Shown: positions 1 to 64,000 of the stretch, piece after piece | How positions within the stretch are numbered: position 1 is the first letter of the stretch | Layout of the letters: each line of letters starts with the position of its first letter | Virus record (IMG/VR): IMGVR_UViG_3300028800_000060 | Location: 64,001-128,000 of that record | DNA: 64,000 bases | DNA from: a virus | Reading direction: 5' to 3' (one strand) | The notes under the pieces: model-generated | The model's database searches: none | Told to the model about the DNA's origin: nothing | The model's input: the letters and a program-made list of their open reading frames with translations, nothing else | Position numbers and translations under genes: made by a program

Positions 1-237
1 CTGCGCGATGCTGTAGCGAAGAAAAAAGCGAAACAAAAAACTTACGGTAAATTAAAAGAAGATGTTGATACTGGCGTTCGTAGTACTGTAAGTGTTAATG
101 ACCCATATGCGCTAGATAAAGGTAATTGCCACGAAGATCGCGATTATATGCATGCTGAAAATCCTAAAACGGATGGCGAACGATTACCTGAAATGGTTCA
201 AAAAATTAAAGAATGTGTTATTTGGAAAAAACTATAA
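1..237 (+). CDS. 3' end of hypothetical protein (partial)
   Basis: Frame 1 is open from the window edge to TAA at 235-237 (LRDAVAKK...CVIWKKL); not in the ORF track because it has no start. Confidence 0.6.
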   Translation: MRDAVAKKKAKQKTYGKLKEDVDTGVRSTVSVNDPYALDKGNCHEDRDYMHAENPKTDGERLPEMVQKIKECVIWKKL

Positions 238-241
238 GCAT

Positions 242-703
242 ATGAGAACTTTGAGGCGTATAAAGGAATTAATAGAAGAGGCACAACAAGAATTATTAAT
301 TCCTCGGGGTCAATTTAGTATACCGAGACATCAAATGCCTCAAATTTCTCAAGTTGACCGAGAAGAATATTTTGATCTACTCCGCATGCGCGGTATTACC
401 GTGGTACATAAATATGTTTTGGCTAAAGACCTTCGGGCGGCTCAGAATGAAATTGATGAAGTACGCGTTAGAGAATGGATCAAACATATGCCCCATAGAG
501 CAGAAATAAAACCATGTTTGGTTTCTATTGACAATTATGTTTTGGATGGCAATCATACTTGGTTAGCATTTTTAAATCGTGACCCATATTCGTATGTTGG
601 ATGTTGTATGATCGGTTTAAATTTCCAAGATCTGATAAATACTACTAGATTATTTGATAAGGTTACAAATAAAACTATTAAAGAGGAAAACACCAATGTA
701 TGA
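242..703 (+). CDS. ParB/sulfiredoxin-like domain protein, possible internal head protein
   Basis: PCLVSIDNYVLDGNHTW resembles the ParB-N 'hhDGHHR' motif; start moved to ATG 242, just after the upstream stop. Confidence 0.55.
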   Translation: MRTLRRIKELIEEAQQELLIPRGQFSIPRHQMPQISQVDREEYFDLLRMRGITVVHKYVLAKDLRAAQNEIDEVRVREWIKHMPHRAEIKPCLVSIDNYVLDGNHTWLAFLNRDPYSYVGCCMIGLNFQDLINTTRLFDKVTNKTIKEENTNV

Positions 704-1097
704 TATGTTTGATAATCCGGCTTTAGTCGAAAAGATTGCCAAGTTTTTACAGAAACCAAAACCTGAGGTGATTTCTGAAAATGAAGAATTACAGGAAGTT
801 TCTGCACCTGGTCAAGAATCATGGATAAAGGCAAACAAAGCCCGCTTTGAAAAGGAATATGGAGTAGAAAAAGGAAAAGAAGTTCTTTATGCAAAAGCCT
901 GGAAAATGCATGAAGAAGAAACAGAACACGACCAAAAGAAAGTAGCGGTATCACCCCGTCATGAAGATGACTCTAAGGTTCTATTAGAAAAGGGAAAGAA
1001 GAAAGACGTGGATGAAGCAAAGGAAAAAATTATTTTTGATCCTGAGGTCCATCCAGACAGAATTAACGAACCTGATAAAAATCAGAGAACAGTTTAA
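696..1097 (+). CDS. hypothetical charged protein (T4-like late region)
   Basis: GAGG SD before ATG 696; FEKEYGVEKGKEVLYAKAWK segment typical of T4-like head-associated proteins. Confidence 0.6.
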   Translation: MYDMFDNPALVEKIAKFLQKPKPEVISENEELQEVSAPGQESWIKANKARFEKEYGVEKGKEVLYAKAWKMHEEETEHDQKKVAVSPRHEDDSKVLLEKGKKKDVDEAKEKIIFDPEVHPDRINEPDKNQRTV

Positions 1098-1108
1098 AGG
1101 AAAAAAAT

Positions 1109-1672
1109 ATGTCTATTTGGACAAGAACAACACCACCTAAATTTGCACCACATGCTGTTGCCGGTAAAGATGGCTGGATACACCCAGTTTCAAATGAAGT
1201 ATTAGAAACATTCGGTGACGGATCTTCTAATAAACCAACTGTAGTAACCACACCAACAATCAATAGTGTTAAGTTATATAAAGGATTTGTGGTTGCGAGT
1301 GGTGAAACAGTAGCCGATAAAAGAACGCACGTGGTAACTAAAGATGTAATAACACTTGCAGTTCAATTTAATTCACAAGTTGTGGTAACTGGTCAACCAT
1401 ATATTGTAATAAACTTTAATGGTTCTCCAAAAAATGCACTTTATCTTCCAAAACGAGGTTTTGATTTTGGGGAAGATACAACTCACACTACTGGTGGAAC
1501 GGCCACATTACTTTTTTACTACACAATTGCATCTGCTGTTGTTGCCACATCAGGACAAGTGGTAGTATTAAGTCCAGTTCAACTCGGAACAGGAACAATT
1601 AAGAGCTTGTTAAAGGGTAATAATGCTACGCTAACATTTACTCCTCCAGTTCTTACTATAGCGGCTAATTAA
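1109..1672 (+). CDS. putative virion structural protein (beta-rich, Ig-like)
   Basis: AAGGA SD; Thr/Val-rich beta-strand composition. Confidence 0.5.
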   Translation: MSIWTRTTPPKFAPHAVAGKDGWIHPVSNEVLETFGDGSSNKPTVVTTPTINSVKLYKGFVVASGETVADKRTHVVTKDVITLAVQFNSQVVVTGQPYIVINFNGSPKNALYLPKRGFDFGEDTTHTTGGTATLLFYYTIASAVVATSGQVVVLSPVQLGTGTIKSLLKGNNATLTFTPPVLTIAAN

Positions 1673-1681
1673 GGAACAAAT

Positions 1682-2152
1682 ATGTCCCTCGATCAACATT
1701 TCCAAAAATTCCTAAAAGAGGACAATACAAATCCGACAATACCGTCAACTGGTAATATATTGGATGGTTTAAATTCTGAAGAACAAAACCATTTGTTATT
1801 GATGGTGAATAGCATGCTTTCGGCATTAACAGATATGCCAGCAATGAATCCCTATTACATTGTTGAACGAATTAAAACTCGGTTAAAAATAATGTTGGGA
1901 CTTTCATTTGATGATACCTTTTTTGTGGGTGAATATGGTTCTTTTGAAAAACCTCTTTACGCGTATAACGATGTAGTTTCTGTATATGGTGGTATGGTTA
2001 ATCCAAAACCAGATAATGCTTGGTGTAAACTTTTCCCACATGGTCTTACATTGAGAGTTCATTTTCTAAAATCGGGAACATTGTTTAATGTTAATGCTGA
2101 GGTTGTACCATCAACAACACCCGGAGTAGCACCCCCTATTTCGGAAAACTAA
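1682..2152 (+). CDS. hypothetical protein
   Basis: AAGGA SD; tight gene packing. Confidence 0.7.
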   Translation: MSLDQHFQKFLKEDNTNPTIPSTGNILDGLNSEEQNHLLLMVNSMLSALTDMPAMNPYYIVERIKTRLKIMLGLSFDDTFFVGEYGSFEKPLYAYNDVVSVYGGMVNPKPDNAWCKLFPHGLTLRVHFLKSGTLFNVNAEVVPSTTPGVAPPISEN

Positions 2153-2161
2153 CTATATTAG

Positions 2162-2563
2162 ATGAAAAAAGAAAATCTTACCGAAAAGAATTTTACTAAT
2201 TTTGCCATATCGGTGTATACAAACATACATTGCCGCGGAAAAGAAGAATTCAATGATGATTTGCTCCTGATTAAATATATCAAAAGACTTTTTAGGAAGT
2301 ATAACGAAAATGGAGAAATCGATCAACTTCGGTTAAGATTAGCATTAAATCATATTATAATTTTCTATAATGTTTTTGAGATGGAATCGGCAACAAGGAT
2401 TTTATTTTTTAAAATAGAACCTGAATTACATTCCATCTTAAAAACATTTCTGGTTTTTTTAAATTATATGCCAGCTATAGTTCATGGTGTAAATGGTAAA
2501 GATATTTTGTCCAAAAATATTCCATTGATAGAAACGATTTTTACGAGGTTGAAAACAGCTTAA
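2162..2563 (+). CDS. conserved T4-like hypothetical protein
   Basis: EEFNDDL..IKYIKRLF..Y and LNHIIIFYNVF...LKTFLVFLNYMP motifs recognised from T4-like phages. Confidence 0.75.
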   Translation: MKKENLTEKNFTNFAISVYTNIHCRGKEEFNDDLLLIKYIKRLFRKYNENGEIDQLRLRLALNHIIIFYNVFEMESATRILFFKIEPELHSILKTFLVFLNYMPAIVHGVNGKDILSKNIPLIETIFTRLKTA

Positions 2564-2797
2564 ATGAAATCATATCGTAATTTAAAAGAAGATATCGGTC
2601 TTTCGACAGGTATTGGCCTGGCCGGTATTGATATGCCTTTAGGTGCCCCTGTTCAAAAAAGAAGAAATAATGGATATAATAATGACATTTCTTTGGCTCA
2701 CCGGATTTACGAATCCCTTGGTATTTGCGAGTACTGTTTGGAACCAATGACTATGAATTTGAAAGAAGGAAAATTAATCTGTAAGACTTGTAAATAA
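2564..2797 (+). CDS. small protein with C-terminal Zn ribbon
   Basis: CEYC...CKTC; N-terminus MKSYRNLKE. Confidence 0.6.
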   Translation: MKSYRNLKEDIGLSTGIGLAGIDMPLGAPVQKRRNNGYNNDISLAHRIYESLGICEYCLEPMTMNLKEGKLICKTCK

Positions 2798-2806
2798 AGG
2801 AAAACT

Positions 2807-3253
2807 ATGCCAAGTGCAGCCCAATCCCAAGTATTAGAAATAAAAAATGATTTAGGAACGGTAAAAAAAGATATTTCACGGTTCGAACGATATTATGAAA
2901 AAGTTAATTCAGTAATGGAAGAAATAAAAACTGTTATTACCACACATGATAGTAAACTTAGTTTGTATCACGATGATATCGTTGAGGTAAAACAGAAGAT
3001 GGAAACACAAGGTGAGAAGATTTCGGATTCGATTACTAGTATGAAACAGGAATTATTGCATGAAATAATTAAAACACGTGAAGAATCGGATTCAAGAATT
3101 AGAACATTGGAATATTGGAGATACATAATTGCAGGTGGAGCCATCATCATTGGTTTATTTGCAACCACATTATTCCAGAATATCATGCATAAGGCGATAG
3201 AACCGGCAATAGCACCAACAACAATTGAATTGCAACAACATCCAGAAAAATAG
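2807..3253 (+). CDS. coiled-coil protein with C-terminal transmembrane helix
   Basis: Heptad-like N-terminus, then RIRTLEYWRYIIAGGAIIIGLF. Confidence 0.65.
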   Translation: MPSAAQSQVLEIKNDLGTVKKDISRFERYYEKVNSVMEEIKTVITTHDSKLSLYHDDIVEVKQKMETQGEKISDSITSMKQELLHEIIKTREESDSRIRTLEYWRYIIAGGAIIIGLFATTLFQNIMHKAIEPAIAPTTIELQQHPEK

Positions 3254-3302
3254 TTGTTTTTCTTTTCATTATGTGTTACACTATAATTAGTGAGGTTTAT
3301 TT

Positions 3303-3668
3303 GTGCTAATAGATTTAGATGATTATGATTGGGAAGAAGTATTCAGTGAAGGTAATGGCGGAAATTGTTCTGCCATTATGCCCCGACGTATTCCCGGAGA
3401 GAAATGTTCGTTAGCTAGTTTTTGTCGAGAAGATGTTAAAGAAATTTGTGGGCTCGACCCTGGCGAAAAAGATGTACGTGATTGGATCATTTGGGGTATT
3501 TTAAATGATGGAAGATATTTCTTTGTGTGTGGTGGATGTGACTATATGGGTTGGGATTGTCACGCACAAAATTACGGTAATGTAGCAGAAACTGCCAAAA
3601 ATCTAATTCGATTTGCAATGTCGGATGAAGAACGTCGGAGATTTGGACTACATTTAGGTGATGAATAA
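3303..3668 (+). CDS. hypothetical protein
   Basis: GAGG SD with GTG start; GGCDYMGWDC motif. Confidence 0.65.
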   Translation: MLIDLDDYDWEEVFSEGNGGNCSAIMPRRIPGEKCSLASFCREDVKEICGLDPGEKDVRDWIIWGILNDGRYFFVCGGCDYMGWDCHAQNYGNVAETAKNLIRFAMSDEERRRFGLHLGDE

Positions 3669-4688
3669 GTGAGTCTTTTTATTGATCATAATTACATAGC
3701 GCAAATTAGTTCACGCCTGGATCGCTTCAAACGAAAAACACAACGATCCTATAATTTTCGTTGTCCCTTCTGCCACGATTCTTCCAAAAGTAAAATTAAG
3801 GCCCGTGGTTATTTCTTTACAAAAGGAAATAATATATCCTTCTATTGTCACAACTGCTTACAAAGTAAATCTTTTTCCCAATTTCTAAAAGAATTTGATC
3901 CCTCGTTATACGAAAAGTATATTTTCGAGAATTACCGAGAAAAGAATCCTGAGGAGAAAAAAGAAAATTTCGATGAATTTAATTTCAAACCAGAATTTAA
4001 GGAACACCTAGTTGTCGATATTCTCTCTGGCTGCACTAACATTGATGAACTTCCTTTGGATCATTATGCTCGTAAATACATCCAAGGACGGCAAATCCCC
4101 AAAGTCTTTTGGAAAGATATCTGGTATGTTCCAGATTTTAAAGAATTGGTTGATAAAGTAGAACCTGAAAATGAATATAATCTTAAACCAAAAGATCCAA
4201 GAATTATCTTCCCGTTTAGAGATAAGGAAAAAAGAATCACAGCTATCCAAGGAAGGTCTTTCCAAAACCGAGGTCTTAGGTTCATTATTGTTAAGATTGA
4301 CAAAGATTCTCCAAAAGTTTTTGGGCTGGATAGAGTTGATCCCGAAAATCGAGTATACATTTGTGAGGGTACTGTGGACAGCTTTTTTCTTACTAATGCT
4401 ATTGCTTGTGCGGGATCCCATCTCTGTTCTTATATTTTACCCAATTGCCATGATATGGTTTATTTACTTGATAATGAACCCAGGAATAAAGCCATAATCG
4501 ACCAGATGAAAAAAATTGCTGATTCGGGTAAAAAATTATGTGTGTGGCCTGAAACTGTGGGAGAAAAAGATATTAATGATTTAATTTTGGCTGGATATAC
4601 TTCGGAAAAAATTGTAAAAATTATCAATGCAAATACGTATACCGGGTTATCGGCACGTATCGCAATTAATGAATGGAAAAGGTGTTAA
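3669..4688 (+). CDS. 61: DNA primase (T4 gp61-like)
   Basis: Zn finger FRCPFCHDS...YCHNC; QGRS; TOPRIM motifs CEGTVDS, DNEPRN, KDIND. Confidence 0.95.
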   Translation: MSLFIDHNYIAQISSRLDRFKRKTQRSYNFRCPFCHDSSKSKIKARGYFFTKGNNISFYCHNCLQSKSFSQFLKEFDPSLYEKYIFENYREKNPEEKKENFDEFNFKPEFKEHLVVDILSGCTNIDELPLDHYARKYIQGRQIPKVFWKDIWYVPDFKELVDKVEPENEYNLKPKDPRIIFPFRDKEKRITAIQGRSFQNRGLRFIIVKIDKDSPKVFGLDRVDPENRVYICEGTVDSFFLTNAIACAGSHLCSYILPNCHDMVYLLDNEPRNKAIIDQMKKIADSGKKLCVWPETVGEKDINDLILAGYTSEKIVKIINANTYTGLSARIAINEWKRC

Positions 4689-4704
4689 CGAAAAGGATAT
4701 ATGA

Positions 4705-5625
4705 ATGTATAGTAAACCGGAAGCAAAAATTATCTGTGACTCCATAAGCCCAGAAGGTATTCGTTTAACGACAATGGAAGTAAAATTACACAGAATGGTT
4801 CTGGCTGAACTGAATACCCACAGGGTTTTCTCCCGCAATAGTGCTTCTAGTCGTGCCATCCCCGTAAGTAAGATGCTGGAAAGAGTTAAGACTGATCCGG
4901 CAATGCCTTTGTTTTGGGGAAAGAATCAGGCTGGAATGGCAGCCGCAGTTGAATTGCCATATATTGAAAAATGCCGGGTTGAACAACGTTGGTTACATGC
5001 ACGAGACCAAGCAGTGGAAAATGTAGAAGCTCTATTAGAACTAGGTCTACATAAGCAGTTAACCAACCGTCTATTAGAGCCATGGTTGTGGCATACTGCT
5101 ATTATTAGTTCCACCGAATGGGACAATTTCTTCGGTCAACGGACAGCTATCAATCCGGATACACAACAACCTTATGCGATGCCGGAAATGTATGCTCTTG
5201 CTAAGGCAATGGAAGATGCATATTACGATAGCACACCAAAATTGGTGGGATGGCGTCAGTGGCATTTACCTTATATTCAAAATGACGATGCTAACTGGGC
5301 AATTGCATATTATGCAGAAAATCGTGGTTCTCCAAAAGTGGAAGAATTACTTAAGAAGATTTCCGCAGGTCGTTGTGCTAGGGTTTCATACCTAACTCAT
5401 GACGGAAAACGTGACCCGTTGGAAGATATTAAACTTGGTGATAAATTGGCTTCAGCAACTCCCATGCACCCCAGCCCATTCGAACACCAGGCAACTCCCC
5501 ATCCAGATTGGAATCCTAACGAAGACAGATTCAATGGTGTAAAAGGTAATTTTCATGGTTGGATGCAATATCGGCACGAATTTAAAAATGAGAGCATAAA
5601 AGATTTTAAACCACAAACTAAATAA
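4705..5625 (+). CDS. thyX: flavin-dependent thymidylate synthase
   Basis: AELNTHRVFSRNSASSRAIP, HKQLTNRLLEP, SAGRCARVSY, HPSPFEHQA. Confidence 0.92.
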   Translation: MYSKPEAKIICDSISPEGIRLTTMEVKLHRMVLAELNTHRVFSRNSASSRAIPVSKMLERVKTDPAMPLFWGKNQAGMAAAVELPYIEKCRVEQRWLHARDQAVENVEALLELGLHKQLTNRLLEPWLWHTAIISSTEWDNFFGQRTAINPDTQQPYAMPEMYALAKAMEDAYYDSTPKLVGWRQWHLPYIQNDDANWAIAYYAENRGSPKVEELLKKISAGRCARVSYLTHDGKRDPLEDIKLGDKLASATPMHPSPFEHQATPHPDWNPNEDRFNGVKGNFHGWMQYRHEFKNESIKDFKPQTK

Positions 5626-5630
5626 ATTTA

Positions 5631-7538
5631 ATGACAACTTTACCTACTGATTACCAAAATTTCATCCATCTCTCAAAATACTCCAGATGGAGAGATGATT
5701 TAAATAGAAGAGAAACCTGGCAAGAAACAATTCAAAGATATACGGATTTCTTTTCTGATTATATTTTGGAAAATCATACCCCAAAAAACCGAGTTGAGTT
5801 TTTAAAAGAATTAGAAAAAGCAAAAGAAGGTATTCTGAATTTAGATGTAGTGCCATCTATGCGTGCTTTGAAAACGGCCGGCCCGGCACTTAAGAAACAC
5901 CACACAGCCGGTTATAATTGTAGCTTTATTGTTATCGATCATCCTCATGCTTTTGATGAAATTTTATACCTTTCTTGTTGTGGATCAGGAGTTGGCTTTT
6001 CTGTTGAAAAGAAGTATGTTTCTAAATTATCAGAAATACCCGCCGAATTTTATCCTACAAGTACTGTAATTGATGTTCCTGATTCCAAAATTGGTTGGGC
6101 TACTGCATTACGGGAATTAATTTCTTTGTTATATGCGGGTAAAGTTCCTAAATGGGATATATCAAAAGTCCGTCCATATGGGTCAATTCTAAAGACATTT
6201 GGCGGAAGAGCTTCAGGTCCGGACCCTCTTGTAGATCTGTTTGAATTTACCGTAAAAACTTTCTTAAATGCTGCGGGAAGAAAATTAGAAAGTATCGAAT
6301 GCCATGATATTTGTTGCAAAATTGGTTTAATTGCTGAATCTGGTGGGACGCGCCGCGCAGCATTGATTTCACTTTCTGATATTCTAGATGGTGAAATGCG
6401 CCACGCTAAATCTGGTAATTGGTGGGATATGAACTCTCAAAGAGCATATGCCAATAATACGGCCGTTTATTATACTAAACCAGAACTTGGCATTTTTATG
6501 GAAGAATGGCTTTCTCTGTATCGTAGCAAATCTGGCGAAAGAGGAATTTTAAGTTTATGGAATCTTTCTAAAAAAGGTAATGATCGTAGGGATTGGTCAA
6601 AAGTTGCTGGCGTCAACCCTTGTGGCGAAATCCTATTACGACCAAATTCTTTCTGTAATCTTTCGGAAGTTATTGTTCGCCCGGATGATACTTTAGAAAC
6701 TTTGATGGCTAAAGTACAAATAGCCACATTTATAGGAACAATGCAGTCGTGTTTGACAAAGTTTAAATATATCCGAAAAATATGGCAAAAGAATGCTGAG
6801 GAAGAAAGATTACTTGGTGTTTCTCTAACAGGTATTATGGATAATACTCTGCTTGTCAGCACCGCAGGATCAGAAGTTTTACAGAAGTTAAAAGCTGAAG
6901 CCATTAAAGTAAACAAATATTGGGCTGATATATTTAAAATAAACCAATCGGTTGCGATCACTACAGTAAAGCCTAGTGGAAATACTTCACAGTTGGTAGA
7001 CTCATCATCTGGAATTCATCCTAGATATTCACCATATTACATTCGCACTGTACGAATGGACAATAAAGATCCACTAACTGCACTAATGATAGCTCAGGGT
7101 ATCCCAAATGAACCTTGCCACATGAAGCCGCAGAATACAACTATATTTTCTTTCCCAATTAAATCACCGGAAAAATCAGTTTTCCGTAATGATTATAATG
7201 CTTTACAACAATTAGAATTGATGAAGCGGTTTAAACAAAATTGGGCGGAGCATAATATTAGTATTACCATTTATGTCAAAGAAACAGAATGGATGGATGT
7301 GGCTTCTTGGGTTTATAATAATTTTGATATTGTTGGTGGTATAACATTTCTTCCTTTTGATGGTGGAACGTATAAGCAAGCGCCATATCAAGAAATTACG
7401 AAAGAAAAATATTATGAATATCTAAAAAAGATGCCAACAAATATTGATTGGTCAAAAATTGCTGAATATGAAAAAGATGATAGGACAACAAATTCTAGAG
7501 AATTGGCTTGTATGAGTGGAAATAGTTGTGAATTGTAA
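5631..7538 (+). CDS. nrdJ: class II (adenosylcobalamin-dependent) ribonucleotide reductase
   Basis: YNCSF, FGGRASGP, GGTRRAALISLS, NPCGEI, FCNLSE, KPSG, C-terminal CxxxxCE; no NrdB partner nearby. Confidence 0.92.
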   Translation: MTTLPTDYQNFIHLSKYSRWRDDLNRRETWQETIQRYTDFFSDYILENHTPKNRVEFLKELEKAKEGILNLDVVPSMRALKTAGPALKKHHTAGYNCSFIVIDHPHAFDEILYLSCCGSGVGFSVEKKYVSKLSEIPAEFYPTSTVIDVPDSKIGWATALRELISLLYAGKVPKWDISKVRPYGSILKTFGGRASGPDPLVDLFEFTVKTFLNAAGRKLESIECHDICCKIGLIAESGGTRRAALISLSDILDGEMRHAKSGNWWDMNSQRAYANNTAVYYTKPELGIFMEEWLSLYRSKSGERGILSLWNLSKKGNDRRDWSKVAGVNPCGEILLRPNSFCNLSEVIVRPDDTLETLMAKVQIATFIGTMQSCLTKFKYIRKIWQKNAEEERLLGVSLTGIMDNTLLVSTAGSEVLQKLKAEAIKVNKYWADIFKINQSVAITTVKPSGNTSQLVDSSSGIHPRYSPYYIRTVRMDNKDPLTALMIAQGIPNEPCHMKPQNTTIFSFPIKSPEKSVFRNDYNALQQLELMKRFKQNWAEHNISITIYVKETEWMDVASWVYNNFDIVGGITFLPFDGGTYKQAPYQEITKEKYYEYLKKMPTNIDWSKIAEYEKDDRTTNSRELACMSGNSCEL

Positions 7539-7594
7539 TCTCACATCCCAATTTTATATTGCAAACCCACATCACAATGAATTATAATTGATGT

Positions 7595-7774
7595 GTGACA
7601 ATTACTCAACGAGATTTACTATTACTTAAACTTTTTCAAACCATTAAAAATAATGGTGCCACATATGTAAATAGGTATGAATGTTATCGAATTGGAGAAG
7701 GATTAGTTACCGAATACCTAGATATGGATTATAAAATAACATTAATAGATATCCGTAATATTGAAGAATTATGA
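7595..7774 (+). CDS. small hypothetical protein (59 aa, below track cutoff)
   Basis: GTG 6 nt after TATAAT of a TTGCAA-N18-TATAAT promoter; open to TGA 7772-7774. Confidence 0.5.
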   Translation: MTITQRDLLLLKLFQTIKNNGATYVNRYECYRIGEGLVTEYLDMDYKITLIDIRNIEEL

Positions 7775-7775
7775 T

Positions 7776-7973
7776 ATGAAACGTGCATATACAAAACAAG
7801 AAATTGGTGATTTGATCCGCGAAACCAAGCAGGAACTTTCCTCTTTCGAGCGGGGCATAAAAAATGCTCCACTCGAAACAAAGGGAGAATTAAAAGTTTG
7901 GGTAAAGAAAACGAAAACTAAATTACGGCAATTGGAAGACATATTTAAATCAGGTAAATGGAAGATAGAATAG
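7776..7973 (+). CDS. small basic hypothetical protein
   Basis: ORF track; start reassigned to ATG 7776, next to the upstream stop. Confidence 0.55.
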   Translation: MKRAYTKQEIGDLIRETKQELSSFERGIKNAPLETKGELKVWVKKTKTKLRQLEDIFKSGKWKIE

Positions 7974-8062
7974 TTGGAGGTGTAGTACAAAGCACTTCTA
8001 AGGATTCAAGCTTGAATTAGGTGAATCTTTGGACGATGAGGAATTACCCATAAATAGGGGTA

Positions 8063-8506
8063 ATGACTCCTTGGATTTACCAGAATAAACCCGTTGAAAT
8101 TCCTCCTGATGGTATGGTTGGGTTTATTTATAACATCACCTGTAAATTAACAGGAAAACAATATATCGGGAAGAAATTTTGTTTTTCGAGGCGCCGCCAT
8201 AAAGTTGCGGGCAGAAAAAATAAGAAGATCATCATTAAGGATTCTGGATGGCAAGAATATTGGAGTTCTTCTGATTTCTTATTAGAAGATATTGCGAAAC
8301 TGGGAAAAGAAAATTTTACCCGAGAGATATTAGAATTTTACCCTACAAAAAAAGAAGTTTCTTTTGCGGAATTAGAAGAACAGATAAAACGTGATGTACT
8401 TAGAGCCAAATTACCCGATGGTTCTAAAGCATACTACAATAGATCTATATTGGGGAAATATTTTTGTCCTCCAGAAAATATACTTGACAATCCTGCCAAA
8501 ACTTGA
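8063..8506 (+). CDS. GIY-YIG family endonuclease
   Basis: GFIYNIT...KQYIGKK, YWSSS, FTREILE, YYN. Confidence 0.85.
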   Translation: MTPWIYQNKPVEIPPDGMVGFIYNITCKLTGKQYIGKKFCFSRRRHKVAGRKNKKIIIKDSGWQEYWSSSDFLLEDIAKLGKENFTREILEFYPTKKEVSFAELEEQIKRDVLRAKLPDGSKAYYNRSILGKYFCPPENILDNPAKT

Positions 8507-8518
8507 TAGCATCAACAT

Positions 8519-8695
8519 ATGATTACTAACATCTATTTGATTTCCTCCACACTTGCAACAATTTTGGCCACATTTACCGTCCGGTGGACTGGTAAGGGGG
8601 TTCCCTTAATTAAAATAATTTTGTTCTTACTCTCAGTACTGGGAATCATTGTGACGCTCGGCCACTTCGGCATACTACTCGTTCGTTTTCTATAA
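8519..8695 (+). CDS. small membrane protein (58 aa, two hydrophobic segments)
   Basis: MITNIYLISSTLATILATF...IILFLLSVLGIIVTLGHFGILLVRFL; own TTGACA-N17-TAGCAT promoter. Confidence 0.6.
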   Translation: MITNIYLISSTLATILATFTVRWTGKGVPLIKIILFLLSVLGIIVTLGHFGILLVRFL

Positions 8696-8697
8696 GT

Positions 8698-8727
8698 ACG
8701 ATCCCCGACGATCCCAGACGATCCTAG
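8698..8727. repeat. three tandem 10-bp repeats, core ACGATCC
   Basis: acgatccccg acgatcccag acgatcctag, intergenic. Confidence 0.8.
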
Positions 8728-8795
8728 CTAGTCCAAAACGAAAGTGCATAATCTGCTGTCATTTTAATTAAAACGTTAAAAAAGATGCAAAACCG

Positions 8796-9509
8796 ATGAT
8801 ACTCATTATTCCCGACATTCATACAGAAATAGCGACCTACAATTATTTGATGAACAAATATAAGGATATTAAAATAAAAATATCTTTGGGTGATTGGTAT
8901 GATTCTTTCATTTTCCAATCTGGAGTCGAAGCGGGAGAAATGGCTCGTTTGCAAGCCGATTTTGTTTCTAATCCTGATAATATTTGTTTGTTTGGTAATC
9001 ATGACATGCAATATGCATTTCCTAATTGTCCAGCATTAGGATGTAGTGGATGGAGTAGTTGGAAACAAAAACCTATTGATAGGTGGATGAAAGGTCTTTG
9101 GAGTAAAGTGAAGTTGTGCCACTGGGTATATGCTGCTGATAAAACGTGGTTAATTTCGCATGCAGGTATCCATCCATATTTTTCGCATCCAATTAATGGA
9201 TTAAATGAATTAGAAACGACATTGTTGTCACAAAAAACAATTTGTAGTATCATAGATGATAATGAAATTACGGAATTTGTTTCTGTTGGAAGACGTCGGC
9301 GTGGGAATCATTTGTGTGGTGGATGTACTTGGATGGATTGGCAAGATTTTAAACCTATTGTAGGTATCAATCAAATTGTGGGTCATACGAGAGGAAATTT
9401 TATTCGTGAATATCGTATTGATGGTTCTGAAAATTATTGCATTGATACCGGACTAAATCATGTAGCTCTTTTGGATGATATCGGAAAAATTACTATCGAA
9501 AAAATATAG
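8796..9509 (+). CDS. calcineurin-like metallophosphoesterase
   Basis: DIH, GDWYD, GNHD, SHAG, VGHT, IDTG motifs. Confidence 0.9.
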   Translation: MILIIPDIHTEIATYNYLMNKYKDIKIKISLGDWYDSFIFQSGVEAGEMARLQADFVSNPDNICLFGNHDMQYAFPNCPALGCSGWSSWKQKPIDRWMKGLWSKVKLCHWVYAADKTWLISHAGIHPYFSHPINGLNELETTLLSQKTICSIIDDNEITEFVSVGRRRRGNHLCGGCTWMDWQDFKPIVGINQIVGHTRGNFIREYRIDGSENYCIDTGLNHVALLDDIGKITIEKI

Positions 9510-9516
9510 GATTAAT

Positions 9517-9933
9517 ATGCCCACCATAGTTTATGATAGAGTCGGACAAGAAATTGTTCCGGGTTGTTTTATTGCTTACGGTCATGCTCTTGGAAGATGT
9601 GCCGGACTTCGAATTGGTCGAGTAGAAACGGTTAATTTCAAAAAAGTCGATGAGTATGATTGGGAAAAACAGAAAAACAAGAAAGTTGAAGCTATTAGCA
9701 TCACAGTTCTGGGAATTGATGATGACTCGGAATCAAAAAAGCCTCATTTGCTTGAAAAGCGCAGTACTCTCTTTTTCCCGAGTAGAATGGTGGTTTTAAA
9801 TTCTCTTCCTGAAAAGTATGCTACGTTATATGAAACTGATTGTGTTGCATTGGGTGGAAAGCATAAGTGGGGAAAAGTGAAAACATATTATAAGAAGTGT
9901 ACGAAGTGTAATTTAAATACTGATCCTTGGTAA
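9517..9933 (+). CDS. hypothetical protein
   Basis: DRVGQEIVPGCFIAY N-terminus; C-terminal HKWG...CTKC. Confidence 0.6.
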   Translation: MPTIVYDRVGQEIVPGCFIAYGHALGRCAGLRIGRVETVNFKKVDEYDWEKQKNKKVEAISITVLGIDDDSESKKPHLLEKRSTLFFPSRMVVLNSLPEKYATLYETDCVALGGKHKWGKVKTYYKKCTKCNLNTDPW

Positions 9934-9940
9934 TAGAATT

Positions 9941-10669
9941 ATGAAAAAATTAAGAAAACCTATTACCGTTTTCAATATAATTGACGTCTTGTGTGTGACA
10001 CTCCAAACTATTGAAGACCGTGGAAAATATGTTTCACAAAAAACATCCGATTCTACCGGGGAAGTATCTACAACAAAATTTGTGGTGAACCATCTCAAAA
10101 CTAGTGATCTCGATCTTAAAGAGTTATATTCCAAATATTTGGATAAAACTAATGAGATCCGAAAACATTTTTCTTCACCACCGATTGAACAAGATAAATT
10201 TCTAGAAACCATATACAATTTATTTTCGATAGGTATGGTTTCAGAAAAAATGATAGGATATATTGTTGCTTTACCGTCAATGTATGAGACAATGTATCAA
10301 AGAACAGCCAAATTATTAAAAATTGCGGATAAGTATGCGGCTAGTTCTTATATGGGTGAAATAGGAAAACAAGATATTTTTACTGTTAAGCTTTTAGAGG
10401 TTCTCGAATTTTCTAAAAAAGAACAAGAGGTATTTTTTCTTTATCGGGTTAGTGATATTTTAGGAAATTTAGGATTTTTCTTTTCCAAAATACCCCCAGT
10501 AAATTATCCTGGAGATCTTACGTTGCCAATTAAATTGTGGGATTGTTTTGAAATGCGAGCAACTCCCTGTAAAATAGAACCCAATAAGGAAACTGGTATT
10601 AAAGAAACACAATTTTCAAAAATAGAAATTATTGAAATTATCGGAAAAGGAACAGAGGAAATATTATAA
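9941..10669 (+). CDS. hypothetical protein, possible C-terminal OB fold
   Basis: SYMGEIGKQDIFTVKL-type segment; operonic packing. Confidence 0.55.
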   Translation: MKKLRKPITVFNIIDVLCVTLQTIEDRGKYVSQKTSDSTGEVSTTKFVVNHLKTSDLDLKELYSKYLDKTNEIRKHFSSPPIEQDKFLETIYNLFSIGMVSEKMIGYIVALPSMYETMYQRTAKLLKIADKYAASSYMGEIGKQDIFTVKLLEVLEFSKKEQEVFFLYRVSDILGNLGFFFSKIPPVNYPGDLTLPIKLWDCFEMRATPCKIEPNKETGIKETQFSKIEIIEIIGKGTEEIL

Positions 10670-10671
10670 AA

Positions 10672-11898
10672 ATGCCAGAACTTAATGTACAGAAATTTCT
10701 TCGTGAGGTTCCGGGAGGACTTATTCGGCTTCAAGAGCCTCCCTATAATTTGAAAGTTAGACCGCATCCAGAATTTGCCAATCTGGTTTCTTTTTGTTAT
10801 GACCAGATTGATTCTCCAAAAGCCGATCCGATTGTACTTGAATGCCGGGGTCTGATTCTCGATTCACAAGATAATTGGAACGTAGTTGCTTTTCCTTTTA
10901 CCAGATTTTTCAATGATGGAGAATTCCAAGCGGCAAAGATTGACTGGAATACTGCACGAGTATATGAGAAAGTTGATGGCACTCTCATAATCATGTATTG
11001 GTATGAAGGTAAGTGGCGTATTGCTACTCGTGGTAGCCCGAATGCCTCTGGTTCTGTTGGTTTTTTTCCTTGGATAGAAAATGGTAGTACTGTTCCTTTA
11101 ACATATGAACGGCTCTTTTGGCGTTCTGCGGAACATTGGCTTAAGGGACTCAGTAAGTCTGGTGAATTCGATTCTACATGCACTTATATGTGGGAATTAA
11201 CTTCACCACTAAATCGTGTAGTTTGTGATTATACGGAAATTGGTCCCGTGGGCCAATGTATTGATGGAAATAATAAGCTCGTTTGGGTAGATACTGAAAT
11301 TGATAACACTGGCTATGCCCATGATGGTTCTCGGATCACATTAATTGGTATCCGTAATAATATAACATTTAAGGAATATGACATTAAGTATTCCGATGCG
11401 CATTATAAAGCAAAATATTTTCCTCTTAGAGATTTACAAGAGGTAATCACTGCCGCTTCAAAATTAAATCCGTTACGTCAAGAGGGATTTGTGGTCGTTG
11501 ATGGTGATTACAATCGGGTCAAGATTAAATCGCCCGTTTATGTGGCATTCCATCATTTACGAGATGGAAATCCTAGAAAGCGTTTAATGGAGATCATTCA
11601 ATCTGGTGAAAAAGAAGAAATGATGGCTTATAAAATATTGGATGAGTTCCCGGCTGAAAAGAAAATGTATGAAGAGATGCTTGCGGAAGTTGAATCTTTA
11701 ATCTTGCAAACCGAACAAATATATGATAGAATTAAAGATATTGAATTGCAAAAAGACTTTGCATTAGAAGCTTTGAAATCTCCAATGCCATATGCATTAT
11801 TTGGAATGCGTAAAGGATTGAGAGATCAAAAAACTATCCGACAAATCATTCTTTCTTGCCCGACACAAAAGTTATTGGATATGCTAAAAGGAAAATAA
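10672..11898 (+). CDS. rnlA: RNA ligase 1 (T4 RnlA-like)
   Basis: ECRGLIL, FTRFFN, motif I EKVDGT, IATRG, WELTSP.NRVV, EGFVV, RVKIKSP.Y. Confidence 0.9.
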   Translation: MPELNVQKFLREVPGGLIRLQEPPYNLKVRPHPEFANLVSFCYDQIDSPKADPIVLECRGLILDSQDNWNVVAFPFTRFFNDGEFQAAKIDWNTARVYEKVDGTLIIMYWYEGKWRIATRGSPNASGSVGFFPWIENGSTVPLTYERLFWRSAEHWLKGLSKSGEFDSTCTYMWELTSPLNRVVCDYTEIGPVGQCIDGNNKLVWVDTEIDNTGYAHDGSRITLIGIRNNITFKEYDIKYSDAHYKAKYFPLRDLQEVITAASKLNPLRQEGFVVVDGDYNRVKIKSPVYVAFHHLRDGNPRKRLMEIIQSGEKEEMMAYKILDEFPAEKKMYEEMLAEVESLILQTEQIYDRIKDIELQKDFALEALKSPMPYALFGMRKGLRDQKTIRQIILSCPTQKLLDMLKGK

Positions 11899-11927
11899 AT
11901 TTATGACATTACCTAATATGGAAATTC

Positions 11928-12131
11928 ATGCGACAACGGATAAATTACGAAATTAAAACTGATTGTCCCGAAGACTCTTTCGGTCTTGATATAACACAAA
12001 TCTTATGGTGTCTCGAAGATTATATTAAACAGGGACCTCGTGGTAGAATGAAAACATATGATGGTGGTTCCGATAGATCTATAAGGATTAAAAGTTTTAA
12101 TGACACTTCAAAAACAAATAAAAGACATTAA
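11928..12131 (+). CDS. small hypothetical protein
   Basis: ORF track; operonic. Confidence 0.5.
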   Translation: MRQRINYEIKTDCPEDSFGLDITQILWCLEDYIKQGPRGRMKTYDGGSDRSIRIKSFNDTSKTNKRH

Positions 12132-12570
12132 TAATATCCGTTCACAAATGTGGCCGAATAGTGCCATATTTAATATTAATGAATTGGATCATCTTATTGG
12201 CACTTTGATAGAGGAAACGGGTGAGTACAGACAAGCATGTCGTTCCTTTTTGGGAAGACCATTTTCTCCGGAAAAGGTGGCATCAAAAGAACACATGGTT
12301 GAAGAGTTGGGAGATATTTTAGTTCCAGTTATTGCTTTGTCCAACCAATCGGGAATTTCTTTTGAAGAGGCTTTGGAAGTTGCCTATCAAAAGCTTCGTA
12401 AACGTTTGGAAAATAAAAGAGAAAAAGAACGATTGGACCACATAGCAAAAACAGATGAAACGTCTGTTTTAAAATTTAATCCTATGGATCATCAACCTTT
12501 CAAGTATGATGTGGAGGATGAAATTAATAAACCACATCCGGAAGATTCTATACCCAAATATAATTGGTAA
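12100..12570 (+). CDS. MazG-like NTP pyrophosphohydrolase
   Basis: EETGE...EELGDIL motif. Confidence 0.8.
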   Translation: MTLQKQIKDINNIRSQMWPNSAIFNINELDHLIGTLIEETGEYRQACRSFLGRPFSPEKVASKEHMVEELGDILVPVIALSNQSGISFEEALEVAYQKLRKRLENKREKERLDHIAKTDETSVLKFNPMDHQPFKYDVEDEINKPHPEDSIPKYNW

Positions 12571-12576
12571 GTTATA

Positions 12577-13359
12577 ATGGGAACTTTTATAAGTGATTGG
12601 GAATATCCTCAACCTGAGGTTTGTGTTTGTGGTAATCTTACAAGAGAACATTGGAGAAAACGGAATTGTCTTATGACTGAACGAATAAAATATCCAAAGA
12701 CGATGCACTTCCCATGGTCACCGAATCTCCAGAATGATGATCGTCTCATTCAAGATAACCAAATGCCTGGTAAGGTAGTTGTAATGACTGAGAAAATGGA
12801 TGGAGAAAATACAACAATGTATTATGATGGTATCCATGCTCGGTCAAGAGATTCATTGTCACACCCCTCCAGAACATTTGTCCAAGCTTTGCATGGTCAA
12901 ATTGCGCATTTGATCCCGGTAGGATTTCGAATTTGTGGAGAAAATTTATTTGCAAAACATTCTATACATTATCGCAATTTGAAATCTTATTTCCATGTAT
13001 TCTCTATTTGGGATAAAGATAACAACTGCTTTTCTTGGGATGATACCAAAATCTTTTGTGACTTGTTAGGATTGAAACCAGTACCTGAAATTTGGTGGGG
13101 TGTTTATGATGAGCAGGCAATTCACAATGCTTACCATTATTACAGTCCCGGTCACGAAGTTGAAGGATATGTTGTTCGTGTAACTAACATTTTCTCGGCC
13201 GATAAATTTGAAAATTGTGTGGCTAAATATGTACGCAAAGGGCATGTCCAAACGTCAGAACATTGGATGAATGAGGCTATGGTTAAGAATGAATTAGAGC
13301 AAGAGTTTACCTTTCCAAATCACCCCATATTACCCTTGAAGAATGCCGAGTTTGAATAG
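12577..13359 (+). CDS. second ATP-dependent RNA ligase (start may be ATG 12673)
   Basis: KYPKT.HFPWS, TEKMDGEN, ICGENL.AKHSI.Y, EGYVVR, AKYVR..HVQT..HW. Confidence 0.85.
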   Translation: MGTFISDWEYPQPEVCVCGNLTREHWRKRNCLMTERIKYPKTMHFPWSPNLQNDDRLIQDNQMPGKVVVMTEKMDGENTTMYYDGIHARSRDSLSHPSRTFVQALHGQIAHLIPVGFRICGENLFAKHSIHYRNLKSYFHVFSIWDKDNNCFSWDDTKIFCDLLGLKPVPEIWWGVYDEQAIHNAYHYYSPGHEVEGYVVRVTNIFSADKFENCVAKYVRKGHVQTSEHWMNEAMVKNELEQEFTFPNHPILPLKNAEFE

Positions 13360-14024
13360 TGTACGAACATTTAAATATTCAAATTCCTGAACTTGCTAAA
13401 CAGGTTTCCATAGACGGACAATCTGGTCCAAGATTGTATCAAACACCTTATGGAAAAATATATCCATCTATAACAAGTTGCTTGGCTCCTCTTAAAGAAG
13501 AAATAATTGCAAACTGGCGCGCCCGCGTTGGTAATGAGGTTGCCGATAAAGAATCAAAATGGGGTAGGGACCGGGGGACCGCACTTCATTTGGCTCTTGA
13601 AGACGTCTTAAAAAATAAACCACTAAAGGGACATCCACTCTTAATTAGGATGCTCGTTGATGAATTAATGCCTTATCTAAGAAAGATAGGAAGGATTCAT
13701 TGTCAAGAAACTCCTTTATATTCAGATTATTTCGAAATTGGAGGTAGATGTGATTGCATCGGAGAGTATGCTGGAAAATTATCGGTAATTGACTTTAAGG
13801 GATCTAATAGAACTAAAAAACGTGAATGGATTATAGATTACTTTATGCAGTGTGCGTTTTACGCATACGCATACTGGGAACGCACTGGGGAACGCATAGA
13901 ACAGTCTGTTATTTTGGTCGCTAACGAACAAGGCCAGGCTTCAGAATTCATTGAGAAGCCATGGGACTGGTGGAAAGAACTGAAAGAAGTACGCGAATCA
14001 TATAGAACGAGGTACGATATATGA
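13359..14024 (+). CDS. PD-(D/E)XK exonuclease (Cas4/MGME1-like, common in T4-like phages)
   Basis: YPSITS, WRARVG, RGT.LH, GRCDCI, IDFK, YFMQ..FY. Confidence 0.85.
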   Translation: MYEHLNIQIPELAKQVSIDGQSGPRLYQTPYGKIYPSITSCLAPLKEEIIANWRARVGNEVADKESKWGRDRGTALHLALEDVLKNKPLKGHPLLIRMLVDELMPYLRKIGRIHCQETPLYSDYFEIGGRCDCIGEYAGKLSVIDFKGSNRTKKREWIIDYFMQCAFYAYAYWERTGERIEQSVILVANEQGQASEFIEKPWDWWKELKEVRESYRTRYDI

Positions 14025-14977
14025 ATAAATATGGTATTAAATGTAATGTATGCGGTTCAGAAGGAGAAGATGTTGGTGTGTATCAAGTTCCTTTTCCTAT
14101 CCCCTATAGTGATGCCTATTGTGAAGAGTGTTGCAAAAAGGGACGTGAAAGTGTTTCCTCTATTTTAGGTTTACTACATTGGGAAGAAGTAGCTAAAAAG
14201 TGTGGTATTGAAGATTTTCAACGTATTACTGGCCGTAGTGAATTTCTCACCGGTTATATGGATGGATTTGAAATTCCCATGGTTCAATTGGTTAAGATTT
14301 ACAAAATGGTAAGAGCATTCAAGGATGAAGAGGTACTATAATGACAACAATTAATGCAAACAAAGATAGATTGACGGAAGCACAACAAAAAGAAATCGTA
14401 GAGCGTTGCAATGAATCATATGACCGCGGCGGCGCTGATGCCCTAAAGTTTGTTATAGATGCAGCTAAACAAATTGCTGTTGATATGCCGGGTTTTTCTG
14501 AACATGCCGCTTTTACAGTGTATGTGGTTGAAGCTATCCGCGAAAAACTCGCAGCCGCAGTAAATGAACAAGTTCATGATACTATTCCGGAAGAATCGAG
14601 AATATGTATTCCTTAAGCTATTTGATCGAAGATGCTCCTAAATGTGCAGCCTATATTAATGGACATTATGTACCTTCTCGTCCTATTCCTTGGGGATTTG
14701 GTATATGGCGCATTAAGGATGCATGGGCTGTTCTTACCGGAAAAGCTGATGCCGTATTTTGGCCTGAAGGACAATAATGCCTCTCTACGATTGGTTTAAC
14801 CTAAACATCAAAAATCATCATCACATTTGGGGTCCTTGGGTTCTTGTAGATACCAAGAACCTCAAATATAATCATCGAGTTATTCAAGGCCAACAATGGA
14901 CCATGAAACGCGAATGTTCTACTTGTGGTGAAATTGATTACCAATCAAAAGAAACAAAACTCAAATTGACGTCCTAA
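14021..14977 (+). CDS. four small coupled hypothetical ORFs (14021-14341, 14341-14616, 14604-14777, 14777-14977)
   Basis: Overlapping stops and starts; 14604-14777 (MYSLSYL...RIKDAWAVLTGKADAVFWPEGQ) is below the track cutoff. Confidence 0.6.
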
Positions 14978-15005
14978 AAGAATTCTTGTTATCATTAACA
15001 TTGTT

Positions 15006-15995
15006 ATGAGCAAAAAAAGAACTAATCAAACTGTAACTATCACCCTTGGTTTACCTGCCTCAGGAAAAACTACTTGGGCAAAAAAAGAAGTTGAATTAGC
15101 AAAACTTTGCAATGAAATTCCCATTGTGCGGGTGAACAATGATGATATACGGGATGAATTAAATGGCGGTCCAATGGATCATTCCAATTGGACTCCCGAA
15201 TTTGAGAAAAAGGTTCGTAAAGTTCGGTTTGAAAGAATTACGGAAGCCCTGAAATCAGGTTGTGATGTTATTGTAGATAACACACATCTGTCCTACAAAA
15301 CTCTAAATAGCCTGAAAACCTGGTTGAAACAGAATTTTCCTAATGTCATTATTGAAGAGAAAGACTTCCGTGATGTTCCTCTCCAAGAATGTTTGGATCG
15401 AGATAAGGCAAGAATTGCTCGGGGTGAGCGTGGAGTAGGTTCTGAGGTAATTATGAAAATGGCAAGTGAAGCGGGACTCATCAAAGAAATTCCTCCACAT
15501 ACAATCGATTGGACTTTGCCGTGGACTATCATGTGTGATTTAGATGGTACTTTAGCTCGCATTGGTAAACGTAGTCCATATGATTGTTCTCAATGCGATC
15601 TATTAGATACTCCCAATCTACATGTCCTACAACTATTGAGGACTTATCAAACTGGACATATTGTTGAGAATATGGATGGATTTGTAACTTCGCATCCAAA
15701 TATTGAAAAAATTCATTTCTTCACTGGCCGAACCGACAATTACAAAGGTCCCACGCTTCGGTTTCTACTAACTAAATGTGGTTTTGATGTTGCTAATGAT
15801 CCATATTTTGAATTAGTTATGCGCCAAACAGGTGATAGTAGACCCGATGAGATCATTAAACGTGAAATGTTTGACTCCCACATCAAAAATAAGTATAATG
15901 TATTTGTAGTTGTAGATGATAGGCCGCGCGTTGTTCGTATGTGGCACAGTTTAGGATTACCAGTTTTTAATGTGGGTGATGGAAGAGAATTTTAA
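15006..15995 (+). CDS. pseT: polynucleotide 5'-kinase/3'-phosphatase
   Basis: P-loop GLPASGKTT, VIVDNT, HAD DLDGT, FTGR, DDRPRVV..W..LG. Confidence 0.93.
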   Translation: MSKKRTNQTVTITLGLPASGKTTWAKKEVELAKLCNEIPIVRVNNDDIRDELNGGPMDHSNWTPEFEKKVRKVRFERITEALKSGCDVIVDNTHLSYKTLNSLKTWLKQNFPNVIIEEKDFRDVPLQECLDRDKARIARGERGVGSEVIMKMASEAGLIKEIPPHTIDWTLPWTIMCDLDGTLARIGKRSPYDCSQCDLLDTPNLHVLQLLRTYQTGHIVENMDGFVTSHPNIEKIHFFTGRTDNYKGPTLRFLLTKCGFDVANDPYFELVMRQTGDSRPDEIIKREMFDSHIKNKYNVFVVVDDRPRVVRMWHSLGLPVFNVGDGREF

Positions 15996-15998
15996 TAC

Positions 15999-16382
15999 AT
16001 GACTATTTACGGACCAAAACATGATGATGTTGTGGATATGTTCTTAACTCAACATGTAGAAGACCGTATCCGAGATCGTTTTCCTTCTCTCAAATTTAAA
16101 ACAAATTTAAAAATTTATGTTTCCTATTGTGAAAGCCCAACAGCAGCACCTATGTGGTCTATACCAGTTTCTGGTGGATATATTATAGGAAAATGGATTC
16201 CCTCACATCACGGAAGTTATATTAAGGGAATTTTTATCGCCCAAACGGCGTTAATGACTTGGCAATTTAAAAGATCCAAGTTTGAAAAGAAACGGTCAGT
16301 CTGGGTAACTTTTAGAAGGATTATTTCTCAAACAGAGAATAAAGCTAAATGTGGAAAAGGTGAACAAAATGAATCTAAATGA
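15999..16382 (+). CDS. hypothetical protein
   Basis: ORF track; LTQHVEDRIRDR start. Confidence 0.6.
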   Translation: MTIYGPKHDDVVDMFLTQHVEDRIRDRFPSLKFKTNLKIYVSYCESPTAAPMWSIPVSGGYIIGKWIPSHHGSYIKGIFIAQTALMTWQFKRSKFEKKRSVWVTFRRIISQTENKAKCGKGEQNESK

Positions 16383-16617
16383 AACTTTAATTGCTTTACG
16401 CGCAGGAAATTGTAATCTCATTTACCAAAAAATGAATGGTGACATTCGTGTTGCTGTGGGTACTTTGAATTTGAATTTGGTTCCAAAGGAAAATTGGCCG
16501 AAAATTTCAACTCAAGAACCCAACAAAGAAAATGAATTGATCCATTACTACGATCAAACGATTAATGGATGGCGCTGTTTCTGGATGGAAAATCTGAAAA
16601 GTCTTTCTTTGGTGTAA
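16369..16617 (+). CDS. SH3/WYL-like beta-barrel protein
   Basis: YQKMNGDIR.AVGTL...YYD....GWRCF...N pattern. Confidence 0.7.
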   Translation: MNLNETLIALRAGNCNLIYQKMNGDIRVAVGTLNLNLVPKENWPKISTQEPNKENELIHYYDQTINGWRCFWMENLKSLSLV

Positions 16618-16619
16618 GA

Positions 16620-17027
16620 ATGAATAAAGAAGAAATTAAAGATAATCTCCATTATGGTTGGTCCTGGAAAGATGCTGTGCTTAATGCTGAAGCCACCGGC
16701 ATGAAGGTTTATAGATCTACAGATACGTTATTACTCCTAGATCTGGATGATTCGGAAAGCTTGTTTAAGTACGAGAGTATGTTTCCGTTATTGGAAAAAC
16801 AGTTTGAATTGGTAGAATTAAATCGTTGGCATTCCAAATCTGGAATAGGATGGCATGTAATACTTTTATGTAGTCCTCAAAATATGCTAACCCGAATTAC
16901 GTTACAGGCAGTCCTCGGTTCAGATATTAAACGTGAAGCATTGGCACTATTAATGCATCGGGACGGCATTGAAAATTGTAGTTGGCTTTTTAAGCCTAAA
17001 GTAGAAAAAGAAGTTTGTCCTTTTTGA
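16620..17027 (+). CDS. small protein with primase-polymerase (AEP)-like motifs
   Basis: LLLDLDD and SKSGIGWHV. Confidence 0.45.
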   Translation: MNKEEIKDNLHYGWSWKDAVLNAEATGMKVYRSTDTLLLLDLDDSESLFKYESMFPLLEKQFELVELNRWHSKSGIGWHVILLCSPQNMLTRITLQAVLGSDIKREALALLMHRDGIENCSWLFKPKVEKEVCPF

Positions 17028-17040
17028 TGTACGTGGAAAG

Positions 17041-17065
17041 GGGAAGCTTAAAGCTTCCCTTCTTT
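17041..17065. terminator. hairpin at a convergent gene junction
   Basis: GGGAAGCT-TAA-AGCTTCCC followed by TTCTTT. Confidence 0.6.
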
Positions 17066-17758
17066 ATCCAAATAAGCTAATTTAGCAACGATCCATTCTT
17101 TTACAATACCAGAACGAACGATATCTTCCTCTTCAAATTCGATAAAACTAAAACTTTCGCAATTTTCAATTATATCCAAAAATTGTGGAACACCAGTCTT
17201 ATCATATTTGCTGCGGTATAAATCAGTTTGATCTATATCACCACAAAAGACAACACGGCATCTATTTCCGATACGTGTAATAACTGTATCGAGTTCTTCG
17301 AAATTCATATTTTGGATTTCATCTACGATAATAACAGCATCATTTAAAGTTGTTCCTCTTAAATGTGATGTGGTTATAAATTCAATCATCATTTTCTGTT
17401 TCAATATATCGTAGGCATCACCTCTACCAAATAATTCAGAACAAATCTTCTGGTATGGTGCCTCATAAACGGCCATTTTTTCTCCGGCGGTACCGGGAAG
17501 AAATCCCATATCACGTGAGGGAACAATACTTCGAATAATTATCACTCGCTGATACTTACCATTTAGGACTTCTTGAAGACCTAACCATAATGAAAGGAAT
17601 GTTTTTCCTGTCCCAGCAACACCATGTAAAACTAAATTGTAATCAGAACGGAATGATTCGATCATTGCATTTTGAGTTGGTGTTTTGGGTTCTATTTTCC
17701 TCATGGGAAAACTTTTATCTGGACCAGGTTTCGTCTTTATCTTCTTTTTTGTTGCCAT
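17048..17758 (-). CDS. phoH: PhoH-family ATPase
   Basis: GVAGTGKT, GFLPGT..EK, LRGTT, IVDEIQN, TRIG, GDIDQTD, DIVRSG. Confidence 0.95.
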   Translation of the reverse strand: MATKKKIKTKPGPDKSFPMRKIEPKTPTQNAMIESFRSDYNLVLHGVAGTGKTFLSLWLGLQEVLNGKYQRVIIIRSIVPSRDMGFLPGTAGEKMAVYEAPYQKICSELFGRGDAYDILKQKMMIEFITTSHLRGTTLNDAVIIVDEIQNMNFEELDTVITRIGNRCRVVFCGDIDQTDLYRSKYDKTGVPQFLDIIENCESFSFIEFEEEDIVRSGIVKEWIVAKLAYLDKEGKL

Positions 17759-17781
17759 CCGTATTTTTCCTTTTAGGATTT

Positions 17782-18108
17782 TTAAACGAGTCGGCCGGGA
17801 GAATACCGAGCTTTACTGAAATTAACAAACTTTCTTTTAATTTTGCCATCAGGTGTTATTGTGCTTTTATCTGGTACTGAATTTTCCATACGGCCTAAAA
17901 CGCCATGCAAAAACGCATCTGGAGGACGTGTAATGCCAAGTTTAATAGGATCTCCTAAAGCTGGTGGGGAACTTAAATAAATGTGCAGGCAATCATTTTC
18001 GCGGCATTCGGGGCAAGGAGAGTGCTCCGGAAGTAGGTAATCTACCATAGGAAGTTTAGCTTCAAAAATAGTATCACAATTAGAGCAAAGATATTCGTAA
18101 TTAGGCAA
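17782..18108 (-). CDS. FmdB-type zinc-ribbon protein
   Basis: (M)PNYEYLCSNC...CPEC; TTG start with GGAG SD. Confidence 0.75.
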   Translation of the reverse strand: MPNYEYLCSNCDTIFEAKLPMVDYLLPEHSPCPECRENDCLHIYLSSPPALGDPIKLGITRPPDAFLHGVLGRMENSVPDKSTITPDGKIKRKFVNFSKARYSPGRLV

Positions 18109-18212
18109 GGATTTTAAAACTCCATTCAAATAATTAATGAGTACAGAACTATTTAGTTCTTCCTTTTGAAGGAATGCTTGACATCGTGTGTTATTTCTTA
18201 TAAACTATAAAT

Positions 18213-19379
18213 ATGGGCAGACATAAAAAGCAACGAATTAGTATCCCTAAAGAAGGCGATGCAGTATCGAAAAAGGCACTAAAAGATTCATCTATTGTGG
18301 TTTGGGGTAATGAACCAAATTGGGTTCCCGTAAACCAACTATTAGATAGTGCCGAGAAGCATTTCGAAACTCAACGCCAGTTAGGCTTGGCTTTCAACTG
18401 GTATTACAATATGACGGATGAAAAACTCCGTAAATCTTTTTTTGTTGATTATGCCGAAAAATTCTTCCCCAATAATGTGGACAATGTTCGAAATATTTCT
18501 CCAGATCTTTTTACGTGTGGAGAATATCACACATACGGTGTTCTAGCAAGAATGATCATGCGCGGTTGGCCCATTGATCAGACGAAAAAGGAACATCTGT
18601 CATCGTTGATTAAAACCTACAACAAAAATTCTGCAAAGATTATTGAACCTCAGGTCGAAAAAAAGAAAGACCGAGATCCTGTAATTTCGAAATGTATTAA
18701 TCTTGTAAACGAACAACTGGATGATTTTGGTTTTGTTGCTCGTAAGAAATTTCCTGAGCCGAGTATGGCTGATACTGTTCTGAAGGTAGGCGCAACAAAC
18801 GGCCAAAGAACTAAAGTGCATGAGCATTTTGGTAATACCATTTTGGAAATCAAACAGGTGATTACTGGTGATGATGAACTTTTGAAAGAAGCCTATAGTG
18901 GTGTATCCAAGGGTACTTTACAGAAAGTTTATAATTGGTTTACAGCAATGCCTTCCGAGGGGTTAGTTGTTACTCAAAAAACTAGGAAAACCCGAAAGAA
19001 GAAAGTGAAGAGTGCGGCACAAATCCTGAAATTATTCATTTGCCAAAAATCTGATTCAGAATTAAACGTCCAATCTGTAGATCCCGAAACTATTCTCGGT
19101 GCTCAACAATTGTGGGTATTTAATACCAAGACTCGCAAGCTCGGTGTTTATTATGCCGCAAATGAAAAGGGACTTGGCGTATCACGTAAATCTATTGATA
19201 ACTATGATGAAAAAACCTCTTTCTGTAAAAAGATCCGTAAACCGAAAGAGATTATTCCGGGCGTAATTACAGCAGGAAAGGTGGCATTGCGTCATGCGAT
19301 GGATGAAATTCGCGCCACAAAATCACCTATGAAGAGTCGAATTTGTGAAACTGTACTCCTATTAAGGACGGTAAAATAA
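18213..19379 (+). CDS. conserved T4-like hypothetical protein
   Basis: AFNWY; SVDP..ILGAQQLWVFNTKTRKL..Y...KKIRKP. Confidence 0.75.
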   Translation: MGRHKKQRISIPKEGDAVSKKALKDSSIVVWGNEPNWVPVNQLLDSAEKHFETQRQLGLAFNWYYNMTDEKLRKSFFVDYAEKFFPNNVDNVRNISPDLFTCGEYHTYGVLARMIMRGWPIDQTKKEHLSSLIKTYNKNSAKIIEPQVEKKKDRDPVISKCINLVNEQLDDFGFVARKKFPEPSMADTVLKVGATNGQRTKVHEHFGNTILEIKQVITGDDELLKEAYSGVSKGTLQKVYNWFTAMPSEGLVVTQKTRKTRKKKVKSAAQILKLFICQKSDSELNVQSVDPETILGAQQLWVFNTKTRKLGVYYAANEKGLGVSRKSIDNYDEKTSFCKKIRKPKEIIPGVITAGKVALRHAMDEIRATKSPMKSRICETVLLLRTVK

Positions 19380-20410
19380 TGGAAAGAACTTTATTTAGAA
19401 AATTTCCTGAAAGCCCCAATGAAGAACCTTACCATACATATGGGCTATCGGTACATGAAATTGAATTGCCCGATTGCAAAATCTCTCCTAGAGAAGGATG
19501 GTTAGTTCATTTGATGAAAATCTATCGGGATTTATATCCGAGATATCCCGAAGAATGTTATCAAAGATGGGCAGAAACACAACTTAACCGTGAACTTGAC
19601 AGGCTTGGTGATTATTTTAGTCTGAGTTCTTTTTATGACTAATTGTCCTCGTTGTCTTTCACCACTAGAACTTGATGGTAATTGTCCAAATGAATGTCGT
19701 CCTTTTCAATCAAAAATTGAAGAGGAAGAATATTTTGATGATTTGGAAGATATTAGTGTGAATGTTTATGAAGACGAAAGTATTACCAATTAAAGAAAAA
19801 GCAGAAGAGGCTGGGATTCTTTCAGCAAAAGAAATTGAATTTACTCCTGATAGGAAGATTATTTACCTTACCGTTTCTTTTGAAGACGAAGATCCGGATT
19901 TTATGAAAACAGAAACGAAAAAATTCTGGTTACTATATAAATATTCTCATCCAAAAAATGAATCTACTAAAGAAAATACTCAAAAAGATCCTCAAACAAT
20001 CTAAATTACCCAAATTGGTTAAAATCACACCAACTGGTGTGCCAACTTGGCATCGTGATTCGGATAGAAGCGAATGTGGTATGGTTGAAACTGAACCAAA
20101 CCAAGAAGTTTATTCGCGAATGGTAAGAGTTCAGGGAGAAGTTATTGAACCGCTTCCTGATGATACGCCCGAAGATCTGGCATCATTGATTAGTTGTGCT
20201 GCTTGTGACCATGAATTTTCTAGGGTTATTGTTTACCCCATATGTCAAGAAATGCGTAAGCAGGTAATGGATCTAATTGTTGGTAACAAGGATAATTTAT
20301 ATCCTATGTACGAATACCGGTTAGCTAATATTATTGCCAATGATGATTTGGATTCAAAGACATTAATTTACAAGTATGGGGGAAAAACCCACTTCGCAAA
20401 ACCTATTTAA
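19379..20410 (+). CDS. cluster of small hypothetical ORFs (19379-19642, 19635-19792, 19762-20004, 19958-20410)
   Basis: Tandem packing; TTGACA promoter at about 19597. Confidence 0.5.
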
Positions 20411-20412
20411 TT

Positions 20413-20922
20413 ATGAATACAATAACCGAACATAATGGTTTAGGTTCTACGGCAATATTTTCATCTGATAAAATTTATCGTTATTTTCTTTCCAGAAAAA
20501 CTGGTATACCTGGTAATAAAAAACTCATATGGATAATGCTTAATCCTTCCACAGCGGATGCTTTTAAATTAGATCCTACGGTTATACGTTGTTTTGTTCG
20601 TAGTAAAAGGCATTCGGCCAATGAAATGATTATCTTAAACCTATTCGGGTTTAGATCTCCATATCCCAAAGACCTTTACACAATTGAAGATCCCATAGGT
20701 CCCGATAATGACGAAATAATTGCATCTTCCTTACAAGGAAATAATGTTACATTAGTTTGTGCGTGGGGCAGTCATAAACTAGTACATGAACGCAGCCTTG
20801 AGCTTTGGAGTCGTTTGGTTGATATCTCCAAATATTGTCTGGGCACAACAAAGACGGGCCAGCCAAAGCATCCGCTTCATGTAGCTTATGAAGATGATTT
20901 AATTCCCTTTGACATCTTCTAA
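20413..20922 (+). CDS. DUF1643-family protein
   Basis: YRYFLSR, IMLNPSTAD...DPTV, NLF.FRSP.P, CAWG, G.PKHPL. Confidence 0.85.
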   Translation: MNTITEHNGLGSTAIFSSDKIYRYFLSRKTGIPGNKKLIWIMLNPSTADAFKLDPTVIRCFVRSKRHSANEMIILNLFGFRSPYPKDLYTIEDPIGPDNDEIIASSLQGNNVTLVCAWGSHKLVHERSLELWSRLVDISKYCLGTTKTGQPKHPLHVAYEDDLIPFDIF

Positions 20923-20956
20923 ATAATGTTGTATACTTAAATTAAAAGAGAATATA

Positions 20957-21541
20957 ATGGTACTTATAGATTTTAGCCAGGTTATGATTAGTAATCTGTG
21001 CGTGCTTCCGATGAAACAATTGGAAGAAAAAGAAACAAACGAATTGCCGGATCTTCGTCATTCTGTTATTCCTGGAATTCCTTCAGAAAAAAAAGATGAA
21101 ATTAACGAAGATTTATTGAGACATATGGTACTCAATAGTCTCCGATTTTATAATACTAAATTCGGAATAAAATACGGCCGGTTGGTGATTTGCTGTGATA
21201 GTCGCCATTATTGGCGAAAAGATGTATTCAAATATTATAAGGCGGGAAGAAAAAAGACCAGAGATAAATCTCCTTTAAATTGGAATTTAATTTTTGAAAC
21301 TCTCAATAAACTCCAAGATGAACTTGTAGAATACTTTCCCTATCAGGTTATTAATGTTAATGGTGCTGAAGCTGATGATTTAATCGGTGTGGTGGCAAAA
21401 CGAGAAAAAAAGAATGGTCCGGTTTTGATAATATCAAACGATAAAGATTTTATCCAACTATTAGATAAAAATGTTTCTCTATATCGGAATATATCCAAAG
21501 AATTATGGATTTTTGATAACAGTCCATCCATTACAGTTTAA
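20957..21541 (+). CDS. rnh: RNase H / 5'-3' exonuclease, N-terminal fragment
   Basis: LIDFSQ, CCDS..YWRK..F..YKA.RKK, EADDLIG, IISNDKDFIQL; resemblance stops at about SLYR (21487). Confidence 0.9.
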   Translation: MVLIDFSQVMISNLCVLPMKQLEEKETNELPDLRHSVIPGIPSEKKDEINEDLLRHMVLNSLRFYNTKFGIKYGRLVICCDSRHYWRKDVFKYYKAGRKKTRDKSPLNWNLIFETLNKLQDELVEYFPYQVINVNGAEADDLIGVVAKREKKNGPVLIISNDKDFIQLLDKNVSLYRNISKELWIFDNSPSITV

Positions 21542-21710
21542 ACGTTTTTGCGTGACTTTTCTAGCTTTAGAATTTGGAGGTAGTATTGGCCCTAAATTTG
21601 CATTTTTGTAAATTGTTGGAAAAGCCAATTGGTGTGTCTCACAAAAAGAAACAAGCATGCCGCAAAATTCAAAAATATTTCCGGAAATATCTATAAGGAC
21701 AAAGATTTTG
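21503..21710 (-). pseudogene. remnant of a homing-endonuclease C-terminal DNA-binding region, antisense inside rnh
   Basis: Minus strand reads KIFVLIDISGNIFEFCGMLVSFCETHQL...RLNCNGWTVIKNP*, like the C-terminal module of Seg/Mob-type free-standing endonucleases; no catalytic domain and no convincing start. Confidence 0.6.
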
Positions 21711-21715
21711 AACAA

Positions 21716-22105
21716 ATGGACTATAAGATTGTAAAACTTACAAAGAAACAAGTACACGAAAAACTCAGAGAACATATTATGCTCGGAGACCACAGCGATG
21801 GAATACCCAATTTCAAATCTCCGGATGATGCCTTTGTTTCTGGAACTCGTCAAACATCAATCCGGAAGAGTGATTTAGAACGTTGGGTAAAAGAAACTAA
21901 ACCGGAAAATTTTTGTGATAGTACGATGCTACGAGGATACCGGAGAAATCAAAAATTGATTGATCTGGATTTTATTCCTCAAGAAATACAAAATGCTATT
22001 GTGGAAGCATGGGATAAACCTTTCAGTGAATCGCGAAAGAAATTGTGGGATTATTTTGTAAAGTATAAGTTAGCTACATTAGCGGATCATTTAGGAGAAT
22101 TCTGA
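21716..22105 (+). CDS. rnh: RNase H / 5'-3' exonuclease, C-terminal fragment
   Basis: EHIMLGDHSDGIPN..SPDD.FV...RQ, YRRNQKLIDL.FIP; same frame as the N-fragment but separated by three stops. Confidence 0.88.
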   Translation: MDYKIVKLTKKQVHEKLREHIMLGDHSDGIPNFKSPDDAFVSGTRQTSIRKSDLERWVKETKPENFCDSTMLRGYRRNQKLIDLDFIPQEIQNAIVEAWDKPFSESRKKLWDYFVKYKLATLADHLGEF

Positions 22106-22244
22106 TGTGGAGATATTTGATATCTGCTTTTAATTCAATTATGGGAACTCATATTTGTTGCCATGAATGGGGAAAATGGCATGCCACATTCCATTTTCAA
22201 CATAGATATTGTAAATTGTGTTTTTATAAACAAGAAAAAGAAAT

Positions 22245-22676
22245 ATGAAATCTGTAGGAGAATTAATGAACATAAAAATTATTCCAGAAATTCTGGATGA
22301 AGTTGCAGCTTGTACCACGGAAGAAGAAGTGAGAAAAGTTCTATTTAAGAACCAATCTCCCGCAATTAAGAAAATGTTTGAATTGGTTTTTAGACCAGAA
22401 CACACATTTACTATTAAAGAACTTCCAAAATATAAACAAGATCCTGGGCCAATAGGTTTGAGCCCAAATTCACTATACGTAGAATTACGGAGATTCTATG
22501 TACTAGAGGATACCAAAGTTATTCCAGAAAAAAAGAAATTGGAAATACTTACTCAAATTCTCGAATCTATCCATCCCACTGAGGCCGAACTTGTCGGGAA
22601 AATTATCAGAAAAGATTTGGGTATTCCACTTCTAACTAAAGAAGTAATTAATTCCGTATATCCAGGTTTGGTATAA
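22245..22676 (+). CDS. conserved T4-like hypothetical protein downstream of rnh
   Basis: LY.ELRRFY...QILESIHPTEAEL. Confidence 0.75.
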   Translation: MKSVGELMNIKIIPEILDEVAACTTEEEVRKVLFKNQSPAIKKMFELVFRPEHTFTIKELPKYKQDPGPIGLSPNSLYVELRRFYVLEDTKVIPEKKKLEILTQILESIHPTEAELVGKIIRKDLGIPLLTKEVINSVYPGLV

Positions 22677-22697
22677 ATACGTAAGGAGGAAAACTCA

Positions 22698-22766
22698 ATG
22701 CCGGCAATTTTTGTTTTTGTGTTGATTGTTGCTGTAGGTACATACTTGTACTACAAGCATACCTAA
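22698..22766 (+). CDS. 22-aa single-TM micropeptide MPAIFVFVLIVAVGTYLYYKHT
   Basis: TAAGGAGG SD at 22682-22689 and TATAAATA late promoter at 22672-22679. Confidence 0.65.
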   Translation: MPAIFVFVLIVAVGTYLYYKHT

Positions 22767-22780
22767 AATTGGATTAAATT

Positions 22781-23440
22781 ATGACTAAATGTTCCATACA
22801 CACTGAAAATAATATTTTTTACCATGATTCTCTACACGAAACTGACATATGTTTTCAGTGTGTGTGGGACTGGTTTGGTGAACATAGAGAACAAAAAGAG
22901 CACGTGGCGAAACTAACTTACATGAGTTGTGGTCCCGATGTATTCATTGATATTGGTAATTTCGAATCGGGTAAAACCTATCGAAATTATTACAAGACAA
23001 TTATAAATGTTTCCGATTCTTTTTCGGAATATGCCACACATTGGTTCCCCATAAATGAAATATCTCCTTGGACTTATGCACCATTTTATTGGTTCAAGAA
23101 AATTGCGGATAGAAAACGAAATGAATATATTTTAGTCCACTGTGCCGCTGGAATACATAGATCTTTAATGATGGCACATTGTTGGCTACTTTCTTTGGGT
23201 TATTCACAAGAACAATCGGCCGAAATTTTTAATTGCCCTAATATCATTAGGGATTATTACCACGACATTCAGACGGGAATTATACCAGAAGATCTCTTGG
23301 TATTTTATAAAATCATGAATGATCATCCTACTTGGTCTTTACCCGGGTGCTTGCGAGACTTAGGAATACCTAATCTACTCAATAATACAAGTTTGCGTAA
23401 AACTACCAAATATCAGGACTATTTAGGAAATACACTATAA
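22781..23440 (+). CDS. dual-specificity/tyrosine phosphatase family protein
   Basis: LVHCAAGIHRS (CX5R). Confidence 0.85.
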   Translation: MTKCSIHTENNIFYHDSLHETDICFQCVWDWFGEHREQKEHVAKLTYMSCGPDVFIDIGNFESGKTYRNYYKTIINVSDSFSEYATHWFPINEISPWTYAPFYWFKKIADRKRNEYILVHCAAGIHRSLMMAHCWLLSLGYSQEQSAEIFNCPNIIRDYYHDIQTGIIPEDLLVFYKIMNDHPTWSLPGCLRDLGIPNLLNNTSLRKTTKYQDYLGNTL

Positions 23441-23448
23441 ATAGTGTT

Positions 23449-23862
23449 GTGCTTCCAATTCTACAAAAAATACACGAACCCGGTGAATTTTGTCCTACCA
23501 TCAAAGATGTTAGAAAATGGCACGGAGTTTTGAATGAGGCAGTATTTGATGGAGTTGTTCCTAAATTTTATGATATTGTAATCGTAGATAAACTTCCCCG
23601 TCAATTTGCGGCCACAATGGCCTTAAAAGATAAAAAGGTACCTGATAAACGTTTTGCCCGTTTAGAAATTAATCCTAGATTTCCATCTTTCAAAAAATTT
23701 ATCATCATACTCATCCACGAAATGATACATTGTTGGCAATGGATATGCGAAAATCGGATGGATCATGGAAAGACATTCTTTCAGTGGAAAGAAAAATTAA
23801 AAGATCAGGGAATACCTTTGAGTGAAAAATATCACAGAAAATTTCTTGACATACCTGAATAG
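23449..23862 (+). CDS. SprT-like zinc metalloprotease
   Basis: LNEAVF, LIHEMIH, HGKTF. Confidence 0.85.
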   Translation: MLPILQKIHEPGEFCPTIKDVRKWHGVLNEAVFDGVVPKFYDIVIVDKLPRQFAATMALKDKKVPDKRFARLEINPRFPSFKKFIIILIHEMIHCWQWICENRMDHGKTFFQWKEKLKDQGIPLSEKYHRKFLDIPE

Positions 23863-23880
23863 CTTTGATATACTCATTAT

Positions 23881-24908
23881 ATGAAAACAGTGAATGTGAG
23901 TTTAACAGCAGAAGAGTTACGCTTTGCTATTTTTTTGTCAGATATGTGGATAGCTAACCCAAAGCAATCTCCTTTTGAGTTCCGAGAACCAACAAAGCTT
24001 TGTTCGAAGCTTTACGAAGCAGAAGCGGAAATTAACCATGGCTAACTATTATAGTTATTGTCCTGAGACATTCCCTATTGTGTTAACTACTTGTATTCAG
24101 GATGCTAAGGAACGATATCCAGAAGAAAAGGTTCAAGATGTGCGAATGTGGACACAGAAGTGGCCAGATATCTCTTGTGGGTTTTCTTCTGGTTCTGAAT
24201 TGCATATTGAAACTCTATCACCTACGGTTGTGATTAAGTTCTCTCACACACTGAGATTGGTTTACCACAATGCGGAATTAGCATATGTTTTGGATGGTGA
24301 AACTACTGTTAGATTTTATGACTCCGTACGGAGAAGGAATTTACCGGGTGCTTCAGACTCGGAAAAAGAATATCTCATCAATGGATCGGAATAAAATGAT
24401 TGCATATATATTCCCTGTTCTTCAGATTTTAATTTGCTTGGGAGCGGCCGGAATGTATTTGTATACCGGCAACATTAGGAAAACCATTTATTGGTTGGCG
24501 GCCGCTGTTATAACCGCGTCTATTACGTTTTGAGAGATTATTATGCCTTTTATTTCCGTAAGAAATTATGTTTGGTTGTCAGTTAGACCTTCTAGATTGG
24601 GAAAAATCTTCATCTTAGATGGATATGATTATTTACATTGTTCGTCAGAGTTTTTGGAAGATTTTGAAAAAACGCATGGTTGTTTCGAAAAATATTTATG
24701 TGAATTTGGAGTATGGTTATACAATAAAACGGTAAATATTACGTTTAACCCAATTGAAATTGATGAAGGAACACTTGATGAATTAAGTAATTCCAGTTTC
24801 TTTACGAAAATTTTTGTTGTTGTAGATAAAACCATTTCAAGTAATGGAAAAGAATTTTTTACTTTAATCTTCCGTCTCGGTAAAAAAGAATGGTTAAAGG
24901 TATTATAA
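23881..24908 (+). CDS. four small hypothetical ORFs (23881-24045, 24038-24394, about 24397-24533 membrane, 24543-24908)
   Basis: First ORF starts 6 nt after the -10 box of TTGACA-N17-TATACT; the rest are tightly packed. Confidence 0.55.
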
Positions 24909-24909
24909 T

Positions 24910-24986
24910 CGGGATGTAGCGCAATCTGGTAGCGCATCTGATTTGGGATCAGAGGGTCGCTGGTTCGAATCCAGCCATCCCGACCA
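24910..24986 (+). tRNA. tRNA-Pro(TGG)
   Basis: Full cloverleaf: CGGGATG/CATCCCG acceptor, TCTGA-TTTGGGA-TCAGA anticodon arm, TTCGAAT T loop, encoded CCA. Confidence 0.97.
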
Positions 24987-24991
24987 AAATT

Positions 24992-25080
24992 CTAGGTGTA
25001 GGCAAAAGTTTAAGCCGCCATCCACGGGGATGGAGAGTCATGGTGGGCTTTAGGGCAGCAACGACCATGTACCTAGAACA
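24992..25080 (+). ncRNA. aberrant tRNA-like element
   Basis: All four stems pair (CTAGGTG/TACCTAG, GGC/GCC, CCATC/GATGG, CATGG/CCATG), but the anticodon loop is 6 nt, the T loop 21 nt and the 3' end A-ACA. Confidence 0.65.
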
Positions 25081-25091
25081 AGAGAGATTTT

Positions 25092-25283
25092 ATGGCACGC
25101 AAACAAACGGTCATTAAATGTGGATGTAGAAATTGTATTTGGGGAATGCATCATTCTTCTTGGGGAAAAACCAAAATGCAAGCGACAATCCGTAGTCTTC
25201 GGCGTAGTATCAAAATTGCATTAAGAGTGGGAGATTTTGATAAGGCACAAGATGCAATCATTAGTGCCGGATATTTGGATTAA
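25092..25283 (+). CDS. small basic hypothetical protein
   Basis: ORF track; CGCRNC. Confidence 0.55.
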   Translation: MARKQTVIKCGCRNCIWGMHHSSWGKTKMQATIRSLRRSIKIALRVGDFDKAQDAIISAGYLD

Positions 25284-25284
25284 C

Positions 25285-25827
25285 ATGAGCAATATTTTTT
25301 TGACAGCCGATACCCACTTTGGGCATTGCAACATTCTGAAGTACTGTAATAGGCCTTTTAAAGATCACGAGGAAATGAATGAAGGAATTATTTCTCGATT
25401 TCTTGAAGTCTTGAGAAATGGAGATACCTTATATCATCTGGGTGATGTTTGTCACTCACATTTTCCTATAAAATCTTGGCTAGATAGAATGCCGGGAATT
25501 CAAGTTCACTTAATTTACGGTAACCATGATAAACATAAATTACTTTTACACCCTAAGATTATTTGGACGGGTGAACGCAAAGGTGTCCAAATTGGCAAAG
25601 ATCGGTTTGAATTATTTCATTATCCTATGAGGAGTTGGAACCATAAAGGACATGGTGCATATCATTGCTTTGGTCATTGTCACGGAAGACTTCCAATATA
25701 TGACCGAAGTATGGATGTTGGAGTAGATACACACAATTATTATCCTTATCATGTTGATGAAATTGTAAAGACTTTGAAAGATAACCCATTTTTTCATGAT
25801 AGTGATCATCACAATAAAGGAATATGA
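25285..25827 (+). CDS. calcineurin-like metallophosphoesterase
   Basis: ADTHFGH.NI...C.RPF, HLGD, GNHD, HYP, GHCH, DVGVD. Confidence 0.9.
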   Translation: MSNIFLTADTHFGHCNILKYCNRPFKDHEEMNEGIISRFLEVLRNGDTLYHLGDVCHSHFPIKSWLDRMPGIQVHLIYGNHDKHKLLLHPKIIWTGERKGVQIGKDRFELFHYPMRSWNHKGHGAYHCFGHCHGRLPIYDRSMDVGVDTHNYYPYHVDEIVKTLKDNPFFHDSDHHNKGI

Positions 25828-26066
25828 CAGTAAAAAAATTAGAAACGAAGAAATTGGACCCCGTAGACTACAAACACAAAGATATTCCGTTTATGTTTTT
25901 TACGGCAGGCTCTCTAGCATGCGAATTATTCCTTAATGCCGAGGAAATTATTTATAAGCTTACCAATAATGGTATTAAGAAATATTGTATTGATCCAGAA
26001 AATACTTTTTTTGATGTGATGGAAGTGGAAATCGATAAAATCTCGTGGCGTGTTAAAAGTGCATAG
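25824..26066 (+). CDS. hypothetical protein
   Basis: AAGGA SD; ATGA overlap. Confidence 0.6.
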   Translation: MTVKKLETKKLDPVDYKHKDIPFMFFTAGSLACELFLNAEEIIYKLTNNGIKKYCIDPENTFFDVMEVEIDKISWRVKSA

Positions 26067-26083
26067 TTGTTCGTAAAGGTGGA

Positions 26084-26151
26084 TGTGGCATAGCTTAAGT
26101 ATAAAGCACTACGGCATCCGGTGAAATACGGGGATGAACCATGTTATACCA
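26084..26151 (+). ncRNA. possible truncated tRNA-like element lacking an anticodon arm
   Basis: TGTGGCA/TGTTATA acceptor-like stem followed by CCA, TA-GCTT-AAGTATA-AAGC D arm, CATCCG-GTGAAATA-CGGGGATG hairpin. Confidence 0.35.
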
Positions 26152-26536
26152 AATGAAAGGTTGGTTGCCCACCAAGAATTTTAGCGGTATTATCGTATAG
26201 ATCTGTGTAGACACTTTTTCGGACCCGGGTTCGACTCCCGGCAGGTCCACCAAGATACACTAAATGGGTAACAGACTGGCCTCTTTTAATACATTCTCTA
26301 GTGGGCTGGCGAAGTGCAATGGGACCTAGAGCATTTGGTGTATCTCGGTGGGCCTGTAATGGTTTCGACGAGACTGTTGCGAGCATGGTGCGATACGTGG
26401 ACTACCCACGTTAAACAGAAGAAAACAACAAAAGACACAGAAATGTATCTAGCAATGGCTGCGTAAGCAGCATTGAGGGGTTTGGTAGTTTTCCTTTTTA
26501 CCCAAAAACTACCCCCTTCGGGGTTCCCTCCTTTTT
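26152..26536 (+). ncRNA. ssrA: circularly permuted (two-piece) tmRNA: acceptor piece about 26152-26252, intervening segment 26253-26349, coding piece 26350 to about 26536
   Basis: The 3' module GGAC-CCGGG-TTCGACT-CCCGG-CAGGTCC-ACCA precedes the 5' module GGGCCTG-TAATGGTTTCGAC; G3.U70 and A73 present; P2 helices pair across the pieces; tag ORF ...KDTEMYLAMAA-TAA (stop 26464-26466) lies in a hairpin. Confidence 0.92.
26477..26536 (+). terminator. 3' hairpins and terminator of the tmRNA coding piece
   Basis: GGTAGTTTT/AAAACTACC stem, CCCC-TTCG-GGG UUCG hairpin, GAGGG/CCCTC closing stem, T-tract. Confidence 0.6.
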
Positions 26537-26580
26537 AAATAATTCTTGCAAAATAAAAATGTCTGTGATATAATATAAGC

Positions 26581-26838
26581 ATGAATATAAATCTGTTGGT
26601 AGATGAAGCGGTATTCGAAACACTTTTCATTGACCATCCCTTATACACAATGACACCCCATTCATTTGCTCTAGAAATTGAACGAATTGTACGGGAACAA
26701 AAGATAGATTATTTGGCCGCAACAGCGCAATTATGCGAACAATATGAAATCGATTATTCCTCTATTCCCAAACTCCTTACAAAAACAATGAAAGAAAAGA
26801 TTGAAGTATCCGCACTTGAAAGAAATTATAAAATATGA
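26581..26838 (+). CDS. 33: late-transcription coactivator gp33
   Basis: F..EIE.IV....IDY..A....CE...ID...IPKL.....KEKIE..A; synteny with 59 and 32. Confidence 0.85.
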   Translation: MNINLLVDEAVFETLFIDHPLYTMTPHSFALEIERIVREQKIDYLAATAQLCEQYEIDYSSIPKLLTKTMKEKIEVSALERNYKI

Positions 26839-26966
26839 TTTATGAAATTTAAATGCAAAATTATTTTCCGTTGGTATGATTTTTGGATTGGTGCGTTCTT
26901 AGATACTCACAAACATAAATTATATATTTTCCCCATACCAATGGTTGGTATTGAAATACAATTTCC

Positions 26967-27590
26967 GTGAATGCCTTTGAAGCTTACGAAACCTATCTTT
27001 CGATAAAACAACACTTCACTCAGAAGTCTTACGACTTCCATAAGTATAATGGAAAAGTCAACACTTCAGTTTCTCGTTTTGAATCTCGTCCCGATAGAGC
27101 TTTTTTCTATAAAATTTCCAAGAAATATCCTAAAGATAAATTGATAGATTTCTTCGTTGCTAATTTTGTTGCCAATCCTTTTTCTTGGATTGGCGATATG
27201 ATGGATGATTATTCTGAGGAAGTTTATATCGACTGGAAGAAAAAAATTGAAAGTTTAACTTATTATTTTTCGGAAGAGTGCGATGCTATGTTGCATTGGG
27301 CCGAAATGAATAGTTATAAATTTAATGACCTATTTAAAATCAATGGTTCAGATCATCCGATTATTGTTAAAATGTCATTGCAACGTGTCCTTAGTTTCGA
27401 ATCTTTTATTATCCTCAATAGGATATTTTCTTTTGGACAAAATTTCGATAGAAAAATGGAAGATGTAATTTGGAAAGAATTTTGGTTTAAAATTTGCAAA
27501 TATGAAACCTTTCTAAATAATATTGATAGGAAGAAATGTAAACAAATTCTTCGAAATAAAATAGAAACGGATTATCCCCATGTTGTATGA
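26967..27590 (+). CDS. 59: helicase loader gp59
   Basis: Y.TYLSIKQHFT...YDFHKYNGK....F..R.DR.FF.K. Confidence 0.9.
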   Translation: MNAFEAYETYLSIKQHFTQKSYDFHKYNGKVNTSVSRFESRPDRAFFYKISKKYPKDKLIDFFVANFVANPFSWIGDMMDDYSEEVYIDWKKKIESLTYYFSEECDAMLHWAEMNSYKFNDLFKINGSDHPIIVKMSLQRVLSFESFIILNRIFSFGQNFDRKMEDVIWKEFWFKICKYETFLNNIDRKKCKQILRNKIETDYPHVV

Positions 27591-28043
27591 AGATTTAGTA
27601 GAGCATTATAATGCGGTATGTGAAAAATGCAGTAAGGCAATTGCACGCGCCAATGATGAAATTGCAAAAAGAGGATGCCTTGAAATCGAGTTGGCCGGCC
27701 TAAGAAATGAATTGAAAGAAGCGTATGGAGAAATATCAGAATTAAAATGCCAAATACCAAATTAGCTGTATCCAAAAATGACGATGAGATATTACAATTT
27801 ACGGTATCAAGTACAGATCCAGAATTATTTTGTAAGATCTCGGATTATATCCGAACTATAAAAGAAACCAAAGAAGTGGAGCCTAGTCCGCAATTATTAC
27901 TCGAAACCGAAAATTTTTAACTTTAGTAGCATTTGACATACCTTAAAATTTGTGATATACTAAATAGAATAGTAGTTCCTATATTATGGAGGTCCTGTGA
28001 ACAAGACAAATACAAATACAAAAAAAGAGAAAATATAAAACAT

Positions 28044-29039
28044 ATGAGCTTTGCATCATACAAAAAGAGTCGTACAGATTTAACAAGTTTAAATAAAAAA
28101 GTAGAAGAAATTGCCGAAGGTACTCGAAAGTCTTTTAAAGACGAGCGTATTTGGAGAGTTACCGTCGATAAAGCTGGTTCTGGTTCCGCCCGCCTCAGGT
28201 TTTTATCTGCCCCAGATGGAGAAGATCTTCCTTGGGTTCAATATCACGAACATAATTTTTCTATCAATGGGTCTTATTTTATAGAATTATGCCCGACCAC
28301 ATTAGGACGTGAATGCCCTGTCTGTAAGGCAAACAATGTTTTGTGGAATCTTGATGGTGGTGTTAAGGAAAATCAGGATATTGTTCGTAATAGAAAACGT
28401 AAGTTAGTCTATATTTCCAATATCTACGTCATTAAAGATAAAGAAAATACAGAAACCGAAGGAAAGGTTTATCTTTATCAATACGGACAAAAAATCTTCG
28501 AGAAGATCAAAATGGCATTAAAGCCTAAGGATGAAGATGATCCTGCTGTTAATGTTTTTGATTTTTGGGAAGGTGCTGATTTTGCTTTAGAAGTAAAGAA
28601 TGTTGCTGGTTATCGTAATTACGATGATAGTAAATTCAGGGCACCGTCAGCCTTATTGTCTGGCGATGATAAGAAACTCGAAGAGATTTATAAGAAGTTA
28701 TATCCACTTCTTCCCTTCAAGGATGAAAAGAAATTTAAGTCCTACGAAGAGTTGGAAAAGAAATTCAATGATGTAATTTCTGGAGTAAAAGGAAAAGTAC
28801 AGAAAAAAGCTGATCAACTTTTCCCTGAAACCGCGCCAGTGGCCGCCGATGCACCAGCGCCAAAGAAAGAACGTAAACCTAAAGAAACTGCCACAGAAGA
28901 AACACCTTGGAAGGAACCTACACGCAAGCCCAAGGCATCTTCTAAAAAAGAACCAAAAACTGAACCAACAGTTGAAGATGTTCCTTTAGAGGATAATGAT
29001 GCATTAAATTATTACGAACAACTAGCAGAAGAAAACTAA
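28044..29039 (+). CDS. 32: single-stranded DNA-binding protein gp32
   Basis: DERIW...DKAGSG.A.LRFL, IELCPTTLG..CPVC, FDFWEGADF, YRNYD.S.F, acidic tail; start moved to ATG 28044. Confidence 0.95.
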   Translation: MSFASYKKSRTDLTSLNKKVEEIAEGTRKSFKDERIWRVTVDKAGSGSARLRFLSAPDGEDLPWVQYHEHNFSINGSYFIELCPTTLGRECPVCKANNVLWNLDGGVKENQDIVRNRKRKLVYISNIYVIKDKENTETEGKVYLYQYGQKIFEKIKMALKPKDEDDPAVNVFDFWEGADFALEVKNVAGYRNYDDSKFRAPSALLSGDDKKLEEIYKKLYPLLPFKDEKKFKSYEELEKKFNDVISGVKGKVQKKADQLFPETAPVAADAPAPKKERKPKETATEETPWKEPTRKPKASSKKEPKTEPTVEDVPLEDNDALNYYEQLAEEN

Positions 29040-29061
29040 ATGTAACCCAATTTGGGAATGC

Positions 29062-29102
29062 AAAGGGCGCTTAGATCGAAAGATCAAAAGCGCCCTTTTT
29101 TA
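29062..29102. terminator. bidirectional intrinsic terminator
   Basis: AAAGGGCGCTT-AGATC-GAAA-GATC-AA-AAGCGCCCTTTTTT. Confidence 0.85.
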
Positions 29103-29202
29103 TGCTTTTTTGTGCGGATAAGTACTTGCCCCTACTCTGATACGCTTTTATGTCTGAAAACGCAAGGCCGAGTCTGGGAACGCAAGGGAATGTACTTTTA
29201 AA

Positions 29203-31977
29203 TTAACTGTGAACGCTGTTTCTGTATCTTGTATCTCTATATGTATTATCCGTATTATGTGGTTGTTGCTGTTGAGCTAATACAGTAGTGTTATTTTGTT
29301 GGTTATTTGTCGGAGCAATAATATTACCCCCTCCGCTTCCTTTTTTAGAAGCTATGTCTGCCTTTTTATCCTCATTATCTTTTGTTGCAGCCAATAAAGT
29401 TTTACCTTGTGCGGGTGGTTCTTTTTGTGCCATATCAACATTTGGTGCTTTATAACCAAAAGCTATAGCTTCATCATCTCTTCGTGCTTGTAAACCTTTA
29501 CTAAATTCTAGTTTGCCAGATTTATTAGGCACCTTATTATATTCTCTCATTTTTTCACCAGCTTTTTGGGCTGAATCATGATTACCAGAATTCAAAATTG
29601 ATGCGATATTTTTTAATTTCCCCACACCTACGTTATAACTAAAATCCACAAGTGAATCAAACATTTGCTGAGAAATTGGTACTTTAACTGCATCATTAAC
29701 CGCACTCTCATATTTACCAAGATCTTTAGCTAATAATTGTGTAGCTTGTTCGGGAGTAATTTCTGTAAATTTTTCACCAGGTTGAATTTGATGTCCGTAA
29801 CCTATAGAGAATTTACCTGAACCGGGAGGATCAGGAAAAGGTTTCAACGCCCATTTAGGAAGTCCTTCATATTTCTTTAATCTATTAATTCCTTCAGAAC
29901 TCATCTTCATATTATTTTTTCCTCCATTTTTCGTTAATAACGATGGTGTATTTTCCGGTTTTGTTTCTATTGGTTTTTCCCTTTTCATTACTTCTGATGC
30001 GGGATTTACACCATTAAATCCTTGCATTACAAGAGGAACAGTTGACTTTGGTGCAATAATAGTTCCTGTAGGAGCTTTTATTGCTGGTGTTTTATCTGCT
30101 ATCTTCGGTGAAGAGTTTATTATTTGCTCCGGTTTTTTAATATCAACATGTTCCTGTTCTTTTTCCTTTTCTTCTTCGGGATAAGAGAATGTCTTTTTTG
30201 CTATATCTGGATAATGTTGCAATAACCAATCTTTAAATAAACCATTATGTTTTTTATCATCCGTAAATTTTCCGAATTTTTCGTTTACTTTACGAACCCA
30301 AATACCATAAGGCATCCACCAAGGCTTTTCTACAGGCACTTTCATATCCCGCAAAAATTCAGCCATTTTATCAGTCCAGTTTTCTGCTGATACCCCATTT
30401 TTCTGTTCGCGAGCTTCACTAGCTCCTTTTGTGGCTACTTTTTCAATTAATTTAGCACCAGTAATACCAATAAGGGCCCCCGCACCTACGCCAGTAGCCG
30501 ATAATCCAACAACACCCGCAGTTGTTGCCGCTGCTCCACCTAAAGCAGCTTCTACTCCACCTGCGGCTGCTCCAGCAGCTTCTACTCCACCTGCGGCAGC
30601 TTCTACTCCACCTGCGGCAGCTTCTACTCCTGTTCCTATACCTAAAAGCCGTTTAATTAATCCTGCTCCACCCCGTAAAGCTTTCAATCCTAAATTAAGT
30701 TCTGTAAATTCACCAACTGTTTTAGTAATTGTATCTGTCAAAGAACCTTGTTTAGTATCTGTACCCGGTTTCATTAAACCGGTTTCTTTTTTTCCCGGAC
30801 CGAGTAGTTTTATGGAATTAATTAATTCTGCGTGTTCTCTCCGTGCAATAATCCGATTTTCTTCGTCTTCATCTAGTTGGTCATCGGTTTTAGTCTTATC
30901 ATCCTTGTGATTTTTTTCCAAAGTTTCATTTATTTTAACCGCAACTATTTTAAGATCTCCAACTTCACGTTCAAGCTTTTCTTGCGGAGCAATACCGCTA
31001 AAACCAGGAACAACACCTGGCTGTCTTTGAACATAATTACCTTCTTCAAAACCTTTAGCAAAATGTCCTTTAGCATTCCGTTTTCTTATTTTGCCTGATC
31101 CCAACAATTTAGGTGCGTTTTGTTGTGCTACAAAATCATCTGATGGAGGAGGTGTTACGATTGGTGGTGGAGGCGTTATTATCGGGTCATTTGGTTTTCT
31201 TTCAGCAGCCCCCTTTATTTCCCGGGAACTATATGGATGAGATGTGCGGGCCCTCTCCCTAGCTTCTTCGTGTTCTCTTTTTTCTTGCGAATTTAATAAT
31301 CTAGGAGGTGTAATATCTGGTGGATTTGGTGGATTAGCTTCATAATCTGCTGCCGCATAAGTTTGATCTCCAATATCCTCATATTCAGCATCTACAATAT
31401 TTACCTTCGGTATTGGACCTGTAGTTTCTTCTGGTTCATTTTCTTGCTGCGCTCGTTTTCTACTTTTAGGTTCTTTGGGTTCTCGTGTACTTTTTCTTCT
31501 GCGGCGTCCCCCACCCTCTGTTTCTTCATAATCTTCTCCCGAACCTCTTCTAGAAGATCTTCTTTGTGGACGTAAAGACCCTTCCATTTGTTTTTGTAAA
31601 CGTTCACGGCGCTTGTGAAGGTAAACACGGAATTCAGCAATACCAAAATCATTTTCTTTTTTGGCAGCCTCTTTGGCCATTCTAAATCTTTCAAACATAT
31701 ACTTGATACCTAAATTAATAAGTGGCGACTTACTAGTAAAAGCAACGAGCATATTTTCAGCATCATATCCCTGTTTTTTAAGGAAATTATTTACATGAGA
31801 ATTTACTTCATTCGCACGTTTTCCCGAATTTTTTGCTGCATTACGGACAGCCCTAACTCGTATTTCCGCATCATACATCGCCTTTTCTGTTTCACTCAAT
31901 GTTTCGCGAATTTTTTTGGCCATTTCAGAAACGGCGGCATTAACTTGGTCAACCTGTTTTTTGATATTGCTGTCCAT
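29203..31977 (-). CDS. tape-measure/baseplate-hub-like protein with GH24 lysozyme domain
   Basis: Helical N-terminus, Gly/Ala hydrophobic stretch, SSEGINRLKKYEG..D..G..SIGYGH..FDSLVDFSYNVG..GLQARR..E, and C-terminal IIAPTNNQQNNTT. Confidence 0.75.
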   Translation of the reverse strand: MDSNIKKQVDQVNAAVSEMAKKIRETLSETEKAMYDAEIRVRAVRNAAKNSGKRANEVNSHVNNFLKKQGYDAENMLVAFTSKSPLINLGIKYMFERFRMAKEAAKKENDFGIAEFRVYLHKRRERLQKQMEGSLRPQRRSSRRGSGEDYEETEGGGRRRRKSTREPKEPKSRKRAQQENEPEETTGPIPKVNIVDAEYEDIGDQTYAAADYEANPPNPPDITPPRLLNSQEKREHEEARERARTSHPYSSREIKGAAERKPNDPIITPPPPIVTPPPSDDFVAQQNAPKLLGSGKIRKRNAKGHFAKGFEEGNYVQRQPGVVPGFSGIAPQEKLEREVGDLKIVAVKINETLEKNHKDDKTKTDDQLDEDEENRIIARREHAELINSIKLLGPGKKETGLMKPGTDTKQGSLTDTITKTVGEFTELNLGLKALRGGAGLIKRLLGIGTGVEAAAGGVEAAAGGVEAAGAAAGGVEAALGGAAATTAGVVGLSATGVGAGALIGITGAKLIEKVATKGASEAREQKNGVSAENWTDKMAEFLRDMKVPVEKPWWMPYGIWVRKVNEKFGKFTDDKKHNGLFKDWLLQHYPDIAKKTFSYPEEEKEKEQEHVDIKKPEQIINSSPKIADKTPAIKAPTGTIIAPKSTVPLVMQGFNGVNPASEVMKREKPIETKPENTPSLLTKNGGKNNMKMSSEGINRLKKYEGLPKWALKPFPDPPGSGKFSIGYGHQIQPGEKFTEITPEQATQLLAKDLGKYESAVNDAVKVPISQQMFDSLVDFSYNVGVGKLKNIASILNSGNHDSAQKAGEKMREYNKVPNKSGKLEFSKGLQARRDDEAIAFGYKAPNVDMAQKEPPAQGKTLLAATKDNEDKKADIASKKGSGGGNIIAPTNNQQNNTTVLAQQQQPHNTDNTYRDTRYRNSVHS
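30545..30632 (-). repeat. 21-bp coding repeats (GVEAAAG)
   Basis: GCAGCTTCTACTCC(ACCTGCG) occurs four times. Confidence 0.85.
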
Positions 31978-31989
31978 AAATTTCCTGTG

Positions 31990-32190
31990 TTATTGTTGGG
32001 GGTTTTTAGAATCGTATTTAGTTATTTGTTTTGCACTGACGAATGTTGTAAATGCCGTGCCGAAGTTTTGCCATATTTCTTTTTGCTTGGTCATTACACC
32101 ATATAAAGTCAAAGAGAAAAGCATTAATAAAATGGCACCAGTTAGCGAAAATGCATCTATTAGTTTATAAAACCAACTATTTTTTTCCAT
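31990..32190 (-). CDS. small membrane protein
   Basis: One strong hydrophobic segment; TAAATA 7 nt upstream. Confidence 0.6.
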   Translation of the reverse strand: MEKNSWFYKLIDAFSLTGAILLMLFSLTLYGVMTKQKEIWQNFGTAFTTFVSAKQITKYDSKNPQQ

Positions 32191-32192
32191 TT

Positions 32193-32369
32193 TTATCTAT
32201 TTAACCTCTCTTGTTCTTCCTTAACATATTTTGCTACCAATTCCACATAAATATTTCTTTCCCAAGGAATCATTTCTTCTAACTCCGTCAATGAATATTT
32301 GTAATGTAACATCATTGCATGATTGGTTAACAACAAGTTGCCTAAGGTTTCATGGCGGAGTCCAAGGCT
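32193..32369 (-). CDS. 51: baseplate hub assembly protein gp51-like frame (own ATG at 32315, or reached by -1 frameshift from gp26)
   Basis: SLGLRHETLGNLLLTNHAMMLHYKYSLTELEEMIPWERNIYVELV; missed by the ORF track. Confidence 0.85.
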   Translation of the reverse strand, partial: SLGLRHETLGNLLLTNHAMMLHYKYSLTELEEMIPWERNIYVELVAKYVKEEQERLNR

Positions 32370-33127
32370 AAAAAACTTCTGGTTCCTTCAACAACTATAT
32401 CAACCTCATATTTACATTTCGGACATTTGAAATGTATTTTATGACGAATTGCTGGAATGGTGTCAAAAAATTTCATAATCTTGGCGAATTGAGTTTCCGA
32501 AAGAGATTCTAAAAATTCACGCAATTCTTTAACATCCATAAATTCTCGTTCATAACATTTTCCCGCTGCATCATATATCATTTCCACGCAATCGATAATG
32601 ATATTAAAAGATTCTTCTATATCATTTGTTTCCAAAACAGTATTTAATTTTTGAAAATTCTCGAATGTGGGATAACGCAGAATTATCCCAATACCATCTT
32701 GAAGAGTAATTTTTGGATTATTTTCGGGGTTCTTAGTTACTTCAATTTCATCCAAATTAACGGGACACTGAACCACATTTCCACAATAATCACGAGTTTC
32801 ACCATTATGGTCTTGTATTGTTGTACCATTAGGTAATTTATTTTGACATACAAATGGTATTACGGCAATTTCTTCGACAGATTTACTACGAATTTTTAAC
32901 CAAACATAATCAATATCAAAAACTGGCATCTTAGCAACATCAATATTGCCTGTAATAATACAATTTTGTATCACTTGGCGAAGTGCTCTAATTTGGGTTT
33001 CTTCATCATCATCTACTGCCATTAATAATATTTTTTCTTCTTTGACAGTAAAGGGACGATATGTAATTTGTTTTCCTGAAGATGGCAAATTCAATGTGTA
33101 TGTAGGTACTTTTAGTTGAGGTAGCAT
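32342..33127 (-). CDS. 26: baseplate hub assembly protein gp26
   Basis: LP....PTY.L.LPSSG..I.YRPF.VKEEKILL, FDIDY..LKIRSKSV.E, FF..IP, CPKC, EG..SF. Confidence 0.9.
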   Translation of the reverse strand: MLPQLKVPTYTLNLPSSGKQITYRPFTVKEEKILLMAVDDDEETQIRALRQVIQNCIITGNIDVAKMPVFDIDYVWLKIRSKSVEEIAVIPFVCQNKLPNGTTIQDHNGETRDYCGNVVQCPVNLDEIEVTKNPENNPKITLQDGIGIILRYPTFENFQKLNTVLETNDIEESFNIIIDCVEMIYDAAGKCYEREFMDVKELREFLESLSETQFAKIMKFFDTIPAIRHKIHFKCPKCKYEVDIVVEGTRSFLALDSAMKP

Positions 33128-33132
33128 AGTTT

Positions 33133-33867
33133 TTATTTATTTCCTGAAGGATATATTGTTTTTTCAAAACCTTCGGGTGCACCACCCGCAGGTTGTATTG
33201 TCGTTGGTGTTCCAGAATTAACTCTTAAGTTTACCCATTTACGATATGTAAAGGTAATTGCTAATGTATGGTACGTATTGAATTGATCGTATGCCAATCC
33301 CATTTGTCCGATAGTGATAGGCCAACATTGGAAAAATCGTACACCATAATTAGCAACATCAAATTCATCTAATTGGAAAATATCCATTGTTGTTCCATAT
33401 TCCGATACATAATTAAAATCACTGGTTTCCGGATCTTGTACCGTATATGACCAAGCATCGAAGAAATGCCGCTCAATCATATCTTTTCCCACTATGAATG
33501 TTAGTGGTATATTTGCATACACATCCACAAAAGGCATCTGGAAAAATGAACCATAGGTTCTAACATCAGATGCATTGAATGACTTACCAGGTAATTCAGC
33601 CTTGCAACACATGAAATCCAAACGATTGGGTATATCAGTTTGTGATATACCCATCTGTTGAAAGTAATTAGGAACAATACCGTAAGATTGCGGACTTAAA
33701 CCTGTTCTTCCTGATAAGAAGGCTATGTTATCCCTTTGGTCTTGTGTTGTAGTATTTTGTAATACACCTGTTAGATTTGGTGGAACAATTTGAACTGCAA
33801 ATCTATTTGGTCGTGCAAGGCCGCCAGCCGCTGTGATTTGAGAAATTAATTCTTGTACTCTAGCCAT
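33133..33867 (-). CDS. tail-tube initiator (gp54/gp19-fold)
   Basis: GGLARPNRF.V, C..AELPG, FFD.W, WP..IG, ITFTYR.W. Confidence 0.8.
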   Translation of the reverse strand: MARVQELISQITAAGGLARPNRFAVQIVPPNLTGVLQNTTTQDQRDNIAFLSGRTGLSPQSYGIVPNYFQQMGISQTDIPNRLDFMCCKAELPGKSFNASDVRTYGSFFQMPFVDVYANIPLTFIVGKDMIERHFFDAWSYTVQDPETSDFNYVSEYGTTMDIFQLDEFDVANYGVRFFQCWPITIGQMGLAYDQFNTYHTLAITFTYRKWVNLRVNSGTPTTIQPAGGAPEGFEKTIYPSGNK

Positions 33868-33870
33868 GTG

Positions 33871-34596
33871 TTAACTCTTTGTTGGCAACCCATTTTTAGG
33901 TGCAACTTTTGCTTTTGTTGATGTTGTGGGAGTCCCTTTTGGAAGACCATTAGTTGAAGGTCCTTTTTGTGTTCCTGCTATAATAGCTTCAGAATCAGAC
34001 CATACGAAAGTTTTTCCTTTTTTAGAAAAGTTTTCAACTGGAAGAAACAATGCTGTTTCCCAATCAGGTGCTTCAATTTTAATATAATTTGACATTACAT
34101 GTTTATCGAGATACCGTTTTAAACATGGTTTAAAAGATTTAAATCTCGCCATACTTCTGAGAGACCGGTATGCCAACGCTAAACGGGCTCTCGGATCAGT
34201 TTGTGGTTTATTAATTACCGTAAGTAATTCATTAAATAACATTAGGCGACTTTTATATCCGAGATAATGTAAATTTATTCCCAAAAATCCATCAGTATAG
34301 AATTGTATTGGAAATACTAAAGGAAATTTATCATAATAAGGAAGTGTCTTTTTTAATTTAGGGTCATATACAAATAAGTACATAAAACCCTGAAAGGTAA
34401 TTTTCTTTGTCCTTTTTGTATCGTTCAACAATTCAGTTCTTAATGCTGATCCACGGTAATAGTGGGGGTCTTCTCCATATCCACTTAAAATTCTAATCTG
34501 GTTTCTGAACCATTTTATGGAGTCGTCTACTGATTTTGCGACGGGTTGAGATTTTAATTTTTCTCTAACCTTGTCAAGTATTGAAATTTGTGGCAC
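33871..34596 (-). CDS. 2: DNA end protector gp2
   Basis: MYLFVYDPKLK.TLPYYD.FPLV, GF.GINLHYL, PC.KRYL..HV, W.TA.FLP.E.F. Confidence 0.92.
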   Translation of the reverse strand: MPQISILDKVREKLKSQPVAKSVDDSIKWFRNQIRILSGYGEDPHYYRGSALRTELLNDTKRTKKITFQGFMYLFVYDPKLKKTLPYYDKFPLVFPIQFYTDGFLGINLHYLGYKSRLMLFNELLTVINKPQTDPRARLALAYRSLRSMARFKSFKPCLKRYLDKHVMSNYIKIEAPDWETALFLPVENFSKKGKTFVWSDSEAIIAGTQKGPSTNGLPKGTPTTSTKAKVAPKNGLPTKS

Positions 34597-34608
34597 AATA
34601 GTATTTAG

Positions 34609-35046
34609 TTAAGTACAATCAGTTTCGGTCATAATTTTAAATTCATAACCAGTTTTTTCACACCAACTTCTAGCTGCTTTCCATTTCATTTGATTTACAG
34701 CAAATGTTGCCAATGCTGTTTTATATCTCCTGGTTTTTCTTTTACTTTTTGGTAATATAGGAAGAGAACATTGTGAAAGTGGTTTCACTTCAATAAGATA
34801 TTTCTTTTCTGATCCATCACTACTTCTAACTTTAACTAAAAAGTCTGGAAAATATTGGTGTATTTTGCCATCTAAAGGTGATAGATATGGTAAACTCAAT
34901 TCTTCTGATGACCAAAATAAAATATTAGGATTACAATCAAATGTTTTCATACAATTTCGTTCCCAATTACTACGATAAATGATCTTGGTCGGATCACCTT
35001 TATATTTTTCGGGGTGTTGCGGTGTATATTTACCTTTATATGCCAT
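34609..35046 (-). CDS. 4: head completion nuclease gp4
   Basis: YKGKY.P..P.KYKGDP..IIYRS.WE, WSSEE, YFPDF, IEVKP, NQ.KW.AA. Confidence 0.93.
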   Translation of the reverse strand: MAYKGKYTPQHPEKYKGDPTKIIYRSNWERNCMKTFDCNPNILFWSSEELSLPYLSPLDGKIHQYFPDFLVKVRSSDGSEKKYLIEVKPLSQCSLPILPKSKRKTRRYKTALATFAVNQMKWKAARSWCEKTGYEFKIMTETDCT

Positions 35047-35072
35047 TATAAATATTTATGGGAGGCAATACC

Positions 35073-35393
35073 ATGTATGCCGATTTAATCCTTTATACCG
35101 ATCCTTCGCGTCCTTTAATTAATCCCAAATTTGATTTATTTGCCTGGCTCGACCTAGAAAGAACGCCAGTTTTATTTCCTGCAAAGAAAGTGGATATAGT
35201 ACATCTTACTTTACCAGAAAAATGTAAAACAATGACACGATTCCCCGATGATATTTGGGAATTTATTTCCTGGCAAGTAGAAGAACGCGGTTATGCCGTA
35301 GTTAGAGAAATTGATTCTGATTGGTTTTATTGGGCTATTCTTGCTAATAAATTTTATTTATTAAAGAATATGAGTTTATTCCAAAACAACTAA
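35073..35393 (+). CDS. hypothetical protein
   Basis: GGAGG SD before ATG 35073 (track uses 35058). Confidence 0.55.
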   Translation: MYADLILYTDPSRPLINPKFDLFAWLDLERTPVLFPAKKVDIVHLTLPEKCKTMTRFPDDIWEFISWQVEERGYAVVREIDSDWFYWAILANKFYLLKNMSLFQNN

Positions 35394-35402
35394 ATATGGA
35401 AT

Positions 35403-36443
35403 ATGCCAGTAAAATTTCCATCGGGTAACATCAACGACCGTCAAAGCGCATCAAATCCATTAAAAGCTTTAGAGAATGACGGTTACAATGTTTCTAGTTT
35501 TACATATCCTATTGATTTAACAAATGACCCAGGTGAAAACCATATGGTTGTTTTCTATATCAATGAGTCTACAAATACACAATTCCAAACTAATACCCAA
35601 CAAGGTGTTATTAATCATGATATAAATGGAAATGCCGTATCTTTAAATCCCACTGGAACAAGTAGGTACAATAGTAGCAAGGGAGTGTCTGATTCTCTAC
35701 CTACAAATGCACCAACAATCAATGGCACATCGAATGTTTCAACATTTAATATAAGGCCTATCAATCGCGTGAGTACAAGTATCGCACTTTATATTCCACC
35801 ATTGGTACAAACTAGTTACCAAACTGATTGGGGAACGGTTGATTTTGCTGCCGCAGGTGGAGTTGCAAAAGCTTTATTGAATCAAAATGGACCTGACGTT
35901 ATAAAAGCTCTGGGAGAAGTTGGTATAGGAACACTTTCAGGTCTTTTAGACAGTGCTAAGGATGCTGCAAGTGGTAAATTAGGCATTACTGCTGAATTGG
36001 AAGCTGGCGTTTCTTTTGGTACTCGTGCATTAAGGAATCCAAATACTGAAATGTTATTTCGAGGAATTGGTTTCAGACAATATCAATTTGATTTCAAATT
36101 CACCCCAAGATCTGACCAAGAATCTCTTAATGTGTCCAATATTATTAAAGCATTTAAATTCTACGCATCTCCAGAAGTAAGGTCTGCTAATAATACACCA
36201 CGTTATTATATTTGGCCAGCCGAATTTGATATTGAATTCTGGAGTAATGGAAGATTAAACAATTTCATTAATAAAATTTCTACTTGTGCTTGCACTAATG
36301 TAACCGTCAATTATACAGGTTCAAATGGATGGTCAGCATTTCGTCCTGGTAGCTTGAATGGAATGGGTGTTGAGACCAACTTATCGCTTCAATTCCAAGA
36401 ACTCGAAATTATCACAAAAAATCGCGTACTCCAGGGATTCTAA
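35403..36443 (+). CDS. 48: baseplate tail-tube cap gp48
   Basis: YP.DL, I.LYIP, NP..EMLF.G..FR.Y.F.FKF.PRS..ES, L.F.ELE. Confidence 0.88.
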   Translation: MPVKFPSGNINDRQSASNPLKALENDGYNVSSFTYPIDLTNDPGENHMVVFYINESTNTQFQTNTQQGVINHDINGNAVSLNPTGTSRYNSSKGVSDSLPTNAPTINGTSNVSTFNIRPINRVSTSIALYIPPLVQTSYQTDWGTVDFAAAGGVAKALLNQNGPDVIKALGEVGIGTLSGLLDSAKDAASGKLGITAELEAGVSFGTRALRNPNTEMLFRGIGFRQYQFDFKFTPRSDQESLNVSNIIKAFKFYASPEVRSANNTPRYYIWPAEFDIEFWSNGRLNNFINKISTCACTNVTVNYTGSNGWSAFRPGSLNGMGVETNLSLQFQELEIITKNRVLQGF

Positions 36444-36974
36444 ATGACACCGTATTTTAATAAATTCCCAAAAATCGCATATGATATCGATGGCACAGGA
36501 ACCAATAATCGCCTAGTCATTGACATATTACATCGTGCCAAATTCATCGATATTGTTCGACAAAATTTAATCATCTTCTATCCATATCACATAAAAGAGG
36601 GAGAAACACCCGAAATTATATCTGCCAAATTATATGGATCTCCACAATATCATTGGGTTATTTTATATGCGAATAATATCCACAATCTATGGACAGATTG
36701 GCCCTTGTCATATGACCAAATCCAAGCATATTTAACCCAAAGATATGGATCAGTTCCTACTGCACAAACAACGGTAGATCATTATGAAGATAAATTTGGT
36801 AATTTTATAGACTTAACAACCTATAATGCCACATTCTCACAAGGTAGTGTGATTATTTACGCCGATCAATACGCATATCGATTGAATGAAGCTAAAAAAT
36901 TAATAACACTTCCAGATCCTAAATTTGTTCCACAAATAGAAAATGAATTAGACCAACTTTTGGTAACACAATAA
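36444..36974 (+). CDS. 53: baseplate wedge gp53
   Basis: YF..FP.I.Y, I.EGETPE.IS.KLYG...YHWVIL..N.I......WP. Confidence 0.9.
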   Translation: MTPYFNKFPKIAYDIDGTGTNNRLVIDILHRAKFIDIVRQNLIIFYPYHIKEGETPEIISAKLYGSPQYHWVILYANNIHNLWTDWPLSYDQIQAYLTQRYGSVPTAQTTVDHYEDKFGNFIDLTTYNATFSQGSVIIYADQYAYRLNEAKKLITLPDPKFVPQIENELDQLLVTQ

Positions 36975-38230
36975 TGCTCAATGCCACAGATTTTGAAATC
37001 AAGGAATTAGTACTTGAAAGTACCACAGGAATCGAAACAGATTTAATTTTTCTAATGCAAGAATTGAATGTGTATGAAAATATCCACAATACTTGTATTT
37101 CCGCAGACATTGTAATTTATGATGCCTTAAACGTTATCAAAAATTTACCAATTACTGGGCATGAATTCGTCAGGTTTTCTTTTCGAACACCGGGGCAAAA
37201 TTTCATTTCTTTACGTCTTAGGGTTTACAAAATCGATTTACGCGAATTGGATAAAATGCATGCTCAAGTATTTGCTATCCGTTGCGTTGATGATTCTGAA
37301 TTTCTAAATGCTCGGACTCGTATAAGTAAAGCATATAAAGGAAAATTGATTAGCGATATCGCAGAAGATATACAAACCAATTTTCTCTCGTCTTCTTTCA
37401 ATATTCTTGAGCCTACCAAGAATTTGCATCACATTATTCCACCCTATTGGACACCAATTAAAACTCTTAATTTTTTGGCTTCGCGAGCAAATAGTGCCCA
37501 ATATTTGGGTTCTAATTACGTTTATTACCAAACTGCCGATGGTTTCAATTTTGTATCTATTGAAAATCTTTGCGACCGGTCACCACTACAAAGTTATATT
37601 ATGCAACCAGCGAATATTCGTGACCAATCTGTTGCAGATGGATATGCCCCCAGAACGGTAGAAGTAGATGAAGTTGCTATCCAATCCTATAAGTTTGTAA
37701 ATAATTTCGATACACTAGAAAATGCTACAAATGGAATGTATACTAACCGTTTGATATGGCATGATATCCAAAAGAAACAATTTGGAGAAAATGATTTCTC
37801 TTATCCCAACAGTTACGATCAATACAAACACATCGAATTGAATAATGTTAAGGGTGGTTCTTCCCAATTATGGACATCTAGTTCTGATTATGATACCGAT
37901 GCATTTGGTTCCCTGAGAGTTACTCCAATTGGATTACCACTACAGGAAAATTATGTGACACAATGGCTTCAACCACGTTTATCACAAATGCAACAATTAC
38001 AGAATGTTCGGTTATTTGTAACTATTCCTGGTGATAGTATGCGGCGTGCTGGTGATTTGATTCAAATTACTCTTCCCTCTCCAGAAGCAAATATTGAAGA
38101 TCAAATCCAAATAGAAAATTATTTTACCAATCGGTATCTTGTTTCTGGTATCAGGCATCAAGTATCTCGGAAACAATATTTATCCACTATGGAGTTAATT
38201 AAAGATTCTGTTGCTCAATCATATCCATAA
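36974..38230 (+). CDS. baseplate hub protein (gp27-like)
   Basis: EL.VYE.I, LPI.GHE, RISKAY.G, GFNF.SI, IPGD...AGD, YLV..IRH, E..KDS. Confidence 0.75.
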   Translation: MLNATDFEIKELVLESTTGIETDLIFLMQELNVYENIHNTCISADIVIYDALNVIKNLPITGHEFVRFSFRTPGQNFISLRLRVYKIDLRELDKMHAQVFAIRCVDDSEFLNARTRISKAYKGKLISDIAEDIQTNFLSSSFNILEPTKNLHHIIPPYWTPIKTLNFLASRANSAQYLGSNYVYYQTADGFNFVSIENLCDRSPLQSYIMQPANIRDQSVADGYAPRTVEVDEVAIQSYKFVNNFDTLENATNGMYTNRLIWHDIQKKQFGENDFSYPNSYDQYKHIELNNVKGGSSQLWTSSSDYDTDAFGSLRVTPIGLPLQENYVTQWLQPRLSQMQQLQNVRLFVTIPGDSMRRAGDLIQITLPSPEANIEDQIQIENYFTNRYLVSGIRHQVSRKQYLSTMELIKDSVAQSYP

Positions 38231-38289
38231 TTTCTAAAATAAACAAAATAAAGAGATTATAATTATTTTCAAATATTTCAGGAAAACAC

Positions 38290-38318
38290 TTGACAAATTA
38301 CTCCGGCAACGCTATAAT
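38290..38318 (+). promoter_or_regulatory. consensus sigma70-type promoter heading an accessory block
   Basis: TTGACA-N17-TATAAT. Confidence 0.85.
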
Positions 38319-38364
38319 ATCAATGTAGTTATTTAAGAGTATAAAGGCCCATGAAGGGAAGTAA

Positions 38365-38604
38365 ATGCCATATAATTTACCAGAACAAAAGGGACGAAGT
38401 ATACTTCAGGTTGCTTTAGATGTTCATATGACAAACACAGGATCTTATGAACGTAGTGATACAGACCAACAAGAAGATATCCAATTATTGAGGAGAAAAT
38501 TAGATACATGGGAACCTCCTTACACAAATGCATTTGATGACGCTGTGAGAATTTTGATAGAAAGGGTATGGTTAGAATATCATCATGAATATAGGATCCG
38601 GTAA
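38365..38604 (+). CDS. hypothetical protein
   Basis: AAGGGA SD; follows the promoter. Confidence 0.55.
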   Translation: MPYNLPEQKGRSILQVALDVHMTNTGSYERSDTDQQEDIQLLRRKLDTWEPPYTNAFDDAVRILIERVWLEYHHEYRIR

Positions 38605-39034
38605 TTCATATCCCGCCAATGCTTTATCGAATTTTACACCACATCCATTTTTTCTCGATGGAGTGTTGTGTAATTCAATGGAAGGATTCCTCCAATCATT
38701 GAAATTTGATAAAGAACCTATCCAAGTAGAAGTATGTAAACTTGTAGGCCGAGCCGCCAAATTTCGTGGAAAGAAAAGAAATAAGGCTTGGCAAAGTAAA
38801 CAAACCTTATGGTGGAAAGGAATTCCATATCTTCGAGATGGCGCATCATATAAGGGCCTGTTGTTACGGGCATATGAAGCTATGTTTCGGCAATCAGATT
38901 CATTCCGACGGGCACTCAAAGCCTCCGGAGATGCAGTTTTTACTCATTCAATTGGTTCTTCAAAGGAAGAAATGACCGTATTGACGGAGCGTGAATTTTG
39001 TAGTATATTAAATGTAATGAGACATTTGTTATGA
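38585..39034 (+). CDS. T4 gp30.3-like protein (NADAR-related fold)
   Basis: YPANALSNF.PH.F..DGV.C.SMEGFLQSLK, AK..G, QTL.WKG, HSIG, TVLTE.EF. Confidence 0.8.
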   Translation: MNIGSGNSYPANALSNFTPHPFFLDGVLCNSMEGFLQSLKFDKEPIQVEVCKLVGRAAKFRGKKRNKAWQSKQTLWWKGIPYLRDGASYKGLLLRAYEAMFRQSDSFRRALKASGDAVFTHSIGSSKEEMTVLTEREFCSILNVMRHLL

Positions 39035-39145
39035 GCTTTTTAAACAAACTTAGGTTTTTTATTCGTGGGCGCTGTTATAAGTGCAATTGCAAAAAGAACC
39101 GTTTTGGTGCATGTTATTTGTGTAGTTTTGAAAAATGGTGATAAA

Positions 39146-40213
39146 ATGGAAAGAGTTGAATTTCAAGAGGCTGTGAAATTGTGTGAGGAATGCATCGCAT
39201 TTTCTAATGGTGCTTTAGTAGGAAATGATTCACCTTTGCGGGAAAAAGCTAGAAAGATGTTTGGTCAAAGTACTGTAAGCCATATGTTGTATGTATGCAC
39301 CATGGTTTTCTATGAATTCGCACTAGAATATAAGGAAAACCATCTTTAGATTAATATGCTTGATAAAATTTACATTATTATGGGCTCGTGTGGTGAATGT
39401 GATCGCTACCGACACTGGAATGCTAGAGCCACTTATTCTAAGGATCATGCCGAACTTTTATGTCTTATCTTGCAAAATTTAGCTGATTCGGTTAAATATG
39501 GTACAGAAGAATATTATTCTTTAGCCAAAAATAATCCTTTTGATCCCTTATATCGATCAGATTGGGGTGGAACCGCATATTGGGTGACCGAAATGGAGAT
39601 CAGTTAATGTATGGAGATACTACTGTGACAAGAATTATATGCATCATATTGATGATGGTTATATTATTAGCAGGATATTCTTGCGAGCGATGGAAGTACC
39701 AAGAATGTAAGAAAGTTGGAGTTGGACATGATACAACATATTGTGTATTCCAATTATTGGATTCTAAATGATCGAATACCAAATCATTCTTAATGTGTAT
39801 CTTCCTCAAAGTGGAGGAAGAACAATTAAACGGGTAATCAGTGGAACTGATAGAGATGCCATGGCAACGAAATTTAAATACCTAGGGACTCTTGCAACAG
39901 ATAAAAGTAAAGCCCGTGAACTCCAAGGTTGGTGCTTAGATAATGATATTCAAGGAACTATTGTTGGTACCGATGGTTTATATGGGGTTTCTTACATAAA
40001 GATTTTACCTTAGGAAAAATTATGTTATTGTTTTTAGAAAGTTTTGCTGCTATTATAAAGTGTGGATTGTTGTTTGTTTTGTTTTGTTTGATTCCTATGT
40101 TGCATATCATTTGGTTTTGTTTTTTGTGGCTGTATGACGGACTTACAGCAACTGAATCAATTAAGGTACTCAAATCATTCTGGTTAGAGGCTATTCGAGA
40201 TTGTACTAAATAG
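39146..40213 (+). CDS. five small hypothetical ORFs (39146-39349, 39356-39607, 39607-39771, 39768-40013, 40022-40213)
   Basis: Coupled ORFs; two are hydrophobic. Confidence 0.55.
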
Positions 40214-40217
40214 ATAC

Positions 40218-41378
40218 GTGCCACAAGAAACTAATTACATGGGACTTTCAGGCTTTATTTGGTTCCATGGTGTTGTAGAAGACCGACAAGATCCGGATAA
40301 ATTAGGAAAAATAAAAGTCCGAATTTTAGGTTCTCACACAAAAGACAAATCGTTTATTAAAACTGAAGACCTTCAATGGGCTTATGTTTGCCAAGATATA
40401 ACATCAGCATCAATGAATGGAATCGGTTCTACTCCATTAGGTGTAGTTCCAGGTACATGGGTTTTTGGATTCTTTAGAGATGGTGAGTCTTGTCAAGAAC
40501 CTTGTATTTTAGGCACGTTTGGTGGTATACCACAAAATACGCCAGATAATACACAAGGTTTTAATGATCCTCGCGATTCATCTGGAACTACAGAAACTTT
40601 AGCAACAGCACCCCGTAATGTAGTTACACGAAATTATCCCATCGATGGTTCTGGTGCTAGTCTCATAAATGCTACAGCAGGGCCTCAATATCCTCGTTCC
40701 GATTTTATAGGTGAATCTGACACTCATCGTATTGCCCGAAATGAAAAAATCGGACAAACTGTACTACAAATAATCAAAAACATATATGATAAAGGTGTAC
40801 CAATTTCTTATGGTGGAACTTGGGACGAACCCAATATTTGGTATAATGGGGTATACCCATATGTACATGTAAATGAGTCGGAATCAGGTCATGTAAAAGT
40901 TATTGATGATACACCAAATTTTGAAGGACAATTAGATTTTGACCGGTCTGGATCTTTTAAGGAAAATCTCACAGATGGTTCAGTAGTTGAAAAGATTGTA
41001 AAAGATGGCTATACAATCGTTATGAGGGACGATCATATCCATATAATGGGTAACGAACAATCTCGGTGCGATCATGAATATAATCTTTCGATTGGTGGTC
41101 GTTGGAATATAGAAGTAAATGAAAATATTAACATAAAATCAGATGCTGGTGGTATATTCATTTCCGTAAAAGGAGATGCGAACGTTCAAGCCGGTGGTAA
41201 TGTTAATGTTCAATCGAATGGTGATACAAATGTTAAAGCCGGTGGAGCACTAAATGTTCAATCGGGTGGTGCTATGAATTTTAAAGCTGGTGGAACAATT
41301 GCGATGGATGGATCAGAAATATATTTCAACTCGGGTGTTTCAACGCCGGCCAATTCAGCCACACCACCTAAACAATAA
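40218..41378 (+). CDS. 5: baseplate central spike gp5 (no lysozyme domain)
   Basis: WF.GVVEDR.DP..LG.IKVRILG.H, GTWVFGFFRDG...Q.P, YPY.HV.ESESGH...DDTP, C-terminal 8-residue beta-helix repeats. Confidence 0.92.
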   Translation: MPQETNYMGLSGFIWFHGVVEDRQDPDKLGKIKVRILGSHTKDKSFIKTEDLQWAYVCQDITSASMNGIGSTPLGVVPGTWVFGFFRDGESCQEPCILGTFGGIPQNTPDNTQGFNDPRDSSGTTETLATAPRNVVTRNYPIDGSGASLINATAGPQYPRSDFIGESDTHRIARNEKIGQTVLQIIKNIYDKGVPISYGGTWDEPNIWYNGVYPYVHVNESESGHVKVIDDTPNFEGQLDFDRSGSFKENLTDGSVVEKIVKDGYTIVMRDDHIHIMGNEQSRCDHEYNLSIGGRWNIEVNENINIKSDAGGIFISVKGDANVQAGGNVNVQSNGDTNVKAGGALNVQSGGAMNFKAGGTIAMDGSEIYFNSGVSTPANSATPPKQ

Positions 41379-41380
41379 AT

Positions 41381-41533
41381 ATGAACAAACAAAATTGTGA
41401 CATTGAATTTCCTGAAGAGTATTTCCTTAAAAAATACGATTCAGATGGAAAACTTTTTGAAGTTATTCATCTTAAAGGAGATGGATCCTTTAAGATTATT
41501 ACCGATAAGGAATCTTTGCATGCCTTTAACTAA
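41381..41533 (+). CDS. small hypothetical protein (50 aa)
   Basis: Fills the gap between gp5 and the next gene; below track cutoff. Confidence 0.45.
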   Translation: MNKQNCDIEFPEEYFLKKYDSDGKLFEVIHLKGDGSFKIITDKESLHAFN

Positions 41534-41900
41534 CGCGGGAACAAATCTTTTAGCTCAAGCGATTGAGGGAGGAACATATACACCATATAATGCTACCCAT
41601 GCGTACATCGGTATTGGTGATAGTTTAAATGCTTTTAGCAAAACAAATACAGATCTCCAAGCTTCCACAAATAAAACATATAAACCGATGGACGCAACAT
41701 TTCCACAGGTATCTGGAAATATTATGACATTTCAAGCAACATTTGGTACCGGTGATGCGAATTATGCATGGAATGAATGGGCATTATTTAATGCTGCTTC
41801 GGGTGGCGTAATGTTAAATCGTAAAGTAGGAGCATTAGGAACTAAAACTAGCTCACAAACATGGGTGATGGTCGGTATTCTTACGGTAAATAATCCATAA
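41520..41900 (+). CDS. tail/baseplate structural protein (fibre-collar-like)
   Basis: LTNAG..LLA, IGIGD, ATF..GDANYAWNEW.LFN, MLNRKV..LGTK; AAGGA SD. Confidence 0.7.
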   Translation: MPLTNAGTNLLAQAIEGGTYTPYNATHAYIGIGDSLNAFSKTNTDLQASTNKTYKPMDATFPQVSGNIMTFQATFGTGDANYAWNEWALFNAASGGVMLNRKVGALGTKTSSQTWVMVGILTVNNP

Positions 41901-41909
41901 AGGAATAAA

Positions 41910-42959
41910 ATGATAGAAATCATTGATGGTTTTGATACCAATATCGACAGTTCATTAAATTGGAATTCTGGTTCTGCTTATGGAGCTAATGGTGGAAGAT
42001 TTGGTGGATCATCTGCTACGGGTGTATATCCGGCAACCTATACAACATTTCAAAAAACCTTATCAAACCAATCTTCTAGATATTGCGGGTTTGCTCTTTT
42101 AAAAAATAGTTATTATCCATATGATATCGTGTCTTTCATAGAAGGTACCACACCACAAATAACTCTGAGTACAGGATCTCAAGGACAATTACAATTTTAT
42201 TCTGGAAGTACAATTCTAGCACAAACACAACCATTCTTTTTACGTACAAATGCATGGTATTACCTTGAAGTATTTGTTAACATAAGTTTAACTGGTGGTA
42301 GTTTTATACTACGTATAGGTGAACAAACTATTTTACAAGTAATTAATGCAAATACACAACAATCATCTAATGCATATACGAATATCATTCAATTTACAGT
42401 TGCTAATGCAATCAATGGCAACCAACAATCGATAGATGATCTATACGTCTTGAATAATGTTGGTACAAAAAATAATACTTTCTTGGGGGAACAAAAGGTA
42501 ATTACATCAAACGTAAATTCAGATTATTCTGTTCAATTTTTACGTAATTCGGGAATAACAAATTACGGACAATTATTAACTGATGATAGTGATGTTTCTT
42601 ATAATTCATCCAATAATATTGGTGATAAAGATCTATTTGGTATAGTTCCTTTAACTCTTACTCCGAATAATTTTGGTGAATTTTATACAGGAAACAATAT
42701 TACAGCCACGCGTATGGTTGTTGTGGCCCGTAAAAATGATGTTGGATTTAGAAATATAGGTCTTGTAATGGATTCGGGTCCTACAGAGAATGTATTTCCT
42801 TTCAGTGTTTCTAGTGCAGGTAATTCAGTATTTTTTATTCCTCTTTTACCCACGTACGAATCATCTTCTACCATTTTTGAAAATGATCCAAATACAAATG
42901 CTTCTTGGACAAAAACTGCGGTAAATGCGGTGCATATTGGTTATAAATTGATAGGTTAG
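41910..42959 (+). CDS. virion protein with concanavalin/LamG-like region
   Basis: IDGFD, WYYLE, IDDLY, FLG, DPNT...WT...VN. Confidence 0.65.
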   Translation: MIEIIDGFDTNIDSSLNWNSGSAYGANGGRFGGSSATGVYPATYTTFQKTLSNQSSRYCGFALLKNSYYPYDIVSFIEGTTPQITLSTGSQGQLQFYSGSTILAQTQPFFLRTNAWYYLEVFVNISLTGGSFILRIGEQTILQVINANTQQSSNAYTNIIQFTVANAINGNQQSIDDLYVLNNVGTKNNTFLGEQKVITSNVNSDYSVQFLRNSGITNYGQLLTDDSDVSYNSSNNIGDKDLFGIVPLTLTPNNFGEFYTGNNITATRMVVVARKNDVGFRNIGLVMDSGPTENVFPFSVSSAGNSVFFIPLLPTYESSSTIFENDPNTNASWTKTAVNAVHIGYKLIG

Positions 42960-42961
42960 AA

Positions 42962-43534
42962 ATGCCTATGGTTACGATTACAGATTCTGATACCTTAGCG
43001 ATTTCATTGGATGATAGTACTGGAACTTTTTATAATTTAGGACCACCTCCTACAGCGGCTCGGGTAACACAAGAGTATCACGAATCTTTATTAGATGGAT
43101 TTCCTTCATCACTAGTAACACATTTATACCACGAATCATTACTTAATGGTGTTCCCACATCATTTGTAACACGGTTATATTGGGAAACTTGTGTTAGTGT
43201 TAATAAATCAACAATCATAGATATTGATGTATTGGATATTTCTTTAACGGAAATAAATAAAAAAATTATTAAAGATATCGATTCTTTAGATATTTCTTTG
43301 GGTGAAAATGATCCTTCTCAATTGATTGATGTAGAACCAAATATTCTTCCTATCAATCAACCTTTTGTTTTGTTGTATGCTATTGGTTTTGGTTTTTTAA
43401 GTGGAGCAAAAATTAGTTTTAATGGTGTTTTACTACCATCAACAGTAATAAGCCCCAATTTTGTTACAGCTAAAGTTCCATCTAGATTAATTGCACCTAT
43501 AGGAAATATAAAAATCGATGTCATTAACGGTTAG
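42962..43534 (+). CDS. virion protein with C-terminal IPT/TIG-like domain
   Basis: P......F.L...G.GF..GA.I.FNG..L.ST......TA.VP. Confidence 0.6.
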   Translation: MPMVTITDSDTLAISLDDSTGTFYNLGPPPTAARVTQEYHESLLDGFPSSLVTHLYHESLLNGVPTSFVTRLYWETCVSVNKSTIIDIDVLDISLTEINKKIIKDIDSLDISLGENDPSQLIDVEPNILPINQPFVLLYAIGFGFLSGAKISFNGVLLPSTVISPNFVTAKVPSRLIAPIGNIKIDVING

Positions 43535-43994
43535 TGTTGTACCAGCGTTTGCTGTAGCTCGTTTAGGAGATTTATCTTCAGGACATTTTCCTTGGCCGGC
43601 CCGTCCTAATGATCAAGCTTCTCCAAATGTTTTTGTTAATAAAAAAGGATGGCATCGTTTTGGGGATCATTGGGCAATACATTGCGCCCCAGTGGGAGGA
43701 TGTCATGACGGTTATCTTGTACATGGAGCTCCGGGAGTTTTTGTAAATGGTAAACCCGCAGGTCGTATTGGAGATTTAATCTCTTGTTCTCCCCATGATG
43801 AGTTTGTCGATCAGGGAAGTCCTAATGTATTTTGTGGTAATTTTATGGGATCAGGACCAGAACCTGTTTTTGTTGAGCCTATACCTGAAGCTACAACCGG
43901 CGATTCTCAAGAAATGGCTCGGCAAAATTACGCTAATTGGAATAGAATGCCGATTGATTGGGAATTTGTTGATAGACAAATACATCAGATATAA
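43518..43994 (+). CDS. PAAR spike-tip protein (gp5.4-like) with C-terminal extension
   Basis: VARLGD...H, SPNVFVN, HR.GD....H, VFVNGKPAGRIGD..SC, GSPNVF. Confidence 0.88.
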   Translation: MSLTVSVVPAFAVARLGDLSSGHFPWPARPNDQASPNVFVNKKGWHRFGDHWAIHCAPVGGCHDGYLVHGAPGVFVNGKPAGRIGDLISCSPHDEFVDQGSPNVFCGNFMGSGPEPVFVEPIPEATTGDSQEMARQNYANWNRMPIDWEFVDRQIHQI

Positions 43995-44004
43995 ATATAT
44001 CTGA

Positions 44005-47000
44005 ATGGCTAACGATAACCTAATACTATTACAACCTTCGGATTTAATCAGTACATCCCGAGAAACTATTAATACAGATTTTCTTTTATTGGATGGTTTA
44101 ATTAATAGATTTTACCTCGCAAACAGCACACTTATCGGTCCTCCTGGTATAACTTTTCAAGGTACTTATGATGCTTTACACACCTATATTTTAGGTGATG
44201 GTGTGCTATTTGGAAGTTCTTCGTATGTAAGTTTACAAATTGACAATACTGGTAATCAACCTGATATTTCACCATTATTTTGGCAATTAGTTGCTGAAGG
44301 AGGAATACCTGGAGCTACTGGTCCAAGTGGATCAACGGGAACACCAGGTACAAATGGAAGTATAGGTGCTACAGGAGCAACAGGACCAATAGGTGCTATA
44401 GGAGCCACAGGTACATCTGGTATACCTGGTATAATTTGGCGAGGTAATTGGAGTAGTATAGTAACTTATAATGTGGGTGATGTTGTAGAACGAAATGGTT
44501 CAGCATATATTGCTACAGGAATTTCTTTAAATTTAGATCCAGCATTTAATCCCACATTTTGGAATGTGTTAGCAATGAAGGGTGATACCGGTGTTACTGG
44601 TGATGTAGGTGCGTCTGGAACACCAGGAACAGTGGGGGCAACGGGACCACAAGGAACAAGTTTAGTATACCGAGGTTTGTGGAATAATACTACCACTTAT
44701 GATTTACTAAACATGGTAAATTTTGGTGGTCAAGCTTATGTTGCTATTACTGGTTCAAATACTGGTTTACAACCAGATTTATTCCCTTCAAATTGGAATC
44801 AAATAACAATTACAGTTGTTGGTTCTACTGGTGCCACAGGAGCTTCTGGAACTCCGGGAGGAGCTACAGGTCCTTCTGGTGCTACAGGATCAACAGGACC
44901 AATAGGTGCTACGGGACCTGGTGGGGGTGGTGGAGGTGGAGGATCATTTGTTACTGCTTCGTCTTTAGGTGCAGTACTCGATTGTGATCTTAATACTGGA
45001 ACTAAAATTGGTGGCGGAACTGCTACTGATAATACGGCAATATTACAAGCCTATATCAATACAGCAAGTCAAGCTACACCAGCACATTTAATTATGGATG
45101 GTCCATCTTTAATTACGGGACTACAAATACCTGCGGCAGGTTATGTTATTATTGAAGGTGAAGGACTTGATACGGGATTTTATTTGAAATCAGGTTCAGG
45201 AAATGGTATCTTTAGTAACCGTCCCGGTAGTATTCCAGGATCACGAGGAGTTTTCGTTCAAATGAGAAATTTTTCATTGAATGTTAATGGTCCTGGTAAT
45301 GGTTTAGTTTATGGAATATATCTGTCTAATTTAGATCATGTACTTTTTTCTGACCTCCGAATTTTTAATGCTGTATGGTTTAATACTACAATAGAAAATT
45401 GTGGTGATGTGAATTTTGAAAACTTGTCGATACAAGGTACAAATACAGTACACCAAGATGGTATCCATATTTTTGGACCGGCTAATGATATTTCTATTAG
45501 TAATTGTAGATTTATTGCCTTGGGTGATGATGCTATTGCTATAAATGCTCCAGAAGGATATGGTGGGACTATATCAAGAGTTACGGTAACAAATTGTATA
45601 TTTTATAGCACACTGACTATGGCCAGAATATACAGCGTAATTGCCACAAATTACACTGTAGATAATGTGGTTTTTTCGAACTGCACCGGTAATATTATCA
45701 ATTCTATTGGCGTAGCTAATGGAGTTGGTTTTCGTATTGGTAATGGTGGAGTAGGAGCTACACAAGATTGGATAAGACATCTTTCTATAAATAATTGCCG
45801 TGTAATTGGATTGGCATTTATGGAATTTAGTGATAATGCCGGTGATATTTCTGTGAGTAATTGTACCTATACGTGTAATGATGGTTCTGTGCCCGCATTT
45901 TATTTCGTTGCCAATTCAATTGTGGCTCATTTAAATATCGATAACTTCACTCTGTATCGGGACGCATCTGGTTTTTCTACACCTTATTTGGTATCAACTT
46001 CTTATGGAACAGGAGGAGCGGTTCCTGGAATAATTAACCTCCTTAATCTCCGAAATTATCAAATCGTGAATGCTGTTGGAACCAGTTATGCTGGTGTCCA
46101 GACTAGCATGTTTAATACCACACAAGGAACTATTAATGAGATAGGACTTTCCAATATCAATAAAAATTATATTGGAACTGTTGCTACCAATTATGCTAAC
46201 ATTGGATCTATTGGTGGAATAGGTTGTTCTGTATTTACTTTACCTGATGCGCCAATTAAAATAGGAACTGTTTACCTTTCATTGAGTAATATTCCTACTA
46301 TTATGACCAATGTCGGTCCCATCCGGATAATTAAGGGTGGAAGAATGTATTCGGGTGATATTGATCCAACACCACATTCGGTTACCATGGTACAACATGC
46401 TAGTATTTCAGGTTCAACAACATTGGCATTCCCATCTGATGTTACGGCAGGAAATACGCTTGTTGTTGTTGCCAGAAATAATTCTTCACTTCCAAATCCT
46501 ACAGTTGTTACAGATACTAGAGGAAATAGTTGGACTCAAGCTGCATATGGTTCAGGACAAAATAATAATTTTCCGAATCAAGTTTCGATTTCTTATGCTA
46601 TTGCCAATTCATCAGGACCAAATACAGTTTCAGTTCCTGGTGGTCCCTATTTAATTGTAGTAGAATTTAATCCTGGAATTCATGTTCTGGATTTTTCTGC
46701 GGGTACAGTACAAGGTTTGGGAGGTCCACCTGCTCCTAATTTATTGCTATCACAATATGGTGATTTAGTTATTACAGCAGCAACTTATGATGGTGGTTCT
46801 TTTACTGATGTTGGTGAAACCACTATTGATAGTGCTGCTAATGTCGCGGCTTCATATAAAGCGGTTTTAAGTATCGGTTCATTTACAAGTAGTTTGACAG
46901 GATCTAGTTCTAACCAAGGTTATGCTAGTGCTGCATTTACAACAAGTATAGCTCCGGGAGATGATGGTGATTGGTACATCAATACAAATACTGGTGTCCT

Positions 47001-47208
47001 TTGGGGACCAAAAACTGGTGGGTTATACTCAAAACTTGAAGGTTTTGTTCCTGCGGGCGGCGCGAATAAATATGTATTAACAAAGAATAGTTCTAATGAT
47101 TATGATTATGGATGGAAGGTAATAAACACCCATTCTGAATCATTAACTGACGGACATAGTAATTTTATATTTTCAGAAGGTGATATTATCACCGTAGTTT
47201 ACACATAG
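44005..47208 (+). CDS. tail fibre/tailspike: collagen repeats, small carbohydrate-binding-like modules, pectate-lyase-like beta-helix
   Basis: G-X-T repeats; WRG.W.....Y..GD.V modules; [21 protein letters not shown]. Confidence 0.8.
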
Positions 47209-47215
47209 AGGAAAA

Positions 47216-48163
47216 ATGAGCATATTAGCTAACGTTATAGTCCGAGATTTATTTGCTAATTTACCTGCGGCAGGAATTTCCGGAAGATTATTTTTTGCAT
47301 CTGATGTAATTTATTCTGCAAGAGATAATGGAACAAGTTGGGATCCTATTCCTGTTGAAGGAGCTACAGGTGCCACAGGCCCAGTAGGTGCTTCGGGAGC
47401 AAACGGATCTAATGGTGCCACAGGTGCAACTGGTGCAGGTACTACAGGTGCAACGGGGCCTCAGGGGGCTACAGGATTTACAGGTCCAACAGGAAATCAG
47501 GGAAGTACAGGCGCCACGGGTGCAGGTACTACAGGTGCCACGGGGCCTCAGGGAGCTACAGGAGCTACAGGAGTAGGAAGTACAGGTGCCACGGGTCCTA
47601 TTGGAGCGTCTGGAAATCCTGGCGGGGCAACAGGTGCCACGGGTGCTTCGGGAGCAAACGGTTCCAATGGTGCTACTGGAGCAACTGGTGCTGGTGCAAC
47701 TGGTGCCACGGGTCCTATTGGAGCATCAGGAAATCCTGGCGGGGCTACAGGTGCTACTGGAGCAAATGGTTCCGATGGTGCTACTGGAGCAACTGGTGCT
47801 TCCGGAATAGGCGCAACGGGGGCAACGGGTCCATCAGGAGGTGGAGGAGGTGGAGGTGTTATAGGAACAGCCCTATTTGATGCCTCATCAGGATCCATAG
47901 TTGGATTAGTAGTAGCTGGTAATATTAGTGGGGTTACATATACCAGTACAGGAACCTATGCAGTCTCACTAACAGGGAGTCCTACCAATTACCTAGTACA
48001 AGTTCAATGCTCGAATGATTCCGGTACATATGTTGCCTTACCTTCGATTCAGTATAATAGTGTCACCTCTTCAGGATTTTCAATACGTGTAATTCAGGTG
48101 AATGGTGGTGGTTTTGGTGTTAGAGATTTCCCTATCAATTGTATTTCGGTTATAAAACTTTAA
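47216..48163 (+). CDS. collagen-repeat tail fibre protein
   Basis: Long GAT/GAS/GPQ triplet run; C-terminal TGTY.V...Y.V...GF.I domain. Confidence 0.8.
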
Positions 48164-48215
48164 CCAGTCATTTAAGAATTTGACAACAATAATGTATTAT
48201 GTTATAATATAGATA

Positions 48216-49385
48216 ATGAAACTGCGCATACATGTTATTTCCTTACCGCATACCAAGACCAATAAGCTATATTGTGCCTGTGCCTACACCCAAAAAATCC
48301 TGAATTTTTGTAAGATGATGCATTCCCTCGGCCATACCGTTTTTCATTACGGAGCCGAGGGTTCTCAGGTTGAATGTACAGAACAAATACAAATAATTTC
48401 TGATGCCGAACAGCGCCATTATTTTGGTGCAACTGATTGGAAAAAAAATACCTTCCCTATTAAATGGGATTCTAGAGAACCGTATTGGGATCTAACCAAT
48501 GTGCGTGCTGCAACCGAAATTAATAAACGAAAACAAAAACAGGATTTTGTTTGTGTTGTTGGTGGTGTTTGTCAAAAACCTCTTACAGATTTGGTAGGCG
48601 AATCACATACAATTAATGTCGAACCTTTTGTTGGTTATTATGGAATATATACCAAATATCGGGCATTTGAAAGTTATACACATCAATCTTGTGTATATGG
48701 AACAATGTCAGGTGATCCAAATGGACAATTATATGATTGTGTGATTCCAAATTATTATGATCCCAGTGATTTCTCAATTTCAACAGAGCGAAAAGATTAT
48801 TTACTTTACATTGGAAGATTAATTTCCAGGAAAGGTATTTTAATAGCTTTGCAAACTGCTAAAGCTACCGGTAGAAAATTGATTATGGCCGGCCAAGGTG
48901 TTAAAGAGATCACCTCCGATCGATTAGTGACCGAAGAGGGAATTACTATTCCTTTGGGGGATGATGTTGAATATTTTGGTTATGCGGGAGTTGAAGAACG
49001 CCGTAAATTAATGGGCGAAGCGCATGCAATTTTGATGCCTACTTTATTTATGGAGCCATTTGGTGGAGTAGCTGTTGAATCTCAGTTGTGTGGTACTCCC
49101 GTTATTTCAACGGACCATGCAGCCTTCACAGAAACAGTAAAACATGGAGAAACTGGTTATCGTTGCCACTCGCTAGAACAATTTGTATGGGCTGTAGAAC
49201 ATACTGATGAACTGCACCTACCGGATGTAATACGAGATATTGCCTTGGCAAATTACTCAATTGATAAGGTCAAATATATGTATGATGAGTGGTTCAATAT
49301 GCTTTTGGGCCTTTGGGGTTCTGGATGGCCGGATTTAACGAGACTCGAAGAACGAAAAAATCTGGATTGGTTGCATAAAATCTGA
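48216..49385 (+). CDS. GT-B (GT4-like) glycosyltransferase
   Basis: YIGRLISRKG, EPFGGVAVESQLCGTPVIS (EX7E); own consensus promoter. Confidence 0.9.
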   Translation: MKLRIHVISLPHTKTNKLYCACAYTQKILNFCKMMHSLGHTVFHYGAEGSQVECTEQIQIISDAEQRHYFGATDWKKNTFPIKWDSREPYWDLTNVRAATEINKRKQKQDFVCVVGGVCQKPLTDLVGESHTINVEPFVGYYGIYTKYRAFESYTHQSCVYGTMSGDPNGQLYDCVIPNYYDPSDFSISTERKDYLLYIGRLISRKGILIALQTAKATGRKLIMAGQGVKEITSDRLVTEEGITIPLGDDVEYFGYAGVEERRKLMGEAHAILMPTLFMEPFGGVAVESQLCGTPVISTDHAAFTETVKHGETGYRCHSLEQFVWAVEHTDELHLPDVIRDIALANYSIDKVKYMYDEWFNMLLGLWGSGWPDLTRLEERKNLDWLHKI

Positions 49386-49401
49386 TGCTAAATAGAAGTA
49401 A

Positions 49402-49788
49402 ATGGCACAACCAAGATTTCGCGACATTTCTCTTTCTTTTCGAAATAATCCAGTAACTGGAGACATTGTTGAACTTTTTGATTCTGATGCTGTAAAGGCT
49501 TCGGTAATTAATCTCGTTATGACGATGAATTTTGAAATTCCTTTTCATCCTGAAGTAGGAAGTGCTGTAATGCGGTCATTATTCGACAATTTCGGAACAA
49601 TGACCGCTGTGAATATTCGGCGGTCAATTTTAGACGTATTACAAAACTTTGAAAGCCGCGTAGAAGTTCTAGGTGTAGATGTTTCTATGGATCCCGATGC
49701 CCATGGATACAATGCACTAATTGTATACCAAATCATCGGACAACCTACTCCAGTAACGATAACACTTTTTCTAGAAAAGACACGATAA
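49402..49788 (+). CDS. 25: baseplate wedge gp25
   Basis: F.DI.LSF..NP.TGD, AVK.SV.NL..T...E.PF.P..GS, FE.RV. Confidence 0.92.
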   Translation: MAQPRFRDISLSFRNNPVTGDIVELFDSDAVKASVINLVMTMNFEIPFHPEVGSAVMRSLFDNFGTMTAVNIRRSILDVLQNFESRVEVLGVDVSMDPDAHGYNALIVYQIIGQPTPVTITLFLEKTR

Positions 49789-51599
49789 TGGCTAATAGCA
49801 GCACATCAACAAAACTCAATATATCGGAATTAGATTTTGATGCGATCATTTCGGCACTTACTAATTACCTACAGTCCCAAAGTGAATTTCAAGATTATAA
49901 TTTCCAGGGATCAGGATTGCGTGTCATTCTTAACATTCTCGCCTATAACACGCATTTTCTTTCATATTATTTAAATATGGTTGCTAATGAATCTTTTCTT
50001 GATTCGGCTGACCGTAGAGAAAATATTGTATCGATTGCAAAACAGTTGGGATATACTCCCTCATCCCGTAAGGCTTCAGAAGCTACAGTAAATTTAACAA
50101 TTACACCTCCAATAAGTCCTACACCACCTGCGTTTCTTACAATACCAATTTATACACCATTTAATACGGTTGTAAATGGAACCACATATACATTTTTAAC
50201 AACACAATCATTATCAGTTCCCTATGATGTGGTTAATAACCGTTATGTTGCAAATAATGTGTTATTAAAAGAAGGAATTGCATATACTTTCCAATATACT
50301 GTTAATACTGGTAATCCAGTTAAGTATGTTATTCCTAACCAGAATGTTGATACGAATACTTTGGTAGTCAGTATACAAGATAGCACTATGAGTTCTTTGC
50401 TTACCACATTCAACTTGGTAAGCGATTTGAATGTTTTGGATGGAACTTCTAATGTATTTTTCTTACAGGAAGTTACAAATGCTAATTATGAAGTTTATTT
50501 TGGAGATGGCATTTTAGGTAAGTCATTAACTGATGGAAATGTTGTAAACTTAACCTTTATTGCATGTAATGCTGATGCGCCAAATTTGGCAAGCATTTTC
50601 ACAATTGCGGGAAATATTAATGGATATAGTAATGTGTTAGTTTCAACCATTAACCCGGCCGCAGGTGGTGCCGAGAGAGAATCTAATGATAGTATTAGGT
50701 TTACAGCACCCCAAAATTATCAAACACAAAATCGTGCGGTTACGGCAAATGATTATGAAACGATTATCACTCGTGAATATCCTAATGTAGATAGTGTAGC
50801 AGTGTGGGGTGGAGAAACAAATATTCCACCACATTATGGAACAGTTTATTTGAGTTTGAAACCTGCATCTGGTTACGTGATCACCAATCTTACAAAACAA
50901 AATATTGTTACAAATATATTACAGGCAAGGAATATAGTTTCAATAATTCCTGTTATTATTGATCCTGATTATATTTTTTTGGTTGTAAATTCTTTGGTGA
51001 AATATAATGCCCGCGCCACTACATTGACATCCGGTCAATTACAAAATAACGTTATAACCACGATAGAAAATTTTGCCGAAACTAATATTGGTCATTTTGG
51101 TGATATTTTCCGTTATTCTCAATTAACCCGGGCTATAGACGAAACTAATCCCGCCATTACAAATGACTTGACAACTGTATTAATGCAAAAACGATTTGTT
51201 CCACCCTTGAATGTGATTGATACGTATACGATTCTTTTTTCTAATCCAATACTTCCCAATACATTATCAAGCGGTTCATTCGTTGATACGGCAGATCCTA
51301 ATTATGTTTCTGGACAGTTATATTTCTTTGATGATGATGGACAGGGATCTATTAGAACCTATAAGTTTGTGGGACCTGTCAAAACTTATACAAATTTGAA
51401 GTCAGGAACCATAGACTATTCCACTGGTAATGTTATATTGTCCTATTTCAAACCCTCAAGTATAACAGATACGACACAAACACTAAAAATTAGTGTACAG
51501 CCACAGATTAATGATATCTCACCTATTCGCAATAATATCATCTTGATAGATCCAAATGATATTACCGTTTCTATGATGGTTAACACTCAATTAGGATAA
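49788..51599 (+). CDS. 6: baseplate wedge gp6
   Basis: ELDFD.I...L, F.DYNF.GSGL..IL..LAYNTH, NESFLDSA..R, QNRAVT..DY, WGGE. Confidence 0.95.
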   Translation: MANSSTSTKLNISELDFDAIISALTNYLQSQSEFQDYNFQGSGLRVILNILAYNTHFLSYYLNMVANESFLDSADRRENIVSIAKQLGYTPSSRKASEATVNLTITPPISPTPPAFLTIPIYTPFNTVVNGTTYTFLTTQSLSVPYDVVNNRYVANNVLLKEGIAYTFQYTVNTGNPVKYVIPNQNVDTNTLVVSIQDSTMSSLLTTFNLVSDLNVLDGTSNVFFLQEVTNANYEVYFGDGILGKSLTDGNVVNLTFIACNADAPNLASIFTIAGNINGYSNVLVSTINPAAGGAERESNDSIRFTAPQNYQTQNRAVTANDYETIITREYPNVDSVAVWGGETNIPPHYGTVYLSLKPASGYVITNLTKQNIVTNILQARNIVSIIPVIIDPDYIFLVVNSLVKYNARATTLTSGQLQNNVITTIENFAETNIGHFGDIFRYSQLTRAIDETNPAITNDLTTVLMQKRFVPPLNVIDTYTILFSNPILPNTLSSGSFVDTADPNYVSGQLYFFDDDGQGSIRTYKFVGPVKTYTNLKSGTIDYSTGNVILSYFKPSSITDTTQTLKISVQPQINDISPIRNNIILIDPNDITVSMMVNTQLG

Positions 51600-51600
51600 A

Positions 51601-53790
51601 ATGTTTCCATATATTTCACAATATATTCGTACTCAGCCGCCTCAAACAATAAGGGATAATTATCCCTTATTTTTGGATTTCATGACGGCTTATTATGAAT
51701 TTTTAGAACAATCTGGCGGCGCTGTAAATGGTATTTTAACATTACTTAGCCAAAGGGATATTGATACCTCGTTAGATCTATTCCTAAAATATTTTGAATA
51801 TGAATTTTTGCCTAATATTCCTACTACGTTACTTGCTGATCCTCGAAAATTGGCAAAACATATAAAAGATTTTTATTTGGCAAGAGGATCAGAGAAATCT
51901 TTTAAACTTTTATTTCGGATACTTTATGATGATTCGGTTGGGTTTTATTATCCAAAAACTGATATTATTAAACCCTCAGATGGTAAATGGTCAGTAGATA
52001 CCGTAATACGAACAACAACGGTAAATGATACGTATAAGTTTGTTGGTAGACAAATTGTAGGACAAACTTCTGGTGCTACAGCAAACGTTGAAAATGTGGT
52101 TAAATTAACCTATAATAGTGATATTGTTAGTGAAATCTATATCTCTAACCTTTCTATATTAGGAACCTTTCAGGTTGGTGAAAATATTGGCGTATTATTA
52201 CCAAATAATACAACCGTTTATGAAACTGTATATGGATTAGCTACAGGTATAGATCTTACAAATCCGGGAACGGGATATAAAGTTGATGATGTAATTACTA
52301 CATCTACTCCCACTAATGGCGCTAGTGCATTATTTGCTGTAGGTATTATAAGTGGCAACGAAGTGGGAAGAGTTGTTCGCGCCAGTTTTGAAAATTATCC
52401 TCAACCCCCTTTAATCCAATTATCATCAACGGCTTCAATTACTGATGGATTTTATAATAATCTTTTAATTACCATTACAGATGGTTCTGGTGCGGGTCAG
52501 ACAAGAACAATTATTGGATATAATGGAACGCAGCAAGTAGCTCTATTAGATACAAATTGGATTGTATTGCCAGATATTACCAGCCATTATAGCATTTCTT
52601 TAGGTAAAATTAAAATCGTAAAAGCTAAAGATTTTGGTTATAATTTTTCAACACCTATTGCGGCTGATTTTTCTCTTTCAGGAAATAAAGATGCTGTGGG
52701 TACAATTACTGTAGGCGCCGTGGGCCAGTATGCGGGAAGATTTATAAACAATGATGGCTTCTTGAGTTATAGAAAATATTTACAAGATAGTTTTTATTAC
52801 CAAGATTTTTCGTATGTATTACGTGTCCACGAAACATTAACTGAATATATTAATGTTGTTAAAAAATTGTTGCATCCTGCTGGGTTAGCTTTATTTGGTA
52901 TAGATATTATTGATAGTGCAACATTTATCCGAAAAACACATAATCTTTCGGCAACAGTTACCACAACTACTTTTGGTGGAGTTCCACCTCCCACGAATTT
53001 ACAAGTTCAATATGATATGATTGAAGGTATTGATCCTCAATTGTTGTATGATGTCAGTCCTGCATATCCAAATGGGTTTAATGCTACATTAGGATCAATA
53101 CATGGAAGTGATATTGATGATCCTTCTTGGGGAGCACCAGGAGTATCATTTTTCAATACCTTTATAAATGCACGAGTAGTACCAATTAATAACACACAGC
53201 AAACGATAATTGTTGTGGCGAAAGCCAACGTACTTCAAGATAATTCGGGATTAATTGGTTGTATTGATGAAAATAAAGATTTGGGTGTAACGGGGTATCA
53301 GATATACATAAACTCCGATGGTAGTTTGGTTTTTAGAACGCAAAAAATAAATACCATACAGAATGATTTGAGGATTAATTATCCTGCGGGGTCTATAAAT
53401 ACTTCTGATTACTTTTTTGCGGCTTTGCGATATTTTAATAATACTATTGTTGGTAATTTAAATTTAAATTCTTCTATTATTGGCAGTTACGGTACAAATA
53501 TTGATTCGACGTCCATATTATCTAATTCGCGCGGTTATTATTTGGGTACGGGAGGCTTTCATCAAAGTCTTTCAACTACACCATCACTCTACGGATCCGC
53601 ACTCTACGGATCAACACTCGCAGGTATTCCATCTGCTATCAATGTTCCTGTAACTTTGTACCAAGGTTATTTTGATGGAATTATTAGTTACGTGTTGATC
53701 TACAATAGGTTTTTATCTGATACAGAAATCCTTACAGCACATCAGTTTGTTAAAGGAGTGATGAATGGACGAGGTATTCCACTTTCATAA
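51601..53790 (+). CDS. 7: baseplate wedge gp7-like protein with C-terminal LamG-like domain
   Basis: F..AYYEFLE, RDID, K.IKDFY.ARGSE.SFKLLFRIL, LQDS.YYQDFSYV, LHPAG. Confidence 0.8.
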   Translation: MFPYISQYIRTQPPQTIRDNYPLFLDFMTAYYEFLEQSGGAVNGILTLLSQRDIDTSLDLFLKYFEYEFLPNIPTTLLADPRKLAKHIKDFYLARGSEKSFKLLFRILYDDSVGFYYPKTDIIKPSDGKWSVDTVIRTTTVNDTYKFVGRQIVGQTSGATANVENVVKLTYNSDIVSEIYISNLSILGTFQVGENIGVLLPNNTTVYETVYGLATGIDLTNPGTGYKVDDVITTSTPTNGASALFAVGIISGNEVGRVVRASFENYPQPPLIQLSSTASITDGFYNNLLITITDGSGAGQTRTIIGYNGTQQVALLDTNWIVLPDITSHYSISLGKIKIVKAKDFGYNFSTPIAADFSLSGNKDAVGTITVGAVGQYAGRFINNDGFLSYRKYLQDSFYYQDFSYVLRVHETLTEYINVVKKLLHPAGLALFGIDIIDSATFIRKTHNLSATVTTTTFGGVPPPTNLQVQYDMIEGIDPQLLYDVSPAYPNGFNATLGSIHGSDIDDPSWGAPGVSFFNTFINARVVPINNTQQTIIVVAKANVLQDNSGLIGCIDENKDLGVTGYQIYINSDGSLVFRTQKINTIQNDLRINYPAGSINTSDYFFAALRYFNNTIVGNLNLNSSIIGSYGTNIDSTSILSNSRGYYLGTGGFHQSLSTTPSLYGSALYGSTLAGIPSAINVPVTLYQGYFDGIISYVLIYNRFLSDTEILTAHQFVKGVMNGRGIPLS

Positions 53791-53799
53791 ATATAAAGT

Positions 53800-55164
53800 A
53801 TGCCACTAACAGCCATAGAAAACAACCAATTTCGGATATATTCCGCACAAAAATTTATTGAAGGATTACAATCGCAAACCTCTCAAAATAATCTTTATGT
53901 GTGGATTGGGAAAGTTACCCCTTGGTCTAATGAAAATAATCCACCACAACCTAACGATACTGTGGCTGCTAGGATTTCTAGTTTTGCTGATATGTTATCG
54001 GCCAAGAGAGTTTCACCTTCTGATGCGAGCTTAGTAATTCCTCGACACAATTGGCAGCCATCTACCGTATATTCACAATATTCGGATTTAGGAGCGATTG
54101 CAAGCGGAATATACTATGATTTATACGAACCAAATACAAATACTGCTCCGTTCTATGTGATAACTACCGATTATAATGTGTATAAATGTATCAGCAACAA
54201 TTATGGTGCAAATACTTCCGTTATGCCGACGGGTACAAGTACAACACCAATTACAACTGCTGATGGATATATTTGGAAATTTATGTTTCAAGTATCTTCC
54301 GCAAATGTTTTGAAATTTTTGTCTGATGACTGGATTCCAGTATATTCATTATCATCTAATGATGGAACTACCCAATGGTCAGTACAAGCAACAGCAGTTC
54401 CTGGATCAATTGAATTCATTCAAGTAACAAATGTTGGATCCAGTTATACAAGTGTCCCACCAGTTACTGTTTTGGGTGATGGAGTAGGCTGTACAGCCGT
54501 TGCTGTTTTAACAGGCACTACAGTTACGGGAATTAATATTATAACTAAAGGCCAGGGTTACTCATATGCCACAGTAACAATTGGTGGTCCCGGTTCTAAT
54601 GCTGCGGCTCACGCAATGATAAGTCCTCCCGGTGGCCATGGTTCTAATGCTGTTGCTGAATTGGGTGCAATGTATGTTATGGTAGATGTTTCATTGAATT
54701 ATGATGAATCCAATAAAATCACAACTGGCAATGATTATAGGAAATTTGGTCTACTTTTAAATCCCTTATTCTACGAATCACAAGTATATTATTATCCTTT
54801 AATAGCAACCGCGACTACAAACCTAACATTAACGGGAGTTACAGGTACATTTGATCCCGATGTTTTGGTTACAGGTTCTACAAGCGGTGTAACTGGAAGA
54901 GTTGTTGATTTTGATTTGGCCGGTTCAAATATTTTACGGTTAAACGAAGTTACCAGAGGAACAGCAAGTGGTTACTTATCAACTGCCAGTGGTTTCGTAG
55001 TGAGTGAAACTTTAATTACCGCAAGTGGTATTGCGGAAATAAGTTCAGTAGTTGCTCCCGATATTGAACCTAATTCTGGTTTGATTTTAACTACAGAATA
55101 TATGAGTCCCGTTATGCGGTCTCCATCACAAATAGAAGATATAAAAATAACATTGCCGTTCTAA
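53800..55164 (+). CDS. 8: baseplate wedge gp8
   Basis: VIPR..W, FYV....YNVYKCI.N, T.DGYIWKFM, SPPGGHG.N...ELG, R...Q.EDIKI...F. Confidence 0.88.
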   Translation: MPLTAIENNQFRIYSAQKFIEGLQSQTSQNNLYVWIGKVTPWSNENNPPQPNDTVAARISSFADMLSAKRVSPSDASLVIPRHNWQPSTVYSQYSDLGAIASGIYYDLYEPNTNTAPFYVITTDYNVYKCISNNYGANTSVMPTGTSTTPITTADGYIWKFMFQVSSANVLKFLSDDWIPVYSLSSNDGTTQWSVQATAVPGSIEFIQVTNVGSSYTSVPPVTVLGDGVGCTAVAVLTGTTVTGINIITKGQGYSYATVTIGGPGSNAAAHAMISPPGGHGSNAVAELGAMYVMVDVSLNYDESNKITTGNDYRKFGLLLNPLFYESQVYYYPLIATATTNLTLTGVTGTFDPDVLVTGSTSGVTGRVVDFDLAGSNILRLNEVTRGTASGYLSTASGFVVSETLITASGIAEISSVVAPDIEPNSGLILTTEYMSPVMRSPSQIEDIKITLPF

Positions 55165-55179
55165 GGACTAAATAGGTAT

Positions 55180-58100
55180 ATGCCAATTACATTTTCAACA
55201 GCGCCATATTATGATGATTTTTCTGCGGCAAAAGAATTTTACAAAATATTATTCCGTCCCGGTTATGCTCTCCAAGCTCGCGAACTAACTCAACTACAAT
55301 CTATTTTTGGTGAGCAACTAAATCGGTTTGGACGATATATTTTCTCCGATGGTGCGATGGTTACACCAGGGCAAATAACATACGATCAAAATCTAGCATA
55401 TGTGAAGGTTAATCCCACATTTTCAGCAGCACCTATTGATTATGATTTGATTGATCCACTTGTAGTGGGAACAACAGTTCAAATTAAAGGTGTGACAACC
55501 GGCATTGTTGCACAGGTTGTTCAGGTTGCCCGCGATATCAATACCATTTACGTAAAATACGTAACATCAGGAACAAGTAATACAGTCGCAACATTTGCTG
55601 ATAATGAAGTTATAAACATTCTTCCTGCAAATATTGGTGTTTGCCAAGCAATAGTTGCCGCATCAACTGGTATAACAGCACAGGCATCAATCGCCGATGG
55701 TGTGTATTTTATTTTCGGTAAATTTTTGAATGTAAATTCTCAAACCATTCGATTGGCAGATTATAACCAATTTCCTAGTGTTAATGTTGGTCTTCAAGCT
55801 GTAGAAACCATTGTTACACCAGAAGATGATACCTCATTAAACGATAATGCTATTGGTACACCGAATTTTGCTGCACCAGGTGCACACCGTTACAAGATCG
55901 TTTTGAATCTTGTTGCTTTACCAGAAGGAACAATAGCTGATAGTGAATTCACTTCCTTAATGGTAATCGCAAACGGAACAATTCAATCTCAAGTTCAAAC
56001 TACCGCACTAAGTGAAATTGCCGATACATTGGCGCGCCGAACATTCGACGCAAATGGTAATTTTATTACAACTCCTTTTGGATTTGATATCCATGAAAGT
56101 CTTTTGAATGGTAATAATGGTGGTGTTTATACAGCTTTACAGGGTGGGCGAGAAGATCAATTAGCATTTGGAATTGAACCTGGAAAAGCATATGTACAAG
56201 GATATGAAATTAAGACTATTACCAAGCAATACATTCCATTAGATAAGGCACGTACAACCAATTTCTTTCAAAATAGTCATACGCGCGCCTATCTGGGTAA
56301 CTTCATCTATATTAATCGCGTATTTGGTATACCAAGTTATGATTTGTGGCCATCGGTGAATTTGTATGCTACGCCAATTGTTACTGATGGTGTGGCACCA
56401 GTAACTTCTATTGTAGGAACTGCTACAATTCGTGGTTTACAATTTCAAGAAGGATCTTTCCAAGTAATTGGTGATCCTGGTCCCATATTTCAATGTTATT
56501 TAACCGATATCAATATAACTACACCAGGATTATCCTTGACAGATATCCGCTCATTGGCAGTAAATGATGGTACACTAACAACAACTGCAAATATCCTAAC
56601 ACAAGTGGATATTGTGAATGTTGTAGGTAGTTTCGCAATAGGTTCTACTATTACAGATGGCACGAATACAGAAACAGTGTATGCCTGGGACACTACAAAT
56701 AATTTATTATTGACTCAGCCTAGCGCAGTTTCTATACCGACTAATTCACCGATCACATCAAGTGCAACTGGAACAGCAAATATTTTACAGCGTATCTCAC
56801 TTTTTGATCCGTCTGATAATATCTTATTATACCAGTTACCTCAAGGAACAGTATCTACAGTCCGTGATACTTCTGGTAGTATCACAACATCATATTCATA
56901 CCGTAAGGTATTTACTCCAGTTGCCGCTAGTTCCGGAACAGTAACATTCGCTACGAGTACTAATGAAGTATTTGCGTCAATGGAAATTACTGATTATGTT
57001 GCATGTATCGAAAGTGGTACGGGTGCAGGTACACTGGTAGATGTTACCAGTTCAAGCCCTGTATTTAGTTCGGGATTGGCGCATTTAACATTTAACGCTC
57101 CTAATGGTACAACGGTAAAACTTTCGGCTACAGTTGTTAAAGAGATTGCCGTAGAGAAAACAAAATCACTACAAACCCAGTCATTGACCGTAACAACTCC
57201 TGCTAGTGTTTTGAATCTTGGAAAAGCCGATATTTATAATATATTGGGCATATGGACAGGAACAGATAATACGGGAACAAATATCACATCATGGTATAAA
57301 TTAGACAGAGGACAACGAGATAATCGTTATGATTTTGGAACACTTTCATTGCTTCCAGGATATACCTCTCCTTCATCAGTGTTTATACAATATCAATATT
57401 TCACCCATAGTTCCGGTGATTACTTTAGTGTGAACAGTTATTTAAATTTTGATGCCGCTCTTCCAAATTATATTGCCGGGGCCACGTATTATCCATTAAT
57501 TCCTTCATATAATGGATCAAATGGTACGAAGTATCTATTACGTGATTGTTACGATTTTCGTCCTCGCGTAAATGATACGGCCACACCAACAAGCACTATA
57601 GCTAATGCTGCTGTACCGGTACCACCAACATATGTTACTCCAGGTAAATTAGTGAAACCTAATGATGATATAGTCTCGGACTTCTCATATTATCTAGGTC
57701 GTATCGATAAGATTTATTTGGATGAAAATGGATTTTTCCGTGTAATTGAAGGCACACCTTCATTAACACCATTAGCTCCACCAGATCCTGCAACAGGGAT
57801 GGTTGTTGCTATTTTGGGATATCCCGCATACACGTTTTCACCAACCAGCGTTTCCATTAAGAGTATTCCAAATAAGGTTTATCCAATGGTGAAGATTGGT
57901 GATTTAGAGACTCGTATTGCCCAGTTGGAATATTACACGGCTTTAAATTTGTTGGAACAACAAACTGCCAATATGCAGATTCCGGATGCAACAACGGGAT
58001 TAAACCGATATCAATCTGGGTTTATAGTTGATAATTTCGTGGACAACAGTGTTTCAGATTATAATAATTCGGATTGTAAATTTTCTTTGGATGCATTGAA

Positions 58101-60882
58101 CAAAATTATGCGTCCAACCTATGATAGCAATGCGATTAATATGCAGTTTGATTCCAACCAAAGTTCAAATGTTGAATTAAACACATTAAAGCCTGCAAAT
58201 TCAATTATAACGTTACCTTATACCGAAGCACCGGTTGTAACACAAACCATGGCTTCACGTCAAGAAAATTTGAACCCATATAATGTTTTTAGTTTCGTGG
58301 GCACGATTGCTTTAAATCCAGCAACAGATACATGGGTTAGCACAGCATATCTTCCAGATCTTACCGTTACAGATAATTCCTTATATGATGCGACTCAGGC
58401 AAACCTTGAAGCGTCAAATACACTAGGCACAATTTGGAATGCCTGGACAACAGATTGGGTTGGACAACCTGTTACATCTCAAAGTACTCCCGCCACTGAT
58501 GGTGTTGATAATTCTACTCCAACAACATCGACATGGGTGGCAACATTACAAGCGACTCCATCACAAATAACGGCAGCGCAAGCATTATTAGCATCTAATC
58601 CTAATTTGAATGGTAGTTTTCCTGCACCTGCGGGATATGTGATACAAGTTACACCAGGACAAACGAATACTATACCAGTACAAGCTTCAACAACGATAGG
58701 ACAAACTAGAACGGGAACAATAACATCATTGATTAATGTTCCCCAAGTTACCGTATCTGATGTATTGGTTAATACTGCAATGGTTCCTTATTGCCGCTCA
58801 AACACAATTGCCTTTACTGCAAAGGGATTAAAACCATTCACACAATTCTGGCCATTTTTCGATATCACCCCAGTCAGTGCATATTGTTCTCCTGGAACTT
58901 TGGTGACAGATGCAAATGGTATGGTTTCGGGCACTTTTACTATACCTGATCCTACCAGTACCGGTGATCCCACATTTAGAACAGGTACCCGTGTGTTTAA
59001 GTTGGTAAATGATATCAACAATGTGACGGCAAATGTTTCATCATACGCAACTGCAAATTACGTGGCATCAGGTGTTCTTGATACTGACCAGAATACAATT
59101 ACTTCAGTTGGAGTTCCTGAAATACACACACAACAAGTAACTGATAGCCGCACAATTAATAGTGTGACTACTGCACAAGTTGGAAATCAATCAGTAACTT
59201 GGGTCGATCCTTTAGCACAGTCATTCCTTGTTAATACATTACAAGGTGGTTATTGTGTTACCTCATTAGAGGTTTATTTTGCATCCAAAGATACTAGTAT
59301 TCCAGTAACATTACAAATCCGCGAGATGCAGAATGGAACACCAACACAATCTATTGTACCTTATAGTACGGTAGTATTGAATCCAAACCTGATAAATATT
59401 TCATCAGATGCATCTGTCAAAACTGTATTTTCATTCCCTTCTCCTGTATATTTGCAGCAAGGAACAGAATATGCTATTGTTTTGTTATCCAATAGTAATA
59501 GTTATTTCGTTTGGACAGCCTTGATGGGTGATTATGTTTTGAATACCGATGTGTTGATTTCGCAAGTTCCATATACTGGGCTGTTATTCAAATCACAGAA
59601 TGCGAGCACTTGGGTTCCTTCTCCTACTGAAGCTTTGAAGTTTACTTTAAATCGCGCAGTTTTCAATTATGGAATTTTGGGAACCGCTATTTTGGAAAAT
59701 CCTGTATTGCCGGCAACGACATTACCTAATCTTTCATTGATAACTTACAATGGAACAAATGCGATAAGAGTTGAAACTCCTACGTGCCATGGCATGCCAG
59801 CCGGAAGTTTGGTTACTATAACTATTCCACCGGGATCAAGTAATGCAAATTGGGCAGCAAGTTATAATGGAATACCTGTTACCGATATTGTTCCGACTGT
59901 ATCAGGAGATTTAAGAAGTTCTGCATGGGCTTCGGGCGTGGCTGATACGGTTTTGGGTTCAAGAACCTATATTGTGTCGAATGTTGAGTTGGATAGCTTC
60001 ACATTTTTCGTTGTAGATGGTAGTGGTAGTGTTGTTAATGCCACTTCATCGGGATTAACTGGGGTAGCCTTATCTATCACACAAAATTATCCTTACGATG
60101 TAATGATGCCTATTGTATCAGAATTGAATTTTCCAGGAACTAATACCAAATATTATTCCAGAGGTATCACAGATACATCAACACATGGTTCACAAGTTCC
60201 ATATGAAAGAACTTTGGGTGGTAGTTTCCCATTTTCGCAATTTATTCCCAATCAGAATGTTTTATTGACAGCACCTCAATTAGTCGCGTCGGCTATTAAC
60301 GAAGCAAAACTAATTAATATAGGAACACCTTTCGCTAATAAGAGTTTGGTATGGCAGATTAATTTAACTTCTACCGCCGATAATCTTTCACCAATGATTG
60401 ATAGTACAAGATTGACAGCATTGCTGATTAGTAATAGAATAGATTACCGCGTGAATAGTACCACACCACCCTCTTCACCCGCTGCTGCGGCCTCAGCATA
60501 TACATCAGAAACTGCTCCATATGGAGCGACAGATGCCGCCATTTATATTACTCGTCCTGTTACCTTGGTGAATGCTGCAAATAGTATTCACTTCTGGTTA
60601 AGTATTATGCGGCCATATGGTTCACAAGTTGACATTTATTATAAGATTTTGCCTACAAATAGTAATGCGAACTTTGCCGCCGGTGATTATGTTTTAATGG
60701 ATCCAGATCCAAATACAGATTTTTCGCCAGCACAAAATGCCAATGACTTTAAAGATTACTATTGGCATCAAGATTATATAGGAGAATTCACCCAATTTTC
60801 TATTAAAGTGGTTCTTCGATCTACAAATAGTAGCGCTGTACCACTTTGCAAACAATTGCGTACAATAGCTTTGGAGACATAA
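55180..60882 (+). CDS. very large virion structural protein (DUF4815/VrlC-like)
   Basis: PYYDDF...K.FYKILFRPG...QARELTQLQS, APGAHR, LARRT.D..G, GF.VDNF, DPLAQSF, LFKSQNASTW. Confidence 0.85.
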   Translation: MPITFSTAPYYDDFSAAKEFYKILFRPGYALQARELTQLQSIFGEQLNRFGRYIFSDGAMVTPGQITYDQNLAYVKVNPTFSAAPIDYDLIDPLVVGTTVQIKGVTTGIVAQVVQVARDINTIYVKYVTSGTSNTVATFADNEVINILPANIGVCQAIVAASTGITAQASIADGVYFIFGKFLNVNSQTIRLADYNQFPSVNVGLQAVETIVTPEDDTSLNDNAIGTPNFAAPGAHRYKIVLNLVALPEGTIADSEFTSLMVIANGTIQSQVQTTALSEIADTLARRTFDANGNFITTPFGFDIHESLLNGNNGGVYTALQGGREDQLAFGIEPGKAYVQGYEIKTITKQYIPLDKARTTNFFQNSHTRAYLGNFIYINRVFGIPSYDLWPSVNLYATPIVTDGVAPVTSIVGTATIRGLQFQEGSFQVIGDPGPIFQCYLTDINITTPGLSLTDIRSLAVNDGTLTTTANILTQVDIVNVVGSFAIGSTITDGTNTETVYAWDTTNNLLLTQPSAVSIPTNSPITSSATGTANILQRISLFDPSDNILLYQLPQGTVSTVRDTSGSITTSYSYRKVFTPVAASSGTVTFATSTNEVFASMEITDYVACIESGTGAGTLVDVTSSSPVFSSGLAHLTFNAPNGTTVKLSATVVKEIAVEKTKSLQTQSLTVTTPASVLNLGKADIYNILGIWTGTDNTGTNITSWYKLDRGQRDNRYDFGTLSLLPGYTSPSSVFIQYQYFTHSSGDYFSVNSYLNFDAALPNYIAGATYYPLIPSYNGSNGTKYLLRDCYDFRPRVNDTATPTSTIANAAVPVPPTYVTPGKLVKPNDDIVSDFSYYLGRIDKIYLDENGFFRVIEGTPSLTPLAPPDPATGMVVAILGYPAYTFSPTSVSIKSIPNKVYPMVKIGDLETRIAQLEYYTALNLLEQQTANMQIPDATTGLNRYQSGFIVDNFVDNSVSDYNNSDCKFSLDALNKIMRPTYDSNAINMQFDSNQSSNVELNTLKPANSIITLPYTEAPVVTQTMASRQENLNPYNVFSFVGTIALNPATDTWVSTAYLPDLTVTDNSLYDATQANLEASNTLGTIWNAWTTDWVGQPVTSQSTPATDGVDNSTPTTSTWVATLQATPSQITAAQALLASNPNLNGSFPAPAGYVIQVTPGQTNTIPVQASTTIGQTRTGTITSLINVPQVTVSDVLVNTAMVPYCRSNTIAFTAKGLKPFTQFWPFFDITPVSAYCSPGTLVTDANGMVSGTFTIPDPTSTGDPTFRTGTRVFKLVNDINNVTANVSSYATANYVASGVLDTDQNTITSVGVPEIHTQQVTDSRTINSVTTAQVGNQSVTWVDPLAQSFLVNTLQGGYCVTSLEVYFASKDTSIPVTLQIREMQNGTPTQSIVPYSTVVLNPNLINISSDASVKTVFSFPSPVYLQQGTEYAIVLLSNSNSYFVWTALMGDYVLNTDVLISQVPYTGLLFKSQNASTWVPSPTEALKFTLNRAVFNYGILGTAILENPVLPATTLPNLSLITYNGTNAIRVETPTCHGMPAGSLVTITIPPGSSNANWAASYNGIPVTDIVPTVSGDLRSSAWASGVADTVLGSRTYIVSNVELDSFTFFVVDGSGSVVNATSSGLTGVALSITQNYPYDVMMPIVSELNFPGTNTKYYSRGITDTSTHGSQVPYERTLGGSFPFSQFIPNQNVLLTAPQLVASAINEAKLINIGTPFANKSLVWQINLTSTADNLSPMIDSTRLTALLISNRIDYRVNSTTPPSSPAAAASAYTSETAPYGATDAAIYITRPVTLVNAANSIHFWLSIMRPYGSQVDIYYKILPTNSNANFAAGDYVLMDPDPNTDFSPAQNANDFKDYYWHQDYIGEFTQFSIKVVLRSTNSSAVPLCKQLRTIALET

Positions 60883-60884
60883 AT

Positions 60885-61106
60885 ATGCTTCCTCAATATT
60901 TACCAATAGAAAATAATCCAAATTTGGCCCGCCATACGAATAGTATGGCGGTTGTCAATTTGGATAAACAATCTCGAATTCAATACCGAATACAAAAAGA
61001 AAGAATTTTGAGAGAAAAAGAAGACATAAATAATTTAAGAAAAGAAGTTGACGATTTAAAAAACCTAGTTATGGAGTTATTAGCTCAAAAGAGTAAGGAA
61101 AAATAA
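60885..61106 (+). CDS. small coiled-coil protein
   Basis: L.R...S.AVVN.D...INNL..EV..LK; follows the large virion gene. Confidence 0.65.
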   Translation: MLPQYLPIENNPNLARHTNSMAVVNLDKQSRIQYRIQKERILREKEDINNLRKEVDDLKNLVMELLAQKSKEK

Positions 61107-61675
61107 TGAAAACATTCAAATCTGTATTGTTAATGTTAGCTTTAGGAAGTATATTGGCTTTCGGTCAAACAACGACATCGACACCAATAACTTTACCAAC
61201 ATCTATTTCTGTTGTTGGAGAATTTAATCAATTAGCTACACCTCAGTGGGCTATAGGAATTTCAGCTTTATATGCACCATCAGTTCAAAGTAATATTGGT
61301 ATGTACGATACTACTAGTGCTGATGTAATTCCTGTTAGAGCTAATGATCCGGTTACAAAGAAACCATTTATTGCTATTTCGGCCAGTATTCGCCAAGGCG
61401 TACATGAAAAGATTTTATGTTCAGGTAAATATTGTTTCTTTTTAGGTGGAGATATTGGTCCTGGGTTTTCTTCAAATTCAACGAATGGTGTTAGTTTAAG
61501 TTTTACTAGTTCTTTCGTTGCAACATCGATTTACCGAATAAAACCTTGGCTTAGTTTTGTTGTACCGATTAGAATGCTTTATGTTTCTGGTATTGGATGG
61601 AATCCTGTTCTTCAGGCGGGTTTCAGTTTTAATCTAAAAGCTTTACCACCTCCTGCGCCAGATGCTATAAAATAA
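61106..61675 (+). CDS. secreted protein, possible outer-membrane beta-barrel
   Basis: Signal peptide MKTFKSVLLMLALGSILAFG/Q; amphipathic beta strands; LQAGFSFNL near the C-terminus. Confidence 0.55.
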   Translation: MKTFKSVLLMLALGSILAFGQTTTSTPITLPTSISVVGEFNQLATPQWAIGISALYAPSVQSNIGMYDTTSADVIPVRANDPVTKKPFIAISASIRQGVHEKILCSGKYCFFLGGDIGPGFSSNSTNGVSLSFTSSFVATSIYRIKPWLSFVVPIRMLYVSGIGWNPVLQAGFSFNLKALPPPAPDAIK

Positions 61676-61696
61676 GCGATCTATTAGAGCCCTCTC

Positions 61697-61750
61697 AAAA
61701 GCCGTCTAATATTTCCCTCATATAAGGGATCTATTAGACGGCTTTTTATT
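61697..61750 (+). terminator. long-stem intrinsic terminator ending the structural operon
   Basis: AAAAGCCGTCTAATA / TATTAGACGGCTTTT plus inner TCCCT/AGGGA. Confidence 0.85.
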
Positions 61751-61801
61751 TTACTTAACAAAAATAATAATTTTTTGTATACTTGAAATATAGACGACCA
61801 A

Positions 61802-62233
61802 ATGACACTAGAACAATTGCAACAAAGATTCCCTGATGCTACAATGGACACATGGCATCAGCACTCCCGGGGATCCGGTTGGATCCAGAATACGGCATAT
61901 GTGGAACCATCGGTGTACGTGGGGCCGGATGCTTTAATATTTGGATATGCTCGGGTATCCGGAGATGTCTGGGTATCCGGAGATGCCCGGGTATATGGTG
62001 ATGCCTGGGTGTCTGGAAATGCCTGGGTATACGGAGATGTCCGGGTATTTGGAAGCGCCTGGGTGTCAGACAATGCCTCAGTGTCTGAAAATGCCTGGGT
62101 ATTTGGAGATGCCTGGGTATTTGAATTTGCATGGTTATACGGAAATGCCACGGTATGTGGAAATGCCAAGGTATATGGAGATCAAGTGATATCTGGAAAT
62201 ACTCTGATAGGAATACCAGAATATACGTTTTGA
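61802..62233 (+). CDS. hexapeptide-repeat (left-handed beta-helix) protein
   Basis: (A)(R/W)V(S/Y/F)G(D/N) repeats encoded by 18-bp degenerate repeats. Confidence 0.8.
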   Translation: MTLEQLQQRFPDATMDTWHQHSRGSGWIQNTAYVEPSVYVGPDALIFGYARVSGDVWVSGDARVYGDAWVSGNAWVYGDVRVFGSAWVSDNASVSENAWVFGDAWVFEFAWLYGNATVCGNAKVYGDQVISGNTLIGIPEYTF

Positions 62234-62249
62234 TGATGAGAATAATATA

Positions 62250-63218
62250 ATGAAACTAGAACAAATTGGGTTTTATACTCTATCAGATAAAAGAGCAGCA
62301 ACGGCTAGCCAATTTTCTCCCTTGTCTCGTTGTGAAATGCTTTTAACTGGCCGTTGTAATTTCCATTGTCCTTATTGTCGAAGTGTTGGAGGACCAGATA
62401 AACCCTGGGAAGAAGCCGCGGCTGTAGTAAAGCTTTGGGCTTCCCAGGGACTTTACGCTATAAGGTTTAGTGGTGGAGAACCTCTAATGTATCCCAAACT
62501 CAATGATTTGGTTGCATTAGCTAAAAAAGAGGGAATCCAAAAAATTGCGATTTCCACTAATGGTTCTTTCCCACTCGACCGATATCGGAAACTTATTGAT
62601 TTGGGTGTAAATGATTTTTCCATTTCCTTAGATGCTTGTTGTGCCGAGGATGGAGATTTTATGGCAGGTGGTATTAAAGGTGCATTCAATCGGGTTGTGG
62701 CAAATATTCGCGATTTGTCCAAATTAACGTATATCACTGTTGGTATAGTTCTCACTACTAAGAATGCCAACACTGTAGGGGAGATTATCAAATTTGCCGA
62801 TAGTTTGGGCGTTCAAGATATTCGAGTTATTCCCGCCGCTCAAGCGGGAGATAAGTTAAAACAGATTAAAATTGATGAGGAATTACTTCAAAAATATCCT
62901 ATCTTGCGCTATCGGATTAAAAATTTGCGAAATAATAGGCCTGTTAGAGGTTTGCGTCCTTGGAACAGTCATAAATGTGGTTTAGTATTGGATGATATGG
63001 CTGTATGTGAAGGAGAGCATTTCCCCTGTATCATTTATCTTCGTGAAGGTGGAAAAGCAATCGGTAAAATTACAGATAACGATGTTAGGCAAGACCGTGC
63101 TTTGTGGTATGAAAGTCATGACACACATCAGGATCCCATCTGTTCTAGTAATTGTTTAGATGTGTGCGTTGATTACAACAATAGGTTTGAATCTTTTCGA
63201 CCGATTGACAATCCATAA
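62250..63218 (+). CDS. radical SAM protein with Cys-rich C-terminal domain
   Basis: CNFHCPYC, FSGGEP, ISTNG, SISLD; C-terminal C...FPC...C..NCLDVC. Confidence 0.9.
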   Translation: MKLEQIGFYTLSDKRAATASQFSPLSRCEMLLTGRCNFHCPYCRSVGGPDKPWEEAAAVVKLWASQGLYAIRFSGGEPLMYPKLNDLVALAKKEGIQKIAISTNGSFPLDRYRKLIDLGVNDFSISLDACCAEDGDFMAGGIKGAFNRVVANIRDLSKLTYITVGIVLTTKNANTVGEIIKFADSLGVQDIRVIPAAQAGDKLKQIKIDEELLQKYPILRYRIKNLRNNRPVRGLRPWNSHKCGLVLDDMAVCEGEHFPCIIYLREGGKAIGKITDNDVRQDRALWYESHDTHQDPICSSNCLDVCVDYNNRFESFRPIDNP

Positions 63219-63239
63219 TCTTTTTGTTAACATCATTAT

Positions 63240-64000
63240 ATGAGCGATTACAAATATGAAATGCAAATGATTGCCGAAGATTTGGCATCCGAGAATGGAT
63301 GCGAATATTTCAACTTAGATTCCGTTTCGCAATGTGAATATTTTGAAAAGGCCATTTCGGTTTGGAATGATAAGCGCGGCGCTCAAATTGATGCACTAAT
63401 GGCTAAACAAGGGAGATAGCCACATGGATAAAATCCAACACGATTCAACTGAATATATTGTGGCTTGTGCCGCCCGAGGAAGAATTTTTTCCGAGCATAA
63501 GACGGGCAAGGCCGCACAAAAAAAGATGAAAAAGTATCCTTGTTTGGATGCTGATGATTACTGCATCTATTCGCGAAGGGATTGGATAGAAGTGGTATAC
63601 CATCGCTAAGGAAAAATAATGCAACCACAATGGAAGTATATCGGTACAATTGGTGACTGCGACCCCATTACTTACGGTGGTGGTTTCGTGTATGTCGATG
63701 AACTGGGCAATTATAGTCCTGAAATTGCGTGGTTCGAACCAGAAACTGATGATAAATCGTGGCAAGAACACGGGGACCAAATACCTGTGGTAATTTCAAG
63801 GATTCTCATCGAAAAAGATTCCACTGAAGAGTGGTGGTACAGAGATTTGGATGTATTGTCCCGGGTCATTGGAAAACCACTCGAAGAATTGCAACAGATG
63901 GCAAACAGTAACTGTACTATGGAAAAGGCACTGTTGTATATGGATCTTTTGTGTTTTTTTGGTTCTTACCAATTCGACCAAGAACCACAAGTAATTTCCG
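63240..64000 (+). CDS. early-type hypothetical ORFs (63240-63419, 63424-63609, 63619 to window end, partial)
   Basis: TTGACA-N17-TAACAT promoter at 63205-63233; GGGAG and AAGGA SDs for the later ORFs. Confidence 0.6.

Follow-up and report, generated by a model that had tools for sequence, protein, structure and literature searches.

The window analysed here, a stretch of 64,000 nt covering bases 64001-128000 of a 175,698-bp IMG/VR virus record with an estimated completeness of 98%, carries an RNase H gene (rnh) whose N-terminal and C-terminal halves lie in separate open reading frames (ORFs) on either side of a short spacer. By amino-acid identity (about 46%), the rnh region is nearest to marine and freshwater myoviruses of the T4-like group (Kyanoviridae, Melnitz-type phages). 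No close DNA relative of the region was found among GenBank phages by blastn, and the IMG/VR relatives of the N-half are at most 48% identical. As close DNA relatives are lacking, a DNA alignment to an unoccupied site cannot fix the insertion boundaries. The features of the locus, in window coordinates, are as follows.

20909-20937, plus strand: sigma-70-like promoter candidate (TTGACA-17-TATACT, 11/12) upstream of the N-half, from a consensus scan only
20957-21541, plus strand: N-terminal half of rnh (194 aa), a 5'-3' exonuclease/FEN domain in which most of the catalytic acids lie
21440-21541, plus strand: junction-proximal tract, codons 162-194, about 92% nucleotide-identical to the L021 lineage vs. 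60-70% in the rest of the gene
21503-21715, minus strand: relic of a GIY-YIG homing endonuclease gene (HEG), comprising its last ~65-70 codons and stop; homologous stretch 21515-21709
21542-21715: intercistronic spacer, 174 nt, with TAG 21581 and TAA 21593 in frame
21694-21699, plus strand: TAAGGA, Shine-Dalgarno-like, 16 nt before ATG 21716, which is long for a canonical Shine-Dalgarno site
21716-21763, plus strand: C-half leader MDYKIVKLTKKQVHEK, 16 codons, absent from intact homologues
21716-22105, plus strand: C-terminal half of rnh (129 aa when counted from the conserved ATG), corresponding to the H3TH-type C-terminal domain of T4 RNase H and containing GDHSDG

The N-half ORF ends with KDFIQLLDKNVSLYRNISKELWIFDNSPSITV at TAA 21539, the first of three in-frame stops (followed by TAG 21581 and TAA 21593), and its frame is shared with ATG 21716 of the C-half (both coordinates 2 mod 3). 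A first-pass annotation of this DNA had described the same frame and the same three stops, and the ORF listing and translation agree with it; the shared frame is nonetheless meaningless, as the halves of related phages sit in different frames. The N-half matches PF02739 (E 3.6e-21, 76 bits vs. a cut-off of 34.3) and the T4 RNase H structures 3h8s/1tfr (E ~1e-25), and the C-half matches PF09293 (E 1.1e-16, 61.8 bits vs. a cut-off of 25) and residues 186-305 of 1tfr (E 5e-7). The domains, the catalytic acids and the length are those of T4 RNase H (PDB 1TFR, 2IHN, 3H8J), a single-chain FEN-family 5'-nuclease, to which N-half residues 45-180 align at T4 34-174 and C-half residues 14-129 at T4 186-305, the RNase H alignment of the C-half beginning only at its residue 14. 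The break therefore maps between T4 residues 174 and 186, at the PF02739/PF09293 boundary in the inter-domain linker. Unlike in T4 RNase H, the two domains are not on one polypeptide in the window, where the three stops and the 174-nt spacer separate them; further differences are the 16-aa leader of the C-half and an N-half tail that is HEG-derived.

In intact homologues, the motif KKFxxxDNP runs directly into xxxL(R/K)EHIxxGD. Residues 1-201 of the closest intact protein (P0004) correspond to window positions 20957-21538 and residues 197-313 to 21752-22102, and the surplus DNA relative to intact homologues amounts to ~213-225 nt, in line with the ~225 nt first estimated. The break itself had been placed at 'LYR'; this needs correction, as native similarity of the N-half extends about 10 codons further, to NISKELWIF. 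Over 1251 nt across the split, the window agrees at 100% with L019, a 16.7-kb contig of another ENA assembly, and the same N-half occurs on a third, short contig; misassembly, named at the outset as a possible cause, is thereby excluded as far as assemblies can show. The split gene is the only rnh of the genome (175.7 kb, estimated 98% complete). The 281-nt junction region is single-copy in the genome, and a mobile repeat at the junction was rejected on this ground.

Related phages carry an intact endonuclease gene at the same site. Among thousands of intact proteins of ~285-310 aa returned by a search with the N-half, a 159-aa N-only protein (P0061) stood out. Its lineage (L028) is represented by 22 contigs identical to one another, the longest of 217 kb, in which the N-half is followed by a 222-aa protein on the minus strand (P0125) and then by a 127-aa RNaseH_C gene. 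P0125 carries the GIY-YIG catalytic domain (PF01541 at 9.3e-9) and matches the homing-endonuclease family phrog_314 (5e-22). Two further HEGs, P0129 (lineage L045) and P0130 (lineage L046), are 53-54% identical to P0125 and likewise lie antisense between rnh halves. Full-length endonucleases of the kind that the first-pass annotation had proposed to look for thus exist in three lineages, in each as an intact antisense GIY-YIG HEG between the same two halves.

Comparison with these proteins gives the spacer of the window its identity. The minus-strand ORF at 21503-21853 reads exactly as previously quoted, and its supposed resemblance to the C-terminal module of free-standing endonucleases turned out to be homology to the GIY-YIG HEGs resident at this site: the antisense ORF matches residues 142-210 of P0125 with 32% identity over 69 aa (BLASTP E 6e-8). 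By itself, the relic peptide has no Pfam or PHROG match; its homology appeared only against the HEGs of the same rnh site. The antisense reading is colinear with the last ~70 residues of the three HEG proteins, and an alignment of the relic with all three (A3) contains 13 invariant columns within P0125 residues 151-207 (including G, G, L, FC, H, F, Y, KA, N and GW), following the motif FC.(E/T)H.L.F...Y...KA...N..GWT of the DNA-binding module. When P0125 was searched against all six frames of the whole 175.7-kb genome, the sole match was at window 21515-21685 on the minus strand (E 1.5e-4). From the colinear alignment, the BLASTP match and this single genome-wide match, we identify the spacer as the 3' relic of a GIY-YIG HEG from which the catalytic domain (~140 codons; PF01541 is absent from the relic) has been deleted.

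The 3' end of the relic overlaps the 3' end of the N-half by 39 nt, i.e., by the last 13 codons of the relic. The last ~9 codons of the N-half (DNSPSITV and the stop) are consequently the antisense reading of the endonuclease tail and not native rnh, with DNSPS being the antisense of the HEG codons for GWTVI; the likeness of DNSPS to the native DNP motif is probably coincidental.

The closest relatives of the window gene are split without any HEG. These are L021, L022 and L023 for the N-half (64% amino-acid identity) and L026 for the C-half (71%). The spacer between the halves measures 645-699 nt in the HEG-bearing relatives, 174 nt in the window and 5 nt in L021, where the N-half ends with ELWVFDDSPTIAI and the ATG of MDYKTVKL follows 5 nt on in a different frame. 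The restart at ATG 21716 that had been suggested for the window is thereby matched by its closest relative, which begins its C-half with MDYK(T)VKL. The junction of L021 reads TTTAAAC|AAAATGG, that of the window TTTAAAC, the relic and then TTTGAAC|AAATGG, which fits a microhomology deletion of the remaining relic in L021. Moreover, the N-half end of L021 keeps the antisense HEG-tail codons LNCNGWTVIKNP. In the 39-nt overlap, five of the five nucleotide differences between L021 and the window change the amino acid in the sense frame and are silent in the antisense frame, the chance of which is ~(1/3)^5 = 0.004 if codon positions are equally used. The antisense silence of all five differences suggests that selection acted on the HEG until recently.

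A profile-free search with the C-half among 1.84 billion representatives yielded more stand-alone C-halves with non-native leaders. Three of them, L048, L049 and L051, were inspected: their halves adjoin or overlap (by 23 nt in L049), and no HEG is present. Junctions of HEG-less forms are of the types TAA-N5-ATG, overlap and GGAG-N7-ATG. HEG-less splits occur in at least four lineages and the two-cistron layout in at least seven. The layout is rare: of the best 80 IMG/VR loci, two run into contig ends and the other 78 all have rnh as a single ORF, i.e., 0/78 classifiable loci are split. A further stand-alone C-half match, L027, was set aside because its lesion is of another kind, namely a frameshift or deletion in the SGDKDF region.

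In a tree of 133 rnh rows, including seven split genes, monophyly of the split forms was not found. They are scattered and require six changes, of which well-supported branches enforce at least three; support is poor for the deep branches. The window gene together with L021/L026 (support 97) is nested in a clade of 18 intact genes (support 99). End-branch lengths of split forms are about those of their intact neighbours, without acceleration. All split forms share QLL..NVS(I/L)Y(R)P near the junction, as against QL(Q/H)K(Y)PNVxQYxP otherwise.

The sequence next to the junction has a history of its own. A 32-aa segment of the window (PVLIIS...KELWIF) is 38% identical to the closest intact relatives vs. 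74% elsewhere in the protein, and the same 32 residues are 94% identical to L021 vs. 67% elsewhere. At third codon positions, identity to L021 is 0.3-0.5 over codons 1-100 and reaches 0.87-0.93 over codons 162-191. These values point to a foreign tract of recently shared ancestry in the two lineages. Compared with the other split lineages, the tract is 47-53% identical, which is not distinctly nearer than to many intact genes, and for this reason its donor appears to be unsampled. Flanking gene conversion during homing is well known for the seg and mob genes of T4 (PMC2988022), and the tract would likewise have arisen by conversion of flanking sequence during HEG homing, with the split travelling along with the HEG. 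Because the N-half tail is encoded by HEG-derived DNA, the HEG-bearing state would have come first in this clade, and the sequences accordingly point to a HEG-less state that is derived from a HEG-bearing one.

How the two cistrons might be expressed can be judged from signals near their starts. The nearest promoter-like site is the one at 20909-20937; on the plus strand of the spacer, the consensus scan found no promoter-like (sigma-70-like) site, which is why both halves are probably co-transcribed from the upstream site. A late promoter for the C-half was rejected, as the spacer lacks the motif TATAAATA, which occurs 11 times in the window, close to the 10.1 expected and hence without enrichment. 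The restart features first noted, ATG 21716 with TAAGGA 16 nt upstream, are both present. Other annotated starts of the C-half lie further upstream, at GTG 21632 according to the gene caller (stored 157-aa product P0122) and at TTG 21629 in the ORF listing (158 aa). These starts add a run-in of 28-29 aa through the relic; the relatives are without it and conserve only ATG 21716. The C-halves of all split relatives have leaders similar to that of the window, of the form ..Y.TK..[VI]..[FL].

Several lines of evidence bear on the question of whether the split enzyme works. In alignments of 44-45 rows, the catalytic acids D5, D81, E138, D140, D141, D162 and D164 of the N-half and D25 and D28 of the C-half all fall in columns that are invariant or at least 90% conserved, which upholds the initial observation of intact acidic motifs in both halves. 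Values of dN/dS (NG86), which had been suggested as a check on each half, are low: 0.167 for the N-half vs. L021 (dS 1.4) and 0.162 for the C-half vs. L026 (dS 1.15). If the cassette is recent, as the ~92% identity of the junction tract would imply, much of this dS may predate the split, and selection on the split form is then not strictly proven by these values. In a model of the two-chain complex, ipSAE was 0.88 in three runs, while the best of three controls reached 0.00; the mark applied is reached by 58/80 solved complexes and by 2/110 mismatched pairs. The runs agree in at least 92% of contacts, with partner pLDDT of at least 90. Co-folding of the chains had been proposed initially; the weight of its score is less certain, as this pass may stem from likeness to the solved single-chain T4 RNase H and may not be evidence on this particular pair. 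One contact of the model is absent from the single-chain enzyme, namely the pairing of leader residues 5-7 with N-half residues 183-185. Overall, both halves look functional, and we regard function as a two-chain enzyme as probable.

Taken together, these observations can be explained by a free-standing antisense GIY-YIG HEG that once resided within rnh, at the linker between the N-terminal nuclease and the C-terminal H3TH domains. Its insertion would have turned rnh into two cistrons, and a later deletion would have removed its catalytic domain, leaving the last ~65 codons as the 174-nt spacer plus the 39-nt overlap with the N-half. The cistrons would be read separately, presumably from one transcript starting at the promoter-like site at 20909, to give an N-half of 194 aa that stops at TAA 21539 and a C-half of 129 aa from ATG 21716. 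These chains would reassemble non-covalently into an RNase H/flap endonuclease with a metal site contributed by both of them, DKD from the N-half and GDxxD from the C-half. The split itself would arrive with the HEG, by homing and co-conversion of flanks. We are highly confident in the anatomy and origin of the split, and the explanation as a whole, a two-chain RNase H left behind by a decaying antisense HEG, seems likely to us. The first-pass annotation had favored a two-chain RNase H broken by an antisense endonuclease remnant, and the HEGs of the relatives, the homology of the relic, the conserved start and the dN/dS values all speak for it.

The insertion could also have killed rnh, the two ORFs now being decaying remnants while primers and flaps are removed by the host (the 5'-nuclease of Pol I) or by another phage nuclease. 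In T4, the gene is not strictly required, its mutants being viable with host Pol I; the spacing between the Shine-Dalgarno-like site and ATG 21716 is poor, and some of the divergence underlying dN/dS may be older than the split. However, a pseudogene would hardly be expected to retain two intact ORFs with every catalytic acid, a dN/dS of ~0.16 in each half and unaccelerated branches, in a genome without a second rnh, nor would the two-cistron layout be expected to persist in at least seven lineages, the HEG-less ones among them with tidy coupling junctions. We therefore judge a dead gene to be quite improbable. Far less credible still is that the halves are rejoined into one chain, through a self-splicing intron around the relic that escaped recognition or through bypass or frameshifting of the gene 60 type. 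The halves do happen to share a frame in the window, and T4-like phages are known for group I introns and for the gene 60 bypass (PMC2988022). Against this, Rfam gave no intron match and no other credible one in the window region (none to the group I intron RF00028 at E<=10) or in seven related loci (E<=0.01), and the RNA fold of 21505-21770 is ordinary (MFE z-score -0.6); a group I intron was rejected on these two grounds. The spacer is moreover accounted for as antisense protein-coding DNA homologous to an endonuclease, the ATG and leader of the C-half are conserved, and there is nothing to splice in L021, with halves 5 nt apart in different frames, or in L049, where they overlap. A gene 60-type bypass was rejected as well: the hop of 174 nt would be more than three times the 50-nt gap of gene 60, and the downstream ATG with its MDYK leader is conserved in frame-shifted relatives. 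The splice or bypass that the first reading had kept as a fallback thus found no backing.

A different objection concerns the order of events. The rnh gene could have been split first in an ancestor, with a HEG invading the intercistronic gap later, so that the relic would be incidental to the split. Four HEG-less split lineages and the poor support of deep branches in the rnh tree leave some room for this, and the same ambiguity exists for gene 43 and its IC-UTS (PMC2988022). Yet an ancestral split sits poorly with the scatter of the split forms, at least three changes being forced and the window pair lying within the well-supported intact clade, and with an N-half tail that is encoded by HEG-derived DNA. 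It is also at odds with HEG-less L021, which keeps the LNCNGWTVIKNP codons and differs from the window by antisense-synonymous changes at all five positions. For this clade, the reverse order is unlikely; for the family as a whole, it retains some probability.

Returning to insertion of the HEG as the cause of the split, a more far-reaching version can be put forward tentatively, although we lean against it at present. The unit that moves could be a 'split cassette' consisting of the HEG, ~30 upstream codons, the HEG-encoded tail of the N-half and the 14-16-aa leader of the C-half, so that a single homing event would make a working two-chain enzyme out of an intact rnh. Tail and leader would form a beta-strand zipper, and the split would become permanent after decay of the HEG. 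If true, the FEN family would have its first naturally two-chain nuclease, and a selfish element would bring along the adaptor that makes its own insertion harmless.

To our knowledge, HEGs have been found to split essential phage genes in only a few cases, with little documentation of what becomes of them later. HEG-split genes of T4-like phages include nrdA/mobE of Aeh1, genes 39-60/mobA of T4 and 43A/43B of Aeromonas phages (PMC2988022; also cited in PMC10448857). The rnh gene described here is a new case within this class: it is contiguous in related phages, an endonuclease gene lies between the halves (intact in L028, L045 and L046, a relic in the window), and both halves persist as constrained ORFs, each with its own start and stop, although part of the divergence possibly predates the split. 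A split rnh or split flap endonuclease did not turn up in full-text literature searches. As in nrdA/mobE of Aeh1 (nrdA-a/nrdA-b), a free-standing HEG lies in a conserved enzyme gene of a T4-like phage and leaves two cistrons; there, the products must reassemble and draw active-site residues from both chains (PMC2988022), and by analogy we propose the same for rnh. Unlike in Aeh1, the host gene is rnh of the FEN family and not ribonucleotide reductase, and the antisense endonuclease is of the GIY-YIG type vs. the HNH-type MobE, with the copy in the window decayed to a relic of ~200 nt. Genes 39/60 with mobA of T4 offer a second parallel, a replication-related gene that is contiguous in relatives and cut by insertion of an endonuclease gene, with pieces that function as subunits (PMC2988022), as we would predict for the rnh halves. 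In contrast to 39/60, no translational bypass element is evident at rnh, and the break falls at the domain linker of a small monomeric nuclease. Gene 43 provides a comparable series, with a seg-like HEG in Aeromonas phage 25 vs. a short untranslated intercistronic sequence in 44RR (PMC2988022); unlike in gene 43, homology identifies the rnh spacer as the 3' end of a HEG, and a further relative (L021) has lost even that.

The rnh locus hence presents one gene in a complete natural series, from intact rnh through a live antisense GIY-YIG HEG and a HEG relic (the window) to a clean two-cistron gene. For this clade, the series would settle the order of events left open for gene 43, and it suggests that protein architecture can be altered durably by a selfish element. 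Studies of FEN domain assembly would profit from a naturally split flap endonuclease with its active site distributed over two chains, which might also serve as a split-enzyme scaffold. Annotators of T4-like metagenomic phages should not by default call stand-alone RNaseH_C ORFs or truncated 5_3_exonuc_N ORFs pseudogenes.

Immediately downstream of the split rnh in the window, a 47-aa Cys/His-rich ORF (…CCHEWGKWH…CKLC…; 22105-22248, + strand) separates rnh from the DUF6433 gene (22245-22676), with its ATG overlapping the stop codon of the rnh C-half (TGATG). The same ORF was called in the independent contig L019, which derives from a different ENA assembly. Relative to the cyanophage and Melnitz rnh genes, the N-half of the window carries an in-frame insertion of ~22 aa (…LPDLRHSVIPGIPSEKKDE…) at 21020-21100 (+ strand), and a longer version of this insertion is present in the closest split relative (L021) and in the closest intact relatives (the P0004 clade).

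Additional endonuclease or endonuclease-like genes were observed near rnh in two of the three lineages in which an intact antisense homing endonuclease gene (HEG) separates the rnh halves. In the L045 lineage, a second endonuclease-like gene (3637-4281, - strand, 214 aa) is located immediately upstream of the rnh N-half, and its product contains a C-terminal module of the same kind as that of the rnh-interrupting HEGs (...NISGNLQAFCKEKEI...). The rnh of L045 is both flanked and interrupted by HEGs, forming a small 'HEG island'. The 217-kb relative L028 encodes a SegE-type GIY-YIG gene (PF19835; 638-1090, + strand) 3 kb upstream of its HEG-split rnh. As this gene occurs besides the rnh-splitting HEG, the L028 genome harbors several free-standing endonucleases.

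Two phage contigs with split rnh and without the HEG carry other elements. L048 contains a permuted tmRNA (RF04321, 100 bits) at 4438-4632 (+ strand). In L049, ~0.4 kb downstream of split rnh, the following features constitute an IscB/omega-RNA-like element:

3306-3514, + strand: match to HEARO (HNH endonuclease-associated) RNA, 71 bits and E 1.4e-12, below the gathering score of 83
3590-4825, + strand: RRXRR-domain ORF of 411 aa, 3' of the HEARO RNA match

The contig L027, first encountered as a stand-alone match to the rnh C-half, contains a more distant rnh (46-841; 46% identity) in which a frameshift or deletion removed the ILILSGDKDF motif, resulting in a 147-aa N-terminal ORF and an overlapping ORF bearing the C-domain. 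This lesion is distinct from the window-type split and is explained either by pseudogenization or by misassembly.

Follow-up and report, generated by a model that had tools for sequence, protein, structure and literature searches.

A circularly permuted tmRNA gene of predicted beta-like type upstream of gp33 in an uncultured aquatic T4-like myovirus

Does the DNA directly upstream of gp33 in an uncultured virus encode a two-piece tmRNA, and if so, how did such a gene come to reside there and what might it do for the phage? The stretch analysed, referred to here as the window, comprises 64,000 nucleotides (bases 64001-128000; GC 36.6%) of a 175,698-bp (175.7-kb) IMG/VR virus record with an estimated completeness of 98%. 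The window encodes the T4-type baseplate wedge proteins, RNA ligase 1, ribonucleotide reductase, gp32, gp59 and gp33. By gp6, the nearest cultured phages are the Pelagibacter phages Mosig and HTVC008M and the Methylophilales phage Melnitz (39.7% amino acid identity), and by gp59 they are cyanomyoviruses (about 40% identity). The carrier of the tmRNA is an uncultured, aquatic T4-like myovirus and, as judged by its gp6 baseplate protein, a distant relative of the pelagimyophage/Melnitz group; a search for psbA found none, indicating that it is no obvious cyanophage. It is very likely, as argued below, that the locus specifies a functional two-piece tmRNA of this myovirus, beta-like in type and inherited within a phage clade, that would work through host factors.

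Elsewhere in the window, a 924-aa protein (29203-31977, minus strand) carries an endolysin-type domain confined to its last ~260 residues (phrog_7) and is probably a virion-associated lysin fusion. Two small genes at 22781-23862 (plus strand) have weak Pfam matches, one being dual-specificity phosphatase-like, below cut-off, and the other a SprT-like metalloprotease (36.1 bits).

The general model for permuted tmRNAs, RF04321 (tmRNA_permuted), matches 26191-26466 over its entire length (model positions 1-213 of 213) with 97.4 bits (gathering score 47; E = 1.1e-17 for 64 kb and 4227 families). An earlier note, made from the letters alone, had claimed a circularly permuted tmRNA in a T4-like phage, and the Rfam models confirm it, with RF04321 above its cut-off and the features lying where the note had placed them. 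The beta_tmRNA model, RF01850, also aligns over its full length, including the 3' domain, with 82.2 bits (E = 3.8e-25), a borderline score that falls 2 bits under the curated cut-off of 84 and so does not reach the gathering threshold. The remaining models score 36.7 (alpha), 38.8 (cyano) and 29.5 bits (standard tmRNA, RF00023) at the locus, and as the best-scoring of the three permuted models points to it, the predicted subtype is beta-type. ARAGORN, which the earlier note had proposed to use in its permuted mode, made no call at the locus for technical reasons, whether in default mode, in linear -m mode, with lowered thresholds or on the un-permuted construct, and its circular mode on an excerpt produced a wrap-around artefact with a wrong tag. 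The gene is thus called by the newer general model RF04321 alone, being missed by ARAGORN and narrowly missed by the curated beta model, and phage annotation pipelines will consequently under-report such genes. No match to the locus emerged when 50,697 phage records were searched by blastn and megablast, and exact-word scans turned up no near-identical copy of the spacer or the tag. Most hits of a scan with a degenerate P2 pattern were due to chance, and two already-known clade members alone passed the screen.

The gene occupies 26191-26536 on the plus strand in permuted order, the CCA at 26250-26252 lying upstream of G1 at 26350 and of the tag at 26434-26466. The gene, its parts and its neighbours are arranged as follows.

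26165..26193, plus strand: candidate sigma70-type promoter TTGCCC-17-TATTAT, 9/12 consensus matches, uncertain
26191..26252, plus strand: acceptor piece, with the P2 5' strands (26191-26221), then a GAC linker, the T arm, the acceptor 3' strand, A73 and CCA
26225-26241, plus strand: T arm CCGGG-TTCGACT-CCCGG, 5/5 T-stem pairs
26242-26248, plus strand: acceptor 3' strand CAGGTCC, 7/7 acceptor-stem pairs
26249 and 26250-26252, plus strand: A73 and the encoded CCA, present in the sequence
26253..26349, plus strand: spacer (intervening segment) of 97 nt between the pieces, presumably removed in maturation
26253-26260 with 26338-26345, plus strand: closing stem of the spacer, all 8 pairs covarying, 87% of cells paired
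26350..26536, plus strand: coding piece GGGCCTG-TAATGGTTTCGAC, starting at G26350 by the RF04321 and RF01850 alignments and the fold
26350-26356, plus strand: acceptor 5' strand, with G3 at 26352, giving G3.U70
within the coding piece, plus strand: D-loop analogue TAATGGTTTCGA
26369-26395, plus strand: P2 3' strands of the coding piece, then a hairpin at 26396-26410
26434-26466, plus strand: tag frame GAC ACA GAA ATG TAT CTA GCA ATG GCT GCG TAA
26464-26466, plus strand: stop TAA in the loop of the hairpin GCTGC-GTAA-GCAGC (26458-26471)
26475..26513, plus strand: 3' domain, with stem S2 and probable pseudoknot stem S1
26484-26492 with 26505-26513, plus strand: stem S2, GGTAGTTTT/AAAACTACC, from the fold
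26476-26480 with 26493-26497, plus strand: probable pseudoknot stem S1, AGGGG with CCTTT, covarying in homologues
26520..26536, plus strand: weak terminator-like hairpin GGGG-TTCC-CTCC followed by TTTTT, from the fold and unflagged by the consensus scan; probable 3' end of the coding piece
26546..26574, plus strand: promoter-like site TTGCAA-17-(TG)TATAAT before gp33, 10/12 matches with TG extension
26581..26838, plus strand: gp33 late-transcription coactivator, syntenic neighbour of the tmRNA
26967-27590 and 27933-29039, plus strand: gp59 and then gp32, downstream of gp33

The three neighbouring genes were assigned by PF16805 (gp33), PF08993/PF08994 (gp59) and PF08804 (gp32). The T arm, the acceptor stem with G3.U70 and A73, the encoded CCA, the four P2 segments (22 pairs in the window, all canonical) and the tag DTEMYLAMAA with its stop in a hairpin loop had all been described in the earlier note, and all are present. 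Sites resembling the promoter candidate at 26165..26193 are no more frequent here than in shuffled sequence, and GGTATTATCGT at this candidate is conserved in L004, a close relative. The candidate is uncertain in that its -10 box runs into the outermost P2 strand, so that transcription would start inside that strand. As this is the only sigma70-like site, the 5' end of the RNA is uncertain as well.

Beyond its closing stem, the spacer is predicted to fold as a long hairpin that stacks on the acceptor stem, and the precursor fold of 26240-26362 has an energy of -51.3 kcal/mol (z -4.7). Reading the spacer as coding was considered and rejected, as it holds a lone 21-codon ATG frame that lacks a Shine-Dalgarno sequence and lies within the hairpin. 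The distance from encoded CCA to G1 is 97 nt in the window and merely 6-7 nt in L004 (1451-1590, plus strand) and L099 (1501-1641, plus strand). Spacers of several other kin hold small ORFs (L095 1546-1758, minus strand; L103 1504-1747, plus strand; L097 1557-1850, minus strand): a hydrophobic 22-aa peptide in L095/L096, a 29-aa membrane-like peptide behind AGGAG in L103, and in L097 an ORF behind AAGGAAG that extends into the coding piece.

Homologues were found through a gp59 search, which yielded L002/L015 (179.7-kb genome), L004 (176.8 kb), L003 and L016/L099 at 54-62% amino acid identity. A permuted tmRNA lies upstream of gp33-gp59, in the same slot as in the window, in L002, L004 and L099; another 10 of 50 more distant T4-like contigs carry a permuted tmRNA, and the exact 26-nt word from the T arm and acceptor strand occurs in ten other viral contigs. 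The earlier note had allowed that the order might be an artefact of assembly, which is ruled out by its recurrence in at least 14 independent contigs.

These homologues also permitted the covariation check that the earlier note had suggested. In alignment A3 (n = 14), 75.5% of cells are paired versus 56.5% in shuffles (0/500 shuffles as high), double-sided changes number 131 versus 56 in shuffles, and slid controls have 38-46% of cells paired. By helix, pairing amounts to 100% in the acceptor stem, 95.7% in the T stem and 65% in outer P2, and within P2a the innermost three pairs are 100% paired and the remaining two 76.9%. Within the RNA, conservation is highest in the tRNA-like domain: the acceptor stem pairs 7/7, with G3.U70 and A73 invariant in 14/14 homologues and many compensatory changes, including at positions 4-6, and the T stem pairs 5/5 in all homologues except L002, which is misregistered. 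The inner and outer P2 helices covary across the 14 sequences and the middle ones among the closest kin alone, P2b and P2c having 37-40% of cells paired outside the closest kin (MAFFT alignment) and thus not being conserved there. Among window, L004 and L099, compensatory changes can be read from A3 in both P2c and P2d; the P2c pairing CUGUGU/GCAUGG of the window becomes UAAUAU/GUAUUA in L004 and CUUUAU/GUAAAG in L099, with pairing kept. The duplex energy of P2 does not differ significantly from shuffles (z -2.1 to +0.6), and unconstrained cofolding gave a noisy result; the support for P2 therefore comes from covariation and not from thermodynamics. The earlier note had expected few or no pseudoknots, a view that does not hold: 3' of the tag lies one H-type pseudoknot, which is conserved, with a covarying stem 1, in the beta-type kin and in the alpha-type tmRNA of Melnitz. 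Compensatory S1 pairs in homologues include GAGU:ACUU, GGGU:ACCU and GAGG:CCUU; the minimum-energy fold of the 3' domain gives a nested alternative to this pseudoknot.

The tag predicted for the window RNA is (A)DTEMYLAMAA, with GAC (Asp) as the resume codon. It aligns gap-free to the RF01850 model, and the resume context A[CT]AAA[AC]-GAC, common to the window, L004, L099 and L002, aligns with the [AG]TAAA[CTA]-GCN of the beta-type kin. Resumption on Asp and not on Ala is thus a prediction from homology only, the frame being open further upstream; across the phage tmRNAs compared, the resume codon lies 82-90 nt into the coding piece. The four tags of this clade are DTEMYLAMAA, DEFNYSLPLAA, DEQYALPMAA and DESNFSYLQMAA, and other phage tags are ANDEKFALAA, ANDERFLMAA and similar. 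Tags end in [LM]AA plus stop in 15/16 phage tmRNAs (the tag of the cut-off L009 is unreadable), and a complete tag frame with its stop in the loop is found throughout the clade (four members) and in 11 more phage tmRNAs whose tag can be read.

How might such an RNA act? A search of the whole 98%-complete genome found no smpB, extending the earlier note's observation on the window, and smpB is also absent from the relatives L002 and L004 and from the cultured Synechococcus phage BUCT-ZZ01. Host SmpB would therefore be required, and, more broadly, the RNA would have to rely on host SmpB, AlaRS, EF-Tu and RNase P. In the mechanism that we propose, a single precursor would be transcribed, and the hairpin of the 97-nt spacer would form on top of the acceptor stem. 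Host RNase P would cleave 5' of G26350, and host 3' processing would expose the encoded CCA at 26252, leaving an acceptor piece of ~62 nt and a coding piece of ~187 nt held together by the 7-bp acceptor stem and P2. The host AlaRS would charge the RNA with alanine by way of G3.U70 and A73, and host SmpB and EF-Tu would bring it to stalled ribosomes, on the assumption that the RNA is compatible with the host's SmpB and AlaRS. Translation would then resume at GAC and append the degradation tag (A)DTEMYLAMAA. The prediction of a working tmRNA draws on the precursor hairpin (at the z-score given above), the identity elements and the conservation of the tag. Its role would likely be to provide more ribosome-rescue capacity while infection produces truncated mRNAs; alternatively, by analogy with the proposal of Buchholz et al. 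(PMC9004378), it may tag proteins for amino-acid recycling. A tRNA-Pro gene (TGG; 24910-24986, plus strand; ARAGORN, and 72.4 bits with Rfam) lies 1.2 kb upstream of the tmRNA, and a T4 RnlA-type RNA ligase 1 (phrog_562) is encoded at 10672-11898 (plus strand). RNA ligase 1, the tmRNA and the tRNA genes together show an investment of the phage in working translation RNAs.

Two other views of the RNA deny it a tagging function. It might mainly sequester host SmpB and so block host trans-translation without any tagging, a decoy role of the kind suggested for mycobacteriophage DS6A, whose molecule consists of the tRNA-like domain only (PMC4131195). This would accord with a phage that lacks smpB and with the tRNA-like domain being the best conserved part; the window RNA and its relatives, however, have kept the pseudoknot domain and a complete tag frame with conserved resume context, [LM]AA end and in-loop stop (four clade members and 11 other phage tmRNAs), and the decoy role is thus quite improbable. 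Alternatively, the locus might be a relic without function, or an attP-like piece of ssrA that an integration or excision event left behind, as 3' fragments of ssrA are common on temperate elements (PMC9004378). Here the two halves, their helices and the tag have all remained intact and covary, and the phage is of the T4-like lytic type (gp33, gp59, gp32 and baseplate genes), making a relic hardly credible.

Where the gene came from is a separate matter, on which the evidence consists of Rfam model scores and a phage-only tree. The earlier note had suggested that there may have been an independent event, in which a one-piece tmRNA of phage or host was newly rearranged within this T4-like lineage, and the failure of ARAGORN's permuted mode to recognise the gene, the beta score just below cut-off and the unusual resume codon can be cited for it. 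Yet the beta model gives 82.2 bits versus 36.7 (alpha) and 38.8 (cyano) and aligns with the RNA from end to end, 3' domain included; the RNA has the P2, hairpin, tag position and pseudoknot seen in beta- and alpha-type tmRNAs of other phages; with the beta model, T4-like kin obtain 100-140 bits (one further kin is cyano-type with 174 bits, and two are alpha-type); and the permuted tmRNA of Melnitz occupies the same slot. A new permutation is therefore very improbable, and this reading is largely refuted already. Recent direct capture of a two-piece ssrA from a betaproteobacterial host would explain why the gene subtypes as beta. Also in its favour is the 31-nt T arm and acceptor strand, identical to that of the unrelated phage contigs L005-L014 and L010, an identity that could stem from matching to a common host type or from recombination. 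Capture is nevertheless unlikely: an exact 26-mer scan found matches in 3 of ~185,000 species genomes, none of which has a permuted tmRNA; typical beta members score clearly higher; slot and Asp codon are common to the closest phage kin, whose RNA identity of 58-71% tracks gp59 relatedness; and BUCT-ZZ01 carries a beta-type tmRNA, yet the control genome of Synechococcus elongatus, its isolation host species, contains no permuted tmRNA over cut-off. A class-level sample around one of the 26-mer matches, consisting of small genomes, contained no beta tmRNA and is uninformative for this reason.

What these comparisons favour is that the tmRNA, which on sequence grounds is a member of the beta-like family of permuted tmRNAs, was inherited within a small phage clade. 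The phage-only tree groups the window with L099, L004 and L002 (support 0.958), beside the beta-like L100, and the window and L004 RNAs are 71% identical. Slot and Asp codon are both shared, and identity follows gp59 relatedness, all of which argues for inheritance in this clade, and the gene appears to be neither newly permuted nor freshly captured. A bolder extension holds that aquatic T4-like phages keep long-lived, vertically inherited two-piece tmRNA lineages that are untied to host type, and could even have seeded permuted ssrA in bacteria or exchanged it with them; the window clade, with its Asp codon and spacers shrinking to 6-7 nt, and BUCT-ZZ01 are offered as examples, and we regard this extension as improbable.

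The T arm and acceptor strand GACCCGGGTTCGACTCCCGGCAGGTCCACCA (26220-26252) is identical in L005-L014 and L010, the RNAs being otherwise only ~52% identical, which points either to convergence upon host factors or to a local recombination event. The gene context in those contigs is different, with thymidylate synthase and an exonuclease in L007, the sole contig examined.

Comparison with published systems places the window gene in familiar company. The earlier note knew phage tmRNAs as one-piece, as were all those listed in a 2014 tmRNA survey (PMC4131195), but Buchholz et al. (2022; PMC9004378) found 53 of the 133 unique phage tmRNAs to be two-piece, 50 of these 53 being aquatic, and of 47 Melnitz-like contigs, 17 carried a permuted tmRNA. 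The permuted calls in their Table S1 include HTVC008M, Mosig, S-CAM1, S-CAM3, S-CRM01, S-SSM7, S-CBWM1 and the phiCbK group, and a glutamine riboswitch is present in few such phages only (PMC9004378). That a match to a known two-piece lineage would reduce the novelty had been stated in the earlier note itself, and the novelty is reduced accordingly.

Melnitz, an OM43 phage, provides the closest parallel in genome position. In its GenBank record (MZ577097), the tmRNA at 45984-46436 is followed by gp33, gp59 and, further on, gp32, so that, as in the window phage, a permuted tmRNA lies directly upstream of gp33-gp59-gp32. Melnitz, Mosig and HTVC008M are, like the window phage, T4-like aquatic myoviruses without a phage smpB, and the 3' pseudoknot design is common to the Melnitz and window tmRNAs. 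The two RNAs are nonetheless only ~50% identical. The Melnitz tmRNA is alpha-type (106.7 bits), has a 3' glutamine riboswitch and begins its tag with ANDN on a GCA resume codon, whereas that of the window is beta-type by model score, begins its tag with D on GAC, and has no glutamine riboswitch at its locus (25950-26650, E up to 10). The betaproteobacterial two-piece tmRNA (Sharkady and Williams 2004, as cited in PMC9004378) is the best subtype match, with the whole RF01850 model aligned and a tag equal in length and gap-free to ANDEHFAMAA; the window RNA differs in its sub-threshold score (82.2 bits, cut-off 84), its Asp resume codon and its location in a phage genome.

Other beta-type phage tmRNAs (L095, L096, L098, L100, L101, L005-L014, L010 and BUCT-ZZ01) have the same gene order, helices and pseudoknot, but score 94-140 bits, carry AND...-type tags on GCN codons and are 50-56% identical to the window RNA. 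The one-piece phage tmRNAs of the mycobacteriophage Bxz1 group and Bacillus phage G (PMC4131195) resemble it as phage ssrA genes without smpB, and differ in having the standard gene order, the window RNA scoring just 29.5 bits on RF00023. BUCT-ZZ01 (Kyanoviridae) was isolated on S. elongatus PCC 7942, and its tmRNA (ON615601.1, 116891-117291; L140 1501-1901, minus strand) is unannotated, scores 94.5 bits on RF01850 and has the tag ANDETFSMALAA.

The window gene thus joins the two-piece phage tmRNAs already published at the same genome position and is no new invention; its novelties are small, namely the beta-like type in the slot used by Melnitz, the clade with an Asp resume codon and the invisibility to ARAGORN. 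Taken alone, it leaves current understanding unchanged. The BUCT-ZZ01 copy offers a laboratory system in which the role of a phage tmRNA in infection can be tested. The window gene confirms that an RNA for ribosome rescue recurs as an accessory gene among aquatic T4-like phages, in which the published alpha-type and cyano-type cases are now joined by a beta-like form in the same slot.
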